Below are positions 1 through 64,000 of a DNA stretch of 64,000 nt, piece by piece; within the stretch, counting starts at the first letter, position 1; each line of letters begins with the position of its first letter. Made by a program: the position numbers and the translations under genes. The stretch lies in the NCBI GenBank assembly GCA_965207445.1, contig CBDBLX010000002.1, forward strand, positions 1,591,849 through 1,655,848, read 5' to 3'. Origin of the DNA: Nitrosopumilus sp. (GTDB lineage Archaea > Thermoproteota > Nitrososphaeria > Nitrososphaerales > Nitrosopumilaceae). The notes below the pieces were generated by a model. That model had not been told where the DNA came from. It was given only the letters and a program-made list of their open reading frames with translations, and made no database searches.

Positions 1-2
1 AT

Positions 3-269
3 ATGTGCAGAACATCTCTGAAAGATAAAAATAGAGTATTGCAGCGTTATACTGAACTTGTACAGATAATCGGTGAGTTTGTTGCATCTATAATAAGTGG
101 TGTAATAAAAGAGTATGGAAAATACAATGGAAATCAATTGGTTTCAATAACGCACGGCAATGACACCCCTTGGAAAAGAGTATACAAATCAGGGCGTAAC
201 AATATCATACATACAAGCATAATCAAAGACTTTTACAGGAGATTACAGCCAGATGATGCCGGGCGGTAA
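3..269 (+). CDS. Panacea/SocA-like (DUF4065) protein, C-terminal part (5' end outside window)
   Basis: Motif YGKYNGNQLVSITH..DTPW...I...IKDFY typical of the DUF4065 C-terminus. Confidence 0.6.
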   Translation: MCRTSLKDKNRVLQRYTELVQIIGEFVASIISGVIKEYGKYNGNQLVSITHGNDTPWKRVYKSGRNNIIHTSIIKDFYRRLQPDDAGR

Positions 270-287
270 CGATGATAATGTAAAGGA

Positions 288-2025
288 TAGTGATTTCATT
301 AAAGATCCGATGGTTTTTGCAGGCGATTTCGGCTAGGCAGGCGGGTACGGAGTGGAAAAATAGACGTAATTGGCACTATGTGTAGCAGATACCGTGTGGT
401 GGCCAGAAGAGAGACGATGAATTGGGTGTGTATGTCAGTGGCAGGCATTAAGTAACTTTTGATCATTTGGTTGAATTAATTTGACCTCGAGTGTCAAAAG
501 GTGATGTGTCCATTAGTGTTTAATGAATTACCACAAAATGGTACATCGACTAGTACTCGTCGATGCCATATTTAACGACTCTGCAGGCAGATTGTCTTGC
601 AGCATTGACGAGGTGCGTATTTTTTGAAGACAGCCTATGTAGAAAGAGGGGATGGGTTCATGCCCGACGTGTCCCTGGAAGATCTAAAAGCCGCCTACCG
701 CAAAGAGCCTCCGGGCAAGTCCCGGGACAGACTGCAGGCGGTAGTTGGACGAAAAAAGGGCAAGAGTGAGTCTGCAATAGCCGTCCAACTCGGACGCAGC
801 CAGAGCGTCATATCTGAGTGGCTCAACAGGCTACAAACAGAGGGCTTGGAGGGCAGGTATGACCGCAAGAGCCCCCGGCAGGCCGTGCAGACTCACAAAA
901 GAACAACAAGAACAGGCAAAGGCCGATCTGAGTAAAGAGCCGATGCAGTGCGGCTTTGAGCGTGGGACATGGACTGCCGCATTGTTTGCATTGCATCTGG
1001 CAAACATTTTTGACGTCCAGTACACGTGGACCGGGGCCCTGGCGCTAGCTCACAGGATGGGTTTTTCAATAAGAATGCCCACAGCCAATCCACCACAAGT
1101 CTGTCAGTCCATTAGAAGAACTGCATTATGTACACGACACAATACGCGCCATCATGGCGCACGCCCGCGCCGGCTATGAGGTGTTCTGTATGGACGCTTC
1201 TGCAATCACAAACTCGCCGTATGTCGCGCGCCGACTACATCTCCGAGGAGGCTCTGAGACTGTAAATGTCAACTTTTCAAAAACGAGCATGAAAATGCGG
1301 GGTGCACTCGGGGCCGGTACATGCCACCTGCACTTTTGCGACAGTGCGAATACTGTAAACGTCATAAAGTTGTTGGAGATGCTCCGAGAAAAGTACGGCA
1401 AGGTATTTGTCATATGTGACAATGCGTCTGCGCACAAGTCCAAAGACATCAAGCAGTATCTGGAACAGACAAGAGGACAAGTTGCACTATGGTACTTGCC
1501 GCCATCACGCCTCAGCACAATCCCATAGAGATCCAATGGCGCGAGATAAAGCGCGCACTAGCAGGCAGATACTACAAGGATGGTTTTCCAGAGATTCAAA
1601 AGTCCATACTACACATGATGGAAAACGGCGAGGTGGGTACAGTCAGGCTACTAGCCAATAGTACATACAAACATATCCTAACTGCTTTGATGGAAAACGG
1701 CGAGGTGGGTACAGTCAGGCTACTAGAGTACATGCGCAATGCCATACAAGACGCAAAGAACAACGCGCTCATATCCGAACTCCGGGCTGCATGAACTGCA
1801 TATTACGCGAACTAGCGTCCGGGTGAGGCTGTGCGACGCACAGACCGCACTATGATCAGGACGGCTGCGCACATACCCTTTGCCACGTCGAAATACATGG
1901 CTAGCATGCACATGTCCATGGAAAAATCATGGAGCATGTCTGGATTACAACATGGGGACTGCCTGATTTCCCAATATATGATTATAAAAATGTCTAAAAA
2001 CTATCGGATTTTAATGAAACCACTA
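288..2025 (+). mobile_element. IS630-family element with ~30-bp imperfect TIRs and TA flanks
   Basis: Left TA-GTGATTTCATTAAAGATCCGATGGTTTTT (288-318); right AAAAACTATCGGATTTTAATGAAACCAC-TA (to 2025); encloses IS630 transposase fragments. Confidence 0.8.
624..1794 (+). pseudogene. IS630 transposase, split over 4 frameshifted ORFs
   Basis: HTH (GRSQSVISEWL), GTWTAALF, DDE motifs MDAS / ICDNASAH / YLP..PQHNPIEIQW; internal duplication of MENGEVGTVRLL. Confidence 0.8.
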
Positions 2026-2230
2026 TGCACTCCATCAGCATGCGGGTCACGTCGGCCCTTTTCTTTCGATCAGATATGTCCTGCGAGAGCAAAAAGTGAG
2101 TCTTGGCATCCGTTGAGTCAAATATGTAGTGTTCCTTGCCGCCTATCTTTTCGATTATCTCGTCGGCCCTGACGCAGTCGCCCAAATGGTTGAGTGAAAC
2201 ACGTAGCATGTAACAAAACAAGAGAACCAC
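2026..2230 (-). pseudogene. IS6-like DDE transposase fragment truncated by the IS630 right end
   Basis: RADE...YIFDSTDAKTHFLLSQDISDRK; resembles the remnant at 63-64 kb. Confidence 0.5.
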
Positions 2231-2580
2231 AATGCCGAGATTATTATGATCATAAAAACGTGCATGATTTTTATCTTATATGTGCACTTCAAAAAGCAAA
2301 ATAGTCACTTCCAATATCTAATTTTTTATATATGAACAGAAGTACTAGGGTATTCTCATATGTTATACTTTTTATTTGATCTGATCAAGTATGATCATCA
2401 ATGTTTAACGACATTATATATTATTCAAATAAAATCATATAAAGCATATTGTGGACTACTGATGCCTCGAACTAGACAGTCAAATATAATACAATGGCAA
2501 CACGATGATAATCCCAAATCTAATTCTATGTATTGAGAGTAGACAAGATGTTTAAATAGATTTTATCATTATCAAGTGTA

Positions 2581-2907
2581 TTGTCAAAGATAACACTGCC
2601 TCAGCTCAAAAAATATGACATTAACCAAAAAGTAATTACAGCACTAGCAGATGCAGAATCACGAGCAATTTTGTTTTCTATGATCAAAAAATCAAAATCT
2701 GCACCAGAGTTGGCAGAAAAACTAAAAATACCAATCAGTTCAGTGTACAAAAAACTCTCAGAGTTGCAATCATTGACATTGATCGAAGTTGAAAAGATCA
2801 TGCTATCTCACAGTGGGAGACGAATCAAACTGTATCGTAGTCGCATAAAACAGGCAGACATATCAATTAAAAAACCAGAGCCAGCGCTGACACTGATCCC
2901 AAACTAG
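2581..2907 (+). CDS. ArsR-like winged-helix regulator
   Basis: ALADAESRAIL...ELAEKLKIPISSVYKKLSEL HTH. Confidence 0.85.
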   Translation: MSKITLPQLKKYDINQKVITALADAESRAILFSMIKKSKSAPELAEKLKIPISSVYKKLSELQSLTLIEVEKIMLSHSGRRIKLYRSRIKQADISIKKPEPALTLIPN

Positions 2908-2918
2908 AGCGTGGTGTT

Positions 2919-3272
2919 TTGGTAAAGTCAGGCTTGATTGAACTCTCCGAAGTTGACGTCACACAAAAGATCATAGAAGCACTAAGCAATGTATGTACAA
3001 GATCAGTACTCTTTGCAATACGTGACAGATCAAAAGATGCGTCTCAAGTAGCAGATGAACTTGGCCTAGCCGTATCAACAGTGTACAAGTCACTTGCAAC
3101 TTTAGAGTACTTGGCACTAGCAGAAATAGACAAATTTAACATAACAGTAGAAGGGAAAAAGATCAAGATGTATCGAAGCAGAATAGAAAAGATAGAGATA
3201 GTGATACAAAACCAAGAGCCGGTTTTGAGTATTTATCCAAACACGATAAACCCAAAGCAGAATCAATCATAG
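2919..3272 (+). CDS. ArsR-like winged-helix regulator (tandem paralogue)
   Basis: Same HTH architecture; QVADELGLAVSTVYKSL. Confidence 0.85.
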   Translation: MVKSGLIELSEVDVTQKIIEALSNVCTRSVLFAIRDRSKDASQVADELGLAVSTVYKSLATLEYLALAEIDKFNITVEGKKIKMYRSRIEKIEIVIQNQEPVLSIYPNTINPKQNQS

Positions 3273-3306
3273 TGTAATTATAGTGCAAGTTAGTAATTGT
3301 ATAGTA

Positions 3307-4347
3307 TCAAGTGGTCACCATATCAATCTTTTCTGATTCTGCAGCTTGTTTGATCTCCCTTGCAATACGTCGCCCCATACTCATTGACTCACCATACAGT
3401 AGAGAATAGTAAGGTGATCCATCCATGTATATGTTAGTTCCTGCTACAATTCTAGCAGAAAACTCAAACGATGTAAATTGAGCATTCTCATCATATACAC
3501 CTTCAATACAGAACGGACCATTCATCCCAGGTGGAACAGCATCACGAGCAGCCTTGACAAACCGCTCACCCATTGCATATGCCTCATCAAGTAAAGACTC
3601 GCGTAATACAATAGGGCTATTGCCTATTACATTAAATGATGGAACATCAGATATGCCGCCACCAGAAATCTGCTCTTTTGCAGGCACACGCGCTAGCCCT
3701 TCAATATCAGATTCGTGTCTCTGGTCTGCTCCAAAAAACTCAATGTCATCTAAAAGTGGCGAGTAGAAGAACTGTAAATATGCAAGCACACCAGAGGCAT
3801 ACTCTTGTATGTATAGTTGCTCATCAGCAGATATCACACCATCACGAATCAATGCCTGCCGTTTTGTATTATAGTCATCTTTGTTCATGGCAATAAAGTA
3901 TCCCTTGCCACCTGCAGCACCCTGACGTTTTACTATAGTAGCTCCATTGATATCATCAGGGGTCAGTACGGGTGAGGGTACCTTTAGATGTGCTCTTTTC
4001 ATGAGATCCTCTTTCATATTGCGGTCAGACTCCCATCGCAGTATCCACTTGTTGCCAAAGATAGGTGTTTTTATTGACTCTATCTCATCAGAGCTCATCT
4101 GTGCAATCAAAGTTCCATGAGGAATCAAGACAGAGTTGTGTGCATGTAGTGTTCGTTGAGTAGAGTCATCTAGTATAGCTCGAAAAGAGTCAACTGGTAA
4201 TATAGTATCAATAAATGGGAATCTTCTATATAGTCGCTCTCGTCGTCGCTCACAGACCAAAAGAGTTCCGAGTCCCTCATCATGTGCACCCTTTAGCACT
4301 TGAAGAGAACAATGAGAGCCAAGTGTTGCAATTGTAGGAAGTGTCAT
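3307..4347 (-). CDS. purP: Formate--phosphoribosylaminoimidazolecarboxamide ligase (ATP-grasp)
   Basis: IATLGSHCSLQ, GAAGGKGYF, FEFSARIVAGTN, MSMGRRIAREI. Confidence 0.92.
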   Translation of the reverse strand: MTLPTIATLGSHCSLQVLKGAHDEGLGTLLVCERRRERLYRRFPFIDTILPVDSFRAILDDSTQRTLHAHNSVLIPHGTLIAQMSSDEIESIKTPIFGNKWILRWESDRNMKEDLMKRAHLKVPSPVLTPDDINGATIVKRQGAAGGKGYFIAMNKDDYNTKRQALIRDGVISADEQLYIQEYASGVLAYLQFFYSPLLDDIEFFGADQRHESDIEGLARVPAKEQISGGGISDVPSFNVIGNSPIVLRESLLDEAYAMGERFVKAARDAVPPGMNGPFCIEGVYDENAQFTSFEFSARIVAGTNIYMDGSPYYSLLYGESMSMGRRIAREIKQAAESEKIDMVTT

Positions 4348-4370
4348 TGTATTAAACCACACACACACAC

Positions 4371-4589
4371 TTATGAATTATGAGCAGCCGTGACAGATTC
4401 AAAGACATCCTCAATTATATCTGTGGTTAGATGTTCTTTGTATTTACTAGGAATTGAATCAAGTACAAACCCATACAATGTAACATTCCCAGGGATATCA
4501 TCTCGTTCTTTTAAAAGAGAGTATACAGCAATACTATTTGCAACAAGGGCAATTAGGGTTTCAGATTCAGATAACATAATTACTATCAT
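4371..4589 (-). CDS. Small hypothetical protein
   Basis: 72-aa ORF co-oriented directly upstream of purP. Confidence 0.6.
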   Translation of the reverse strand: MIVIMLSESETLIALVANSIAVYSLLKERDDIPGNVTLYGFVLDSIPSKYKEHLTTDIIEDVFESVTAAHNS

Positions 4590-4654
4590 ATGAGATGTAA
4601 TTTAATTGGATTGCAACTACAAAGATGCATCAATAATTGTTAATTGGTTGTTGT

Positions 4655-6326
4655 GTGGTTGGTGCGTAATTCATCAAATCGCCATCTGCATCGTACTTGC
4701 AAAGCCATCTGCAAATATCGCCAGAGTTTTATGTACATATATTTAATAAGCTCATATATAAAAGTATATGCGCGCATACCAAAAGTTACTTATAGGGGCA
4801 TCCCAAATGAATAATTGTAATGTCACCAAAGGGGATGCTAAACAACGTTGACTAGCCAATGTTATCAACGTATCGTTTGTGAAGTGTGGTGGAACGACGA
4901 CATATGGTGGGTTGCCACAACATGCTATACTACACAGAATGTCGCCCATTACAATGCATGGTTTGTGATGAATGTGGCGCCTGCTTGTTGTTTGTGTAAA
5001 TTTAGTGGGTGGGTCTCAAATAAGAACAGATTATGGAGGCAGACCGTATAGTGACAGAGCAGCACAAGCGACGCGAAGGTTATTGGCAGTATTACGAACA
5101 GGCACGCAAATCTGAGCCGGATTTTATGCGCAAGACCTTGCTGTCGGCGATACGAAAAAACCCACATCCGTGCAAGGAAAAGAAAACAAATAGAGGATGC
5201 AAGCCGGTACATTCTCGTGACAAGATGGATTTTTTGTGTCTTTTAAAAGTTGCAAAAAATATTCCTTTTCGTGACGTGGTAAATGATCTTGGACATATGC
5301 ATGATGAATGGGTTGACGAGCCGAAGCCTGATTATAGTTGGGTAACCAAACATATGCAAACAATTGATCTCGACTGGCTTGATTCTATTTTGGCACATAC
5401 TGCCAACATGTGTCTAACTGAACTTGAAAAATCTGGGACAGATCCGGTACCGATAAAAGGTAAAGAGACCATACTTACGCACGGATCCGAGGATTTTGAG
5501 AGCGGTAAACAAGACGTAAAACAAGAACCTACAGCTCCAATTGGGATAGACAGTAGTGGGGTAGAGACTGACAGGTACGAAAAACAAGAAAGACCTAATC
5601 ATGTACTACAAGACTTTGAGCCGACACGCATCAAGATGTACCTAAAATATCACATTACTGCGATAACCGGACATCAGATCATACTTGCATCATACACAAC
5701 TCCAAGCAATGTGAGTGACACGTCAATGCTTCCATATATGGTCAGCTTTCTCGTAAAAAACTATACACAGATTGAAGAACGCTTATTCAACGGAGACAAG
5801 GGATACGACTCGGATCAAAATTGCGAGACAATATTCAATGCAAACATGAAACCGAACATAAAGCAGCGCAATCACACAGATGGCGCAGGTCATACAAACC
5901 GTGGCAAACCAAGCAGAAAAAAAGCAGCGGAGATCTTTGACCAAGATGCATACAAACAACGCGCACTTATCGAGGCAATATTTGGAGCAGAAGAGACAAA
6001 GAATCACAGGCTACACTGTCGTATGCGCCTGGCCAAAAACCAAAAGCGGTTTGGTAAAATACTATCAATTGCATGGAATATCAACGTCCTAAACAGATTT
6101 ATCTGCGCTCATGAAAAAGGGCAAAAAATTCCATCATACGAATGATAGTGACTGCTATCACACTTGCACGTTTCATGTTCTATAATCTGTCTGCTAAAAC
6201 ACACACGTATATTCAAAAACGAAACGCACTATAGATAGATTTCAGTCTTTTGTAGATTGAATGTGCAATAAACCAAGCTCACAGAAGGGTCACAGGCAGG
6301 CCTAATGTCAATTACGCACCAACCTC
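4655..6326 (+). mobile_element. Intact IS5/IS4-superfamily element with 9-bp TSD
   Basis: TIR G(T/A)GGTTGGTGCGTAATT at both ends; GGTTGTTGT duplicated at 4646-4654 and 6327-6335. Confidence 0.9.
5033..6145 (+). CDS. DDE transposase (IS5-like)
   Basis: IGIDSSG, NGDKGYD, YKQRALIEAIFG. Confidence 0.9.
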   Translation: MEADRIVTEQHKRREGYWQYYEQARKSEPDFMRKTLLSAIRKNPHPCKEKKTNRGCKPVHSRDKMDFLCLLKVAKNIPFRDVVNDLGHMHDEWVDEPKPDYSWVTKHMQTIDLDWLDSILAHTANMCLTELEKSGTDPVPIKGKETILTHGSEDFESGKQDVKQEPTAPIGIDSSGVETDRYEKQERPNHVLQDFEPTRIKMYLKYHITAITGHQIILASYTTPSNVSDTSMLPYMVSFLVKNYTQIEERLFNGDKGYDSDQNCETIFNANMKPNIKQRNHTDGAGHTNRGKPSRKKAAEIFDQDAYKQRALIEAIFGAEETKNHRLHCRMRLAKNQKRFGKILSIAWNINVLNRFICAHEKGQKIPSYE

Positions 6327-6578
6327 GGTTGTTGTTGTAGTTATTTTGTTTAGTGATGATATATTTGACATGCTGCTGTCAATTGTATATACTGTTGCAT
6401 CATATGTGATATTGTGCGCCTCAAAGTTACTTGGGTCTTGTGAGTATTGATATCCTACATATCCACCTGCAAGAATAAATATGGCGATCACAAGTATGAT
6501 AAGTATATCCAACTTGAAGTGGCTTTTAAGGTCTGTATTATAAGGATTCAGATTATATAACATGATATATTTTGTCAT
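6312..6578 (-). CDS. Small single-TM membrane protein; last codons supplied by the IS end
   Basis: Hydrophobic ILIILVIAIFILAGGYVGY; the frame runs into the IS TIR (EVGA*); start uncertain. Confidence 0.45.
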   Translation of the reverse strand: MTKYIMLYNLNPYNTDLKSHFKLDILIILVIAIFILAGGYVGYQYSQDPSNFEAHNITYDATVYTIDSSMSNISSLNKITTTTTEVGA

Positions 6579-6819
6579 TATAAAATGGTGGATTATATAG
6601 AAAAGTAGACTAGATACAGAGCAGCCCGGAACCATGCACCTCGAGGCACAACACACCATAGCCTTGACTGAGGTTTGTGTGTGGATGGTAATGCACATGA
6701 TGCATGCATTTTAAGTAGATGAAAAGAGAATGTGCTTGGATGGTTGCTACGAACTATCTAGGCTTGACTGACAGTCATTGAATGCGCGTTGTTTTAAACA
6801 AAACATGAGGTAGTAGTAT

Positions 6820-7224
6820 ATGACGTGGGAGTTAGGCACAACATTGTTCTTGTTTGGATTGTTGTTTATGCATTGGTGGTTTCATAAGATATACACTTGC
6901 CGCATACGACATCTTGACGACAACATCGGTGAGATGATCGAGATTGATGATGGTAAAGATGATTACACGTCAGACGCCCTTTCTGATCTCGTTCGAATGA
7001 AAGCTCAAGCCAAAGTCGATAAAGACAGCAATCTACGTCACGCCATTGTCGTTCATAGCATCTGCGCTACCGGGAGTCTCTTCCTGGCTCTTTGGAGCCT
7101 GATCAACATTACGGCAACTGCCGGGTGGTTGTTCACACTGGTCGTGATCCCGCCTATGGTTCTATTCCTCCATCACATGCAAAACGTGTGGGTGTCGCGC
7201 GTGAAACGGAGAGGTGTTTTATGA
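6820..7224 (+). CDS. Hypothetical 3-TM membrane protein
   Basis: TM, acidic loop, 2 TM pattern. Confidence 0.6.
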   Translation: MTWELGTTLFLFGLLFMHWWFHKIYTCRIRHLDDNIGEMIEIDDGKDDYTSDALSDLVRMKAQAKVDKDSNLRHAIVVHSICATGSLFLALWSLINITATAGWLFTLVVIPPMVLFLHHMQNVWVSRVKRRGVL

Positions 7225-7701
7225 GTGGAATCTTCAAACATACTTCATGTAATAGAAAATGCAACAAGCGTGATAGCACTCACCAGTAGCGCCGAGTCTG
7301 AGACTTCTCTCGGTGTCTTTGCAATGTTGGCTACCATGATGGCAATAATTGCAGGTAGTACCGGCATCCGTATGGTGTTCATAGATAAAGCGTACAGATA
7401 CATCATAAAATCCACAGAAGATGAAAATTCCATTAGTACATCTGATGATGACAGTTCATCAAATGACACGATGTCACTTGCGCAACGACTTGCAGATATA
7501 CATGCCAAAAGGGCATCCAATAAACGCGGCGTGATCGTGGACGGGTTTGGTATCCTCATCATACTTGTTGTCGGGTTCTTGGCTGCGCTTGATTTGATTC
7601 CTCATCCATTCATAACAGTAGGAATACCCATTATGTTTTTTCTATCAACGATGATACCATTCTACATACATGCGCAGGCCGTTCTCAATCAGTCTGCTTG
7701 A
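7225..7701 (+). CDS. Hypothetical 3-TM membrane protein, probable paralogue of the upstream gene
   Basis: Same topology; GTG start abuts the upstream TGA. Confidence 0.6.
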   Translation: MESSNILHVIENATSVIALTSSAESETSLGVFAMLATMMAIIAGSTGIRMVFIDKAYRYIIKSTEDENSISTSDDDSSSNDTMSLAQRLADIHAKRASNKRGVIVDGFGILIILVVGFLAALDLIPHPFITVGIPIMFFLSTMIPFYIHAQAVLNQSA

Positions 7702-8170
7702 ATCGATCAATGATCGTACTACGTTCAGTGTACTTTGGATAAGAGTAATAGACCCCTTCTAATAATCGCTCTAGTCTCATTTTTTGCAGATTTGTAATTT
7801 TTTCATACAAGGCTTCCATCTCTTTTTTATGATTGGTCAGAATCTTGCGCCATCTGATACGTCCCTTAATAGTAAACGAATATTGTTGTGTCTTTAGAAT
7901 TTTATCGACAGACGTGACGTTGATCAATTTACTTTCACGACATTTGTCAACGTCTTCTTTGAGACTTTTACTGAATGGTCCGTACCAAAGTGATTCCCAG
8001 TCATCATAGAATGTGAGTTTGGGTTCGTGCTCAGATATATTTTTCAGCTCTTTGTCATACTGCATACGGAGCAAGAATCCATACTTTTGGAGTCGAGTGG
8101 TTCCGCGGATCGTCGTGTCACTGATGATCATTAATGCACGATCTGTAGTCTCAGATTCAATGACGCTCAT
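7685..8170 (-). CDS. Panacea/YwgA-like winged-helix protein
   Basis: IRGTTRLQKYGFLL ... YGPFSKSLKEDVD motif. Confidence 0.6.
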   Translation of the reverse strand: MSVIESETTDRALMIISDTTIRGTTRLQKYGFLLRMQYDKELKNISEHEPKLTFYDDWESLWYGPFSKSLKEDVDKCRESKLINVTSVDKILKTQQYSFTIKGRIRWRKILTNHKKEMEALYEKITNLQKMRLERLLEGVYYSYPKYTERSTIIDRFKQTD

Positions 8171-8305
8171 TTCCTATTCTGCCTACTACAGGTAACTGAA
8201 AAGTGTTTTATAATCATAACCGTTCAACCCCCCAAGCCCAGAGGTGTTGGTAGATTGTTAATTACCATTACAAAAATTAATTACCTCAAATAAAGACGTA
8301 ATGTT

Positions 8306-9664
8306 ATGGCAATAGAGACAAGTTTGGGCAGTCAAAGGAGAACACATTATTCATCGCAGATATCCCCAGAGATGGATGGGCAGAAAACGATCATCATGGG
8401 ATGGGTGCTGACTGTACGTGAACATGGCAGTATTACATTTGTAACTATTAAAGACAAAGACGGAGAGATTCCAATAGTTGCAAAAAAAGGCAATTGTCCT
8501 GACGAGGTAAGAGAAGAGATCGCAACACTCAAGGCTCACTCATCAATTGCAATTAGCGGAACCATCAAATCTTCACAAAAGTCACCATTTGGATTTGAGA
8601 TTATACCAGATCAGATACGAGTATTCTCAAAGGTACAAAAGGTGCCACCGTTTGAGCCTGTTGCAAAGACAGTAAAAAATATCGATACTAGACTAGAAGT
8701 CAGATCAATTGATCTGCGCAGAGACATACTACAACACACATTTAAGATTAGAAGCCACGTATTGCATGCAATACGCCAATACTTTGTAGATGGTGGTTTT
8801 ACAGAGATCAGTACACCCAAGATAATATCAAGTGCAACGGAGGGTGGAGCGGCACTGTTTTCAATATTTTATTATGACAAGCAAGCGTTCTTGGCACAAA
8901 GTCCACAATTGTACAAAGAACAACTCACCATGAGCTTTGAAAAGGTTTTTGAGATTGCCCCCATATTCAGAGCAGAATCATCTAGGACACAGCGACATTT
9001 ATCAGAAGCAATATCAATAGACTTGGAAGAAGCATTTGTAGATTATAATGATGTGATGGATAGAATAGAGTCAATTCTCAAAGTGTCAGCAAATGCAGCC
9101 AAAACGTACATGCAAAACATTAAAGGCAACAATAACACAATTGCAATACCAAACATACCAAACAAGATACCACGATACACATATCAAGACTTGCTTGCCC
9201 AAATACAACAAAAGGGATCAAAGGCACAGTGGGGAGACGACTTGTATCCATCTGATCTTAAAAAACTTGGATTGGATGGATTTTACTTTATTGTGGATTG
9301 GCCACTTGGTCCAAAGCCATTTTATGTCAAAGAGGCAACTTTAAATAAAAAATATCAAAATACACCAAACAATACAGAAGATAACAAACGAATCTCAGAG
9401 TCATTTGATCTAATGTACGGAGAGTTGGAGATATCATCAGGCAGTACAAGGATTGAAAAACGAGAAGAGTTAGAGGCACAATTGAAGATAAAGGGGATGA
9501 ATGTTGACTCTTTTGAGTATCATCTAGGGGCATTTGAATATGGAGTCCCACCGCATGCAGGATGCGGAATAGGACTTGAGCGTCTCATGATGGCACTCAC
9601 AGGGACAGAGAATATTAGAGATGCTACATTTTATCCAAGAGATGTAGATAGACTTGTGCCATAA
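8306..9664 (+). CDS. aspS: Aspartyl-tRNA synthetase, probably non-discriminating (Asp/Asn)
   Basis: OB fold, LAQSPQLYKE, FRAE, PPHAGCGIGLERL; Pro in the anticodon-domain loop (KSPFGFEI). Confidence 0.92.
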   Translation: MAIETSLGSQRRTHYSSQISPEMDGQKTIIMGWVLTVREHGSITFVTIKDKDGEIPIVAKKGNCPDEVREEIATLKAHSSIAISGTIKSSQKSPFGFEIIPDQIRVFSKVQKVPPFEPVAKTVKNIDTRLEVRSIDLRRDILQHTFKIRSHVLHAIRQYFVDGGFTEISTPKIISSATEGGAALFSIFYYDKQAFLAQSPQLYKEQLTMSFEKVFEIAPIFRAESSRTQRHLSEAISIDLEEAFVDYNDVMDRIESILKVSANAAKTYMQNIKGNNNTIAIPNIPNKIPRYTYQDLLAQIQQKGSKAQWGDDLYPSDLKKLGLDGFYFIVDWPLGPKPFYVKEATLNKKYQNTPNNTEDNKRISESFDLMYGELEISSGSTRIEKREELEAQLKIKGMNVDSFEYHLGAFEYGVPPHAGCGIGLERLMMALTGTENIRDATFYPRDVDRLVP

Positions 9665-10397
9665 TACGCATGTCGTTTGATTTGACGTGTTTTTTTTATC
9701 TTAGTCAAGTTGATTTGATTGTAATATGCATTGTTAAAAAACGACAACGTTACTACAACGGACAAAAAATACACAGATTATCATCACCACAACAAATCTC
9801 AAATCCAAGAAAATCATATATTAAAACAAATACAGGACGCGCCCTTGGTTTTGATGTGTGAATTAGTGTCAAAAATCTACATGGCACGTTTTCATGCAAT
9901 TTGGAGTTTTTTATATAATCATATTTTTATATCCATTTAGACAAAAACCCACTTGATTTGAAGACATTTGTGTTAACAGTAGTGTAACCGTTCAACCTCC
10001 TTTTTGCTCCCGTGCACAACATCTACACCCTTGGTACATTTGACACAGTCAAAAATAATTGACACAGTCAAAAATAGTCGGCGATCGGCTTCTTGAGTTT
10101 GTACAGATAAATTTTTGTGAAATAGATTGGTATGAATTTTTGGTATGGTGTCATCTATTTGGTCTATGATGATTCTATGTTGAGAATTCGAATACTAGAA
10201 GAATGTATAAGAGAACGGAATTTCCGTAGACTGAGACGGTGAGTTTGTGGATAGTCCGGCGGCTTGGGTTAAAAGTCAGAGGTGTAGTGTGGTGTGGTGT
10301 GGTGCTACTGATACTCATCATTTGATTTGTTATTCATTTGCCATGACGGTTTGGATCAAAAGTCAGCGGTGTAGTGTGGTGTTGCTGGGAGACATAT

Positions 10398-10622
10398 CTA
10401 GCCTGAGGCTTCAAGTCTTTGTAGTTCTGTGACGACAGGAATCCATCTATCCCAGCCCCGATCTACATAGATTTGAGCTTCTGTTGCAGTCATCGGGTTG
10501 TCATAGGTGACATCTCCAAATGCCGCCAGCACCCCGGTCCACCTATCGACGTACCCTGCTCCGCCTTTTGCAATATACAAGTGAATGTTTGCAACCAACA
10601 CGGGGTCTATGGCAACTGCCAC
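10398..10622 (-). pseudogene. Orphan copy of the C-terminal repeat domain of the adjacent surface protein
   Basis: AVAIDPVLVANI...YVDRWTGVLAAFG...DNPMTATEA matches the repeats in 11018-13930; 5' end cut by an ISH3 end. Confidence 0.7.
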
Positions 10623-10953
10623 GTCAGTAGTTCGCAATGTGCTAATTTTTAATGATCTTATTTTTAATTATGCAGTGCGACACATTTACTATGACAAGTA
10701 ACTACCATGTTTTAATTCCCATCAAAGCAGTCTTCTGATTAATCCGGCAATTGAATCCATAAATAATCTATTGTGAATAGTTTTCCACCTGCAAGTCCGT
10801 CGTAATTTTCGTACCTTGCCATTGTTTACAAGTTATACAACAACATTTCAAAAAAATATCAACAGTAATCAGACTTGCAAGGCGTTGCTAGTTGTTTTTG
10901 GAGTCATGTTTTTTATCACTAATCCAGTCTCTATTATCCAGCGCTTGCAATAG
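10623..10953 (-). mobile_element. ISH3-like right-end remnant
   Basis: Similar to 22649-22990 and to the reverse complement of ~56170-56500; encodes KRWIIETG. Confidence 0.8.
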
Positions 10954-11017
10954 TTGGAAATTACATACATTAGTTCACTTTGACCATGCGGGCAGTTAAT
11001 TCGCCTCCGAGCTGTTG

Positions 11018-13930
11018 CTATTCGCGCGTCGCTAGCGCGTTGGCAATCTGCGGCCATAGTGGGCTGCTGTACTTTTCGGCGTTAGTGCGGGCCTCTGCTG
11101 CGGTCATCGGGTTTGAGTGGTCAATCTCACCAAAGGCAGCTAGGACGCGGTTCCATCTGTCCACGTGCGCATCGCCGTGCTGTGTCTGTGCTGCCAGCTC
11201 CCTGACGCTGTTGATCAGCGCAGGGTCTATGGCAGGCGGCGCGTCTGGCTCAGTCGGTACGTCTGGCGGCGTCTGCGGCCCGTCCTGTTCTGCTACTGCT
11301 GCCGCCTCTAGTAATGTCAGCACGTCGGCAATCAGGGGCCACAGTGGGCTACTGTATTTCTCGGCGTTGGCGCGGGCCTCTGCTGCAGTCGTCGGGTTGT
11401 CGTGCGTGATGTACCCAAACGCGGCCAGCACGCGGTTCCACCTGTCTACGTGCGCGTCGCCGTGCTGCGTCTGGTTGGCCATCGCGGTCACGTTGGCGAC
11501 CAGCGCTGGGTCTATGGCGACTGCCGTCAGATTCTGCGCCTGGGTGAGCTTGTTGTACACGGGCGGCGGCTGCATCAGACTTGACGTCGTCCCGGCGTCC
11601 TGGACGTCCACAGTCCAGCTTGCAAATTGTCCCAGCGTGTAGTCGGCTCCGGGGTTTATCGTGAGTGTAACATTGTTGACGTCTATGACGCCGTCATCTA
11701 TGGTCGGAACCTCCAGTGTATACGAGCCGATCGGCGGAATCTCCACGATGCGCCAGCCCGCATCAGAGGCGTTCAGAATCCCGCCGGCGCCCGAAAGGGT
11801 GACATTGACTGGCAAAGGCGACAGGGGGGGCGGGGACGCGCCGATGCCAAAGGAGACGTGTTCGCCCTCTGAACCACCGCCTGATATACCAATTGATACC
11901 TCGGGTGGTGGAGGTGGGGAGTTATTGACATGGGGGCTGTCTGCCACTGAGATCGTCACGGTGTTTGCAGAGCCGACCTGGTAGCCGGCCCTTGAATGTA
12001 ACTTAATTGTGATGGAGCCGGCAGGGTTGGCGTCGTTGCCGTTGCTCTTTGTGACGATGCCGCCGCCGGGATTTTGATTTTTGCCCTGTGCAATCAGTAC
12101 GTCACTGTTAAAGGAACTAGAAAATGAATTATCACTCGAAACGGCTCCGGTGATAGACAGGCTTACTCTAGGATAGATGTCAGAACAAGCCAAGTATTCT
12201 GATTTGACCAGTCCAGTAAGGTTGACCGTGTCGCCCTCTGTCACTGGTAGTTGTCTATCAATGACACTTTTATCAAGCCAGAAGACGGGGCCGTCAGGGT
12301 GCGGTTTGTGTTCAATCAATGTCATCCTCTGCCAGTTCTCATCGCCGTCGCGTATTTGGTAGTTTTTACTGGGTTTTAGTCTAAACTCTATCCAATTCTG
12401 ACCAGAGGGGTTGCAATCCCTTACCGTCTCAGACTGAAAGTAGTCGACTCTGCCGTGCACACCGAATATGTGCATCGTATTGTCGGATGCTTCAAGTATA
12501 TGGCCACTGTCTTTAGTCTCGAACATTACTTGCAGCGCAGTACCTGAGATGTGCGGCGGGTCCACGTGTATGGGTATCGACACCTTGCGGCCCTCAAAAT
12601 AAGAGCCAGATGTGTCCAGTGTGACGCACGGTTTGTCTGTGGTGCAGGGAGGAGGGGGTGGGGGTGGTGGAGGCGGGTTGGGGTCCGGGTCGTTGTCTCG
12701 AATGGTAAATGTGACAGTCGACGGCTCACCTACAATGTAACCATCCCCGGGAAGCAGAGTGTACGTTATAGTGCCGTCTGGTTCATGGACATTGTCATTA
12801 TCTGTGATAAGTAGTATTCGATTACCTTGCACATTACCGGCGTTAATTGGATGAGGAAAAACCCAGTCAGGTCCCATAGGCCTATACGTGGGTATTAGAA
12901 TGTCACCTAATTCAACTGTGCATGCGGGATCAAGCTGGCATCTGGCAATCTCCCTATACGAGGAGAATAGAAAGTCACCTAATTCAACAGCAGAAACTCT
13001 AACCGTTATATCAACGGGTGAGGGATTAGATAGATGTATGTTAGTTCTAGTCTGTCCACCCTCAGTCTGCACCAGAGCCAGGGATGGAGATAGTGTAACA
13101 GTCGGTATAACATAAGCAGGCACATCCTCCGCGATGACTCTGAATATTGGAGATATGCCATACGAGTATCTAACGGCCTGCGTATACTTGCCGTGCTCGT
13201 TGCGGCTTTCACTTGACTCGCCAGGTGTGTCTCCTGCGTAAAAGTCATTATAGTTGTCAGCTATCTTGCTATTGCTACCAAGCCAGTATATTGGTACGTC
13301 TACTCCTTCTTGAGTGTAAGTGTGACTCCTGACGCTGTCGCGATCAGAGTGACCGAAATGCAGTACACGAAAATACTCTGAGAACTCGCGCATCGCAGAG
13401 GGCTCTGAGTTTGCAACGCTTACTGTCCGTTTATACACATAATAACAATAATCCGAGCTGTCTCCATTTATGTCAGTTCCCTCACCATTATTGTTCCTTT
13501 TAACAATATCCCAATAGACATCTGAGCCGACTGTCTGGCCATAATAACCATAACACTCAACATCAGGATCATCGGTTATATGATAGTACGTCGCCTTGCC
13601 GTACGTAAAGATGTTGGATGATTCAATCAGGTCCTGTATCTTTGTATCCGTAAATGAATGGCCCTCGGATGGTGAGAACAGTAGTCTGAACGTGTCCCCG
13701 GCTGCCAGGCCATCGGGTGTATAATCCCAGTCAGCAGGCACTGCAACTATTGTCTGTGCGTAGGCTTGCTGATCAGATGGTAAAAGTGAGATTGCTGTTA
13801 CTGTTAGTATGGCTAGTATGATAGGTAATAAAACGCGACGCTTGGTGTGTGATCTATTACTGCCTGCCTGCCTGCCCCCCCCCCCCCCGAGTGAGTGTGT
13901 ACAGTTGAGTGGGTGGCGCGTAGTAATCAT
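11018..13930 (-). CDS. Large secreted surface/adhesin-like protein (signal peptide, possible lectin-like N-domain, Calx-beta-like Ig domains, Pro linkers, 2 C-terminal repeats)
   Basis: Signal ..LLPIILAILTVTAISLL..QAYAQ; DNDNVHEPDGTITYTLLPGDGYIVG Calx-beta-like motif; poly-Pro linkers; GC-rich 3' half. Confidence 0.75.
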   Translation of the reverse strand: MITTRHPLNCTHSLGGGGGRQAGSNRSHTKRRVLLPIILAILTVTAISLLPSDQQAYAQTIVAVPADWDYTPDGLAAGDTFRLLFSPSEGHSFTDTKIQDLIESSNIFTYGKATYYHITDDPDVECYGYYGQTVGSDVYWDIVKRNNNGEGTDINGDSSDYCYYVYKRTVSVANSEPSAMREFSEYFRVLHFGHSDRDSVRSHTYTQEGVDVPIYWLGSNSKIADNYNDFYAGDTPGESSESRNEHGKYTQAVRYSYGISPIFRVIAEDVPAYVIPTVTLSPSLALVQTEGGQTRTNIHLSNPSPVDITVRVSAVELGDFLFSSYREIARCQLDPACTVELGDILIPTYRPMGPDWVFPHPINAGNVQGNRILLITDNDNVHEPDGTITYTLLPGDGYIVGEPSTVTFTIRDNDPDPNPPPPPPPPPPCTTDKPCVTLDTSGSYFEGRKVSIPIHVDPPHISGTALQVMFETKDSGHILEASDNTMHIFGVHGRVDYFQSETVRDCNPSGQNWIEFRLKPSKNYQIRDGDENWQRMTLIEHKPHPDGPVFWLDKSVIDRQLPVTEGDTVNLTGLVKSEYLACSDIYPRVSLSITGAVSSDNSFSSSFNSDVLIAQGKNQNPGGGIVTKSNGNDANPAGSITIKLHSRAGYQVGSANTVTISVADSPHVNNSPPPPPEVSIGISGGGSEGEHVSFGIGASPPPLSPLPVNVTLSGAGGILNASDAGWRIVEIPPIGSYTLEVPTIDDGVIDVNNVTLTINPGADYTLGQFASWTVDVQDAGTTSSLMQPPPVYNKLTQAQNLTAVAIDPALVANVTAMANQTQHGDAHVDRWNRVLAAFGYITHDNPTTAAEARANAEKYSSPLWPLIADVLTLLEAAAVAEQDGPQTPPDVPTEPDAPPAIDPALINSVRELAAQTQHGDAHVDRWNRVLAAFGEIDHSNPMTAAEARTNAEKYSSPLWPQIANALATRE

Positions 13931-14376
13931 TATGACGTAGTTACAAAGTACATATTATTAAAAGTATCGAATATATTAACGTGTTGTATAATTTAGTTAA
14001 TCAAGTATTCAAACCTACAAATTTTGTCAAAATATAATTGATTATATAAAAAACTCTAAATTGGATAAATCATACCACGTATAGTGATATTCATAAATTC
14101 TGATATAAAACACACAGGTGATTTTTAACAGACATTTTTGCACAGGAATACTCAATAATTCAGTTACGCGCCGCACTTGCGGCCATGTCAGAAATATATT
14201 AAAAATGATCAGAAATATATTAAAAATGATCATGAATTATTTACAATAGATTCGTTGCTTTGTGCTAGAGTTTTTGAGTATTGTTGTAGTAGATGTACAT
14301 TGCAGCAATCTAGAGGACCTGCACCACCATCATCATCATCATCATCATCATCACCATCATCATCGATTCCAATCCA

Positions 14377-14486
14377 TAATAGTTTCATTAAAGATCCAAT
14401 AGTTTTCTAATATTTTGTATTCATAATATGTACTCAACTTCGAGATGAATATCAATCAAAATATCGGATCTTTAATCAGGGGATTA
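14377..14486. mobile_element. ~110-bp MITE sharing the IS630 TIR
   Basis: TA-ATAGTTTCATTAAAGATCCAAT ... ATCGGATCTTTAATCAGGGGAT-TA. Confidence 0.7.
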
Positions 14487-14704
14487 TATACGAAAGTTAA
14501 CTAGGCACACTGACACCACCCAACAAACCCGTAATTTGTTGGCATGACTACGATACGCAAGTAGAGTGGATGATGAATTATGCAACAAACTAATTTGCAG
14601 TAAGCCCGGTCTACACTGCCAAACAACGCCTGTTCAAATGGAAAAAGCAGAATGGAGGTTTATATGATTAAATATGTAAAGCTCCAAGTCCTGGCACATT
14701 CTGT

Positions 14705-15670
14705 TTATTGAGATTTTTCAATAATCTCGTAAATTTCTTTAAGACATTTTTCATAGCTGCCGTGAAGAATTTTACTACATGCTGCTTTTGCATGCTCGTC
14801 AGAATTTTTGGGTGCAAAACTGTACTCACATGCCTTAAACATGGGTACATCCAATTGTGAATCACCCACTGCAATCTTGTATGATGTGCCCCACTTCATT
14901 TTATCTGCTAATTTGAGTATGGCAGATCCCTTGTCTATGTCTTTTGCAGATATATGATATGAGTTCTGGCTTTTGTGTACCGCTACTTTAGCTTTCGTTG
15001 ATTTAATAGCACGTTTGATTTGATCTTCTGTCACGTCATCTTGCAAAAAGATCACCTCTGTAATTCTTTCACCCTGTTCCATATCTTCTTTGATTGTATA
15101 GTGTTTTTGAAGATATTCCAAAACTTTTCTTGGTTCTTCCTTATTTCCCCATTCTAAATATCCATCATGAGTGAAACCCAGAATAATGCCACCGTTTTCT
15201 GCAATTGAGTTCCTCTGTATTGTTGGATTTTGTCTAATTATTTCAGATAGACTTTCTATAGATCTTCCGGTTGCAATATAAATCCATATACCTTTGTCTT
15301 GGATCTTTTTTAGTATTGGTGGAATTGAATGATGTATTATTCCCGCTCTGCGGGTTATTGTACTATCCACATCAAGTATAAGCCGGATGTTGTTTGTTGC
15401 AAATAATCTCGTTGATTTTGTATTTTTGTGCTTGGGTATCTCAATAGGCGTTATTGATTCCACATAACGCATGCCCATAATGATGTCTCGTATTGATTTA
15501 TATTTTTTAGAACGATTACTAGTCTCTATAAGATTAATTATTATTTCATCAAATGTTTCGTTGGCACTTGTTATGATTATGTCATGCTTTAGTATCATTG
15601 AGCAGACCGTACGACATTTTCCTTTTTTTGTACTAATATATACATAAACCACAATATGACATGAGACCAT
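14705..15670 (-). CDS. HAD-IIB phosphatase (phosphoglycolate phosphatase-like) with extra ~90-aa N-terminal domain
   Basis: LDVDSTIT, IATGRS, DKGSAI, AVGDSQLDVPMF. Confidence 0.8.
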   Translation of the reverse strand: MVSCHIVVYVYISTKKGKCRTVCSMILKHDIIITSANETFDEIIINLIETSNRSKKYKSIRDIIMGMRYVESITPIEIPKHKNTKSTRLFATNNIRLILDVDSTITRRAGIIHHSIPPILKKIQDKGIWIYIATGRSIESLSEIIRQNPTIQRNSIAENGGIILGFTHDGYLEWGNKEEPRKVLEYLQKHYTIKEDMEQGERITEVIFLQDDVTEDQIKRAIKSTKAKVAVHKSQNSYHISAKDIDKGSAILKLADKMKWGTSYKIAVGDSQLDVPMFKACEYSFAPKNSDEHAKAACSKILHGSYEKCLKEIYEIIEKSQ

Positions 15671-15682
15671 TAAAAGATAAAT

Positions 15683-15979
15683 CTATTGATCGTCGGTGAT
15701 GATGTGTAAATTATTTACACCTATAGGTCTTGAAGTTTTGGTAGTCAAATTCCATAATGATTTTTCAAATGCGGACTCATTTGACTTTTGCACCAGTGCA
15801 GTAGCAGCAACACACCATCTCTCGCCTCTTATATGGGCATTAGTGACATGTGCCTTTCTTATATTGGGAAAAGCACTGACAAGTGCATCTCGAATCTGCT
15901 TACATTCATCATGATGTTTTTTGTCACATTGCAACAAAACAAATGCAGTCTTTAGTTGGTTTTCTGACTGTTGCATCAT
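15683..15979 (-). CDS. Hypothetical protein, possibly Lrp/AsnC ligand-binding (RAM)-like
   Basis: KTAFVLLQCD start and alternating beta/alpha pattern. Confidence 0.5.
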   Translation of the reverse strand: MMQQSENQLKTAFVLLQCDKKHHDECKQIRDALVSAFPNIRKAHVTNAHIRGERWCVAATALVQKSNESAFEKSLWNLTTKTSRPIGVNNLHIITDDQ

Positions 15980-16054
15980 TACACATACACCTTTGTTCTA
16001 CTTAACCTCATTGCTTGCCATACTATTTTTAATATAAATGGTGTAGATTTATGC

Positions 16055-17903
16055 TAGCGTGTTGCATAACTCGTAAATTTATACTCCTCTGGGGTCGTGG
16101 CCATGTGGTCTGAGCCGCGCAACCTACGTTACACGATTCGAAGCCACTCAAATGCTCTGTAAACTGGACAGGAAGACTGTCTGCCTCAAGCTACGATGCC
16201 AGCGGGTGTGTCAAGTCACGCCTACAACAAGCCATAAGCAGGCCGTGCTTCCAAGCCTACAAAGTGTACGCGCAAAACATGGCGTGGTAGACGCCTTGGT
16301 ATTTTGTTAGTACATACACATATCTCCATATGTGTATTTAAGCTGTACAATGTGCCATTATACGGCAGTGTAGATGTGCAAATAGGTTAAATACGCATGA
16401 CGTGAGATCTCATCGATCAGAAAATGATGAGATCAAAACATCAGCAATACAATATTGTAAAGGGTAAATTTAACACTGCTTGTGTCCCGCGCACGCAAAC
16501 CAGAGATGAGGTTGTATCATGAACAAAAGTGCAGAGCAGGTAGACAAAACTACCAGGCTAGGCAAAACTACCAAGCAGGTAGACAAAACTACCAAGCAGG
16601 TAGACAAAACTACCAAGCAGGTAGACAAAACCACCAGGCAGCGAAAACCAGACAAGCGATCCTCATACGAATACAATGACAAGTATGTCAAACGTTCACA
16701 CCATCTGTTTGATATGATAGCAAACCTACTTGAAAACTGTAATGATCCAGAGGAGCTAGCTGCCATGAACCGCAACAAGCAAGGGCGTCCATTCGTGTAC
16801 ACACGCAGCCTAATAGCAATTGTATCGCGTGTACGTGATATAATACGACTACCATACAGATCATGTGAGGGTATGTGTGAGGCGGCTATGAAGGAGGGAT
16901 ATCCAGATTTCACCACACTGTTTAGACGAATTAATACACAAAATGTATCTATAAAGGACAGCCTCTCAAAGACTACTTGTGAGAACTTTTCAATCAATAT
17001 TATACCTGATGGTACTGGGCTGACACCTTTTACACGCAGTGAGTACATTCGTATCGTACACAAGGTGCGACGTGGATTTATCCGACTAGTCATAATGATT
17101 AATAGAGACACCCAAGAGATTCTGTCATTTAGCATCACAGACAGTTCAACAGGTGAGCAGCCCGTATTCAAGAAACTTTTAGAAGACGCCCTCAGAAATA
17201 TGGATATTGAACCTGGCGCGCGACGCAGACAGGTCAAAGAGCAAAAAAATCACAAGAGCAAGACATATCCTAAAATTACTATGACTGCTGATGGTGGTTT
17301 TGATACAAGAAAGATATTCTCAATGTGTAGAGAATTAGACATTACGCCAAACATTAGAGTTCAGACAAACTCAAATACCAAAGCTCGTGGCGTTGACCGC
17401 GCTAGATCCAATGTGGTACTCGAGCAGCTCGCGGGGGCCCAGATGCCACACCAATGAAACTTGCATCACTTCCAGAATCCGAACGTGAGGCAAACCGCAA
17501 AGAGTGGAAAAACAAGTAGATTATGGACTACGGTTAGCTTGTTGAGATTGTGATATCTGCATTCAAGAGAACATACGGTGGTGCGGTCATGGCAAGAAAG
17601 ATGGAGAATATCTGCCAAGAGATCAAATTAAAGATCCGCACCTATAACACAATGCTGCGAGTTGGCAAGGGGGTGAAACCATAATTCTAACAACATAAAC
17701 ATAAACAACTATTTGTGCACATAATTACGCACTAGATGCAAATAGAGTCCTAGTGCCGGATCAACATGCTTGATTTTTGAAGATGTAAGGCTTCAAATCC
17801 GGTCATTGTGGCTTGCACTCTTACACGTGTCACTGCAAGTCTGCTGAATCATATTGCAACGGTGTCGTCCTATAGGATGCGCATTGAGTTATGCAACACG
17901 CTA
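16055..17903 (+). mobile_element. IS5-family element with perfect 18-bp inverted ends (including terminal TA)
   Basis: TAGCGTGTTGCATAACTC at 16055 and its exact reverse complement ending at 17903. Confidence 0.85.
16519..17683 (+). pseudogene. IS5-family transposase, 3' frameshifted; N-terminal 21-bp tandem repeats
   Basis: GRPFVY, PDFTTLFRR, IPDGTG, TADGGFD; C-terminal VEIVISAFKR in another frame; QVDKTTK repeats. Confidence 0.8.
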
Positions 17904-18290
17904 ATACGCCTGCACGCTTCAATACCTCATATCCATCATGGACGGTGTCTGTACCCAGCCGGAGATACCCACAATTAACGCAAGAATATCCCCCTTTAAT
18001 CATATCAGTATCCATATTTAGTAGTAGTGCAAAAAAACTATTCATTGATAATTGATGAGAAACTCAAATGACAGATATAGATAGTGTGCATCTCAAATTG
18101 CAGGCATCTACAAAGAGATTACTTGTCCCACATTTGACACCAAACTGGCAAACGCGCCACCCGATCTGTTTGTGTTTGTCAAATATTCTGATACCATCTA
18201 CAAACAATGCATCTAAGCAGATTCTTAGACTAGTTGTGCTGTACAAAAAAGTTCGACTTATTTCAGAGAACAATTAGCATTCAGATATAC
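17904..18290 (-). pseudogene. Possible IS66-like transposase remnant
   Basis: Degraded LFVDG...GW and TVHDGY motifs; cut by the IS5 end. Confidence 0.3.
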
Positions 18291-18401
18291 AGTAGGCCTA
18301 GATGGCACATATGTTTACTTTAGACTATGCCCACATATATACCCCATTGTGCATGCTTGTCATACAGTAAGGCTGATGACACATATGTTTACTTTAGAAA
18401 C

Positions 18402-18480
18402 GTAACCGTTCAACCTCTTCTCAAATTTAGGCACAGATTCATCGTCTAACATCTAACAGGCACAGGGGTTAAACTGTTAT
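18402..18480. mobile_element. ~80-bp MITE (GTAACCGTTCAA family)
   Basis: Core CAAATTTAGGCACAG shared with 24822 and 34563. Confidence 0.75.
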
Positions 18481-18527
18481 ACAGTAGTAATGCCAACATT
18501 CATTATATTTGAGGAAATAGAGATATT

Positions 18528-18746
18528 GTGGATATTGCATCGCGTAGAATTCCTTTGATGATAATAGGTATATTGCTTGCCATATTGGTCGTTCAGTATG
18601 TTGCAAATACATCAAACACAAACATGTTCATAGACCCCACCACATGTGAAATATATACACAGAGTGTTCCAGGTAGTGCAAGTGAAAAGGTATACACAGG
18701 AGAGTTTGATGAAAAGTGTATGGAATTAAAAGAGATATTACCATAG
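18528..18746 (+). CDS. Small membrane-anchored protein
   Basis: N-terminal TM, Cys pair. Confidence 0.65.
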   Translation: MDIASRRIPLMIIGILLAILVVQYVANTSNTNMFIDPTTCEIYTQSVPGSASEKVYTGEFDEKCMELKEILP

Positions 18747-18945
18747 TCATTACAAACACAACAACAAATCTCTTCTACCATCTTTGAATATGCAAATCAT
18801 CTCCCACTATCAACTGCAAATATAAACAAGTATCACATATAATACAACTCAAATATTCACACAGTTATAATCAAAACTCATGTTAAAATTCTAATTTAAC
18901 AAACTATCAAAGTTAATAATAACTCTACAAATCACAAAAACAGAA

Positions 18946-19212
18946 ATGACAGTAGAAGAAGAGATTAAAAATATATCAAAGCTCATGAAGATCAGGATAA
19001 TAGATCATCGAGAATATATTGAAAAAGTCCAAAACATGTTAGATTTTTTCAATATGTTAGATTCAGCAGGTGTAGAAGAAGAAGAGATACCAAAAAACAC
19101 AAAATTAATTTCACAGTTGCGAGAAGACAAACATGTAACGTTTGATGAAGAATTACTAGAGAATCTCAAAGAGTTCAGAGACGGCTACATAAGAGCGCCC
19201 AAAATGAATTGA
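18946..19212 (+). CDS. gatC: Asp-tRNA(Asn)/Glu-tRNA(Gln) amidotransferase subunit C
   Basis: LRED and YIRAPK motifs; upstream of gatA. Confidence 0.85.
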   Translation: MTVEEEIKNISKLMKIRIIDHREYIEKVQNMLDFFNMLDSAGVEEEEIPKNTKLISQLREDKHVTFDEELLENLKEFRDGYIRAPKMN

Positions 19213-19220
19213 TACAAGTA

Positions 19221-20699
19221 ATGGAGAAGAATTCAACAATGATACGTATATCTGCATTAGAATATGTTCAAAAAATTTCAGAAGGGGTATTTACAGCAGA
19301 AGAATTTGCATCAGAAACAATAGAACATATAAAAAATACAGAGTCAAAACTTCATTCGTTTTTACATATAACAGACAGCAATAAAATACTAGAACAAGCA
19401 AGGAGTATAGACAAGAGGATAAAGTCAAATCATAAAGTCGGCATATGCAAAGGTATGCCAATTGCAATAAAAGATAACATATGCATCAAGGGCCAAACAA
19501 CCACATGTGGCTCCAAAATGCTAGAAAAATACATCTCACCTTATGATGCAACGGTAATCTCAAAATTAAATGCGCACGATTCAATAATAATTGCAAAGGC
19601 CAACATGGACGAGTTTGCAATGGGACTCACAACAGAGTTCAGTGCGTTTGGTACTAGTTGTAACCCATGGAATACAGATTATGTTCCAGGTGGGTCGTCA
19701 GGTGGTAGTGCAACAGCAACGGCTGCCTATGAGTGTGTAGCATCACTTGGTTCTGATACAGGAGGCTCTGTTAGAAATCCTGCAAGTTTCTGTTCTGTTG
19801 TAGGGTATAAACCGACATACGGATTAGTAAGTAGATATGGTCTTATATCATACTCAAACAGCATAGAACAGATAGGCCCCATTACACGAACGGTAAGTGA
19901 TGCAGCATTTCTCTTAAATGTAATTGCAGGACATGACATAAACGACAACACGACAATTGATTCCAAGTATGAGATAGATTATCTTGATGGTATAAACGAT
20001 AGTATGCAACAATTACGAATAGGCATAATAAAAGAGGCAACTGAAGGTGACGGTATAGACCCACAGGTCACAAGAGCAACCAAAAATGCCATACGGGATA
20101 TGGAGCGCGCAGGTGCAGTATGTGAGTATGTGTCACTTGAGATGATCAAATATTCAGTACCAGCATATTATGTCATTACAGCAGCAGAAGCAGGGAGTAA
20201 TTTAGCAAGATATGACAATCTACGATACGGATACGATCTCTCACTTGAAGGCTACGAGTTTAACTCGTATGTTGAAGAGGCGCGTACTAAACTTGGAGCC
20301 GAGGTTGCAAGACGCATGATAGTGGGCGGTTATGTATCCACCTCAGGGCATAGTGGGAAATACTATCTAAAGGCGCAAAAAGTACAAGCAAAGCTTACAA
20401 GAAAAGTGACAGAAATGTTTGATAATTATGACATATTGATATCACCCACTGTCCCAATACCACCATTTAAGATTGGTGAAAAGATAGACGATCCCATTGC
20501 ACTATTTATGGTAGATTTTAACACCGTTGTGGCAAATCTAACAGGTAATCCAGCAATATCCATCCCATATACAACATCAGATAAAGGATTACCAATAGGA
20601 ATTCAAATGATGGCAAACAGATCAAATGACAAGTTGCTCCTAAAGGCAGCAAGAATACTTGAAAAACAGAGGCCACCATTACCAGAGGTTCAAATATAA
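19221..20699 (+). CDS. gatA: Amidotransferase subunit A
   Basis: PIAIKDN, GGSSGGS, GSDTGGSVRNPAS amidase signature. Confidence 0.95.
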   Translation: MEKNSTMIRISALEYVQKISEGVFTAEEFASETIEHIKNTESKLHSFLHITDSNKILEQARSIDKRIKSNHKVGICKGMPIAIKDNICIKGQTTTCGSKMLEKYISPYDATVISKLNAHDSIIIAKANMDEFAMGLTTEFSAFGTSCNPWNTDYVPGGSSGGSATATAAYECVASLGSDTGGSVRNPASFCSVVGYKPTYGLVSRYGLISYSNSIEQIGPITRTVSDAAFLLNVIAGHDINDNTTIDSKYEIDYLDGINDSMQQLRIGIIKEATEGDGIDPQVTRATKNAIRDMERAGAVCEYVSLEMIKYSVPAYYVITAAEAGSNLARYDNLRYGYDLSLEGYEFNSYVEEARTKLGAEVARRMIVGGYVSTSGHSGKYYLKAQKVQAKLTRKVTEMFDNYDILISPTVPIPPFKIGEKIDDPIALFMVDFNTVVANLTGNPAISIPYTTSDKGLPIGIQMMANRSNDKLLLKAARILEKQRPPLPEVQI

Positions 20700-22375
20700 T
20701 GTCACAGCACAAAGTCATTGCACATAGCGTTGCAAGTCAATCAAACAGCAGAAATGATGATGATGAAATACCAAAAGTGATCATAGGAATAGAGATACAC
20801 TGCCAAATGACCAGTTTAAATAGCAAGTTGTTTTGCCCTTGCAAATCAGACTATCGTAAGATGAGGCCAAATCAAAACATATGTCCAATATGTACAGGAT
20901 TACCAGGTACACTACCACTGCTCAACAAAAAAGCAATACACAAAGCAATGATGATTGCAATGGCTCTAAAATGTGCAATACCAGATAGAATATCATTTTT
21001 TAGAAAAAATTATTTTTACCCAGACTTGCCAAAAAACTTTCAGATAACGCAATTAAATATGAACGAGGATATCAGTATAGGGAATAGAGGTAAAATATCA
21101 GTTGATGGAAAAGAGATACGAATACGACGTATTCAGATCGAAGAAGACCCAGGACGACTGATATATGAAGGAGCGTCGTCTAAAAATACTATAACGCTTG
21201 TAGATTATAACAGAGCCGGCACTGCACTAGTTGAGATTGTAACAGAGCCGGACTTTGAGAGTCCACGACAAGTTAGGTTGTTTTTGCATATGTTATCAGA
21301 CATGTTAAAGAACTTGGAGGTATCTGATCCCACACTTGAAGGTGCCATGAGAGCAGATGCAAACGTGTCACTTGCAGGTAATAATAGAGTAGAGATCAAG
21401 AACATTAGTTCATTTCATGATTTGGAAAAAGCAGTGATCTTTGAGATTGCAAGGCAAGAGGCACAATACAGTAGAGGACACGATATTATACAAGAGACAC
21501 GACATTGGGATGCAAGTAGAAAGATAACCATACCAGCAAGACGAAAAGAAGAAGACATGGACTATAGATATCTGCCAGAAGCAGATATTCCGTGGATTGA
21601 GATCGATGCTGATACAATAAATTCATTAAAAGAAAAAATGCCAGAGAGCATATCAGAAAAGCTGGCAAGGTATACTCAAGAGTATGGTATGGCACCCCAA
21701 GTGGCAAAAGTATTGTCATCAGACAAGTTATACTCTGATCTGTTTGATGCAGCACGTAGCAATACAAACGCAAAAGAGCTTGCAAACATAATCACGACTG
21801 ACTTGATTGGTATGATAGAAGTTCAAAGACGTAAAAAAATAGATGGATTAGATGATTTTGGTGGTGGTGAGATGGTCGATAAAGCAGGAGGTGATGACGA
21901 TGGGATGGTCGATAAAGCAGGAGGTGATGACGATGGGATGGTCGATAAAGCAGGAGGTGATGACGATGGGATGGTCGATAAAGCAGGAGGTGATGACGAT
22001 GGGATGAACTATGAGGATGAAATGAGCAATAATATACCAATTACACCGCCTAATCTGCAAAAGTTAGCAGATGCCGTCACGACAGGTGAGATTGCACGCA
22101 ACTCTGCAAAACAGATACTATATGATATGATCAAGACAAAAAAGAGTTTTGAGGATACAATAACGAACATGGAAACAGGTAAAATAACAGGCTCAACGGA
22201 GTTGGAAAATATAGTAAAACAAGTAATTGCACAAGAAACAGAAGCAGTCAAACAAGCAGCAACAAATCCAAATACGATAAACTATCTAGTAGGTAAAATA
22301 ATGCAAAAGACAAGAGGTAGAGCTGACCCACAAATTACAATGAAAATACTCAAAGAGCAGATACAAAAAAAATAA
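20699..22375 (+). CDS. gatB: Amidotransferase subunit B with acidic tandem-repeat insertion
   Basis: IGIEIHCQ, RKNYFYPDLPK, DYNRAG, DYRYLPE. Confidence 0.95.
   Translation: MSQHKVIAHSVASQSNSRNDDDEIPKVIIGIEIHCQMTSLNSKLFCPCKSDYRKMRPNQNICPICTGLPGTLPLLNKKAIHKAMMIAMALKCAIPDRISFFRKNYFYPDLPKNFQITQLNMNEDISIGNRGKISVDGKEIRIRRIQIEEDPGRLIYEGASSKNTITLVDYNRAGTALVEIVTEPDFESPRQVRLFLHMLSDMLKNLEVSDPTLEGAMRADANVSLAGNNRVEIKNISSFHDLEKAVIFEIARQEAQYSRGHDIIQETRHWDASRKITIPARRKEEDMDYRYLPEADIPWIEIDADTINSLKEKMPESISEKLARYTQEYGMAPQVAKVLSSDKLYSDLFDAARSNTNAKELANIITTDLIGMIEVQRRKKIDGLDDFGGGEMVDKAGGDDDGMVDKAGGDDDGMVDKAGGDDDGMVDKAGGDDDGMNYEDEMSNNIPITPPNLQKLADAVTTGEIARNSAKQILYDMIKTKKSFEDTITNMETGKITGSTELENIVKQVIAQETEAVKQAATNPNTINYLVGKIMQKTRGRADPQITMKILKEQIQKK
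21871..22006 (+). repeat. 4 x 33-bp perfect in-frame tandem repeat (MVDKAGGDDDG)
   Basis: Unit GATGGTCGATAAAGCAGGAGGTGATGACGATGG. Confidence 0.95.
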
Positions 22376-22648
22376 GATATTATATAATATTACAAGCATG
22401 CAAATTATACCACATATAGCGACGGACACAAGTTCCTGTACAGTAAATTTTTGTGATTTTGTGCCTGAAATAATCACATGTGGCAAAGTCCAATTGTGAA
22501 AACGTTACAGGAGAACATAATATGACTATTTTTATGTTCAAAATTATGGCAGTGTATTGCAATATACACGATCATACACCAAAGAATAGAATAAATTCAC
22601 AATAGAGATGAATTGCTACGATGTGTGCTTACACGTAGTGATAACCAT

Positions 22649-22990
22649 GTCAGTAGTTCGCAATGTACCAATTTTTAATGATCTTATTTTTAATTATGCA
22701 GTGCGACACATTTACTATGGCAAGTAACTACTATGTTTTAATTCCCATCAAAGCAATCTTCTGATCAATCCGGCAATTGAATCCATAAATCATCCATTGT
22801 GAATAATTTTCCACCTGCAAGTCCGTCGTAATTTTCGTACCTTGCCATTGTTTACAAGCCATACAACAACATTTCAAAAAAATATCAACACTAATCAGAC
22901 TTGCAAGGCGCTGCTAGTTGTTTTTGGAGTCGTGTTTTTTATCACCATATATTTCAGCTCTATTATCTAGTGTTTGCAACAAGTCTCTAG
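22649..22990 (-). mobile_element. ISH3-like right-end remnant
   Basis: Near-identical to 10623-10953. Confidence 0.8.
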
Positions 22991-23063
22991 GACGGTTTTG
23001 ATGTTTATTTTTATTAAATATTAATTTTAATGTATTAATTTTAATATATTAAAATAGTATAAG

Positions 23064-24374
23064 TTAATGTTTGTAATTTTTGTGTGTGGATGATCGTCGC
23101 TTTCTTTTCTTTTTTAAATAATCTGCAACCATTGGAATAAATGCACCCACATCAGATACAATTCCAAGTGCCTGCCACGTACCACGGTCCATAAGTTTGG
23201 TGACAGTAGGCTGATTGATATCCACAACTATTACCTTTACATCTGCAGGGATCATATTACCAGTTGCAATAGAGTGAAGCATAGTTGAGATCATTATAAC
23301 CATTTTAGCGTCACGTAATACTTTTTTGTACTCTCGTTGAGCTTGAACAACATCAGTAATCACATCAGGCAGTGGACCGTCATCTCTAATTGAGCCTGCC
23401 AACACAAACGGTACATTATTTTTAACACACTCATACATAATCCCACTATGTAGTATGTCCTTTTTTACCATATCACGTATAGAACCTGCTTTGAATACTT
23501 CGTTTATTGCATCCATGTGATTTCGGTGTCCTTTTGGTGCAAGTGTTGCATCATGTACATGCATTCCAAGTGAGGTGCCAAGTAAGGCGTGTTCTATATC
23601 ATGAACAGCAAGTGCATTTCCTGCAAGAATACCATCAATATAGCCATCTTTTATCATACCAGACAATGCACTAGCAGAGCCCGTGTGGACAATTGCAGGA
23701 CCACCCACTACGACGATCTTGCCTCCATTTGACTTTGTTTTGTATATGTCATCTGCAACTTTTTTGGCAATATGTTGTGTAGGGCGTTCACTAGAACTAG
23801 AACTTGCCATAAACTCAAAGACACTACTTCCCTCCCTAGGACGCTCCGGAGGCATCACATGTACACCATTGTCACCTACGACAATCTTGTCACCTCGTTT
23901 AACATCACGGATTGGGGTACAAAATGCACGATTATCACGTACAATGATACACTTGTCCATCATCATATTCTCAACATCTATCCATTTGTTATTATGATAT
24001 ATGCGAGTACGATTGTTAGTAGAGCTGTAAAACCCATCAGGCATAACACAGTTTTTGGGGGCGCGTCTCAACAAAACAGTAGATTGTCTAGTAGATACTG
24101 CACCTATACGGTACAAAGAATCCAACAGTGTGTCAAGATCTTTTTGGTTCTTTGCAGATACAGATAGTTTAGCAACAGACGGATCATTTTTCTTTTTACC
24201 TATCTCAAAGTTCAAAAATTCAAACTCACAGTGCATATCCATAATGGTCTCTAAGATCTTGCTGAGGATTAACGAGTCTACAAGATGCCCATGCACTTCA
24301 ATCTCCTGAGAGTAAGGTTGTGCATTAGATGATGATTTAGTATTCAATGCCACCTCTATATCACACCATATCAT
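23064..24374 (-). CDS. TIGR00300-family protein (ornithine cyclodeaminase-type, LOR/SDH-related)
   Basis: GHLVDS, MPDGFYSSTN, GNALAVHDIE, LAGSIRDDGPLP; true start may be slightly downstream. Confidence 0.85.
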   Translation of the reverse strand: MIWCDIEVALNTKSSSNAQPYSQEIEVHGHLVDSLILSKILETIMDMHCEFEFLNFEIGKKKNDPSVAKLSVSAKNQKDLDTLLDSLYRIGAVSTRQSTVLLRRAPKNCVMPDGFYSSTNNRTRIYHNNKWIDVENMMMDKCIIVRDNRAFCTPIRDVKRGDKIVVGDNGVHVMPPERPREGSSVFEFMASSSSSERPTQHIAKKVADDIYKTKSNGGKIVVVGGPAIVHTGSASALSGMIKDGYIDGILAGNALAVHDIEHALLGTSLGMHVHDATLAPKGHRNHMDAINEVFKAGSIRDMVKKDILHSGIMYECVKNNVPFVLAGSIRDDGPLPDVITDVVQAQREYKKVLRDAKMVIMISTMLHSIATGNMIPADVKVIVVDINQPTVTKLMDRGTWQALGIVSDVGAFIPMVADYLKKKRKRRSSTHKNYKH

Positions 24375-24394
24375 AAACTAAGCGATCACACAGT

Positions 24395-24742
24395 TCATGC
24401 AGGGAGCACAACATGTCCATTGAACTTTTCTATATTGTCTGCAACGAGTTGTTTTTCAATTAGTTCTGCTTGTTCTGGTGTAACACCTTGAACAATAGAT
24501 TTTGAGATGCCAGTCTTGTCAACTAGTGCTAGTATGTACCCACTTGTATCAGTTAACACAAATCCTTGTGACTCGTTAACAAATGCATACAAATTCTCTT
24601 TGCCCACAGGCTCCCAGTTGTTAGAATCAGGCTGTGCTAGTGCCATTGCAGGCATTGCTTTTCCACCAGTTAGTTTATCCAGATATGCACGTGCCTCTGC
24701 CACACGACGTTGGCCCTCTTTGAGTGCGCTAAAATACTGCAT
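24395..24742 (-). CDS. Hypothetical protein
   Basis: Clean ORF with globular composition, co-oriented with the TIGR00300 gene. Confidence 0.7.
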   Translation of the reverse strand: MQYFSALKEGQRRVAEARAYLDKLTGGKAMPAMALAQPDSNNWEPVGKENLYAFVNESQGFVLTDTSGYILALVDKTGISKSIVQGVTPEQAELIEKQLVADNIEKFNGHVVLPA

Positions 24743-24821
24743 AAAAAATACACAACACATACAGTATAAAAATAATCCCTAATTCATAGTAATGTTAGAT
24801 TATGAATGTCAACAGAATAAA

Positions 24822-24901
24822 GTAACCGTTCAATCTTTTTCTAAATTTAGGCACAGTTCACCGCCTAACGTCGGGCACAGGTATAAAGATTGAACGGTTA
24901 C
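24822..24901. mobile_element. 80-bp MITE with 17-bp perfect TIR
   Basis: GTAACCGTTCAATCTTT ... AAAGATTGAACGGTTAC. Confidence 0.85.
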
Positions 24902-25047
24902 GAGTGTATTTGCAGACGGTGTACGTCCTGATGCCCCATTGCTAGATGAACATAAGTTAAACGATTACGTGTGTATTTGCAGACGGTGTACGAGTAGTTT
25001 CGTCTTCTACCGTAACCGGATTAGAGGATCACTCAATTGTGAATACG

Positions 25048-26124
25048 TTAGTTTAATTTGTCATATGGTCCTAAAAATCGCTCACCATCAAAGTGTATCA
25101 TGTGATCTGGATTGTCAGCAATCCAAACCTCAGTCTCCCAGGATATATCGGTAACGTATTTTTTCATTGCAACTCTGTTAATAAAGGCAGTAACATATAC
25201 AATTCCTGAATTCAGATTGGCAAATAATTTACCTAGTTCGGCTCGTCTCTTTGCATTCATTGGACCATGACTAGTTACAGCCTCAATGAGAAAGAGTCAA
25301 TTACGCTTCACATCATATACAATTACATCAGGGATTTTACCGTGTTCATCAAGTTTAATGTCAAGATCGGCAAATCCTGACTTGTCAATATATGCAAAGT
25401 TTTTTGCCGTATCACCAACATATAATATTCTAGCATCTTGTATATGATGATTTGTGAAATCTCTACAAATGTGTCGTAAAAGTTTACCATGTTCACCAGG
25501 TGACATTTTCATCGATATTGTTGATGTGAGCTGAAAATGTATGGGCATATTGTGGAGTCCATCATTATTTACATCATTATTTACATCATTATTTACATCA
25601 TCTTCAATTAACAATGATGGTCGTTGTTGAAATTGAGACACATCATAAAGTCTAGCCTTATACTTTTTTTTATCATAATTATTTTGCAGTGGCGGATATA
25701 CTAAAAGATACTGCGCTAATTTTTTATTCCAATTTTTATTTTCATACGTTCTAAGAGTTACCAAGGCATCATTTGCTATCTGGTATACAGTCTTGTCACT
25801 ATTTGTTGGCCTATTAGGGTCATCCGGATTTACCAATACAAGTTTTGCTTGAACAAATTGATGCACGGTATTTCGTCTTACTGTCTCGCGTGTATTTGGT
25901 GCATATTTTTTACCATATTGTGTAGAAAAAAACTCCATCATTGGAGTTATTCCGCATAATGGTGCTGTAGCATTACTCCACGGATCGGATGGTTTTAGTT
26001 TTAACAATGCAAGCAACGTAAGCGCCGAACGTATGTTTTGCTGTTTTTTTGGAAATCCCAATTGCTTTAATACATCTTGAGCTTCAATAATTTTTTGATT
26101 ATTGTCTATAGACATATCAGTCAC
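25048..26124 (-). pseudogene. BsuBI/PstI-family type II restriction endonuclease with one in-frame nonsense codon
   Basis: [44 protein letters not shown] at 25297-25299. Confidence 0.88.
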
Positions 26125-27701
26125 CGAAATACTATTTTTTCTATTAAATCATTAATTTCATCTTGCAACAGACCACTCTCATATTTTTTACCAAGTCTTT
26201 TGAGTTTGTCAATTGACGGGTATCTTAAATACTCTAAATCAGTTGCGTTGACTTGCGTACTACCATTGAACTGTCTAAAATACAAATCCACCAGAGTGCT
26301 ATTAAGAAATAGAGACATTCCTTTTGCAATATTATCTTTCAATCCTTTTCCACAATTATGAAAATAGTTTATACGATTTTCAAATCCAACCAAATCAGAC
26401 TGATGTGTATTTTCAGACCATACAGCTGCAACAACTCTCCTTTGCTGTTCTTTTGTGGTAAATCGTTTTACCAACACATAACTACCACCATCATTATTTG
26501 ACACAAGTAAATTCTTTGCAAATTCCACATCAATACGTATAAAATTATGATGTTTTTTGTGTATTATGGGAAATTGTATCTTTCCATCAATTATAATATT
26601 AAACGGTCTTACTAGAGGTGCTGTAATTGATTTTTTTTCTTCAAATAAAAGTGCCTCTCGAATCCTAAAATCAACAACTTTGCCCGTAGACACACTAATA
26701 CCAAGATCATTTAATGTATACTTCAAGTCATTTCTCATACGCGTTGATATTAAGGATCCATGTTTGTCTGAAATAATATGGATAAATTTTTTGGAGTCAT
26801 GTGGAATAAGTAATTCAGACAACCTTGCTTTCCGTTGAATCATATTGACACCAGGAGTACTGCTAGAAGACACAACAACCATCTGTCCATTATCTGGCAT
26901 GTTCCAACGCAATCCTTTTTTCTTCTTTTGTACAGAAACTATCACATTCTCCTGCAATACATCATCATCTGCAAACGATGCGGTTCTAGAATCAAACAGG
27001 TGTATTTTTTTCAAATACATCATATCAAAAAGTTCGCTACGAAACTTGTGAAAATATACTCCATTACAGAAACTCCTCGGAGTTATGAATACTAGTTGAC
27101 CCAATGGTTCCATCAGACGCATTGAAATGCTCACAAAGGCAACATATTGGTTGATTGCAGGTATACCTTTTTGAGATAGTAATTCATGTATATCTGATCC
27201 ATTTTTTATTTTGCCATATGGTGGATTTGTAATTACATGAGTGAATCCCTCACATGGGTCATTTTTTTGCGTTGGTGTCAGAGAGGAAGCATTACAATAT
27301 TCTATAATATAATCCTCATTTTTAATTTTATATGAAAAATCAATTCCATGTAAATTGCACTGTTTATGAGCCATTTTTGTCACATTTGTAAGATGATCAA
27401 TTAAACTTTTATCTTTTTCATACAAAACAACTGAAATACTTTGAGGCTTTTGCCCATCAGGTATCATACAAATATTATCAATACATGCAGACATTAAAGA
27501 ACCTATTCCTGCACCCGGATCTAATAGATTTATATGTTCACTATTATTATATAACATCATATTAGCCATAAAACGTGCAATTGGCGCACGTGTAAAATAT
27601 TGTTCCATCTGTTTCTGTTTTTTTAGTGTCTTATGTGTGGCAATTCGTATAGAATCGGCATATTCTAAAAGTGAAATATTAGGGGTTTGTACAAGTGCCA
27701 T
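26121..27701 (-). CDS. N6-adenine DNA methyltransferase (BsuBI/PstI-like)
   Basis: LDPGAGIG, ITNPPY, TGKVVDFR, FNGSTQVNATDL. Confidence 0.9.
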   Translation of the reverse strand: MALVQTPNISLLEYADSIRIATHKTLKKQKQMEQYFTRAPIARFMANMMLYNNSEHINLLDPGAGIGSLMSACIDNICMIPDGQKPQSISVVLYEKDKSLIDHLTNVTKMAHKQCNLHGIDFSYKIKNEDYIIEYCNASSLTPTQKNDPCEGFTHVITNPPYGKIKNGSDIHELLSQKGIPAINQYVAFVSISMRLMEPLGQLVFITPRSFCNGVYFHKFRSELFDMMYLKKIHLFDSRTASFADDDVLQENVIVSVQKKKKGLRWNMPDNGQMVVVSSSSTPGVNMIQRKARLSELLIPHDSKKFIHIISDKHGSLISTRMRNDLKYTLNDLGISVSTGKVVDFRIREALLFEEKKSITAPLVRPFNIIIDGKIQFPIIHKKHHNFIRIDVEFAKNLLVSNNDGGSYVLVKRFTTKEQQRRVVAAVWSENTHQSDLVGFENRINYFHNCGKGLKDNIAKGMSLFLNSTLVDLYFRQFNGSTQVNATDLEYLRYPSIDKLKRLGKKYESGLLQDEINDLIEKIVFR

Positions 27702-27703
27702 CT

Positions 27704-28057
27704 TTATTCACATTTGTTGAGAAATTTAATTATTCGTTTATTAGCATCAGGTAATTGCATAGGTACAGGAACACCACCCATTTCAGTTGCGCTGTGACTA
27801 GTTAGTAACCATTGACCAACACCGAACTGAATGGATTCTTGTATTGTTTCATCTGACAAACCAAATGCTTCTTGAATTCTGTCTCTATCTGTTGCGCGTG
27901 GTAGTTTGCTTACAAAGTATGTATGGGGTTGCCCAAGTAGGTTCATATTAAGATAAATTATGCGTTGTGTTGCTATTCCTATACCCAACTCATATTTTCT
28001 ACCACGCCATGCAAGTTGCTCAACAGTGTGCTTGGATTCTCGCATACCATATTGTTT
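27704..28057 (-). pseudogene. HerA/FtsK-like ATPase C-terminal fragment truncated by a MITE
   Basis: RGRKYELGIGIATQR arginine-finger/sensor motif. Confidence 0.65.
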
Positions 28058-28205
28058 GTGTGAACCAAGCTTTATGACGGATATAATCATTCAAAATAAC
28101 TACTAGCCAGATGCATCGCATGTACAATACTCGACATGCAGACAGGGATGTGACAAAATACAAGCATATAATTTCATTATTGTGTCCAAAGAGCTTGGTT
28201 CACAC
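28058..28205. mobile_element. 148-bp MITE (GTGTGAACCAAGCT family)
   Basis: TIR GTGTGAACCAAGCT / AGCTTGGTTCACAC. Confidence 0.85.
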
Positions 28206-28370
28206 TAAAATTGCAAAGACAGACTACACTAGATGTGGTTAGAAACAGGGTCTTCCGTGATAGATTTTTTAAGTAATCACTTTTTTGTTTTTGTTATTGT
28301 CTTTAAATTATACTTTTGTAGACATGTCCCATGATCACAGATTTATTAGTAAGGGCAATTTAAAATTAAC

Positions 28371-28715
28371 ATGTCCCAATTACAACATTATCAATCACAA
28401 CAACGTTCATACCAACCTCTCAAACAGACGAATGTTACCTCTCAACAGTGGTACGAAACATTCCAAGAGACGTTTTCCGAAATACAAATCAAATCAATTA
28501 AAAAACGTACCGACTCCGAAGATCAAAGTCATGTTATAAAATTTGCGTTTAAACCCGTCTACGTGACGGAAAGAGGGGGTAAATCCATATTGATGTACGA
28601 TTCACGTATGATGAAAAATGGCGAAAAGTACTTTGTGATGTGGAATGACAATCCACTTGCATTAGTTAAAGAAGGCGATAATGTAATAATTTATGAAGGG
28701 GAAATTATTTCATGA
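28371..28715 (+). CDS. Hypothetical protein
   Basis: ORF overlapping the next gene by ATGA. Confidence 0.55.
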   Translation: MSQLQHYQSQQRSYQPLKQTNVTSQQWYETFQETFSEIQIKSIKKRTDSEDQSHVIKFAFKPVYVTERGGKSILMYDSRMMKNGEKYFVMWNDNPLALVKEGDNVIIYEGEIIS

Positions 28716-28891
28716 TAGAGGAGTTTGAAGTGTCCATGTGGGAAATGAAAATTAAATTTAAACAGCGTAACGTGGCACCAGCAATCTTAAAATCTTGTGA
28801 ACATGCATTACTTAATGAAGGGTTTTTGAGAAAACGAAAGTTGTCTGTCCATTATGATCTAAATGATAAAATGAACGTCGAGGAAATTTAG
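28712..28891 (+). CDS. 59-aa hypothetical protein (not in ORF track)
   Basis: MIEEFEVSMW...MNVEEI*; ATGA-coupled to the upstream gene. Confidence 0.5.
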   Translation: MIEEFEVSMWEMKIKFKQRNVAPAILKSCEHALLNEGFLRKRKLSVHYDLNDKMNVEEI

Positions 28892-28900
28892 GTGTGCGTA

Positions 28901-29362
28901 ATGACCATTCCACTAGAAGAAATTTACAAGGAGGTTAAAGATATGAATTACATAATAGTCAATCCACGACATACACCTGTACCAAGTTTTTACAAGCTCG
29001 ATGACGGGACGATGTTGGGCATTTTAACCCGCATAAACCACCTTATTCCAAATCCTATGAATACTAACGACATATCAACAAATCTAAGTACACAGGTGTT
29101 TGCATTTGTTCCAGAGAATAAAAGAAATCCAAATGGCAAACAAGAAGGTTCAGGTGTTAGTGTGACAATAATTGAGGAGGATGTCGAGTATGAAACATTA
29201 AAAGAGGATTTTAACACATATGACTTAAGCAATGACATAGTACTCAGCTTAAAAACGGTACTTGGGCAAGTCCAAAAGACCGATATTCATACGAATATGG
29301 GCGAACCAATTTACAATATAAACAGTCAACCAGTAATCAAAATTAAAAAAAGTACTAAATAA
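28901..29362 (+). CDS. Hypothetical protein with internally duplicated domain
   Basis: YKLDDGTMLGIL and YDLSNDIVLSL repeats. Confidence 0.65.
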   Translation: MTIPLEEIYKEVKDMNYIIVNPRHTPVPSFYKLDDGTMLGILTRINHLIPNPMNTNDISTNLSTQVFAFVPENKRNPNGKQEGSGVSVTIIEEDVEYETLKEDFNTYDLSNDIVLSLKTVLGQVQKTDIHTNMGEPIYNINSQPVIKIKKSTK

Positions 29363-29634
29363 GATAATGTTGCAAATATGGACCAAAGTGGCATTTTGCT
29401 TACAACTGATCCCTACCACATGCCAGTGATACAATCATGGCCGTCATGATTGCCAAAAATACAAAAACACAAACTACACTCGATGCGACTAGAAATAAGA
29501 TCTTCCTTGGTATATTTTTCAAGAAATTACTTTTTTGTTTTTGTTATGGGTTTCAAATACATTGCCTTTGCCGGTGCACCCTTGCGCAGTCCAGTAATCG
29601 TTTTGTTGTCAATGTCTGCCTCAAACATGATTTC

Positions 29635-29782
29635 GTATGAACCAATCTCTTTGGACACAATAATGAAATTGCATACTTGTATTTTGTCACATCCCTGTCT
29701 GCATGTCAAGTATCGTGCATGTGATGCATTTGGCTAGTAGTTATTTTGAATGAGTATATCCGTCATGGAACTTGGTTCACAC
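29635..29782. mobile_element. 148-bp MITE (inverted relative to 28058); extra end fragment to 29841
   Basis: Sequence similarity and TIRs. Confidence 0.85.
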
Positions 29783-30125
29783 AATTTATGACTAAGAATT
29801 ATTTTCAAATGAGCATATCCATCACGGATCTTGGTTCACACCTCCGCCCTACAATGTAATTATTCATATGTCAACTGGTTCAGAATTATTTTAAGAGTGT
29901 AGAGTCCAAAGTATGACTCATCCATGCGGTCTTTTCATATCCGCATCTACTATACGCATATACTGTCTTGAGCAGGTTTCATCTCCATCGACGCGTATAA
30001 TTCCTGTGAGATGTGTTTTTCTACAAGTGATATATATGTTCACTAAGATGATATTTGTATTAATATGACCTTATTTAGGCACAATGCAGCAGGTGGAGAT
30101 GACATGTTACCAATTTACAATTTAC

Positions 30126-31112
30126 CTATGATCTTGAATCCTTTTCTCCTTCTTTTGCAGTATTTTTGTTAATTTTTGGATTGAGTGCATTTGCCAGATC
30201 ATTTTTTACAGTCTCGATCTGTTTTGTAAATATCTCATTAGTCTCTTTTTGTTTATTTACTAATTTGTTGATTTCGTAATTGATTTTGTGATTGATCTGT
30301 TGTTCTATATCTTCATCTAATTTTGAATCTGAACTAGAACGAATCTTACACTTTATTGAAAATAACACACGTAAAACAGCCTCTACACATATTGCAAATA
30401 TAACAAATGTTGCAATTTTGCCTAAAAATGGAACAAATCCATCTAACCGATCATAAAATTGATCTAGTGTAAATATGGACGTATTTACCAAAAATATACC
30501 CAAAAGTGCAAATGGTATCATTTTTGCCAAATCTTTTGATAAATCTTCTTTATAGTATGCTGCCATTCTAATAGCAATGACAAGTGAGATTACAACAAGA
30601 AATACAAAATCTTGTGGTATGTCAGGGGCCAAAAAGAACATGAATAGAGAATAGACAAAAAACCATGCAGTAATTATTAGAGGAAAGACAATTATGTATT
30701 TTGTGACATATGCGATAAATAATACAGTCTTTTTTTTACCAGAGTCATGACGATTTAAGTCAAGTGATATGATCTCTCTTCGTGAGATCAATCTGTAAAA
30801 ATGCCAAATAAACACCGAATACATGACAATACCTAGGGAAAAACTCAAAAGATCAATAGTAGACACATCATTACTAAAATCAATAGAAAATGTCTCTAAT
30901 AGTCTCTGAGGTGATTCAAATAAATCTAAGATTTGTTGTGTTGGAAGATCAAAATAATCACTAGTATCAGCAAGTTCCTGAGAGTATGCAAGTGGAGTCA
31001 TTGTAACACATAAAACAGCAAAAGAGCACAAACAGCACGCCAGCAAGTTATAGGTGTATGACTTTAATCTCAAACATTTCATAATCAAGATCAAAGTATT
31101 AAAGCACAACAC
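30126..31112 (-). CDS. Multi-pass membrane protein with C-terminal coiled coil
   Basis: Several TM helices; start uncertain. Confidence 0.7.
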   Translation of the reverse strand: MLCFNTLILIMKCLRLKSYTYNLLACCLCSFAVLCVTMTPLAYSQELADTSDYFDLPTQQILDLFESPQRLLETFSIDFSNDVSTIDLLSFSLGIVMYSVFIWHFYRLISRREIISLDLNRHDSGKKKTVLFIAYVTKYIIVFPLIITAWFFVYSLFMFFLAPDIPQDFVFLVVISLVIAIRMAAYYKEDLSKDLAKMIPFALLGIFLVNTSIFTLDQFYDRLDGFVPFLGKIATFVIFAICVEAVLRVLFSIKCKIRSSSDSKLDEDIEQQINHKINYEINKLVNKQKETNEIFTKQIETVKNDLANALNPKINKNTAKEGEKDSRS

Positions 31113-31330
31113 ATTATCTCTTAGTAAAACGGTAAAACCATCAACCTTGAAAAATTATACATTTGTAAATAATTTCACACCTGTATCGTCAATAATATTT
31201 AAAAAAAAGAGAATGCTCAATACTCCAAACTATCATAGCGATATTGCTCAGATGTAAATAAATAAATAATCAAATTATACAAAAAATCAATCAAGTTATG
31301 TTGTCCAAAACAATATAGCAAAAAACACAT

Positions 31331-31687
31331 CTATCGAGTATCTTTTATGGTAGATAATGTGCTTTTTGTCACACGTCCGATATCGCCAATAGTTAAACTA
31401 TTATATTTTTTCTCCAAATATCGCCCTGCCAGTATCATCGGCGCACCCACTGCAATAGTAGCGCCAGTGGGCTCTGGTATCCACAACATTATGAATCCAA
31501 TCTTTTGAATTCGTCTACCAGGTGCAGATACGTGTCGTAGATGGGTAAAAGAGCCATCAGTTGCAGTACCTTTCCCGACCTTTGCCACATCACCGTATAA
31601 TTTAGCACGCATATGAGTAGAATCAGAGATGTGTTTGAGTCGAGCAAGACGTTTTTGCAGACGCTCATCAATCATAGTTTCATGCAT
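31331..31687 (-). CDS. Hypothetical protein
   Basis: WIPEPTGATIAVGAPMILAG hydrophobic hairpin. Confidence 0.6.
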   Translation of the reverse strand: MHETMIDERLQKRLARLKHISDSTHMRAKLYGDVAKVGKGTATDGSFTHLRHVSAPGRRIQKIGFIMLWIPEPTGATIAVGAPMILAGRYLEKKYNSLTIGDIGRVTKSTLSTIKDTR

Positions 31688-31799
31688 ATGATTTAATCAC
31701 AAGGTAACTAGATAAACACAGCTAGTTTATTCATACACACACACATACATACAAACCAAAAACGCAACACCCAATTACCATATCATAACACCAATTACA

Positions 31800-32276
31800 A
31801 TGACAAAGGACACACGTCGATTAGACTCTATAAAAGCAGCTCATAAATCAGAAAGATTGCGCTCAAGTTCTAGAATGGAGGATTACTTAGAGGTGATCGC
31901 CGAACTAGTAGAACTAAAGGGATATGCGACGACATTAGACATATCAAGGTACATGGATGTTAGCGCCCCGAGTGTCACGCAGATGTTAAAGAGACTCGAT
32001 GAGGCAAAATATTTAGAATATGAAAAGTACAGAGGAATAAATCTGACTGCAGGTGGTGCGCGTATTGCAGAAGGTATAAGACAGAAACACGACACGTTAA
32101 TAGAGTTCTTTGAGATGATAAACATAAAGTATGATACTGCAAGTCAAGATGCAGAAGGTATAGAACATCATCTCAACCCAGAAACAATCAAACAGTTACG
32201 AAAGTTTGTCACGTATCTAAAAGCAAACCCAAGTATAATAGAAGAATTTGACAAGACATCTCCAAAAACAAAATAA
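31800..32276 (+). CDS. DtxR/MntR-family metal-dependent repressor
   Basis: MEDYLEVI, VSAPSVTQMLKRL, DAEGIEHHL. Confidence 0.92.
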   Translation: MTKDTRRLDSIKAAHKSERLRSSSRMEDYLEVIAELVELKGYATTLDISRYMDVSAPSVTQMLKRLDEAKYLEYEKYRGINLTAGGARIAEGIRQKHDTLIEFFEMINIKYDTASQDAEGIEHHLNPETIKQLRKFVTYLKANPSIIEEFDKTSPKTK

Positions 32277-32343
32277 CAATCAATGTTATCAAATCAAATC
32301 AAGATGAATCAAAACAGAACAGAATCATAACAAAGAAAAAAAT

Positions 32344-32492
32344 ATGTGAATCAAACTCCATGACTAATATAATCATTTAAAAATAACTCCTAGTCAAATG
32401 CACTGCAAGCACAATACACAATACACAGCTAGAAATGTGAGCAAATACAAGCATATAATTTTATTATTACATCCAAAGAGATTGGTTTATAA
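32344..32492. mobile_element. Degenerate 148-bp MITE
   Basis: Similarity to 28058-28205. Confidence 0.65.
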
Positions 32493-32520
32493 ATAAATAA
32501 ATAAATAATAAATAAAAAAG

Positions 32521-34512
32521 CTAGTCATGCAGTAACTTTACAATTACATCACGTTCAGGTGATGGCATATCAAGGATTTCACGACCACCTGATGTGCGAG
32601 TTGATATTTTCACCAAGCCTTTTTTGTTTATCCATGCAGTTTCAATCTGTTTGTTACCAGAATCCAAAATCTCTACATTATGTGATGCATATTTTTTCCC
32701 CACATCTAAAACTACTAAATTGCGATTATGTGTAATTGTAAACGGCAGAGTAGTGTCATCTGCATGGTGTCGATGGTCATCATATTTGCTAGTATCATTA
32801 TGATTATAATTACTATCATCAGTATTGTCTAGCAACAACATATTATCATCTACACTAGTAGAACTATCAAAGGAAGAATTAGACTCTTGTAACTGTTCAC
32901 GTGTCTTTATATCAAGATGTACACCGAGCTGGTCTTGTAGTTGGTTGATACGCGTGCCATTTTTACCAATTAAGCGTGCGCGATACTTTTTTGAGATTAT
33001 AACAGTGGCTCTGTTATCAGACACAATATTAACATCCACACGACGATCGTATCGACTAATCACATCACGTATCTTTTCTGCTGCAAGGCGATACACCCCA
33101 CTTGTTTTGTTATCAGTAGGCATTGTATCAGATACGGGCATTATCACATTTTCCTCACCAAATGTGTACACCTCATATACAGGAATATTTTTTTGAAGGT
33201 CGCGTACTACAATAACAGGCCTTGCAAGATCAGACTCTGTCATTCCAAATGGTACCTTTACTGCCAAGTTTAAATCATATACAGCATCAATCTTACCACC
33301 TTTGACAAACATGACAGTATCAAGTATACTAGGAATCATGCCAAGTTCTATCTTGCCTATGAATCTCTGTATTGCATCAATTGGTGTACTAGCATGTACA
33401 ACACCCACCATACCAACGCCCGTCAGTCTCAAATCAGCGAATATCTCAAAATCCTCTTTTCGTCGTACCTCATCAAATATGGTGTAATCAGGGCGTACAA
33501 GCAACAAGAGATCAGCAGAGTTCTCAAAACTATCATCAAGCTTTCCATATTGGGTGATAGCAGATTCCACTTGCAAGTCTCTAGGAGACTCAAACGTCTT
33601 TACAACTTTGCCATTTTGATGATAAAAGTTTCCAAGTGATGATGCAAGTGTGCTTTTACCAGAGCCGGGCGGTCCAGATACTATCACACCCTCTGCACGA
33701 TCTTGCAGTCGCATCATCAACGAGTCAGGCAGATCGTATTCTGATAGGGTCATCTTTATTATTGGATGCACTATTGTTATCTCAAGTGACTCTGAGAATG
33801 GTGGACGGGTAATTGCTATTCGATAATCGTTGTGTTGAAGGACCATAGCGCCTTCCTTTGAGATCTCAACTGTGCTCTGCTCTGTTGCATCAACTGCATT
33901 GACAATCTGAGTTGTGATCGATTCTAAATATTGTCGCTCAAGTACATCAGGGGATATTTCAACTAGTTCTACATGTCCCGGTCGTCCACGCTTTGCAAGA
34001 GGGCGATGTTGTTCTTTAAGATGAACAGACATTGTATCAGCATCAAAGAATTTTAAAAAATCTAATTTAGTGTCATCTTGATTTGCAGTATTGTGGTGAG
34101 GGTGTTCATCATAAAGCAAAACTGCAAAGACTCCCCTAGATTCAGCAGTTATACGTTGTATTTTATCAGACGTGTATAGTGTAGCGTCGTGTTGTTGTGC
34201 AATATCAATCACAAGTGCATCAATTCTACCAGATTCTATAAATGACATGTCAGAAACAGACACATGTTGCCCGTCATTTGATAACTGTATCCCAAACTGC
34301 TCACATGTTTTGCGAAGATGCATCATCTCCTCAAGACCCAACATCTTTCTGCCTCTTCCAGATACTGCTTGTGCCTGCATCTCATCAAATACGACTAGAG
34401 GTATAATCAATTCAGATACACTAGATGCACGAATTGTGCCAGATTCAATCTGATATGCAAGTTGTCTATTTATTATTACACTTGTGTCAGCTACTATCTT
34501 TTTTTGGGTCAA
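32521..34512 (-). CDS. PIN-domain/P-loop ATPase/KH protein (PINA-like)
   Basis: VADTSVII PIN, GPPGSGKST, IFDEVR, LIGKNG KH motif. Confidence 0.9.
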   Translation of the reverse strand: MTQKKIVADTSVIINRQLAYQIESGTIRASSVSELIIPLVVFDEMQAQAVSGRGRKMLGLEEMMHLRKTCEQFGIQLSNDGQHVSVSDMSFIESGRIDALVIDIAQQHDATLYTSDKIQRITAESRGVFAVLLYDEHPHHNTANQDDTKLDFLKFFDADTMSVHLKEQHRPLAKRGRPGHVELVEISPDVLERQYLESITTQIVNAVDATEQSTVEISKEGAMVLQHNDYRIAITRPPFSESLEITIVHPIIKMTLSEYDLPDSLMMRLQDRAEGVIVSGPPGSGKSTLASSLGNFYHQNGKVVKTFESPRDLQVESAITQYGKLDDSFENSADLLLLVRPDYTIFDEVRRKEDFEIFADLRLTGVGMVGVVHASTPIDAIQRFIGKIELGMIPSILDTVMFVKGGKIDAVYDLNLAVKVPFGMTESDLARPVIVVRDLQKNIPVYEVYTFGEENVIMPVSDTMPTDNKTSGVYRLAAEKIRDVISRYDRRVDVNIVSDNRATVIISKKYRARLIGKNGTRINQLQDQLGVHLDIKTREQLQESNSSFDSSTSVDDNMLLLDNTDDSNYNHNDTSKYDDHRHHADDTTLPFTITHNRNLVVLDVGKKYASHNVEILDSGNKQIETAWINKKGLVKISTRTSGGREILDMPSPERDVIVKLLHD

Positions 34513-34562
34513 TTATTGAACCCCCAAATATTACAATAAAATGTTTTACATAGTTGTAATAT

Positions 34563-34643
34563 GTAACCATTCAACCCCCGTGCCTGCATTAGATGTTAGG
34601 TGGCGAGTCTGTGCCTAAATTTGGGAAGAGGTTGAACGGTTAC
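34563..34643. mobile_element. 81-bp MITE (GTAACCGTTCAA family)
   Basis: GTAACCATTCAACC ... GGTTGAACGGTTAC. Confidence 0.85.
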
Positions 34644-34758
34644 TATTTAAATTTATGATCAGTAATTCTGATAATAAAAAGATCATAAAGTGTGTTAATT
34701 GTCAAAGAAAAAAAGAATTTCGTAAAGGACCTAGATTGTCAATTATATACAAAAAATG

Positions 34759-35004
34759 GTGTAAACCAAGCTCTATGATTGGCATAATCATTTAAAATAA
34801 CTTCCAACTAAATGCATCACATGCACGATACCTGATATGTAAACATAAATGTGACCAAATACAGGTATGAAATTTCATTATTGCGTTCAAAGAGCTTGGT
34901 TTACACGTCAAATGTACTGCATACACAATATTCAATATGCAGATAGAAATATAATCAAATATAATATGTAATTTTATTATTCATCTATAAAGCTTGATTC
35001 ACAC
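34759..35004. mobile_element. 148-bp MITE (34759-34906) plus adjacent partial copy
   Basis: Near-identical to the reverse complement of 60854-61001. Confidence 0.85.
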
Positions 35005-35841
35005 TAAAAATTTATAGATGCATTCATTAGTATTCACAACCAATCTATAGACAAAATAGACAGCGCAGTATAAATAAAAAATTTGTCATAGACACATATG
35101 AGGAAAAGACAGCCAACTCACAATATGCAATTTTACAAAAACTGTGCGGCGTATTTTAAAGCACTCAACACAAATGGCAAAACTGATTTTGCCTTTGAAG
35201 ATGAGTATTACTTTACAATGCCTGCACTATCAAACAATGCATAAAATTTGTAAATGAAAGATCAAATGTATATGATTAATTTTTTTAAATTGTTAAACTG
35301 TACAATAAAATATTACTATTAGCAATACAATTTATTTGAGAACACGATTCAGTGTAACTATCCAATGCCCTCACGTTTACCTCAAACTGTAGGCACAAGT
35401 CAGATACAGTCAACGAACACTAGTTTACCATGATGACATCGTGAATTTTTTCCATCATACCTTTACCCTGCGCGTCCCATGTCATCATACAGGTCATGAG
35501 GGACTTGCCACATACAACGTGCAGAACCCATAAATTTTGGGATTCGAACGTTCCATATTTGTAGTATTTAATACATGGATAATATAAATATTGCACTTGG
35601 AACTAGTAGAGCCAGTCACGGTTAGGCAATATGTGTGTGCGATGACGCTAACATCTGCTTGTATCAGAGTTTACCACTTTTTATGATACATGATATTCTG
35701 TAGTGACACATAGTAAAAGCATTCAGATCCGCACAAAAACCATATAAAAGATATCAATAATATGCTTGCGTAAAAAAAGGTCGGCATGTGCTAAATCTTA
35801 TTGTTGTATTCAGTTACATATCCTTGTCAAGACAGGTCTAG

Positions 35842-36030
35842 TCATTTATTTGTTAAAGTAAAGATATCATCATGATATAGTTCTAATCGAGTCATTGAAT
35901 CCTGTGTCAATGTTTTAGTATGTGCAATTGTATTTCATATGGCTTTTAATTCGTTTAATTTGAATTCAATTTTAGATTGATCACTAAAAATTAGTGTAAA
36001 AGGTAAATTTTTCATAATTTATCTTTTATA
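35842..36030 (-). pseudogene. Swt1-like HEPN RNase remnant
   Basis: FSDQSKIEFKLNELKAI*NTIAHTKTLTQDSMTRLELYHDDI; the R of RxxxxH is replaced by TGA (35935-35937). Confidence 0.55.
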
Positions 36031-36220
36031 CTCAAAAAGAGTTTTACGAGTTTGATTCATCACTGAACAATTAACAGTAAAAAGATTGATACAAAATATC
36101 AAACAACTGAATTGGTGCTATTTGTAATTCCCCAGCAACTATGTTGCAGTAACCTACCCTTGCAAAATAAACACATGTTAACAAAATAAGATATCATGCA
36201 AGTATGTACGACATACACTA

Positions 36221-36343
36221 TTATGACCACCTATATACCTCACGTAAAGCGGTCTCTCTTGAATAGCCGAATTCTTTCATAAGTCGCTTTGCGGCTGCTT
36301 CAACACCTTCTGAGTGTTTTTTTTCAGATAGCATACATATCAT
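36221..36343 (-). CDS. 40-aa helical microprotein (not in ORF track)
   Basis: MICMLSEKKHSEGVEAAAKRLMKEFGYSRETALREVYRWS*, 5 nt downstream of the ART-like gene. Confidence 0.4.
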   Translation of the reverse strand: MICMLSEKKHSEGVEAAAKRLMKEFGYSRETALREVYRWS

Positions 36344-36348
36344 TGTAT

Positions 36349-37251
36349 TTAGCAATAATTAATCTTTATCTTTTGTTTTTGTATCGATTCCAATGTATTT
36401 ATTGCCGTATCTAACATTTTATGAAATTTGGAATTGAATTCTTTTGGTACATCTATGCTTATTATTATTGGTCTTGATCCATTTCGAAGGTGTATCTCAC
36501 GTTGATTTATGTGTACTCCTGAATGACATCCACCAAACATCTCATATGGATTGAACACGCGTATTCATCTACACGTGACGCGAATGTCTCGTCTTACCTC
36601 GTATGTGACCGGAGCATAATCTGATCGTTTCATTTGTGATACATCCATTTTTACTACCAATCCACTCTCCTTCTTTTCAGCTATAATTAATGTGGCAATA
36701 TTGGCATCAGTTGTGCATGACACAAAGTCATTAATAGCTGCATATTTGGTTCTATGATGAAACCCAACTGCCCCATTCATTCTTGCTATGGTACACAGTT
36801 CTGATATTTTCATGCCACGGTACAAGATTTTTGTATACAAAAAATATTCCCATATACTTTGATTGATATAGTCTATTCTATTTTTCAACACATATAATAA
36901 TTTATTTCCTTCTTTGACTCTTGCAAGAGCTTTCTCATATTTGTCAAGTTCTGAAAGCTTGATCATGGCATCATCTGTACCAAGTGTTATGTTAGATGAT
37001 GAATAATCTATCTTGAGATTTGTAGCTACTTTTGGCACATTAAATTTTTGAAATTCAGCATCGAGTACGCGAGATCTTTTACTTTTATTCACGCGATCAA
37101 AAGTGTCATAAAAATTACGGTGTGTTTGTTTAACTAATACGTCTAGATCTGTTTGTTGTAATTTAGGAGTTTTGTGTTGCCGAGTATGATGTATGATGTC
37201 TGTTGGGGTCTTGTCAGATGTTTGCCATCTTGTACTTTTCTTTTGATTCAA
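36349..37251 (-). pseudogene. Putative R-S-E ADP-ribosyltransferase split by an in-frame TGA
   Basis: ILYRGM, FVSCTT, NQREIHL in register across the stop at 36565-36567. Confidence 0.5.
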
Positions 37252-37661
37252 AAGTAATACATTCCTTCAATGGCATCTCCAAGCTTACATATTTCTTTAT
37301 CCTCGCTTTTTAGTGCCTCATCATGCTCGTCTCTGTCCAAATAATTAAGTATATTTTTCTGCAGTATACCAGTAAGATCTTCGGGGTTTAGAGCGTCTAA
37401 TTCCCATGAATTGTTGCCGTATTTGTCATAATATTTGCTAGAGTGCGGGTCGGTCTTTTTTATGAAGTTTGGAGGAAGATCATACTCGTCAATCTGATCC
37501 ATGTTTAATGCTATACGCTCTACGCTTACAAAACAACCAAATTTCTTTAATCTGTCACGTATATCTAGAACCATATCCATGCCACTTGGGTCATGATCGC
37601 CCATGTACAGTATGTGACATTGTTTGTCTTGTTGTTGATGTTTGTGCATTCTTTGAGCCAC
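37248..37661 (-). pseudogene. Toprim (TopoVI-A/JetD-like) domain protein, probably 5'-truncated
   Basis: ILYMGDHDPSGMDM, RIALN, WELDAL. Confidence 0.7.
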
Positions 37662-38175
37662 ATCATGCAGGTGGTTCTTGACACGGATTCCAGATCACAT
37701 ATGCCAAGCACGTCTCAAATGGATGCCAGGCTCAGTGTAGTGAAGAACATGAATATGATTGCAGACATGAGGTTCGGCCCTAACATAGAGTACTCGTGTG
37801 AGTCCTCGAGTGAGAAGGGTGTCTGTCTGGTGTCCGTTTGCAAACTTGCCCTGCCTCGGATTCCCCCATTCAACCCCAAGAGTGTACGAACTGATTAGAG
37901 TCCATGTCCCATGAACGGTAAGGACGGTTCGCTCCATCACCCTAGCTACGCAGAGGGGTGGGGGGTGGGGGGAGGAGTTATCATGTATGCAACCAATTCC
38001 TCAAATGAACCCATAAGACAGGCGGCAAAAGTTGGGGATGGGGGGAGGAGTTATCATGTATGCAACCCCTTCTCAAATTTAGGTACAAATTAACCGCCTA
38101 ACATCTGGCGCAGGACGTGGGAATGGGTTGTGAGGATAAAGGGAGAAAACTGTTACTAACATATTTGTGGTATTT

Positions 38176-38799
38176 TCAAATATTTGCGCACAACTTGAAA
38201 TTCCAAAGCTTGTCAGTTGCATCCCGAATACCAACTCGAGGTGACTTTATGATATTCTTGTTACGTTTACCACGTATGTTTTCATAGTCAACATTATTTG
38301 TAATGTATAGATTTCCCTTTAGAGTTAAATCCACACCATATTGCTTTGATGATATGCCCAAAGCTTGTGTGAGTTTTGCAGGTCCATTAGTAAGTATCTT
38401 TGTATTCACTGTGCCCCTATTTTTCATTATTGTCTGTATACCTTTTTGCGGTATGATTCCTCTTATCAATACAGCACCTGCACCCATTACGCTAGGATCT
38501 CTTGCAGTCACATTAAAACAATAATGCATCCCATACGTAAAATAGACATACGACATGCCTACTTTCTCAAACATTATATAATTTCTTTGTGTCTTGTTTT
38601 TGTATGCATGGCTTGCAGGATCATTTGTATGCCCATAAGCTTCGGTTTCTGATATTATTCCAGTTATTATCTTGTGATTATTGATTTTTCTGACAAGTAT
38701 TGTACCTAGTAACTCTTGGGCTACTGTGACAGTATCCCTCGAGTAAAACTCTCTTTTCAACGGTAAGTTAGTATCATACATGATGTTCGGGCTCATCAT
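38176..38799 (-). CDS. mpg: 3-methyladenine DNA glycosylase (AAG/MPG)
   Basis: ETEAY, YVYFTYGMHYCFN, GAVLIRG, NGPAKL, PRVGI. Confidence 0.92.
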   Translation of the reverse strand: MMSPNIMYDTNLPLKREFYSRDTVTVAQELLGTILVRKINNHKIITGIISETEAYGHTNDPASHAYKNKTQRNYIMFEKVGMSYVYFTYGMHYCFNVTARDPSVMGAGAVLIRGIIPQKGIQTIMKNRGTVNTKILTNGPAKLTQALGISSKQYGVDLTLKGNLYITNNVDYENIRGKRNKNIIKSPRVGIRDATDKLWNFKLCANI

Positions 38800-39457
38800 A
38801 TCTGATATCGATCTTTACACCATTATCATTACCATTATCATTACCACCATCATTATTATTACCATTATCATTATCACCATCACTGGCATTTTTGTTTACA
38901 AGTTTACGTGTTATTGATACAAGTTCTTTTATATCACCATATAAGGTGTCAACTAATTTTTGATTGTATATAGTAGCTGCCGGATGTATCGTGATGTAAT
39001 ATAACCTGCCACCCATCTCTGCGACTTTGCCCCGGTGTTTTGTGATTTCTGTTCCACCAAGTATGGAACCGAATGCAGTATTTCCCAGTATGCATATTAT
39101 CTTGGGATTGATAATTCGAATCTCCTCACGTAGATACTCTAGGCACATTTGACGTTCTTGAGTACTCGGTACACGGTTATCAGGGGGTCGACACTTTACA
39201 ACATTTGTAATGTATACAGAGCTACGATCAAGCCCTGCATTGTGTAATGCAGCAGTTAACTTTGTACCTGCCGCACCTACAAAGGGCTCGCCCCGTGCAT
39301 CCTCACTGCGACCCGGCGCCTCGCCTATAAACATGATATTGGCATTTTTGGCACCCTTGCCAGGAACTGCGTTTGTTCTCGTCTGATGCAGGTTGCATTT
39401 TTGGCAAGATATGACATTGTTTTTGATCTCATCAAGATGTGACATATCATTTGTCAT
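38774..39457 (-). CDS. udg: Uracil-DNA glycosylase family 4
   Basis: CQKC, IGEAPG, NVVKCRPP, HPAA. Confidence 0.92.
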   Translation of the reverse strand: MTNDMSHLDEIKNNVISCQKCNLHQTRTNAVPGKGAKNANIMFIGEAPGRSEDARGEPFVGAAGTKLTAALHNAGLDRSSVYITNVVKCRPPDNRVPSTQERQMCLEYLREEIRIINPKIICILGNTAFGSILGGTEITKHRGKVAEMGGRLYYITIHPAATIYNQKLVDTLYGDIKELVSITRKLVNKNASDGDNDNGNNNDGGNDNGNDNGVKIDIRYDEPEHHV

Positions 39458-39691
39458 ATTATCGTGTTATATATGCAATATACAGTGCTTGTAGTTGAGT
39501 CAAGATATCAATTTTAGAGTAAAAGATGACTTTTCATAATTTATTGTTAGAGGTTAAATAATTATTAACACAAGTACGAAATTTCAATTACAATAATTTT
39601 ACTAGTACAGATAAATTATGTTGTTTATTACAAGTACATATGTTAAAAATCAAATGAATATTGAATAATTATCCAAGCATGTATACAAGTA

Positions 39692-39885
39692 ATAACCGTT
39701 CAACTCTCCCCCCCCCCCCCCCCCCACCCCAACCCCATACATACACATCCTAGCTAGACACAAGCAGTAGCCAGCGATGAATTAATGTCTGATAATGCAC
39801 ATCATTGTCGTTGCAAGATACGTATGGTTTAATTGACGTGTCACTTTTCGGCCCAATTTATGGAGATGAATAGTTGAACGGTTAC
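39692..39885. mobile_element. ~194-bp MITE variant with (G)TAACCGTTCAAC TIRs and internal poly-C
   Basis: TAACCGTTCAACT ... AGTTGAACGGTTAC. Confidence 0.65.
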
Positions 39886-39942
39886 ACGCACACAAGTATT
39901 GCAAAAGTGTTATATCGGGGCAAATATTAATAGAACACATAA

Positions 39943-40776
39943 TTATTTTTTATCATTATTCTTATCAACATTATTGTTCTTATCACCATCATGATCGTCG
40001 TTATTGTTATTATTGTTGTTGTTGTTTTTAGCGTTGTTATTTTTAGAATTGTTTTGATTCTCATCATCAGCAATGTTATCAACATCAGAAGGTTTGTCCT
40101 CTTTGCCATCAATATCTTTTACAGTGTCAAAATCGACATTATCAGTAATAGAAACATCAGAATCAAGCGTCCATGGTGCAAACCTTCCAAGAATTCGTCT
40201 CCAATCAAGTCTCAACATTAACACAACAACAGCAGTCATAGAGGCACCAAATATTGCAATTCCAACATAAATTGGCGTCGGACTATCAATATCCTCAATA
40301 TATGGCTCTATAAGAGACAACCCCAAATAATGAGATACAAAGACAATTACATAACTCAAAACTAGTTTGCCAGCAAGTGTTGCTATCAAAAAGCGCTTTG
40401 GGTTGTATTTGGCAAGTCCCAATGGTATGTATACCAAATCATCAGGAATCGGCGTTGCGGCTGCAAAAAATGCAGCAGCGGCACCATATTTTTTGACCAA
40501 TCGCTCAAACGGCCTCATACGGTCTCGAGTATCCTGTTTAATTATACGTCGTCCTTCATAGCTTATAAAGAAAATGATCTGTTTTGCAACAGTAGCAGCA
40601 ATTGCAGAGGATAGTGCCAATATGTGTAAATCAAACTTGTCGCCTACTGACATTGTAGCAAGCAGTAAAAATCCAGGCAACGGTACAAATGGAACAAGTG
40701 AGCCGATAAAATTAACCAATATGAGACTCAAATATCCAACTTCAGGCGCAAATGGGAAAATGTCAACAAAATCCAC
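39943..40776 (-). CDS. VTT/DedA (SNARE-associated) membrane protein with Asn/Asp-rich tail
   Basis: AATPIPDDLVYIPLGL...GKLV. Confidence 0.85.
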   Translation of the reverse strand: MDFVDIFPFAPEVGYLSLILVNFIGSLVPFVPLPGFLLLATMSVGDKFDLHILALSSAIAATVAKQIIFFISYEGRRIIKQDTRDRMRPFERLVKKYGAAAAFFAAATPIPDDLVYIPLGLAKYNPKRFLIATLAGKLVLSYVIVFVSHYLGLSLIEPYIEDIDSPTPIYVGIAIFGASMTAVVVLMLRLDWRRILGRFAPWTLDSDVSITDNVDFDTVKDIDGKEDKPSDVDNIADDENQNNSKNNNAKNNNNNNNNNDDHDGDKNNNVDKNNDKK

Positions 40777-40903
40777 AAATTTGGTTTAATCGTGTGATAT
40801 TTATCAATTAAATTTGTGTTAATTTGTGACAATGTTTAATCTTACCATCTAGTCAAATACAGAACTGTAATAGCATAAATACGGCAATATCCTAACAAAG
40901 GCA

Positions 40904-41278
40904 ATGGCAAAGAGTGAGTTTGAGCAAATATGCACACAGATAAGATCTATTAGTCCATATATACGATTTGTTGGAGTAATAGATGAGCATGGAAAACTAC
41001 TTGCTTATAAAAGAAGAGAAGGTTTAGAACCACTATTAGATAAAAAAGATACCAAATACCAGTTTTCACATATTGCAATAAAGACAGACTTGGAAAGTTT
41101 CTTTGATCAGAATTTAGGTGAGATAGAATTTGTATGGGAAGAGAGAGAAAAAGTCCAGATTATATCATTTGCAATAAAAAAAGACCGTATATGGGTATCA
41201 ATAAATAAAAATGTCGTACGATCAGAGATGCTCAGGATAATCGATGCATGCTTGCCAATTGCAAAAAAATTCACCTAG
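40904..41278 (+). CDS. Roadblock/longin-like hypothetical protein
   Basis: IRFVGVIDEHGKLLAYKRREGLEPLL. Confidence 0.65.
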   Translation: MAKSEFEQICTQIRSISPYIRFVGVIDEHGKLLAYKRREGLEPLLDKKDTKYQFSHIAIKTDLESFFDQNLGEIEFVWEEREKVQIISFAIKKDRIWVSINKNVVRSEMLRIIDACLPIAKKFT

Positions 41279-41522
41279 CAAAATTAACCTCATCAAACAC
41301 AAGAATAACACACACACCCATCTCAAACAAAATACTCAGTACATAGTTGAGAAACACAGTCTAGTTGACAAATATGTGTTTTAAATAATTTTAATAGACC
41401 TAAATAAATAATTATTAATATATATAACATAGATATCAATTTAAGATGTGTTAGTTCATAAATTAATAATCAGATATATTATAACATAATAAAACACAAC
41501 TCACTAAATATCACAAAGCATC

Positions 41523-42638
41523 TTAGACATCAGTGTCCTCCTCAAGCCAGCACATTACATATCCAGTTTTAGTTTTAAATCGTGGCGGCGGTACGTTGCA
41601 CTTTTCCATTGCATGCGGACACCTGTCAATAAACCTGCATTTGAGAGGAGTATCGTCTAAAACTGGAGGTACACCGCGCACATAACCTGGCATTGTATCA
41701 CCTCGCAAAGTAGGAATTGATTGTAATAGTCCTTGTGTATATGGATGTTTAGGGTTCGTGTATACTTCTTGTGAACTACCAAATTCCACTAGTTGACCAC
41801 CATACATTATTCCCACAACATCTGCTATCTCAGACAAGACTGCCAAATCATGAGTTATCAGGATAAATGACATATTTCGCTCTTCTTTGAGTATTTTTAT
41901 TAGTGAAATTATCTGTGCTTGTACCAACACGTCAAGTGCTGTGGTGGGCTCATCTGCAATAACAAGTTGAGGTCGCAGTAACAATCCCATTGCAATTATG
42001 ATACGCTGCTTCATTCCACCACTCAGTTCATGCGGATATTTGTCCAATACAGACACATCAAGGCTCACGTCACGTATAGCATTCTCAATCACATCGTCTT
42101 GATTACCGGTGTATCCGTGCTTCGACAGTATTTCTGAGAACTGCTGACGCATAGTAAATACAGGGTCAAGTGAGTTCATTGCACCTTGAAATATCATAGA
42201 AATTGTTTTCCATCTAAACTCAGAATTAAATTTTGAAGAAGACATATCAAGTATTGATTCACGGTTAATGGTAATCTTACCAGATACGTGTGCATTTGCA
42301 ATAGTAGTAGAAGAATCATCGCCATGTGTTCTAGAGCCACTACTAAACATTCTCATAATGGCAAGCCCCAATGTACTTTTGCCACACGCACTCTCACCTG
42401 CAATACCCATTGACATGCCGCGCTCGATCTCAAAACTTACATCATACACTGCATGTGTTTGATTTTTTCTACCAGTGTTGTTCTGATACGTGACATGTAA
42501 ACCAGATACATTCACAAATGGGTCGTTGTTGTGACTGTCACTGTAATAATTGTCACTATTGTTATGGTTATTACTATCATTATTATGATCATTATCATTA
42601 TCAAAAAAGCCAGTCAATACACTAGAAATAATTATCAA
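41523..42638 (-). CDS. Peptide ABC transporter ATP-binding protein (DppD/OppD-like)
   Basis: GESACGKS, LSGGMKQR, ADEPTTALD, HPYT, C-terminal Cys cluster; N/D/H-rich N-terminus. Confidence 0.9.
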   Translation of the reverse strand: MIIISSVLTGFFDNDNDHNNDSNNHNNSDNYYSDSHNNDPFVNVSGLHVTYQNNTGRKNQTHAVYDVSFEIERGMSMGIAGESACGKSTLGLAIMRMFSSGSRTHGDDSSTTIANAHVSGKITINRESILDMSSSKFNSEFRWKTISMIFQGAMNSLDPVFTMRQQFSEILSKHGYTGNQDDVIENAIRDVSLDVSVLDKYPHELSGGMKQRIIIAMGLLLRPQLVIADEPTTALDVLVQAQIISLIKILKEERNMSFILITHDLAVLSEIADVVGIMYGGQLVEFGSSQEVYTNPKHPYTQGLLQSIPTLRGDTMPGYVRGVPPVLDDTPLKCRFIDRCPHAMEKCNVPPPRFKTKTGYVMCWLEEDTDV

Positions 42639-42699
42639 GGGATATAAACAACACTAAAGTGCGCTTGTCATTGAATAACATATGTGACACAAAGAGAGG

Positions 42700-43989
42700 A
42701 TGTACATCATAATGTTTAAGAGAACACACGACATTGCAGAGTTAAACGAATCTATGATTGGCAATACAGTTACGATCTCAGGTTGGATAGAAGATTATAG
42801 AAAGATGTCAAAGATGTCATTTGTAACATTACGTGACGTGACGGGCATTACGCAACTAGTCATAAAAGACGACAATGATGTAAAGGATTTGAGTAGACAA
42901 AGTGTAGTATCCATAGAGGGTACAATACAAGACACTAGGTCACGTGACTATGATTTTGAGATTTTAGTATCACACATCACACTACTAGCAAAAGCAGTGC
43001 ATCCGTTGCCAGTGGACCCCATTGGGAGATTAGAGAGTAACATTGACACAAGACTCAATCATCGTGCACTAGATATGAGAAATCAAAAGACAGCATCAAT
43101 ATTCAAGATCAAACATCATACACTGCAAGCATTACGAAACATACTGACAGCAGAAAAATTCATAGAGATTACAACACCCAAGATAATCGGTAGTGCAAGT
43201 GAGGGGGGTGCAAACTTGTTTTCACTAGAGTATTTTGGACGTACTGCATATTTGGCACAAAGTCCACAGTTATACAAAGAACAGATGACAATTGGATTAC
43301 AAAGAGTATTTGAGATATCAAACTTTTACAGAGCAGAAAACTCACATACAGGCAGACATCTGACAGAGTTTACCAGCGTTGACATAGAAGCAGCATTTAT
43401 GGACTATGATGATGTAATGCATGTTTTAGAGAGATTGGTTTCTGAAACGTGTAAAAGGGTAGCATCAGAGTGCATAACAGAACAAGACGAGATCGAGTGC
43501 GTCATACCAACACCCAATACACCATTTGAGCAAGTCACCTATGAGAGATGTATAAAAGAGCTACAAGATATGGACCAAAACATTGAATTCGGGGACGATT
43601 TGTTGGACTCACATCTACGAATCATAGGTCAAAATCACCCAGGATTCTTCTTTTTGACTGACTGGCCACTAAAACTAAAGCCATTTTACATCAGAGAAAA
43701 AGACGATAACCCTCAATTGTCACGATCATTTGACTTACAATACGGATATCTGGAACTCTCATCTGGTGGGACTAGACTGCACAACACACAGACATTAAAA
43801 AGTAGATTAGAGGAGCAAAAATTAGTTCCTGCTCAATTTGCAGATCATTTAGAATCATTTGAATGGGGAATGCCACCGCACTCTGGATGGGGAATGGGGT
43901 TAGATAGACTGTTGACAGTAATGGTGGGTATTGATAATGTGCGTGAGGTTGTGCTGTATCCTAGAGACCCAGACAGGCTCTCACCTTGA
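42700..43989 (+). CDS. aspS: Second aspartyl-tRNA synthetase
   Basis: LAQSPQLYKE, YRAENSHT, PPHSGWGMGLDRL. Confidence 0.92.
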   Translation: MYIIMFKRTHDIAELNESMIGNTVTISGWIEDYRKMSKMSFVTLRDVTGITQLVIKDDNDVKDLSRQSVVSIEGTIQDTRSRDYDFEILVSHITLLAKAVHPLPVDPIGRLESNIDTRLNHRALDMRNQKTASIFKIKHHTLQALRNILTAEKFIEITTPKIIGSASEGGANLFSLEYFGRTAYLAQSPQLYKEQMTIGLQRVFEISNFYRAENSHTGRHLTEFTSVDIEAAFMDYDDVMHVLERLVSETCKRVASECITEQDEIECVIPTPNTPFEQVTYERCIKELQDMDQNIEFGDDLLDSHLRIIGQNHPGFFFLTDWPLKLKPFYIREKDDNPQLSRSFDLQYGYLELSSGGTRLHNTQTLKSRLEEQKLVPAQFADHLESFEWGMPPHSGWGMGLDRLLTVMVGIDNVREVVLYPRDPDRLSP

Positions 43990-44139
43990 TTGTATCACAA
44001 CTTAAGATGTGAGATTAAAGGGATTAGCGTTATCAAATTTGCATTATGTAATTAGCATTATGTAATTAATAATATATTATTATTATTATTATTATTGTAA
44101 ATTATAATATATACTTTCAAATACAAAAAAAAGCAAAAT

Positions 44140-44427
44140 ATGGTTTTTATTGAAATGGGCAATACAATACATATGATAGAGCCAAAAGATGCAAAAGACA
44201 TAGTAGAGACACTTGGAAACAACCTGATTGGTGTATCACATGATGAAAAAAATTTTTCAAAACTACCCGATACATACTGGGGATACTTTGCAAGAGGACA
44301 TGATGCAAAAGGTACATTTGGTGTAATTGTTACATACTCAGAAGATGGAAGAGATGTAGATGAGATGATTGCCACATATGAAAAATGGGCAAAAGAGAAC
44401 AAAGGCTCAACTACAAACAAGTCCTAG
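44140..44427 (+). CDS. Hypothetical protein
   Basis: Clean ORF with globular composition. Confidence 0.65.
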   Translation: MVFIEMGNTIHMIEPKDAKDIVETLGNNLIGVSHDEKNFSKLPDTYWGYFARGHDAKGTFGVIVTYSEDGRDVDEMIATYEKWAKENKGSTTNKS

Positions 44428-44564
44428 ATATTTTATAATTCAAAATAAAACACGTACCTTGATCAAGAATAGTGTAGGAAAATCAAGTCACCTATACATA
44501 AAAGAGAGATAGTGCCGGCTCAGAGTACAAAAAAGGTTATGAACCACCCACATCACTTACAAGT

Positions 44565-45302
44565 ATGAATGAATTATTCAGCAAATTGGCCGACCATATA
44601 GACGACTCTATCATACAAATGGATGAGGATGACAAACGGCAAAAGGATCTGTTTGAAGAGGCAAAAACTGCCACATTGGAGCCATGGGATTTTGCGATAC
44701 TTGAAATGATACGTCGCGAGGACATGACAGTTGCAATGAAGGTCGGTACGATGCGTTTTACGAGATCGACACTGCGTTTGTATGCTCATGGACTGATCGG
44801 TAAAATTGACAGGGAGTCAACGTTTGATGAAAGGGAACGACTCAATGCATTTCTAAACTCGCCGCAGTTCAAGGCATATGCAGACAACGTGAATGATACT
44901 GCAACAAAGCAGGACCGCCTCTACTTTAAGGATGTAGCAGAAATCATGCAGGAAAAAGACACCTCTAATATGTGGGACCTGATTGATGTGGGCGTGTCGG
45001 TGCATGGCATAGCCAAGACCTGTATGCACTGGCATACTAATATGTGGGACCTGACTGATGCGGGCATGTCGGCGCTTGAAACAGAGCGACAAAAGGCCAT
45101 GGCAGAATACGCCAAACTGCAGGACAAATACAAAAACGACCCTGCCGGATTCCACAACTCAAAAGGCAACGAAGCGTTCATGCCATTGCTGCTGGCCATG
45201 GGGATATCAGGGCCCATGACAGGGTATAATATGGCAACATTTGACCATGTGCATAGTATGTCTGCAGGCGGTGTTGAGTTTGTTGATCTTGGATTTTTCT
45301 GA
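44565..45302 (+). CDS. Hypothetical helical protein with short internal duplication
   Basis: NMWDLIDVGVS / NMWDLTDAGMS; visibly more GC-rich than its flanks. Confidence 0.55.
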   Translation: MNELFSKLADHIDDSIIQMDEDDKRQKDLFEEAKTATLEPWDFAILEMIRREDMTVAMKVGTMRFTRSTLRLYAHGLIGKIDRESTFDERERLNAFLNSPQFKAYADNVNDTATKQDRLYFKDVAEIMQEKDTSNMWDLIDVGVSVHGIAKTCMHWHTNMWDLTDAGMSALETERQKAMAEYAKLQDKYKNDPAGFHNSKGNEAFMPLLLAMGISGPMTGYNMATFDHVHSMSAGGVEFVDLGFF

Positions 45303-45908
45303 TGTCAACTATTTGATGTGACATCTGTCCATCTCTTACTGCGAACAATCTAGTATTAAAAATAATGGAGCATCTTGAGTATTTTTAATTTTTTCAAACA
45401 GTTGTGAATATACATATTCGAACACAGGCATACTGCATCCGGTTATGGCGTTGAGGTCTGTGTCATCAGGCATGTTCAACAAATTGTAAATCAACTGAGC
45501 CACTACTGATACTTTTTGTCCCAGATGTCTTCTCTCATCGAGGGATACGTTGGGCAGTGACTTTTGTGTTCGGGCATAGTGCGATCTTTATCTTCAATGG
45601 TTTTGTCTTTGGTTTGAATGAGTTTTCATCTTGTTAATCTGATCAGTCAGATAAGTATTCTCTTTTTTAACTGTACAAGCTCCAAATTCTCAAGAGTTGT
45701 TGCCAATGTTATATTATCTAATTTTATAAATTAAAGCGCACGTTTTAAAAAAATAATTGACAAGTGAAAAATAACTACCATCTGTCATTGTATTATGATG
45801 CACGAGCATACAAACTAGCGATTTCCCGCCAAACTAGGTTTCTGCATAATTACTAATATAAAAATATATATATTCATATATATTAAAAATGTATACAAAT
45901 ACGATAAT

Positions 45909-46040
45909 TTAACGAGTATCTAGCATCAATCTTCGATACCCTTGACACTCTTTACAAATAGGTTTGTCTTTATACTTTGGATTACCATCTTTGATCTTGA
46001 GTGTTCCAGGTACAGTTTTACATATACAGCAAGCAACCAT
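45909..46040 (-). CDS. 43-aa CxxC..CxxC zinc-finger microprotein (not in ORF track)
   Basis: MVACCICKTVPGTLKIKDGNPKYKDKPICKECQGYRRLMLDTR*. Confidence 0.6.
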   Translation of the reverse strand: MVACCICKTVPGTLKIKDGNPKYKDKPICKECQGYRRLMLDTR

Positions 46041-46184
46041 ATCAAATATAGAAAACACCTCCAATATGTGCCCTACGTTGTCTAATTATACATGATGAGT
46101 GTCCTTTCTAAAAAGATAGATTTTCACATTTAACTCTGATAATTTTCTCTAAAAACTGCAATTCAACTATGTAGTGAATTTTTT

Positions 46185-46332
46185 GTGTGAGGTAAGCTCT
46201 TTGGACACAATAATGAAATTACACACTTGTGTTTTGTCACGTCCCTGTCTGCATGTCAAGTATTGTGCATGCGATACATTTGGCTAGTAGTTATTTTGAA
46301 TGATTGTATCAGTCATGGAGTTTGGTTCACAC
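46185..46332. mobile_element. 148-bp MITE with near-perfect 8-bp TSD
   Basis: Flanks AATTTTTT / GATTTTTT. Confidence 0.8.
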
Positions 46333-46875
46333 GATTTTTTGAAAAATAATTCACATTGTAGAGAACTTTTTAAAAACACGGTTTACGCCACCCCTGTAGA
46401 AAAATACAAACCTAATCGGGTCGAGGTTATCTATATGTCATGAAAATATACAGCATATGTGACAATAAAGTTACAATATAGGCACACATTATTGAGGAAG
46501 TAAAAGGTGGTAAAGGTGTCTCATTATATGTTGTTTTATTTTTGCCACATCTGTCTCTTGTTTTAACTTGCTGAATCAAATCATTATTCATACATATCTA
46601 AAACATACATTACCGATGTACAAATAGTATAAATCCCAAATGAATAATATTTTTTAGTATATATATATGTTCATTAAAATAGTATATGTAATAATATGAC
46701 CTTGCTTAGGTACAGTACGGTGTGGGAGAAGAAAGGTGACATGACACCTCACTACCTAAACTTATTTTGATCACTCTTCATATTTTAATAGATTCATTAT
46801 ATAATGCAAAAGATAGTTGGGAAATGATAATTGTTTGACCTGCACATATAAAAATAACAAACACAGATAATACAT

Positions 46876-47223
46876 ATGATGCAATGCGAGTTTTGTGGAT
46901 CCATGTTCGGGGACAGAACATGCTACTTTTGCAGCAAAAATTGTTGTACATCATGTATGACAGATGACAAGTCAAGATGCAAGAAATGTTACATTGAAAA
47001 GAAAAGGTTGGGATGGGTACAGATAGCAAAAAAGAATAAATTAATAATTATATTTGCAGCATGTCTGTGGTTTTATGCAGTATTCCCAGGTCCATTTTTT
47101 CCAGGTTTGGACTCTACGTTTTATACAATATCGATAATAGCTGCCGTGTTAATTATGATTCCAATATGTATGGCAATGTTCTTTTGGTCACTGAATCCAC
47201 CAAATTCTGATCTCAGAACGTAA
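46876..47223 (+). CDS. Cys-rich zinc-finger plus 2-TM membrane protein
   Basis: Four CxxC pairs followed by two TM helices. Confidence 0.75.
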   Translation: MMQCEFCGSMFGDRTCYFCSKNCCTSCMTDDKSRCKKCYIEKKRLGWVQIAKKNKLIIIFAACLWFYAVFPGPFFPGLDSTFYTISIIAAVLIMIPICMAMFFWSLNPPNSDLRT

Positions 47224-47243
47224 AAAATAGCAGTGTTTGTAAA

Positions 47244-48323
47244 CTAACTGAGTGTCATAATCTTGTCGATGACATGTTTTGTAAACTCAGATGTTGTACA
47301 CGACCCACCCATATCAACAGTGGTAATACCAGACTTAACAAGATCATATATAGCCGAAGATATCAAAGAGGAAGCATGTGTACAAGAATTGTCATTATGT
47401 TTTGCACCCAACCAATCGAGCATCATAGATACAGACAACAGAAATGATGATGGGTTTGCCACATTCTTTCCTGCAATATCAAATCCTGCCCCATGTACAG
47501 GCTCAAATAGTGCAAATTTATCACCAATGTTTGCAGCAGGTGCCATGCCCAAGCCACCAACCACTTGAGAAGACTCATCAGATAAAATATCACCAAAAAG
47601 ATTAGTAGTCACGATAACATCAAACTTTTGGGGTTCCCGTATCAGATTCATAGCACATGCATCAACATACATTTGATCAAATAATACATCAGGATACTTT
47701 TCAGAGACAGCAGAACACGCATCAGCAAACACACCATCAGTTATACGCATTACATTTGATTTATGTACACATGTGACACGCATGTCTGGTTTTTGACGAC
47801 AAAGTGCAGTCTCAAATGCAAAGGTTGCAATTCTAGTTGATGCCTTTTCTGTTATGATACGCAGTGCAATGGCTGCTCGCCCACAGTCATCAACAGATAT
47901 GGTATTTGCCCCCACATTAGGTGAATTAATTGTAAATTCTTTACCTGTATAGAGATCTTCGGTGTTTTCACGAACAATAACCATATCAATATCATCTCGA
48001 AGGGCAGGTGTGCCAGGATACGAACGAGAGGGCCTGATATTGGCATACAAATCAAGTAATCGTCGAAGTACAACAATAACATCAGCAGCAGACTCACCCA
48101 CAGGAGCCTTCAAGCACGCATCAGAACCACGTATTTCAGATAATGTCTCAGGTGGTAGTGCTTCGCCAGTCTGGGCAAGGGCTGCATCACCTGCTTTTAA
48201 CTCTACAATACAAAGATCAGGGCACTTTGAGATATTTGATATAGTATTCATTACAGAAAGTGCAGAATCAGAAAGTTCTGGTCCAATACCATCACCTGTG
48301 ATGAGGGATATATTATACACCAT
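47244..48323 (-). CDS. leuB: 3-isopropylmalate/isocitrate dehydrogenase family
   Basis: GDGIGPE, VRENTE, NLFGDILSD, FEPVHG; substrate inferred from nearby leuA/ilvBH. Confidence 0.8.
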   Translation of the reverse strand: MVYNISLITGDGIGPELSDSALSVMNTISNISKCPDLCIVELKAGDAALAQTGEALPPETLSEIRGSDACLKAPVGESAADVIVVLRRLLDLYANIRPSRSYPGTPALRDDIDMVIVRENTEDLYTGKEFTINSPNVGANTISVDDCGRAAIALRIITEKASTRIATFAFETALCRQKPDMRVTCVHKSNVMRITDGVFADACSAVSEKYPDVLFDQMYVDACAMNLIREPQKFDVIVTTNLFGDILSDESSQVVGGLGMAPAANIGDKFALFEPVHGAGFDIAGKNVANPSSFLLSVSMMLDWLGAKHNDNSCTHASSLISSAIYDLVKSGITTVDMGGSCTTSEFTKHVIDKIMTLS

Positions 48324-48367
48324 TATACAATCCACTCAAAGGGGAAATTTAGTATTTACTATACAAA

Positions 48368-48856
48368 TAGTGTGTTGCATAATTTGTAAATTTACACACC
48401 TCTGAGTGTTGTGTCCATGTAGTGAGCCGTACAATATAGATAGCACAAAGGTCAAGATACACAACAACGTTACCAGCATATCGCGCTCAAGCCTAAAAGA
48501 CCAGCATGGCGATCCAATCTACTCTGTTTTGTCCAGCAACCAGATATGGATCAAGTCCCCCAATCTTCCAAATTAACTCAGCTGTCAGTACGTCAGTAGT
48601 TCACAATGTGCCCAATTTTAATGATCTTATTTCTAATTATACTGTGCGGCAGGTTTACAATGGCAAGTAACTACCGTGCTCCAATTCCCACCAAAGTAAT
48701 CTTCTAATGTGTGAACCAAGCTCCATGACAGATATGATCATTCAAAAATAAATCTGTCCAAATGTCACGCATACACGATATTCAATATATAGATAGAAAT
48801 GTGACTAAATATAGGTATATAATTTTATTATTACATCCACAGAGCTTGGTGCACAC
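48368..48856. mobile_element. Nested remnants: IS5 left end (48368-), ISH3 right end (~48592-48705), 148-bp MITE (48709-48856)
   Basis: Matches to 16055-16125, 10623-10740 and 28058-28205 respectively. Confidence 0.75.
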
Positions 48857-49098
48857 GATTATTTCAAGCACGAAATTACAAAAATCCACTGTACAGAAAC
48901 TTACGTCCGTCGCCATATTTATGAGCATTAATAATTAGATCTGAACGCTTATCTTGTGAGCATCATAATATGATCAAAGTTTTAAAATAAATAAATAAAT
49001 AAATAAACAAATAAAAAAATGTTGCATTATCTGCAATATCTAGACTGCTTACAGTCATCTTTTTACACAGTTGGAATTACTAGTAAAATCATTACGCC

Positions 49099-49272
49099 TT
49101 ATTCGCCACCCGGTGCAAAGGACACTTTTTTACCCTTTACAACAAATTTTACCGTTTCTGGATACTCCATCAACTCCATGATAGGTTTTGGTATCCTACA
49201 AAGGTGGCTCCCAAGTCCGTTATGGTTTACGTTCATTTCAAATTCACGTGCGCCTTTTTTCCAACGAGACAT
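49099..49272 (-). CDS. 57-aa AbrB/SpoVT-like DNA-binding microprotein (not in ORF track)
   Basis: MSRWKKGAREFEMNV...CRIPKPIMELMEYPETVKFVVKGKKVSF. Confidence 0.6.
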   Translation of the reverse strand: MSRWKKGAREFEMNVNHNGLGSHLCRIPKPIMELMEYPETVKFVVKGKKVSFAPGGE

Positions 49273-49962
49273 AAAATTGCATATGTAGAGTTACTTTTAA
49301 TGCTTTTGATCAGTATGTGACAACGGAAATGAATATTTTTTATTAAAATAATTACAATGTTATTTGGTAATATTACAAATATTAATCAAAAGGTAAAAAA
49401 TATAATAAAAATTAATATGAATTTAAATACAATAGTAATATGTTATTTTTTTATGCCATTTTGCAAACATTTGAATTAAACTTTATACCGCCTATTACAG
49501 TACGATCAAACTAGAGGTAATACAAGTGACAGATTGCATTATTTAACAAATGCAAAAAACACTCAAATATGAGCACAGAATAAAACGTACTCAAACATAA
49601 CAACAGACTACACAGATCAAACAAGTGACACTATAAAGTAATTATAATTTTGTTCAGGGGTGTCAAGATATGGTTTTTGTTGGTATTGTATAATGATGTT
49701 CATAAATTTTGGCACAATGAAAAAATTATGTTGGGTGGTTTTTAACAGACATCTTTGCATAGGAATGCTCAGTGATTTAGATTTGCCATATTTTTAAAAT
49801 ATAAAATGTCAAAAAATGTGGTGTTGAGGATCTATGATACACACGTGCGCTAACATGTAACGGGACATTAAACATAGAGACTGTAGACTGGCACATTTAG
49901 CCTACAACCGTATTCATCTATTTTGGAATCAGCAATGCTGGAATTTGCATTTACAAATGGGC

Positions 49963-50043
49963 GAGGTTGGTGCGTAATTGACGTTAGCATGCCTATGACC
50001 CTTTTGTGAGATTACTTGGTTTATTGCACATTCAATCTGCATA
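49963..50043 (-). mobile_element. Isolated right end of the 4655/51648 IS family, inverted
   Basis: GAGGTTGGTGCGTAATTGAC...CTTGGTTTATTGCACATTCAATCT. Confidence 0.8.
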
Positions 50044-50334
50044 GATGTGTGTTGAGGTGTACAAGTAGGGGGTTTAACTGTTACTTTGTACGATTAGATC
50101 CTGTTTAAATAACAGATACGACTAAGATATAAGAGGAATTGGAGCAAGTATAATTATGATAGATAATCGAATTGAGATTACAATAGACATACCGCGGTCT
50201 GATTCCATACGTGACTCTGACAAGGAAAAAGACTGCAAAGACAAGACATCGGGTACCCGCCCCATGTATTTCTATCAGGGACCAACGATCATAAACAAAA
50301 GCATAATTATATCCAATCCAGAGCAGAATTAACG

Positions 50335-51576
50335 TTATACCTCTCGCCACACAATCTTTTCAGCGTGAATGTCTATCCTATCAACAGGCATGTTGCGCCT
50401 CAATTGAGCCGTTATCATGTCCTCTACTTGCCTTACCAAATCCTGCCGCATTTGCTCTGACATGCGTTTGTCTTGCGATGAGGTGTTCTGATCCGAGTCA
50501 TTGCCGGAAGGTTGCGATGGGGGCATAATGCTCAAGTTTAGTTGTGGCGGGATGCGCCTGATCCGTTTCAACTGCATTGGTCCCGAGTATTCGTGGCATC
50601 TGGCAGACGATTCTATACACGCAACAACTGCGTTGTCTTCCTCGTATACGTCCTTGTCATCATCATCAAAATATGCCAAGGTATTTTCAAATGAATTGAG
50701 GTTCAAGTCCTTTTCATACTGTAGGAACAGGTCCCAGCACAGTTCTTCTAGTTCACCATCCATGTCGCTTACCTGCAGCCCCATCTGTTTGGCCTCGCGC
50801 CTTCCAACGGAGTGTCCGTGGATAAACGTGCACTCAGTAAGTGCTGTTATTACGTTTTGAATCTCAGCGTCAGTCAATGTGGGTTTTACCTGCCTGAGCA
50901 TCTTTTCTGCGATTGCTCGGGCATAAGAATGCACGCGGTTTATCTGCCCCAGTATAGGTGGGCACAGCGCATCTGCCAGTGATTTTGTCAAATTTGCCAG
51001 TGCATCCTGACTTGTAATCCCGACCTTATCTTTTATGAATGACAGGTATGAGGGTATGTCCTCTGTACTGATCGTCATCGGAAAGAAGTCACTCGGCGCC
51101 CCATCGCGCCCACTAGTCATCTGCGGGTCAATTGGGCCCAGTTCGCCCTTTCTACCCATCAGAATCTTGTCTGTTCCCAATGCAATCAGTGTGGTTGCGC
51201 TAAATGCCTTGAAGTAAAGCATATTAGTTGAGCACATATTATGAATACAAAATATTAGAAAACTATCGGATCTTTAATGAAACTATTATGCCTTGAAGGT
51301 GATCAGTGCATTTAGTTCTTCACCGTACTCTCTGAGCATACTAATGATGGGCCAGGGGGTATCCAGATTTCCGCCCCTTGAATAGAGGTAAAGGTCAATC
51401 TTCTGTACCTTTTCATTGTTGTTCATACTCCTCAGGTGTTCGTAAATCCACCTTATGGCGTCACTTGAAATCTGCGCGTTTAAAATCGGCCTATCTCCTA
51501 CAAAGTACACTAGGACTTTTGAATTGCGGTGCTGCTCTATCTTTTCTATGATGTTTCTACGATCTGCTCTGCCCAT
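50335..51576 (-). pseudogene. SDH/ClpP-fold serine protease interrupted by an 84-bp insertion
   Basis: LYLYSRGG, KAFSATTLIALG, LGPIDPQ, IHGHSVGRREAKQMGL. Confidence 0.8.
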
Positions 51577-51647
51577 TTGAATATCTGTCGTACCATTCTA
51601 TTAAAAATGAATCCATTTGGTAGGTATTAAAGCAATGTGGTTGAATT

Positions 51648-53327
51648 GAGGTTGGTGCGCAATTCATCAAATTGCCACCTGCATCGTACTTGCAAAGTCA
51701 TCTGCAAATATCACCAGAGTTTTATGTGCATATATTTAATAAGCTCATATATAAAAGTATCTGCGCGCATACCAAAAGTGACTTATAGGGGCATCCCAAT
51801 TGAATAATTGTAATATGAACAAAGGGGATGCTAAACAACGTTGACTAGCCAATCTTATCAACGTATCGTTTGTGAAGTGTGGTGGAACGACGACATATGT
51901 GTGGGCTGCCACAACATGCTATGCTACACAGAATGACGTCCATTACAATGCATGGCTTGTGATGAATGTGACGCCTGCTTGTTGTTTGTGTAAATTTAGT
52001 GTGTGAGTTTCAAGTAAGAACAGATTATGGAGGTAGACCGTACAGTGACAGAGCAGCAGCACAAGCGACGCGAAGGTTACTGGCAGTATTACGAACAGGC
52101 ACGCAAATCTGAGCAGGATTTTATGCGCAAGACATGGTTGTCGGCGATACGAAAAAACCCACATCCGTGCAAGGAAAAGAAAACAAATAGAGGAGGATGC
52201 AAGCCTGTACACTTGCGTGGCAAGATGGATTTTTTGTGTCTTTTTAAAGTTGCAAAAAATATTCCTTTTCGTGATGTGGTAAATGAGCTTGGACATATGC
52301 ATGATGAATGGGTTGACGAGCCGATGCCTGATTAGTTGAGTAACCGAACATATGCAAACAATTGATCTCGACTGGCTTGATTCTATTTTGGCATATACTG
52401 CCAATATGTGTCTAACTGAACTTAAAAAATCGGGGACAGATCCGGTACCGATAAAATACAAAGAGTCCATACTTACGCACGGATCCGAGGATTTTGAGAG
52501 CGGTAAACAAGACGTAAAACAAGAACCTACAGCTCCAATTGGGGTAGACAGTAGTGGGGTAGAGACTGACAGGTACGAAAAACAAGAAAAATCTAATCAT
52601 TTACCACAAGACTTTGAGCCGACACGCATCAAGACGTACCTAAAATATCACATTACTGCGATAACAGGACACCAGATCATACTTGCATCATACACAACTC
52701 CAAGCAATGTGAGTGACACGCCAATGCTTCCATATATGGTCAACTTTTTCGTAAAAAACTATACACAGATTGAAGAGTGCTTATTCAACGGAGACAAGAG
52801 ATACATTCGGATCAAAACTGTGAGATAATATTCAATGCAAACATGAAACCAAACATAAAGCAGCGCAATCACACAGATGGCGCAGGTCATACAAACCGTG
52901 GCAAACCAAGCAGAAAAAAGGCAGCGGAGATCTTTGACAAAGATGCATACAAACAACGCGCACTTATCGAGGCAATATTTGGAGCAGTAGAAGAGACAAA
53001 GAATCACAGGCTACACTATCGTATGCGTCTGGCCAAAAACCAAAAGCGGTTTGGTAAAATACTATCAATTGCAGGGAATATCAACGTCCTAAACAGATTT
53101 ATCTGCGCTCATAAAAAAGGGCAAAAGATTCCATCATACCAATGATAGTGACTGCTATCACACTTGCACGTCCATATTCTATAATCCATGTCTGCCAAAA
53201 CACACATGTATATTCAAAAACGAAACGCACTATAGATAGATTCCAGTCTTTTGTAGATTGAATGTGCAATAAACCAAGTTCACAGACGGGTCACAGGCAG
53301 GCCAAATGTCAATTACGCACCAACCTC
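51648..53327 (+). mobile_element. Degenerate second copy of the 4655-6326 IS (stop and frameshifts, no TSD)
   Basis: High similarity end to end; TIR GAGGTTGGTGCG(C/T)AATT; transposase broken into 52027-52335, 52352-52828 and 52777-53145. Confidence 0.9.
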
Positions 53328-53531
53328 CCATGCCAGACATATATTAAAAATGATCACACGTTATTTGCAACCAAACTTTGTTCTGTGCTAAGACTTTTGA
53401 GTGTCGCTATAGGAAGAGTACATCATGCAACCATTCAGTATACGAGGGTGGTGGGGCGTAGGTATTACGTAGTTAAGTATCTTATTAGTCAAGTTCAAAC
53501 ATTTAAAAGCGGTATTTCCTATTAGCTAATA

Positions 53532-54560
53532 ATGATTACACATCAGGAAATAGGGGTTTTAAATCATGAACCCAAGCTTAAGGAGAGTAAAGAGAGGGTG
53601 GCACGACACTTTGAGGATGCAGGGTGGACGCTTTATTACAACCAGATGATCCGAGGTAGAATAGCGGATCTGGTGGCCGAAAAGAACGGAAAACTGGCAA
53701 TAATCGAGGTAAAGGGGAGTGGATTGAAACGGGACAATGCCATTCGGACAGTCCTGCATTTTAAAAATGCCGTAAATTACGCATACCTGGCAATCCCCGG
53801 TGCCCTAGGCCAGAGAATGGAAAATATGTGCAGAGAGTTGGGAGTGGGCCTGATTACCATAGACGACGACATTATAGAGGCAGTATCTCCCCAGGAAACA
53901 GAGGCGCTGGACTCAGTAAGGTGTAGGATCCTTCATGTGGAGAAAAAGCGGCCTGCAGTTCGGAGAAAGAGTCTCCTGCAGACGTTATTCCGATCAACGA
54001 CGCTTGTGCACGTACTGGGCTTTCTGCTGCTGAATCAGACAGGCGAGTTTTATCTAAACGAGCTGGCACAGAGGACAGGGCTGGCACCATCGACTGTCCT
54101 GAGGGAACTGAACAGGGTGGAGCCATTAGGTATCATCTCCAAGACCAAAAAGGGCACGGCAGTGTTTTATAGGATAAACAGGAACTGCATAATCCATGAG
54201 GAACTAAGACGGATATTTCTAAAGTTTGAGATTGCAGACATGATCATCACAAAGGAACTTGCACAGTACGACATAAGGTACGCGCTGATTTACGGTTCGT
54301 TTGCCAAGGGGACAGAGACAGAGTCAAGTGACATAGACTTGTTGGTTATAGGCCAGGTATCTAGGGACAGGTTTTATGAGTCAGTTTCAGCCTTGGAAAA
54401 CAAGATAGGGAGGGAGATCAACGCAATCGTGTGGGACGAGCAGCAGTTTAGTAGTCAGAAGGAGAGATCATCACTATTAGGCCATATAAAGCTCAATGAG
54501 ATAATCATGATAAGTGGGGATGAAGATAGATTTAAGCAATATTGCACGATAAGAAGATAG
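53532..54560 (+). CDS. PD-(D/E)xK nuclease-like + wHTH + minimal nucleotidyltransferase (MNT) fusion
   Basis: IADLVAEK...IIEVKG; YLNELAQRTGLAPSTVLREL; YGSFAKG..SDIDLLVIG. Confidence 0.8.
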   Translation: MITHQEIGVLNHEPKLKESKERVARHFEDAGWTLYYNQMIRGRIADLVAEKNGKLAIIEVKGSGLKRDNAIRTVLHFKNAVNYAYLAIPGALGQRMENMCRELGVGLITIDDDIIEAVSPQETEALDSVRCRILHVEKKRPAVRRKSLLQTLFRSTTLVHVLGFLLLNQTGEFYLNELAQRTGLAPSTVLRELNRVEPLGIISKTKKGTAVFYRINRNCIIHEELRRIFLKFEIADMIITKELAQYDIRYALIYGSFAKGTETESSDIDLLVIGQVSRDRFYESVSALENKIGREINAIVWDEQQFSSQKERSSLLGHIKLNEIIMISGDEDRFKQYCTIRR

Positions 54561-54763
54561 TACACTATCAAAGTAGTCAAGAAGAGATTGACTCGAAGAT
54601 CAACATAGTAGATGCCAACCTGAGATCGTGTAAGCATATCGTACTGATAAATGATCCGGACGTAGACGACACTGCATACAAGGAAGCTCATAACGCAATA
54701 CTGCAAGCCAGATGGATGCAACATAATGAGTTATCATGTTTACAGAATTGCACCAATTCTTGA
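54542..54763 (+). pseudogene. HEPN-domain protein, N-terminal fragment
   Basis: Overlaps the MNT stop; TAYKEAHNAILQA helix typical of MNT-associated HEPN; then degenerates. Confidence 0.55.
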
Positions 54764-54854
54764 TTCCCCATGTCAGTGGGGTGTAGAGCAATGCAGAGCA
54801 AATCAAGGCATGGATATATCTGATGATGCTATTTGGGTGTGTAAGAGGATGAGG

Positions 54855-54940
54855 CGCTGGGGGCGGGATTTGAACCCACATACGCTTGGGCGCGTACTCC
54901 CTCTTCAGAGGAGCGGCATGCCGAGTTAGCCGACCCCAGC
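54855..54940 (-). tRNA. Non-canonical class II tRNA: GAA (Phe) anticodon on a Ser-like body
   Basis: Acceptor GCTGGGG/CCCCAGC plus G73; D-arm GGC/GCC with G18G19; anticodon stem CTCCT/GGGAG, loop CT-GAA-GA; variable arm TACGC-GCCCAA-GCGTA; T-arm GTGGG-TTCAAAT-CCCGC. Confidence 0.85.
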
Positions 54941-54974
54941 AACCTTTTTTAACACACTTTGCTTAATACCCTAT

Positions 54975-55026
54975 AGGTGCACTAAAGAGGAGCAAATTGG
55001 GCGCGTACTCCAACAGCACCTTTTTT
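54975..55026 (+). ncRNA. Candidate ~50-nt antisense sRNA to the adjacent tRNA
   Basis: Terminal stem AGGTGC/GCACCT followed by a T-run; carries AGAGGAGC and TTGGGCGCGTACTCC, exact complements of tRNA nt 26-33 and nt 40 through the variable loop. Confidence 0.5.
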
Positions 55027-55135
55027 ATCATAACATCAGTTGACTACGACTCGTCTCATTTTTGTCATGAATCTCTTTAGACCCACTCAGTATAGGATTC
55101 GAGTCCCTTTTTGCCATCTTGTGTTGTTGCCGTCG

Positions 55136-56500
55136 TCAGTAGTTTGCAATATGTTTTATATGATTTTATTTGAATAATCTACAATGTAGTTAAATTTTAA
55201 TGATTATATTTAATCAAATCAAATAGAAAGTGTAACATATGGGAATATTCTAGTATTTCTGATTATATATGAAAAACTATGTATTAAAACATTAATATAA
55301 ATTATGAGAGGTAAATTATAAAGTTTTACAAAAACGATTCTTCAATTTTGGAGTAAAAAAATTAACCAGATATAACAACAAGTATGGCGTGGATGATTAT
55401 CTCGGTACACTTGCCACCATGTCACTTGACAACATGTGCGTAAATGCAGCAACACACAAAAGAAAACATAATGAGGCTAACTATTTTAGAAAAAGTGAGC
55501 GCATAAACATACCATCTGAAAATACTGTGCTCAAGTCTAAAGAGCTCAGATCTAGAACAGGTGAAACAGTGGGGTGACGAGAATATCAAATGTTTAACAA
55601 TGCCAAAAAACACAACATGCTCAAAAAAGGCAAACACCATTGCAATTGATGAGCAGATGGGAATATTATGGCAAGGCACTTAAATCTGAGATGCTAAAAA
55701 CAAAACACAATAATGGTACTAGGATTTCATTCATTTATGACAGCGCAAATGATGAACCACGCAGGTAATTGTTTGCAAATCGTGTGACCAATAATGATAA
55801 AATGGTCGCAGTCATGCGTAAAATTATTGAAAAATTAATTCGAGAGCATACACGTCCGGAACTTGTCCTCTTTGATCGAGGTTTTTACAACGTTGCATGT
55901 ATAGAAGAACTTTTGCGCCTGCCTTTCATAATACTAGCAATTAAAAATAAGCGTATATAAAAGTATATTTTAAAAGTTCACAACAAAAAAAGAAAACCTG
56001 CATCAATTATTGAGATGTGTGACAAAAACAAAAAACAGCAAGTTTACATTACTTGTCATCAAAAAAAAACAACGTCAAAAAAACTGATGAAATAATCGAT
56101 CAGTATGTAACATTGGCCACAAATATGAAAATCACTAACAAAAGCAAACTCATCAAAACCATCCCAGAGACTTGTTGCAAGCGCTGGATAATAGAGACAG
56201 GATTATAGTGATAAAAAATACTACTCCAAAGACAACTAGCAACGCCTTGTAGGTTCGATTATTGTTGATATTTTTTGGAGTGTTGCTATGTGGTTTGTGG
56301 GCAATGGTAAGATACGAAAATTACGACGTACTTGCAAATGAAAAATTATTCACAATGGATACTTTATGGATTCAATTGCCGGATTGATCAGAGGACTGCT
56401 TTGATAGGAACTAAAACAGAATAGTTACTTGCCAATAAATCTACCGCACTGTATAATTAGAAATAAGATCATTAGAATTGGGCACATTGTGAACTACTGA
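55136..56500 (+). mobile_element. ISH3-like (IS4 superfamily) element with degraded transposase
   Basis: TIR TCAGTAGTT(T/C)(G/A)CAAT at both ends; TIAIDE, LFDRGFY, KRWIIETG fragments. Confidence 0.8.
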
Positions 56501-56650
56501 TTTTAATTAGAAAAACGTTGTGACATCGGGATTAAAAACAAATTCATTTTACAAGTTATTTAATCAAATGTAATTACGTTGAATTTGTATCCAAAATTAT
56601 ATGCTAAATGGCATTGCTAAATGACATTGCTAAATGATATGCTAAATGAT

Positions 56651-58258
56651 TCAAGAAGCATTTTTGTCTTGTAACATCTTTTTGAGCATAATACGGTTCA
56701 TACCCTCAATTACAGCCTTTACGCTAGTAGTGACTATATCCTTGCCAATTGACTTTGCAGAAGCAGAGTTGCCATTGTCATCCTCAACAGATATCGTAAC
56801 CTCACATAGTGCAGCAGAACCACCCGATATAGAGGCAAGTCCATAATCTTTAATGTGCATATGTGTAGTCTTGTCAATAATACGCTCAATTGCATTGAAT
56901 GCCGCATCAACAGGTCCCTGTCCATAGTCCGTACCAGAGAATTCAGAACCATCAATGTCAAGTTTTACAAACGCATAAGGCATAGTACCAATTCCAGTAG
57001 ACACTGAAAATCCAGTCAGATTGACAAGTCTTTTTATTCCACTATCCCCTAAAATATCACTTGCAAAGGACAAAAGCTCAACATCAGTAATGATCTTGCC
57101 CTCATCACCAAGTGACTTTACACGCTCTAATATCGCCTGTGCTTGCTTCTCATCAGGTGTAATACCATATTCTTTGAGCATTGCATTCATACCATGTAGT
57201 CCCGCATGCTTTCCTACATGAAGCCAACGTTTCCGGCCCACAATCTCAGGGCTTATTGGCTCATATGTTAATGGGTTATTTAGTATGCCATGTGTGTGTA
57301 TGCCAGACTCATGGCCAAATGCATTCTCACCCACAATTGCCTTGTTTGGTTGCACCTGGATGCCAACCACACTTGCCAAGTACCGTGATGTGTCATAGAG
57401 TTTTTCGGAGATTATGTTAGTCTCATATGTGATCTCCTCATCACCACTCAGAGTTGTATGTGCAAGACACTGCAATGCCATTGAGAGTTCCTCAAGTGAT
57501 GCATTGCCTGCACGCTCACCTATTCCATTGATCGTAACGTGTGCACACACTGCACCAGCGTTTATTCCAGACAAAGCATTAGCAACTGCAAGCCCAAAGT
57601 CATTGTGACAATGCACACTAACAGGCAAGTTTGACGCTTTTATAGCATCTTTTGTGATTGTTGCCATATATTGTGGAGTGGAATATCCAACAGTATCAGG
57701 AATGTCAATTCTATCAGCACCAGCAGCTGCGACTGCTGTAAATACCTCGCCGAGAAATTTACGATCAGTGCGAGTAGCATCTTCAGCAGAAAATTCCACC
57801 TGCATGCCTCTGGACTTTGCATATTCCACAGCATCAACAGCCCTTTCCAAGGCATCGACTCTGCTCATCTTTAACTTGTACTGTAGATGAATATCTGATG
57901 TTGCAATAAATGTATGCACATATGATAGTCCCGCATCAGCAGCAGAGTCAATATCCTTGCGGTTTGCGCGTGCAAGGCCTGCAATCTCACAGGAGAGTCC
58001 ATCAGAGGCAATCATAGATACTGCCTTGTGCTCTCCTTTTGAGATGACAGGAAAACCTGCTTCAATGGCATCAACACCAAGATCATCTAGTCTACGTGCA
58101 ATTGCAAGTTTTTGATCAGGGGATAATGATATTCCAGGTGTCTGTTCGCCATCGCGTAGTGTAGTATCAAAAATTCGTATGTGTTTTTTTGTTGTGTTTG
58201 TGGTTGTGTCTGTTGTTGTTGTTGTTGTTGTTTTATCAGTTTGCACATCAGGTGACAT
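56651..58258 (-). CDS. leuA: 2-isopropylmalate synthase (LeuA/CimA family)
   Basis: DTTLRDGEQ, HCHNDFG, GERAGNA, HESGIH. Confidence 0.88.
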   Translation of the reverse strand: MSPDVQTDKTTTTTTTDTTTNTTKKHIRIFDTTLRDGEQTPGISLSPDQKLAIARRLDDLGVDAIEAGFPVISKGEHKAVSMIASDGLSCEIAGLARANRKDIDSAADAGLSYVHTFIATSDIHLQYKLKMSRVDALERAVDAVEYAKSRGMQVEFSAEDATRTDRKFLGEVFTAVAAAGADRIDIPDTVGYSTPQYMATITKDAIKASNLPVSVHCHNDFGLAVANALSGINAGAVCAHVTINGIGERAGNASLEELSMALQCLAHTTLSGDEEITYETNIISEKLYDTSRYLASVVGIQVQPNKAIVGENAFGHESGIHTHGILNNPLTYEPISPEIVGRKRWLHVGKHAGLHGMNAMLKEYGITPDEKQAQAILERVKSLGDEGKIITDVELLSFASDILGDSGIKRLVNLTGFSVSTGIGTMPYAFVKLDIDGSEFSGTDYGQGPVDAAFNAIERIIDKTTHMHIKDYGLASISGGSAALCEVTISVEDDNGNSASAKSIGKDIVTTSVKAVIEGMNRIMLKKMLQDKNAS

Positions 58259-58758
58259 TACACACCACTCCTAGCCAACGCTGCAACTCCAGTCCTTGCA
58301 ACATCTATAATACCAAATGGTGTTGCCAACTCTTCAAACGCGCGTATCTGATCAGGAGTTGCAGTCAATTCTACCATAATAGAGTCACGCTTTACATCAT
58401 GTACCTTGCCGCCATACGCGCTTGCCATCTTGTTTATCTCCATACTATCACTTGCTTGATTAATTTTAATACGAAATATGCACAATTCACGATACACAGT
58501 CATATTCTCATCTAGTCGCTCCACATGGACTACATCGATCATCTTGTCAAGTTGTTTTACAATTTGCTCAATCTGTCGTATATCTCCATATGTGGTAATA
58601 GTCATTTTAGAGTACTCTGGATTTGTCATAGGACCAACTGAGATACTATCGATGTTAAAATTGCGTGCCCGAAACATATGAGTCACCTTGAATAATATGC
58701 CAGGCTTATTCTCGACTCTTAATGATAAAATTGCCCACATTTTAGCATCATTGACCAT
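58258..58758 (-). CDS. ilvH: Acetolactate synthase small subunit
   Basis: VENKPGIL, FNIDSISVG, VARTG. Confidence 0.92.
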   Translation of the reverse strand: MVNDAKMWAILSLRVENKPGILFKVTHMFRARNFNIDSISVGPMTNPEYSKMTITTYGDIRQIEQIVKQLDKMIDVVHVERLDENMTVYRELCIFRIKINQASDSMEINKMASAYGGKVHDVKRDSIMVELTATPDQIRAFEELATPFGIIDVARTGVAALARSGV

Positions 58759-58790
58759 ACATCACTTACACACACATCATAATTATACCA

Positions 58791-60500
58791 TTACGATGGC
58801 AATATCATATCTTTGAGAGGTGTACCAGGGGCAACAAATGGAAGGACATCCTCTTCGGGATCAATTGGTATGTCAATTACAGTAGCAACATTGCTATGTA
58901 GCGCCGTCTTTATTGCAGAGTCAAGTTCTGACATTGACTGCGCCCGCAATCCTTGCGCACCATACGATTCAGCAAGTTTAACATAATCAGGACATTTACC
59001 TTGGTCAACTCCAATCATGCGGCGGTCATAAAATGTTCGCTGCCACTGTGCAACCATACCAAGTGAATAGTTGTTTATCAAAAATACAATAACTGGAATA
59101 TCCTCCAAAACCGCAGTTGCAAGAGAGTTCTCAGTCATATTAAAACTACCATCACCTGCAATGTCAACTACATGAACATTAGGACGTGCCACCTTTGCAC
59201 CAATTGCAGCAGGAAATCCCCATCCCATGGTACCAAGTCCAGTAGAGCTGAAAAATGTGCCAGGATTTATCACATCAAAGAATAAAGACGCCCACATTTG
59301 GTGTTGTCCTACCTCAGTAGTTACTATAGAGTCAGCAGGTAATAACTCACGTAGTTTACGCAGTATCTTGGCCGCCCCCATCTCACCAGGGTGTATCTTG
59401 AGGTTCTCTTTCCAGTATGATTTTGTATCTTTGACATTTTTGAGCCATGTCGTATTTGTAGTAATTTGAGGTTTGTTCTGTAATAGCTTTAGCATTATAC
59501 GTAGCGACGCTTTTACATCACCGACCACAGCAACACTTGTTGTCTGATTCTTTCCAATCTCAGCAGGGTCAACATCCATGTGAATGATCTTGCGATGGTG
59601 CTCAAAGTCATCAAATGTTCCAATAGAACGATCAGAGAATCTCGTACCGATTGCCAAAACACAGTCTGCTTGATCAATTATCTTGTTTGCTTCTGCATGA
59701 CCATGCATACCAATTGGACCTAGTGATAATGGGTGATTTTCAGGAAATGCACCCTTACCTTTGAATGTGGTCACTACAGGTATCATCAATAACTCTGCTA
59801 CTGCTTGCAGTTCTGCAAAAGCAGACGATATTATAGTGCCACCACCTGCCAATATGACAGGTCGCTCAGAATTTAACAGCATGGTAATTGATCGCTCGAC
59901 ATTTTTAACATCAGGATCGGTCCATGGATGATACCCACGTATGTTAAACTCATCAATAAATTTCATGTCTGCTTTGTTTGACTGCACATCCTTTGGAATA
60001 TCGATTAGAACAGGTCCTGGCCTGCCAGTCTCTGCAATAAAGAATCCTTTTTTGACACATTCAGGTATCTGTTTTGCATCTCTAGGCTGAAACGCGTATT
60101 TAACGACTGGGTTTGTCATACCAATTATATCACTCTCCTGAAACGCGTCTTTGCCTATCATATCCACCATTACTTGACCCGTCACTGCCACCATTGGTGC
60201 AGAATCGGCCTGTGCAGTAGCAATTCCAGTCAGTATATTAGTAGCACCAGGACCAGATGTTGCAAAACAGACACCAGGCTTGCGACTTACTCTGCCAAAA
60301 CCATCTGCCATATGAGCAGCAGATTGCTCGTGTCGTACTAGTATGTGACGTATATCGCATCGTGCAAATTCATCATACATTGGTAAATTAGCGCCACCAG
60401 GAAGTCCAAAGACTTGTTTTACACCCTCATTTTCCATTGCGACCATTAATGCTTTTGCACCACTCATATGCAGAGATTGCTCTAAAAGATCACTAGTCAA
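58791..60500 (-). CDS. ilvB: Acetolactate synthase large subunit
   Basis: RHEQSAAHMADG, TSGPGATN, GDGSFNM ThDP motif. Confidence 0.95.
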   Translation of the reverse strand: MTSDLLEQSLHMSGAKALMVAMENEGVKQVFGLPGGANLPMYDEFARCDIRHILVRHEQSAAHMADGFGRVSRKPGVCFATSGPGATNILTGIATAQADSAPMVAVTGQVMVDMIGKDAFQESDIIGMTNPVVKYAFQPRDAKQIPECVKKGFFIAETGRPGPVLIDIPKDVQSNKADMKFIDEFNIRGYHPWTDPDVKNVERSITMLLNSERPVILAGGGTIISSAFAELQAVAELLMIPVVTTFKGKGAFPENHPLSLGPIGMHGHAEANKIIDQADCVLAIGTRFSDRSIGTFDDFEHHRKIIHMDVDPAEIGKNQTTSVAVVGDVKASLRIMLKLLQNKPQITTNTTWLKNVKDTKSYWKENLKIHPGEMGAAKILRKLRELLPADSIVTTEVGQHQMWASLFFDVINPGTFFSSTGLGTMGWGFPAAIGAKVARPNVHVVDIAGDGSFNMTENSLATAVLEDIPVIVFLINNYSLGMVAQWQRTFYDRRMIGVDQGKCPDYVKLAESYGAQGLRAQSMSELDSAIKTALHSNVATVIDIPIDPEEDVLPFVAPGTPLKDMILPS

Positions 60501-60853
60501 TGCAACACCGTCTCAAATATTGTGGGGTTTTGGCAATGTAAATGACACTCAAGTATGGCATGTTTGCATGATAGATGTACAACTGAGTTGTCTTGTAATT
60601 TGTCTGACAAGTTTATATTCATAATTGAATCACAAAAATAACGCACATTGCACATAATAAAGGTTTTATTTTAATTAATGTGAGCCTCATGTCGGTGCCA
60701 GACGTTACGGCAAATTTATGCCTAAATTTGAAAAAGGGTTAAATGAATAGATGTTGTTGTTGTTGTTGTTATGAAACATAAAACAACAGTATCATTGCAA
60801 TTACATTGTATAAGCAATGCTGATAATTCTAAAAATCATAGAATCAAGTCATC

Positions 60854-61001
60854 GTGTAAACCAAGCTCTTTGAACGCAATAATGAAATTTCATACCTGTA
60901 TTTGGTCACATTTATGTTTACATATCAGGTATCGTGCATATGATACATTTAGCTGGGAGTTATTTTAAATGATTATACCAATCATAGAGCTGGGTTTACA
61001 C
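60854..61001. mobile_element. 148-bp MITE with perfect 8-bp TSD
   Basis: AAGTCATC at 60846-60853 and 61002-61009. Confidence 0.9.
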
Positions 61002-61284
61002 AAGTCATCTTTTACAGACAGTAATTTTTGCGCGTATACATTGTACATCTAAAAAGTACTGCACATACACTAACATCAAATCCCACTAATAGCAAAAAAA
61101 TTGGTATAACAACATTTTGAGTCTCAAGTATTATTCAGAGTGAAAACAGTATCAAAAAAAAATTTTTTATCATTCATACTATATTATGAATTCAAATAAA
61201 ATGTATATATAAATTTCTATTAACTAAATTCACAAAAAACGCATATCCATAAAACTTAAACAATAATCAAAGAAAAAATTCTCT

Positions 61285-61689
61285 ATGGGGCAAAGTGCCG
61301 AAATAATTAATGTCATAGAAGAATTTTTCAAAGCAGGTGTCACAAAAGACATGTCACGGCTCAGAGACATACAGCTTGATGATTCAAGATTCTCTAGTTT
61401 TAGTGACTTGCCACCGTATGATCTTAAAGAGTATAAAGAGACAATAGAGTTAGAAGAGTTACGATTTGTAAGCATATCAGACTATTCATACGAGGTAAAA
61501 AATCCAAAGATAAGTGTCTATGATGATAAGATGGCAGTAGTAGCAGCAGAATTAGCTCAAACAGGCATGCTTGTAAATAACAAAGCATTTACAGGAGAAT
61601 ATATGACGATACAAGGACGTGTGACGTTTGTTTTGATAAAAAGTGATTTGTGGAAGATCGTACATATACATTTATCTAGAATAGATTAA
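61285..61689 (+). CDS. NTF2/SnoaL-like protein
   Basis: GRVTFVL...WKIVHIHLS C-terminus. Confidence 0.8.
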   Translation: MGQSAEIINVIEEFFKAGVTKDMSRLRDIQLDDSRFSSFSDLPPYDLKEYKETIELEELRFVSISDYSYEVKNPKISVYDDKMAVVAAELAQTGMLVNNKAFTGEYMTIQGRVTFVLIKSDLWKIVHIHLSRID

Positions 61690-61756
61690 AAATATACATA
61701 TTTGTGCAAAGATAATTTATGAAAAATATAATTACATATGGTTAAAACACAAAAGA

Positions 61757-62746
61757 TCAATGGTTTGGTTTTGCAGCTGCCAAATCAAGATACATCTTGT
61801 ATGCACTCTCAACTGTATTATTACCATGTACAATTGAACGAACAGCACGAATCATTGCAACTGGATTATTTGATTGCCAAATATTACGCCCCATATCAAC
61901 CCCTACAGCACCACCCTGAATAGAGTTGTATGTTAATTCCAATGCATCACGCTCCGGAATCTTCTTGCCCCCTGCCACAATAATTGGAACTGGACAAGAC
62001 TTTGTGACTCGCTCAAAATCATCACAATAATACGTCTTGACAATATGAGCACCTTGTTCGGCTGCAATTCTACATGCAAGTGATAGGTAGCGAGCATCTT
62101 TGCCAAGATCTTTTCCAACTGCAGTGACAGCAAGTACAGGAATACCATATTCTTGTGCTTGATTTACCAGATTTCCAAGATTTACTATAGTCTGATATTC
62201 ATACTTTGATCCTACAAATATTGATAATGCCAATGCAGACGCATTGAGTCTAATAGCATCTTTGATGGATACTGTAATGTCTTCTTGAGATAAATCATCA
62301 CCTATGATGCTTGACCCACCAGACACGCGCAAAACCATAGGGGTTCTAGTAGTTGCAGGAACAGAGGTGCGTTGAATACCGCGTGTTAACATCAACGAGT
62401 CACAGTACCGTAACAGAGGCGCAATAACCTTGGCAGGCTCTTCTAATCTTTCAGTTGGTCCTAAAAAGTAGCCATGATCCACTGCAAGCATTAATGCACG
62501 GTTATTAAATGGTCGAATAATTGATGCAAGGCGGTTCTCCAAACCCCAATCAGAGTTACCAAGTCGCACAGTGTGAGATGGGGTATATTTTACCTGAGTA
62601 GTATCAGTTGGATGTTTTTCTGATATATTGTTTGAGGTAGAAAATGTTTTTTGTTTTGGGTTTTGGTTCTTTGGGTTTTGGTTCTTTGGGTTTTGGTTCT
62701 TAGTATCAACAGACTTTGTAGGGTTTTGTTGGGGTTTTGTTTTCAA
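61757..62746 (-). CDS. lsrF: LsrF-like class I aldolase/thiolase with NQNPK-repeat N-terminal extension
   Basis: DWGLENRL, LAVDHGYFLGP, IVKTYYC, IVAGGKK, DMGRNIWQ. Confidence 0.85.
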   Translation of the reverse strand: MKTKPQQNPTKSVDTKNQNPKNQNPKNQNPKQKTFSTSNNISEKHPTDTTQVKYTPSHTVRLGNSDWGLENRLASIIRPFNNRALMLAVDHGYFLGPTERLEEPAKVIAPLLRYCDSLMLTRGIQRTSVPATTRTPMVLRVSGGSSIIGDDLSQEDITVSIKDAIRLNASALALSIFVGSKYEYQTIVNLGNLVNQAQEYGIPVLAVTAVGKDLGKDARYLSLACRIAAEQGAHIVKTYYCDDFERVTKSCPVPIIVAGGKKIPERDALELTYNSIQGGAVGVDMGRNIWQSNNPVAMIRAVRSIVHGNNTVESAYKMYLDLAAAKPNH

Positions 62747-62999
62747 AAAGCATCACAACACAAACAATTCAACACTAGTCATCAAAAGCGCACTATTAGA
62801 TATGCATCGATATTGTAGAGATTGATGCCACTTTGGACTATCAATAGATATATGGATATACACGCCATAATTATTCTCACAGTTCAATATTTAAAGCAAA
62901 ATTACATAACATATAATCCTAGATAATAACATAAAAATGATCAATTATTTAAAACTATTCAACACAATTAATCGAGAATTATATAGAAAAGTAGACAAG

Positions 63000-64000
63000 C
63001 ACAATCTATAATGCCTCGCGTCTTTTACTTCAAGCACTGTGGTACTTTTTCAGATCATACATCCTGGTTAAAGTCAAAGACGCGCTGTGGGTTCTCTTGC
63101 AAACACGGTTGATCAGTGTTTATATGAACTTTTTATCTGGATTTGGTATTTGAGGCTGAAAAATGTAAATTTTTAGTACTTTATTGCGTGACTGTGACGA
63201 TAGTTTGGAATATGGATAGTTGGAGTCAGTATCAAAAAGACAAACAGGGGTGGTTCATCTTGAAGAAATTGAAGTGTACACCAAAAATGATAGTTTGATT
63301 TGGCATCAAAACACAAACAGATGTAGAGTGTTTGTGTATATGATGTGTAATGTGCAGAATCTGACAATTCAGGTGGAGGCATGTATGGATGCGTTTTGGA
63401 TGAGTGTTATCCACATATCACAACTATCTGCAAGATCAGAGCCTTTTACTGGTATAATGTCAATTTTAATTGCCTTGGCAGGTGTCATGTTGTTTTTGAG
63501 GCTTGTGTGTTTTCTAAAAAAGTTATGGTGTATTATGATCAGACGTAAGAGTCCGGGGGTCCTCTGATTTTAGTCCACGTACACACTTGAGCCTATCCTC
63601 AAATTCTCCGTTGAGTCGTTCGTAGACGTTATTTTGATTAAAAAGGTTCTGTATGTGTTGTATCTTGCGTATGTGTACAAACACCGATCTCGCTCGTCTA
63701 AAGAATACTTTTCTGGCAGGCTTTATGAAATCTTGCAGTCCATCACTTACAAGTATGTGTGGTAGCCTACGCGTACAGGTAGCAGCCATTTGAAACAGGT
63801 TAGTGGGATCAGATCCCTTTTTGTTCTTGAGAATCGGGGGATAAAATAATAAATCGACTTGTGCCATACATCACACCAAACAGATATCGGGTCTGTTTGC
63901 ATATTTTAAATTCTAATTCGTCGACATGCCACTGAAACCATGCATCAAGACACAATAACCTTGAGAACCGTAGCATGATTCGCGAATACTCATCAGTCCA
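63000..64000 (-). pseudogene. IS6-like DDE transposase remnant, running off the window
   Basis: ILVSDGL, NNVYERLNGEFEDRLK..RGLK, HNT; frameshifted. Confidence 0.7.

What the first reader, a model, noticed from the sequence alone, without database searches (positions are those of the whole stretch)
54855..54940. tRNA with serine-type identity elements but a phenylalanine anticodon, inside an accessory block
Seen: a well-paired cloverleaf with anticodon GAA, a long variable arm (5-bp stem, no unpaired base before U48), discriminator G73 and an A15:U48 pair instead of the usual archaeal G15:C48. Known: tRNA-Phe is class I with A73, while SerRS reads mainly the long variable arm and acceptor stem, not the anticodon. 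Inference: this could be charged with Ser and read UUU/UUC, giving Phe-to-Ser mistranslation. That recalls bacterial allo-tRNAs, although this one has a standard 7/5 fold. It sits among IS and TA remnants between leuA and leuB, so it looks like cargo rather than a core tRNA.
Basis: partly seen in the sequence, partly recalled or inferred. Interest (0 to 1): 0.85.

Follow-up and report, generated by a model that had tools for sequence, protein, structure and literature searches.

The report
Serine-type tRNA carrying a phenylalanine anticodon
An intact extra tRNA in mobile DNA of an ammonia-oxidising archaeon has the body of a serine tRNA but reads phenylalanine codons, and similar mismatched tRNAs turn up in a few related genomes and on one virus-like contig, so it could put the wrong amino acid into proteins.

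Summary
Window 54855-54940 (minus strand) encodes a well-folded 86-nt class II tRNA with anticodon GAA, G73, an A15:U48 pair and a 5-bp variable stem. With the anticodon masked it scores as tRNA-Ser: 34.2 bits, against Leu 14.5 and Phe 10.7.

The genome also has a normal tRNA-Phe, four Ser and five Leu isoacceptors, and one SerRS. Independent contigs from three runs of one sample reproduce the gene without a difference.

The gene sits on a 431-bp orphan scrap between a truncated HEPN toxin gene and an IS copy. That scrap lies inside 8.3 kb inserted between leuA and leuB.

It is not a private accident. Intron-less class II/G73/GAA tRNAs occur in 5 of 347 other genomes of the family and on one MCM-encoding virus-like contig. 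Each of those genomes also has a normal tRNA-Phe. Related genomes also hold class II tRNAs with Ile, Asp, Glu and ochre anticodons.

In five cellular GAA loci, about 70-83 nt upstream, there is a permuted copy of the tRNA's own variable-arm and anticodon-stem segments. This is unexplained.

Best reading: a mobile, archaeal counterpart of bacterial allo-tRNAs that could insert Ser at Phe codons. Expression and charging are untested.

The parts
54855..54940 (-). Class II (long variable arm) tRNA gene with G73 and anticodon GAA. No intron and no encoded CCA.
   Evidence: ARAGORN; RF00005 at 44.7 bits; cloverleaf is the minimum-energy fold, z = -3.09; Ser profile 34.2 bits with the anticodon masked.
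54904..54906 (-). Anticodon GAA (TTC on the + strand), in the loop CUGAAGA. The loop is identical to that of the native tRNA-Phe.
   Evidence: Logan contigs of runs X1, X3 and X4 cover 54667-55134 with 0 other letters.
54880..54896 (-). Variable region of 17 nt: 5-bp stem UACGC/GCGUA, 6-nt loop GCCCAA, then U48.
   Evidence: The native Ser tRNAs have the same geometry: a 5-bp stem and a single nucleotide 48.
54997..55011 (-). B': an exact same-sense 15-nt copy of tRNA nt 41-55 (3' anticodon stem, variable-arm 5' strand and loop), 71 nt upstream of the tRNA.
   Evidence: 2 matches in the window; 0 of 100 shuffles give any. These are the only two copies in the genome. The same feature is present in G054, G395, G249 and G340.
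54986..54993 (-). A': a same-sense 8-nt copy of tRNA nt 27-34 (G26, anticodon-stem 5' strand, C32 U33), 3 nt after B'. The order is permuted relative to the tRNA.
55021..55028 (-). ATAAAAAA, a TATA-box-like motif 9 nt upstream of B'. A like motif stands about 9-14 nt upstream of B' in G054, G395 and G249.
   Evidence: read by eye. No promoter model was run.
54961..54972 (-). AGGGTATTAAGC, a second promoter-like element at -33 to -22. It resembles the (A)AGGATTAAT motif at about -31 to -24 of several native tRNA genes.
   Evidence: read by eye.
54704..55134 (.). Single-copy orphan scrap of 431 bp that carries the tRNA and its upstream elements.
   Evidence: The block's BLAST against its own genome lists no second-copy hit between 53411 and 55072. 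Homology to G417 and G018 stops at about 54703. No match in the phage or plasmid collections.
54542..54763 (+). Truncated HEPN-like toxin ORF. It matches the 147-150-aa partners in G417 and G018 only to about codon 54 and lacks the segment with the RDRGSxH (Rx4-6H) motif.
53532..54560 (+). wHTH plus MNT-type nucleotidyltransferase ORF (MntA-like antitoxin, candidate defence protein PDC-M05A).
   Evidence: Pfam Polbeta 3.3e-09; NCBIfam MntA 7.5e-08, below its cut-off; PADLOC PDC-M05A 5.3e-42.
55135..56500 (.). IS-like repeat copy, with about 25 copies in the genome at about 85% identity. It abuts the scrap.
51640..53327 (.). IS5-like element copy, with many genomic copies, the near-full-length ones mostly 88-95% identical.
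   Evidence: weak IS5 transposase matches.
48336..56650 (.). Accessory block of 8.3 kb inserted between leuB and leuA.
   Evidence: leuA ends just before leuB starts in 9 of 9 same-genus loci examined. The block is bounded by a 65-nt inverted repeat that belongs to a multi-copy element.

Best explanation
This is an intact, horizontally acquired tRNA gene with a serine-type body and a phenylalanine anticodon.

Shown:
- The body has a long variable arm, G73 and Ser-like D, T and acceptor arms. The anticodon loop is that of tRNA-Phe.
- The gene is carried on a scrap of mobile DNA.
- It belongs to a sparse set of intron-less class II tRNAs with non-serine anticodons. These are mainly Phe GAA and Ile UAU/GAU, with Asp GUC, Glu UUC and ochre UUA also seen. 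They are scattered through accessory DNA of this archaeal family, and one sits on a virus-like contig.

Inferred mechanism:
- The cell's single bacterial-type SerRS reads the variable arm and G73 and ignores the anticodon, so it can serylate this tRNA.
- On the ribosome the charged tRNA would then compete with the one native tRNA-Phe at UUC and UUU codons and insert Ser for Phe.
- Such a tRNA is highly toxic in yeast. Its activity here must therefore be low, conditional or held in check.
- Its role is more likely tied to mobile-element, toxin-antitoxin or defence conflicts than to normal decoding.

The permuted upstream copy of its own anticodon-stem and variable-arm segments belongs to the same module. 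What it does is not known.
For: Structure and identity:
- tRNA detection and fold.
- Ser profile 34.2 bits over the full length, against Leu 14.5 and Phe 10.7.
- The acceptor stem GCUGGGG/CCCCAGC and the T arm match Ser tRNAs of other families of the order.
- The A15:U48 double change keeps the Levitt pair.

It is an extra gene:
- A normal tRNA-Phe, 4 Ser and 5 Leu isoacceptors are present.
- There is one SerRS and no second copy.

It is foreign or mobile:
- No full-length match in 24 same-genus and 16 same-order genomes, nor in 400 family genomes.
- It lies in an 8.3-kb insertion between leuA and leuB, between a truncated HEPN gene and an IS copy.

It is not an assembly error:
- Contigs of 3 runs, all from one sample, show 0 differences.

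It recurs:
- 7 class II/G73/GAA loci in 6 of 348 family genomes, G000 included. ARAGORN of the 7.
- One further locus on an IMG/VR contig that encodes an MCM helicase.
- All 5 other genomes keep a normal tRNA-Phe.
- The five aligned GAA tRNAs pair in 96.2% of cells. 18 of 26 pairs are changed on both sides, 0 of 500 shuffles reach this, and slid controls give 37-54%.
- Other anticodons occur on class II/G73 bodies.

Upstream self-copies:
- Present in 5 cellular loci, each matching its own tRNA.
- Among 47 G000 tRNAs only this one (15 nt) and one extra tRNA-Asp (11 nt) have a copy of 9 nt or more.

Literature, passages read:
- tRNA-Ser with GAA is lethal when it accumulates in yeast (PMC6125640).
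- Allo-tRNAs lie near toxin-antitoxin systems and transposons (PMC5389517).
Against: - There is no evidence of transcription or charging. No RNA run holds the stretch.
- The gene lies on a 431-bp scrap bounded by two breakpoints, which looks like debris.
- CCA is not encoded, and the 3' flank has no T run.
- C30:G40 replaces the G30:C40 that is a weaker serine determinant and that 14 of 17 sampled Ser tRNAs carry.
- A fully active tRNA-Ser(GAA) at one-to-one gene dosage with the native tRNA-Phe should be strongly deleterious. Phe codons make up 73 of 2310 codons in six ORFs of the window.
- The recurrent loci were found with a pattern that fixed GAA, G73 and the T loop, so their number says little about selection for GAA. 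Ile anticodons are at least as common.
- The covariation shows that each gene is, or descends from, a working tRNA. It does not show that they evolved as GAA tRNAs.
- Folding of leader plus tRNA gave no conserved leader-tRNA pairing.
Confidence: 0.55

Rival explanations
1. Silent relic. A foreign or mobile tRNA-Ser(GGA) copy picked up a G35-to-A transition after it became redundant. It is neither expressed nor charged and is on its way to decay.
For: - It is an orphan 431-bp scrap between a truncated gene and an IS, in a genome riddled with IS and MITE copies.
- It is absent from relatives.
- A co-occurring contig in the same sample lacks the tRNA segment.
- A Ser(GGA) of another family (L002) has the same acceptor stem and the loop CUGGAGA, one transition away from CUGAAGA.
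- The expected toxicity of an active copy.
- CCU stands in place of CCA.
Against: - 25 of 26 stem pairs are intact, and A15:U48 is a coordinated double change.
- Its anticodon stem, D stem and variable arm differ from every sampled Ser tRNA by compensated changes.
- The GGA genes seen in the order, six of seven called, contain an intron. This gene and its GAA relatives do not.
- The same class II/GAA design recurs in 5 other genomes and on a viral contig.
- The upstream self-copies stay identical to each locus's own tRNA.
Confidence: 0.2
2. A spare tRNA-Phe. PheRS charges it through the GAA anticodon, so it decodes correctly. It could, for example, be an element-borne replacement that escapes a tRNA-cleaving toxin.
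For: - G34, A35 and A36 are the conserved core of Phe identity, and yeast tRNA-Tyr given GAA is mischarged by PheRS (PMC9976931).
- The 7-nt loop, including G37, is identical to that of the native tRNA-Phe, and 3 of 5 anticodon-stem pairs are the same.
- It sits beside a HEPN/MNT module.
Against: - It lacks A73 (it has G73) and lacks G20 (it has C20). Both are Phe determinants, G20 in the archaeon A. pernix.
- The Phe profile matches only the T arm, at 10.7 bits.
- All five aligned GAA relatives also have G73 and C or U at position 20.
Confidence: 0.1
3. It is not a decoder. The tRNA-shaped gene and its upstream self-copies act as DNA recombination (att-like) sites or as a regulatory or decoy RNA of a mobile element.
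For: - Direct repeats of 12-15 bp lie 111-129 bp apart in four loci, and a fifth (G340) has a 14-nt copy with 2 mismatches.
- Thaumarchaeal att sites are short (median 17 bp), and 39 of 68 integrated elements target tRNA genes (PMC6563490).
- Many allo-tRNA(UAU) species seem not to be used in translation (PMC5389517).
Against: - No integrase lies next to any of the loci examined.
- The permuted B'-A' order fits no standard attL/attR geometry.
- Every tRNA feature needed for processing and decoding is kept.
- The viral copy has no upstream self-copy.
Confidence: 0.12
4. Assembly or sequencing error in a core Ser or Leu tRNA.
For: None found.
Against: - All core Ser and Leu tRNAs are present elsewhere in the genome.
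- Logan contigs of X1, X3 and X4 agree with the window at every base of 54667-55134.
- The gene differs from every native tRNA throughout its length.
Confidence: 0.01

Closest known systems
Bacterial allo-tRNAs (Mukai et al. 2017, PMC5389517; passages read)
   Same: - Long variable arm plus G73, that is serine identity elements.
- Mostly non-serine anticodons.
- Often beside toxin-antitoxin systems and transposons.
- A mix of active, inactive and toxic members.
- UAU is the commonest allo-tRNA anticodon, and Ile anticodons (UAU, GAU) are common in the archaeal set seen here.
   Different: - Allo-tRNAs are defined by an 8/4 or 9/3 acceptor/T branch and are bacterial. This tRNA has the standard 7/5 fold and lies in an archaeon.
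- A Phe anticodon was found only once among (8/4) allo-tRNAs.
- In the passages I read, no upstream self-copy is mentioned for allo-tRNAs.
tRNA-Ser anticodon variants that mistranslate: engineered yeast tS-F(GAA) (PMC6125640), the human tRNA-Ser(AAA) variant and the CUG-clade tRNA-Ser(CAG) (PMC11415595)
   Same: A serine body with a non-serine anticodon. SerRS ignores the anticodon. The Phe-to-Ser outcome is the same as for yeast tS-F(GAA) and human tRNA-Ser(AAA).
   Different: Those are recent point variants or duplicates of the host's own tRNA-Ser genes. This one is unlike any host Ser tRNA, lacks the intron of the host GGA gene, sits in mobile DNA, and has relatives on other genomes and on a viral contig.
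Streptomyces tRNA-ProX with ProRSx (PMC11415595)
   Same: A naturally encoded dual-identity tRNA, with the body of one amino acid and the anticodon of another, and a patchy distribution.
   Different: - ProX comes with a dedicated synthetase. Here there is a single SerRS and no partner gene.
- ProX has odd core nucleotides (A33, A15-A48). This tRNA has a regular core (U33, A15:U48).
Nematode nev-tRNAs (V-arm tRNAs with Gly or Ile anticodons; PMC4300185, abstract in the listing only)
   Same: Class II bodies that carry anticodons of class I amino acids, including Ile UAU.
   Different: They are eukaryotic, charged with Leu in vitro, and chromosomal multi-copy genes.

Membership tests
tRNA (Rfam RF00005) | Cloverleaf with conserved core nucleotides, scoring above the gathering cut-off | tested here: met
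   44.7 bits against a cut-off of 29. The cloverleaf is the minimum-energy fold. U8, A14, G18 G19, A21, U33 and the GUUCAAAUC T loop are present.
Archaeal tRNA-Ser | Long variable arm with the Ser-type geometry | tested here: met
   A 5-bp stem that starts right after position 43, with a single nucleotide 48 after it, as in all four native Ser tRNAs. The native Leu tRNAs have three unpaired 3' nucleotides instead.
Archaeal tRNA-Ser | Discriminator G73 | tested here: met
   G at 54855. All native Ser tRNAs have G73, and all native Leu and Phe tRNAs have A73.
Archaeal tRNA-Ser | G30:C40 pair (a weaker determinant in M. barkeri; PMC9976931) | tested here: not met
   It has C30:G40. 14 of 17 sampled Ser tRNAs of the order have G30:C40 and the other 3 have G30.U40.
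Archaeal tRNA-Ser | Serine anticodon (NGA or GCU) | tested here: not met
   The anticodon is GAA.
Archaeal tRNA-Ser | The whole body is closest to a Ser profile when the anticodon is masked | tested here: met
   Ser 34.2 bits (profile positions 1-85), Leu 14.5, Phe 10.7. The home-made profiles were built from 17 Ser, 30 Leu and 16 Phe tRNAs of the order. tRNAscan-SE isotype models were not available.
Archaeal tRNA-Ser | Serylation by SerRS | not testable with these tools
   This needs an aminoacylation assay with the SerRS encoded at G000:C2:2333612-2334805.
tRNA-Phe | Anticodon G34 A35 A36 | tested here: met
   The loop CUGAAGA is identical to that of the native tRNA-Phe.
tRNA-Phe | A73, G20 and a class I short variable loop | tested here: not met
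   It has G73, C20 and a 17-nt variable arm. The determinants are taken from PMC9976931.
Archaeal tRNA-Leu | A73 and a Leu-type variable arm | tested here: not met
   It has G73, which is an antideterminant for LeuRS in H. volcanii. The Leu profile scores 14.5 bits on the T arm only.
Allo-tRNA (Mukai 2017) | 12-bp acceptor/T branch split 8/4 or 9/3 | tested here: not met
   7-bp acceptor stem and 5-bp T stem.
Allo-tRNA (Mukai 2017) | Long V-arm with G73 or U73, a non-serine anticodon, and neighbourhood of toxin-antitoxin or transposon genes | tested here: met
   It works like an allo-tRNA but is not a member by the fold criterion.

The most novel reading that the evidence does not exclude
Ammonia-oxidising archaea and their viruses may circulate a class of 'poison' tRNAs. 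These would be serine-charged class II tRNAs aimed at the commonest hydrophobic codons, Phe UUY and Ile AUH. In yeast, tRNA-Ser carrying GAA or GAU is among the most toxic anticodon variants. Here such tRNAs would act as the toxic arm of mobile-element addiction, abortive infection or host take-over. A cis element built from the tRNA's own anticodon-stem and variable-arm sequence, the co-varying permuted B'-A' copy about 70-83 nt upstream, would keep them off or regulated.
Probability: 0.15. Interest if true: 0.92.

Novelty: new variant of a known kind. Interest (0 to 1): 0.8.

Why it matters
Natural tRNAs whose body and anticodon disagree are the raw material of genetic-code change and of regulated mistranslation.

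The cases I found described are fungal, human, nematode and bacterial. My five literature searches on this question listed no archaeal case with a standard cloverleaf. The 2024 review I searched (PMC11415595) mentions archaea only for EF1A. Supplements were not examined.

If these tRNAs are charged with serine, mobile elements in a globally important group of nitrifiers carry tools that rewrite Phe and Ile codons. The effect can be tested directly by tRNA sequencing and proteomics.

The upstream self-copy that tracks each tRNA's own sequence is a new and well-defined puzzle. It points to either an unknown control mechanism or an unknown recombination mechanism.

Tried and rejected
Searches for relatives that found nothing useful:
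- Close relatives by exact pattern. The genome-contig scan with the anticodon stem, any anticodon and the T loop gave 78 loci. All were bacterial and all 79 matches had anticodon GCU. The window's own record may have been left out of that scan.
- The same pattern in viral contigs gave 1 locus, also GCU.
- A D-arm pattern gave 0 loci in viral contigs. In metagenome contigs it gave 1 unrelated locus, L117.
- My first general viral scan required G73-CC and was too strict: 5 loci, none a tRNA. It was redone without CC.
- BLAST of the 431-bp scrap against the phage and plasmid collections gave no match.

Expression:
- No RNA holder is listed for the stretch. This is no evidence either way.
- Run X5 (sponge metagenome, a different study) holds only 54946-55134 at about 98% identity, and its 195-nt contig ends 6 nt before the tRNA. 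It therefore says nothing about the anticodon.

Ideas for the upstream B'-A' copies that I tested or thought through and dropped:
- Leader-tRNA alternative pairing. In G000, G054 and G249 the leader and the tRNA fold independently.
- A C/D-box guide RNA. The only hit is a weak Rfam sR12 match (15.9 bits, E = 0.49) with no D box, and no boxes are conserved in the other loci.
- attL/attR scars, target-site duplication, tandem-gene deletion, a permuted or split tRNA. None fits the B'-A' order or the flanks. This was reasoning only.
- The direct repeats that flank the G395 insertion are not found at the other loci.

Other points:
- Anticodon arm borrowed from tRNA-Phe. The loop is identical and 3 of 5 stem pairs are the same, but that is within chance by my rough estimate of about 0.06. 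Not pursued.
- Isotype scores for G000 and G054 were computed with the mask on the wrong triplet. Use for G000.
Full report
**1. The observation**

ARAGORN finds a single tRNA in the 64-kb window, at 54853-54940 on the minus strand, with anticodon GAA. Rfam's tRNA model matches 54855-54940 (-) at 44.7 bits against a cut-off of 29, and it is the only family hit in the window.

Read on the minus strand, the gene has these parts:
- a 7-bp acceptor stem, GCUGGGG/CCCCAGC
- U8
- a D stem GGC/GCC with a U13.U22 mismatch
- A14, A15, G18, G19 and A21
- G26
- an anticodon stem CUCCU/GGGAG
- the loop CUGAAGA
- a 17-nt variable region: 5-bp stem UACGC/GCGUA, loop GCCCAA, then U48
- a T arm GUGGG-UUCAAAU-CCCGC
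- G73, followed by CC-U

The minimum-energy fold is this cloverleaf (-40.2 kcal/mol, z = -3.09, 1 of 200 shuffles as good). The gene is 65% G+C in a genome of 39.6%.

**2. The body is serine-type and the gene is an extra**

The genome (2.61 Mb, two contigs) has:
- a normal 74-nt class I tRNA-Phe(GAA) with A73
- four Ser isoacceptors (UGA, CGA, GCU, and GGA with an intron)
- five Leu isoacceptors. UAA carries an intron and was found only by Rfam and a motif search.

All native Ser tRNAs have G73, a 5-bp variable stem that starts right after position 43, and one nucleotide (C48) after the stem. All native Leu tRNAs have A73 and three unpaired nucleotides 3' of a shorter stem. The odd tRNA follows the Ser design.

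I built sequence profiles from 17 Ser, 30 Leu and 16 Phe tRNAs of the order, with anticodons masked. Against these the odd tRNA scores 34.2 bits on Ser over its whole length. It scores 14.5 on Leu and 10.7 on Phe, on the T arm only.

Its acceptor stem and T arm are those of Ser tRNAs in other families of the order. One Ser(GGA), locus L002, has the same acceptor stem and the loop CUGGAGA.

Two points depart from Ser:
- the anticodon
- C30:G40, where 14 of 17 sampled Ser tRNAs have G30:C40 and the other three G30.U40

By the identity rules summarised in PMC9976931 (passages), Ser identity rests on the variable arm and G73, with G30:C40 a weaker element, and it is independent of the anticodon. 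Phe identity needs G34, A35, A36 and A73, plus G20 in yeast and A. pernix. G73 blocks LeuRS in H. volcanii. This tRNA therefore has the main Ser elements and only the anticodon part of the Phe set (it has G73 and C20).

The genome encodes one bacterial-type SerRS and no second copy.

**3. It is not an artefact**

Four runs of one sample hold the stretch. In the three that I laid (X1, X3, X4), independently built contigs cover 54667-55134 with no difference. These runs are probably the source of the assembly. They exclude an assembler slip but not rare variants.

A second contig in the same sample, at about half the depth, shares 54667-54708 and then continues as an intact HEPN gene. So a copy or strain without the tRNA segment co-exists.

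A sponge-metagenome run from another study holds only the upstream 54946-55134.

**4. The setting**

leuA and leuB are adjacent in 9 of 9 same-genus loci examined. In this genome 8.3 kb (48336-56650) lie between them.

The block is a mosaic of multi-copy elements:
- an IS5-like element at 51640-53327
- another IS-like repeat at 55135-56500
- MITE-like repeats

It also holds one single-copy stretch. That stretch carries a wHTH-MNT nucleotidyltransferase gene at 53532-54560 (Pfam Polbeta, MntA-like, PADLOC PDC-M05A 5.3e-42). Its HEPN-like partner follows.

The partner is truncated. It matches the 147-150-aa ORFs of G417 and G018 only to about codon 54 (window 54703) and lacks the segment with the Rx4-6H motif.

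From 54704 to the IS at 55135 runs a 431-bp scrap that holds the tRNA. That scrap has no match in:
- 400 genomes of the family, 98 of them of the same genus
- phage or plasmid collections
- next to the MNT homologues

The 'cargo among IS and TA remnants' description is correct.

**5. It is not alone**

I scanned all 348 family genomes of at least 80% completeness, G000 included, for the loop CUGAAGA, class II spacing, the T loop and G73. This gave 7 loci in 6 genomes: G000, G054, G395, G249, G340 (two loci 1.6 kb apart) and G195. An earlier scan of 400 genomes of the class gave the same family hits, and elsewhere only intron-bearing class I tRNAs. ARAGORN of the 7 as long tRNA-Phe(GAA). It does not call the G195 locus.

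The same pattern in IMG/VR gave 47 loci. One of them (L223) is a clean class II/G73/GAA tRNA (RF00005 53.7 bits). It lies on a 35-kb contig that encodes an MCM helicase and a HerA-like ATPase, so the contig is an archaeal virus or mobile element.

All five other genomes keep a normal tRNA-Phe, 86-96% identical to G000's.

The contexts are accessory:
- three transposase ORFs beside the G054 locus
- an actin-like segregation protein on the short G249 contig
- in G395, an insertion of about 830-896 bp between two genes that are about 70 bp apart in 5 of 5 compared relatives

The loci share only tRNA-level similarity. In the five-sequence alignment, 96.2% of cells pair and 18 of 26 pairs are changed on both sides. 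0 of 500 shuffles reach this, and slid controls give 37-54%. Each is thus an intact tRNA, and they are not recent copies of one another. None has an intron, whereas six of the seven Ser(GGA) genes called in the order sample do, the native one included.

**6. Other anticodons**

Two control patterns were run on a 221-genome family sample, G000 included.

- For anticodons with Y35 and V36 there were 24 matches. ARAGORN confirmed four tRNAs: G000's own (matched in a shifted register), a Glu UUC (G079), an Asp GUC (a second odd tRNA in G249), and an ochre UUA that looks like a variant of the core Ser(UGA) in an incomplete genome (G254).
- For R35 and Y36 there were 41 matches. 25 are the core tRNA-Lys(CUU) with its intron and 2 are not tRNA-like. 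The other 14, in 9 genomes, are class II/G73 sequences with Ile anticodons UAU or GAU. I fetched 6 of the 14, and ARAGORN called 4 of those as tRNA-Ile.

Their bodies score best on Ser, except G113, which is Leu-like.

GAA is therefore one of several anticodons, and Ile is at least as frequent. This mirrors bacterial allo-tRNAs. There UAU, GCG and GUC predominate, the genes lie near toxin-antitoxin systems and transposons, and some members are inactive or toxic (PMC5389517, passages).

In yeast, tRNA-Ser carrying GAA or GAU is among the eleven most depleted of 64 anticodon variants and is lethal when it accumulates (PMC6125640, passages).

**7. An unexplained companion element**

In G000 the 15 nt GGAGTACGCGCCCAA (tRNA nt 41-55) recur 71 nt upstream of the tRNA. 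Three nucleotides later comes GCUCCUCU (tRNA nt 27-34). The 15-mer occurs only at these two places in the genome, and no shuffle of the window produces it.

The same arrangement appears at four other loci. First comes a copy of the variable-arm segment, then a copy of the anticodon-stem 5' strand, so the order is the reverse of that in the tRNA:
- G054: 13 nt at -71 and 10 nt at -52
- G395: 12 nt at -83 and 8 nt at -49
- G249: 13 nt at -80, then 7 nt one base later
- G340 locus 2: 14 nt with 2 mismatches at -74, directly followed by 8 nt

Each copy matches its own tRNA, although the tRNAs differ completely in these segments. It is not present at the viral locus. I did not see it by eye at G340 locus 1 or G195, where no formal scan was run.

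About 9-14 nt upstream of the first copy, G000, G054, G395 and G249 have an AT(A/T)AAAA(A)G motif that looks like a TATA box (by eye).

Among the 47 tRNA genes of G000, only this one (15 nt) and an extra, AT-rich tRNA-Asp(GUC) at C2:231161 (11 nt at -110) have a self-copy of 9 nt or more in the 200 nt upstream. All the others have 8 nt or fewer.

Leader and tRNA fold independently in three of the four loci folded, so I have no support for a leader-tRNA switch. Thaumarchaeal att sites are short (median 17 bp; PMC6563490), but the permuted order fits no integration geometry that I could construct. I record this as real and unexplained.

**8. How it most likely works**

Shown: an intact Ser-type tRNA gene with a Phe anticodon, on mobile DNA, recurrent in the family and on a virus-like contig.

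Inferred:
- SerRS charges it.
- It then competes with the single native tRNA-Phe at UUC and UUU. These are 73 of 2310 codons in six ORFs of the window, 64 of them UUU, which is read by G.U wobble.
- Because that should be very harmful, its output must be low or conditional.
- Its likely use lies in conflicts between mobile elements and hosts.

The main rival is a silent relic. The scrap-like setting and the expected toxicity favour the relic reading. The intact structure, the coordinated A15:U48 change, the recurrence and the maintained upstream copies speak against it.

Charging by PheRS is less likely, because A73 and G20 are missing. None of these readings can be settled without RNA and aminoacylation data.

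**9. Novelty and limits**

My literature searches listed no description of archaeal class II tRNAs with missense anticodons and a standard fold. I read passages or abstracts only and no supplements.

I did not test that.

The organism label, a sponge-associated ammonia-oxidising archaeon, comes from earlier notes. It is only indirectly supported here by the sponge-metagenome run.

The pattern scans require exact loop and T-loop motifs, so the counts are lower bounds and are biased toward the motifs I chose.

Noticed in passing
G000:C2:231161-231234 (outside the window): A second extra tRNA in this genome: an AT-rich tRNA-Asp(GUC) (RF00005 48.3 bits), beside a normal GC-rich tRNA-Asp at C2:604605. 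It has an 11-nt same-sense copy of its own anticodon-loop region 110 nt upstream. This is the only other G000 tRNA with such a self-copy.
   Followed up: partly
L117:350-470 (JGI metagenome contig Ga0209542_10422117): A class II, G73 tRNA-like gene with nearly the same D arm as the window's tRNA. Its anticodon loop is UUGCGAA (anticodon GCG, Arg), and it has an apparent intron in the T loop. ARAGORN does not call it.
   Followed up: no
L277 (G249:C77), L269 (G079:C44), L271 (G254:C32), L298, L300-L302: Further class II/G73 tRNAs in the family with Asp GUC, Glu UUC, ochre UUA and Ile UAU/GAU anticodons. G249 and G054 each hold two different mismatched tRNAs. The G054 UAU tRNA shares the acceptor stem of the G054 GAA tRNA and has an 8-nt copy of its variable-arm segment at -79.
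   Followed up: partly
window 48593-48708 and 56387-56500: The inserted block is bounded by an inverted repeat of about 115 nt (the 65-nt core is 94% complementary). The repeat belongs to a multi-copy element: the left arm is a short MITE-like copy and the right arm is the end of the 1.4-kb IS-like copy at 55135-56500.
   Followed up: partly
window 54500-54708, runs X1, X3 and X4: A second version of the 3' end of the MNT gene (7 mismatches and 2 gaps in 166 nt, at about 40% of the depth). It continues into an intact HEPN gene instead of the tRNA scrap, so it is either a co-existing strain or an unassembled paralogue.
   Followed up: partly
G000 contig C1 against C2: Contig C1 (121 kb) repeats tRNA-Gln(UUG) and tRNA-Gly(CCC) with the same flanks as C2:35581 and C2:82281. 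It may be a duplicated region or an assembly duplicate; contamination is given as 5.47%.
   Followed up: no
window 50335-51576: Fragments of an SDH-family ClpP-like serine protease gene (ORFs of 300 aa and 96 aa with partial matches), separated by a 66-nt multi-copy repeat at 51226-51291.
   Followed up: no
Genomes G054, G395, G249 and G000: Four of the six GAA-tRNA holders are among the largest genomes of the family sample (2.5-4.3 Mb against a typical 1.2-2.2 Mb), which fits a mobile-element load. This was not tested statistically.
   Followed up: no

Follow-up and report, generated by a model that had tools for sequence, protein, structure and literature searches.

CopA/CopT of plasmid R1 and the type I antitoxin RNAs of the Sok/hok kind are antisense regulators that start by loop-loop contact, and antisense pairing in CopA/CopT-type systems usually begins at exposed loop bases. 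In haloarchaea, the type VIII system CreTA comprises CreT, which sequesters a rare tRNA, and CreA, which works through Cascade. Regarding tRNAs themselves, G73 together with a long variable arm marks a serine-type body by the textbook identity rules. Mistranslating tRNA-Ser variants are also known: the abstract of PMC12993449 states that human tRNA-Ser-AGA carrying G35A puts serine at Phe codons, and that of PMC6827378 states that seryl-tRNA synthetase does not read the anticodon. Finally, the part of PMC6563490 devoted to att sites of Thaumarchaeota gives for them a median length of 17 bp, with a minimum of 8 bp, and places 39 of 68 elements in tRNA genes.

The locus described here lies in a window of 64,000 nucleotides, the whole stretch of DNA that was analysed, from a Nitrosopumilus sp. 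genome (assembly GCA_965207445.1, contig CBDBLX010000002.1). It resembles CopA/CopT and Sok/hok in that a candidate small RNA is encoded beside its presumed target, on the opposite strand and with long exact complementarity including exposed loops, and in being a compact cassette of sporadic distribution. Unlike in those systems, the target would be a tRNA and not an mRNA, and the element does not lie across the target gene but carries transplanted copies of two of its segments in swapped order; moreover, the element has no conserved hairpin. It shares with CreTA that both partners would be RNAs of an archaeon and that the putative toxic action would be exerted via the translation apparatus, whereas in our case the tRNA itself would be the putative harmful partner. 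The likeness to the mistranslating tRNA-Ser variants lies in a tRNA-Ser-like body with a long variable arm combined with a Phe (or Leu) anticodon. However, the genes studied here are archaeal and accessory, and belong to a multi-copy family with compensatory changes. A partner RNA is not described in the abstracts of the two articles on those variants (PMC12993449, PMC6827378). The features of the locus, in window coordinates, are the following.

53532..54763, plus strand: gene for an HTH plus minimal nucleotidyltransferase protein (53532-54560) and its truncated HEPN-like partner (54536-54763), identified with Pfam and NCBIfam; context.
54853..54940, minus strand: class II tRNA with long variable arm, anticodon GAA, G37 and discriminator G73 (ARAGORN; Rfam RF00005); the presumed target.
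54941..54974, no strand assigned: spacer of 34 nt with divergent promoter-like motifs; GCTTAATACCC at 54961-54971 is the complement of AGGGTATTAAG, and CCTTTTTTAAC stands at 54943-54953 on the plus strand.
54975..55026, plus strand: candidate small RNA of ~50 nt, made up of leader, X' block, AAA, Y' block, AACAG, CACC and T6, in the same linear order as in genome G412.
54986..54993, plus strand: X' block, AGAGGAGC, antisense to tRNA G26, the anticodon-stem 5' strand and C32 U33.
54997..55011, plus strand: Y' block, TTGGGCGCGTACTCC, complementary to the 3' strand of the anticodon stem, to the 5' strand of the variable arm and to the variable loop.
55017..55029, plus strand: CACC, T6 and ATC, common to G412; the tRNA strand reads GATAAAAAAGGTG, and the plus strand has a terminator-like U-run.
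55042..55047, plus strand: GACTAC (GTAGTC on the tRNA strand), a second short motif also present in G412, 9-12 nt past the A-run; a 6-mer and therefore weak.
55069..55134, plus strand: remnant similar to a tRNA-Lys(CTT) 3' end, with the T-arm-like repeat GGATTCGAGTCCCTTTTTGCC after it; right border of the element (BLAST).
55135..56500, plus strand: degraded IS copy with terminal inverted repeats; context outside the element, with a jump in sequencing depth at 55135.

Read from the window sequence, the plus strand at 54975-55026 is AGGTGC-ACTAA-AGAGGAGC-AAA-TTGGGCGCGTACTCC-AACA-GCACCT followed by T6, with 34 nt between its start and the tRNA 5' end. The 15-mer at 54997-55011 is identical to 54886-54900 and the 8-mer at 54986-54993 to 54907-54914, so that the two blocks are antisense to tRNA positions 26-33 and to those from 40 through the variable loop, leaving G34-G39 uncovered (our own cloverleaf numbering). 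On the tRNA strand the arrangement is GTAGTC-N12-TGATAAAAAAGGTG-CTGTT-15-mer-TTT-8-mer-TTAGTGCA. A BLAST search of the 2.6-Mb genome found the 15-mer at just these two places, 54997-55011 and 54886-54900. In 5000 dinucleotide-preserving shuffles of the 194-nt flank a 15-nt match to the tRNA never appeared, and the longest match obtained was of 13 nt (2 of the 5000). Likewise, 4 of the 47 tRNA genes identified with ARAGORN in this genome have a copy of themselves of at least 10 nt within 400 nt, and this tRNA is the only one in which the copy reaches at least 12 nt; none of 20 ordinary tRNA-Ser(GCT) loci, two of them from genomes flagged as unpublished, showed a self-copy of at least 12 nt within the same distance. 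The element string, its 34-nt distance and both copies had been given in a preliminary description of the locus made from the sequence, and they are confirmed here. The extended complementarity of the element to its neighbouring tRNA is beyond what chance produces.

Regarding promoters, the same description had pointed to TATA-like motifs on both strands of the spacer. On the tRNA side this holds, since AGGGTATTAAG (the complement of 54961-54971) fits the AGGATTAAT-type motif of the other tRNAs of the genome, which was read at about -33 to -25 when the upstream regions of all 47 tRNAs were compared; the plus-strand candidate, CCTTTTTTAAC at 54943-54953, is weaker. The results of a sigma-70 scan and of a terminator scan at the locus were judged not meaningful; the latter, covering 53300-55400, gave no sites. 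The element does not show the stable G+C-rich stem with short loop and T-run of an intrinsic terminator, and the arms of its outer stem are separated by 35 nt. The locus was also compared with contigs from three sequencing runs. A 195-nt contig of a second study spans 54946-55140 and differs by T7 in place of T6, a 1-nt deletion at 55095 and two other letters; the depth of that run was about 2 and the tRNA fell outside its cover.

One tRNA was found in the window by ARAGORN and Rfam. At 54853-54940 (minus strand) it scores 44.7 bits against RF00005, whose gathering score is 29, and folds as a cloverleaf. Alignment with the Ser, Leu and Phe tRNAs of the genome gave CUGAAGA as its anticodon loop; with its long variable arm and G73, this means that a class II body is combined with a Phe anticodon. 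Besides it, the genome encodes an ordinary tRNA-Phe(GAA), and its tRNA-Ser genes cover TGA, CGA, GGA and GCT. Its size is 2.6 Mb with 39.6% G+C, and its tRNAs carry introns.

A pattern search of 401 genomes of the family, followed by a covariance model applied to 151 genomes, identified 24 further class II GAA tRNA loci in 13 genomes (G163, G396, G386, G626, G431, G338, G178, G158, G373, G154, G298, G248 and G278), several of which have multiple copies; two of the loci are decayed. The window tRNA is the best match in its own genome to the profile of this family (nhmmer E 2.6e-5; covariance model R1, 77.8 bits). When 10 GAA-family tRNAs were aligned, compensatory double changes were present in 14 of the 23 predicted pairs, and base -1 pairs with base 73. 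Because of these compensatory changes we consider the members to be maintained tRNA-like genes, accessory and patchily distributed. Most matches of a pattern for the D-loop and anticodon (TCTGCATGGGGAGA... type) lay inside a protein gene and were discarded as not being tRNAs. In the same family, two 3' pieces of the tRNA recur as a direct copy downstream of locus L290, and a T-arm copy stands upstream of L328. The tallies include genomes flagged as unpublished (G345, G384, G418, G274, G497 and G496), and the main claims are independent of them.

A self-copy like that of the window was absent upstream of all 24 other GAA class II loci, in which 220-600 nt were examined. Homologous tRNA loci without the element, an outcome that the preliminary description had considered adverse, were therefore seen in 13 genomes, and a GAA anticodon on a class II body does not need an antidote per se, given that these 24 related loci do without it. 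In a limited literature search, neither class II tRNAs with GAA as anticodon from archaea nor a small RNA directed against a tRNA was found to be described.

A strict scan for the spacing pattern in the 401 family genomes gave two true cases, the window and G412, and a match in G483 that was false. The second case, G412:C62:11984-12074, belongs to another genus of the same family, and the class II tRNA there differs from that of the window, having G73 and CAA as its anticodon (covariance model 70.9 bits). Upstream of this tRNA, GATAAAAAA(AA)GGTG is followed after 5 nt by a copy of the tRNA's variable arm and, a further 1 nt on, by one of the 5' strand of its anticodon stem. The tRNA strand of this upstream region reads GTAGTC-N9-CGATAAAAAAAAGGTG-GTTAG-CCATAACCCTGGA-T-ATTGCCTCAA-CTCTGCA, in which motif and blocks, GATAAAAAAAAGGTG-GTTAG-CCATAACCCTGGA-T-ATTGCCTCAA, have the order and orientation of GATAAAAAAGGTG-CTGTT-15-mer-TTT-8-mer in the window. 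The first block, CCATAACCCTGGA, is identical to tRNA positions 50-62, which correspond to the variable arm and its loop (13/13), and when it is extended by the preceding TTAG the match becomes 17/18 with one base missing. The second block, ATTGCCTCAA, agrees at 9 of 10 positions with ATTGTCTCAA of the tRNA, that is, the anticodon-stem 5' strand plus CUCAA; at the one remaining position an antisense RNA would form a G-U pair. A 13-nt match was obtained in 2 of 3000 shuffles for this locus.

On the tRNA strand, both loci have the variable-arm block first and the anticodon-stem block second, in the same orientation and 1-3 nt apart, and in both a spacer of 5 nt separates the end of the 10-mer AAAAAAGGTG from the exact block; read on the antisense strand, the 10-mer corresponds to CACC plus U6-8 right after the second block. 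The order on the plus strand is consequently the same in both: leader, anticodon-stem block, A(1-3), variable-loop block, 5 nt, CACC and U6-8. The two tRNAs are entirely different in the copied segments and each element matches its own tRNA alone, since the cross matches are short (at most 8 nt between the window element and the G412 tRNA and at most 7 nt between the G412 element and the window tRNA). Judging from these two sequences, complementarity is kept where the target differs, which with n = 2 constitutes support and not proof. As the blocks co-vary with their own tRNA, a one-off scar is unlikely. In addition, a single ancient copying followed by drift cannot explain the pattern, because the tRNA segments differ fully and each element is cognate. 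Two explanations are left: selection that maintains the match between element and tRNA, or a process that rewrites the element each time. Co-variation between tRNA and guide blocks was the sign of a true pair named in the preliminary description; it was found once, in G412, where both blocks fit a different tRNA of their own, and these re-matched blocks argue against the recombination scar that it had named as the contrary outcome.

Outside the blocks the two loci have little in common. The similarity of AAAAAAGGTG was reached in 10 of 1000 shuffles in a local-alignment test that ignores position, and neither the stretch from the blocks to the tRNA (735 of 1000) nor the trailer past the tRNA (645 of 1000) showed significant similarity between loci. 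Therefore, what we claim is a shared arrangement with a motif at a fixed offset, and not homology of the whole 300 bp.

The G412 cassette, of ~300 bp, comprises the element, the promoter, the tRNA and ~65 nt more, and is located between two housekeeping genes. These flanking genes are adjacent in three congeners (G193, G374 and G492), and the syntenic site of the genome of the window (G000) has a spacer without tRNA. The G412 cassette is thus, by this sequence comparison, a lineage-specific insertion, and a 3-nt ACT repeat is present at its junction. The window copy has a different setting. The five complete congeners checked have leuA and then leuB, ~100 nt or less away, with no tRNA in between, from which it follows that window positions 48336-56650 are an 8.3-kb insertion. 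This insertion between leuA and leuB is rich in IS. The IS of 55135-56500 has 17 other near-full-length copies in the genome, with 83.6-85.5% identity, and a solo end of it is found at 48589-48708; also in the insertion are an IS5-like transposase with a frameshift and pieces of an SDH-type protease. Homologues of the HTH-nucleotidyltransferase gene were detected in 47 of 400 other genomes of the class, and no relatives of it in viral contigs; the HEPN-like partner aligns with ORFs of the relatives only over about its first 58-62 residues. This gene appears to be linked to the tRNA merely as context of the island. A 'Toxin_12' Pfam match on a 46-aa frame was not meaningful.

At the right border of the element, the tRNA-Lys-like remnant showed by BLAST 78% identity to G241 (E 7e-7) and 87% to position C2:1071400 of the genome of the window (E 2.9e-7), and the junction of remnant and repeat is found again in G241, where it adjoins an intact tRNA-Lys, and once more elsewhere in the genome of the window. 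Positions 55080-55115 (minus strand) had been considered as the remnant of a second GAA-family tRNA, which nhmmer did not support; the match to a tRNA-Lys 3' end on the plus strand fits instead. The possibility that the 5' half of the element was a decayed 5' part of tRNA-Lys was also rejected, the alignment being weak (13 of 300 shuffles against G241 and 117 of 300 against the tRNA-Lys of the genome itself).

Further copies were searched for widely. No second element of this kind was found in the rest of the genome of the window, nor among the 379 loci compared. By DNA search, the tRNA and the element were found in none of 150 other genomes of the genus; in 61 relatives there was nothing beyond T-arm matches, and in the 401 family genomes the sole match was the tRNA-Lys-like remnant. 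The strict pattern yielded no true case in viral contigs, among 25 matches and among 9 matches. A 24-nt tRNA pattern and a 26-nt element pattern had no matches in metagenome contigs, and the former had none in viral contigs. Exact matches of the 15-mer at 70 viral-contig and 118 genome-contig loci were attributed to chance, as they fell mostly in high-G+C bacteria and had no similarity beyond the 15-mer.

The hairpin proposed in the preliminary description was not supported. The plus strand folds with -12.2 kcal/mol (z = -0.91) and 35 of 200 shuffles were equal or better; furthermore, the two loci have no common fold, the outer stem AGGTGC/GCACCT being absent in G412. The display of the loop sequence was borne out, in the sense that the minimum-energy fold of the plus strand places AAAUUGGGC in the apical loop. 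When the window element was co-folded in silico with its own tRNA, the gain was -8.7 kcal/mol, compared with a mean of -1.4 and a minimum of -5.7 in shuffles, and the cognate pairs gave the best gain at both loci (-8.7 for the window and -9.4 kcal/mol for G412). The margin over a non-cognate tRNA is small in silico, tRNA-Leu(CAG) giving -7.4 against the cognate -8.7 kcal/mol. By our own geometric estimate, both blocks could hardly pair fully with one tRNA at the same time, because the 5' block faces the 5' side of the target, the 3' block faces the 3' side, and a linker of only 1-3 nt joins them.

These data also bear on a role as a guide. As in archaeal box C/D and H/ACA guides, one or two stretches of 10-15 nt are complementary to a tRNA, often near the anticodon. 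However, no C (RUGAUGA), D (CUGA), C' or D' boxes were present on the plus strand, and the only Rfam match obtained, to the C/D-box RNA sR12 on the opposite strand (15.9 bits, E 0.98; gathering score 38), was dismissed as being far below that score. Unlike H/ACA guides, the element has neither ACA box nor pocket, and in our own reading its block order is the reverse of that of an H/ACA pocket. That G34-G39 remain exactly free, as stated earlier, holds for the window, but it is not kept in G412, whose second block covers the anticodon CAA. The former idea of a guide presenting the anticodon is weakened accordingly.

With these data, the element is probably a small partner RNA and not an accident, as far as the two sequences can tell. 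Since leader, two blocks, CACC and U-run follow in the same order at both loci on the strand opposite to the tRNA, we tentatively interpret it, as the best available reading, as the gene of an antisense RNA, divergently encoded and ~50-60 nt long, which would finish with CACC and a U-run and be specific for the adjoining accessory tRNA. The tRNA (minus strand) and this RNA (plus strand) would be transcribed divergently from the common AT-rich spacer. The RNA would contain two adjoining blocks, one against the anticodon-stem 5' strand and the first bases of the loop and the other against the variable loop and the neighbouring strand, and CACC followed by the U-run would be its 3' end, the latter as terminator, a function that U-runs have in archaea. 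In the cell, the two exposed loops may be where pairing begins; both the anticodon stem and the variable stem would then be opened, and the tRNA might be withdrawn from use or marked for decay. The body of the tRNA looks serine-type by the identity rules, yet its anticodon is that of Phe (Leu in G412); for this reason we propose that the small RNA could restrain a potentially miscoding accessory tRNA, as a regulator or as an antidote. The antidote of the preliminary description is thereby kept in part: the matched pair of tRNA and element recurs in G412, but the 24 GAA class II loci lack the element. Points against the antisense reading are that it concerns two loci only, the weak promoter motif on the plus strand and the decayed mobile DNA around the window copy.

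The main rival explanation, which we consider somewhat unlikely, is that a mobile tRNA cassette left the element as its footprint at the DNA level. In that case the tRNA-strand copies would be att-like or crossover sites with no RNA partner, and the blocks would match the tRNA since each recombination joins tRNA DNA to the arms of a small element that carries or captures class II tRNAs. Both blocks are indeed direct repeats of the tRNA (15 and 8 bp), within the ~8-70 bp range of att sites, and short att sites are known in Thaumarchaeota according to the att-site part of PMC6563490; the att repeats treated there are similarly short direct tRNA repeats (8-25 bp) beside a tRNA in mobile DNA. Both cassettes are also lineage-specific insertions, the window insertion being absent in 5/5 congeners and that of G412 having the ACT repeat at its junction. 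The window copy stands amid IS copies, a tRNA-Lys 3'-end remnant with a T-arm-like repeat and fragments of toxin-antitoxin genes, and the downstream copy of two tRNA pieces at L290 and the upstream T-arm copy at L328 also agree with a footprint. However, although their length is that of att sites, the repeats neither bracket an element nor reach the 3' (rarely 5') end of the tRNA. In contrast to the att repeats in that part of PMC6563490, they are internal to the tRNA and upstream, form two swapped blocks with nothing bracketed, and have no integrase found nearby. The two 15-mers are 96 nt apart, and between them are the promoter and the 5' half of the tRNA itself and no element. As the blocks are internal, a simple integration would split the tRNA, and we could not derive their swapped order from attB x attP recombination. 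Moreover, no integrase domain was found in the 43 scanned of the 67 open frames of at least 45 aa across 48336-55134 (the other 24 mostly overlap known genes), and the flanks of the G412 cassette are housekeeping genes.

The antisense RNA interpretation also has a stronger version, in which the locus would be a mobile RNA-only cassette of ~300 bp formed by a serine-type tRNA that miscodes Phe or Leu codons and a cognate anti-tRNA RNA that unfolds it, working as an addiction or control module with the tRNA as toxin. We regard this version as distinctly doubtful.

Very unlikely, in our opinion, is that the functional RNA comes from the tRNA strand, as a leader or a separate RNA that mimics parts of the tRNA and serves as decoy for a protein or nuclease or as an alternative folding partner. 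On that strand GGAG and CUCC of the window copies can pair, giving an inside-out version of the anticodon stem (-13.9 kcal/mol, z = -1.72), and an A-rich TATA-like run precedes the blocks in both loci. However, the inside-out stem is not conserved in G412, because the variable-arm block there is devoid of the anticodon-stem 3' strand; a start ~25 nt past the A-run, estimated from the usual distance between TATA and start, would fall inside the first block; no T-run follows the blocks on the tRNA strand; and the co-fold of leader and tRNA is unremarkable (z = -1.82). The least likely explanation is a one-off, functionless rearrangement scar, in which break repair in a decaying IS-rich island used filler patches copied from the adjacent tRNA gene: the 8.3-kb insertion with its IS copies, frameshifted transposase, protease fragments and truncated HEPN-like gene, the absence of the element from 150 other species of the genus, the non-significant fold and the perfect identity with sharp edges, indicative of recent copying, would agree with it, but G412 has the same arrangement with a different tRNA and the same motif and offset, so that the same accident would be needed twice, and the contig of the second study keeps the stretch except for two other letters and two gaps, a strain-level comparison that says little.

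Should the small RNA prove real, we would have here a naturally occurring example of one particular tRNA being controlled, by a cell or a mobile element, through a dedicated antisense RNA, tied to tRNAs in which body and anticodon disagree. It would bear on how miscoding tRNAs are tolerated and spread, on the logic of RNA-only toxin-antitoxin systems and on the programmable silencing of single tRNAs. If the element is instead a recombination footprint, it would still mark an undescribed movement of small tRNA cassettes in these archaea.

Class II tRNA genes with a long variable arm and a GAA anticodon were found at 24 loci beyond that of the window, spread over 13 genomes from the archaeal family to which the window belongs and frequently present in more than one copy per genome. 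Most of these genes carry G73. An alignment of 10 of these tRNAs revealed compensatory changes at 14 of the 23 pairs and the pairing of base -1 with base 73, which gives an acceptor helix of 8 bp; in many copies, further pairing between leader and trailer (AAACYY ... GGGTTT) is possible. The tRNA of the window lies inside an insertion of 8.3 kb, and the features of this region and of the related loci are the following.

Features of the insertion and of related loci
Window 54853-54940 (-), and loci L276, L282, L284-L286, L288-L290, L293, L299-L304 and L327-L333 in relatives: class II tRNA genes with GAA anticodon
Window 48336-56650: insertion of 8.3 kb between leuB and leuA
Window 50335-51576: fragments of an SDH-type Clp-like protease
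Window 52352-53145: IS5-like transposase, frameshifted
Window 53532-54763, and L223 in relative G165: HTH-nucleotidyltransferase gene with HEPN-like partner
Window 55069-55134, C2:1071400-1071444 of the same genome, and L295 in relative G241: tRNA-Lys(CTT) 3' end followed by the T-arm-like repeat GGGTTCGAGTCCCTTTTTGCC
L362, 11984-12074 of contig C62 of G412 (another genus of the family): odd class II tRNA of a second kind, with G73, the Leu anticodon CAA and a variable stem of 6 bp

In all five complete congeners checked, leuB and leuA are adjacent. Pieced together within the insertion are IS copies, IS ends, the transposase, the protease fragments and remains of toxin-antitoxin genes. The protein encoded by the nucleotidyltransferase gene has 342 amino acids; besides an N-terminal region with the motif D..EVK, it comprises a winged HTH and a minimal nucleotidyltransferase domain, and it is followed by the HEPN-like partner, which is truncated in the window. 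Of 400 other genomes of the class, 47 contained homologues. The pair of G165 follows the 3' end of the normal, intron-bearing tRNA-Ser(GGA) at a distance of about 600 nt, and a repeat-like stretch lies between them.

The tRNA-Lys(CTT) 3' end together with the T-arm-like repeat marks an island edge. The island at this junction in G241 contains a McrBC-like gene, and decayed copies of the junction occur in the window and at the second site of its genome.

Regarding the tRNA inventory of the genome holding the window, tRNA-Leu(TAA) was absent from the ARAGORN list of this AT-rich genome. A stretch resembling a Leu-type T arm and 3' half, located at C2:2271534-2271569, about 400 nt before tRNA-Thr(GGT), may be part of a missed tRNA, either intron-bearing or split. 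In addition, tRNA-Gln(TTG) and tRNA-Gly(CCC) were found with identical flanks on contigs C1 (51601, 80085) and C2 (35581, 82281), and therefore the 121-kb C1 may repeat the beginning of C2, representing either a second haplotype or a duplicate made in assembly; such a duplication would agree with the 5.5% contamination figure of this genome.

The CAA-anticodon tRNA of G412 is also an insertion, between two conserved genes, and the site lacks the tRNA in three congeners and in the genome of the window. Finally, in G178 (contig C1, L290/L297), two 3' pieces of a GAA-anticodon tRNA, TGGCTCAGATATC and TCCTACC, recur as a direct copy downstream of that tRNA, at a distance of about 93 nt, joined by TG and with the T arm left out. 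This direct copy may be an att-type remnant.
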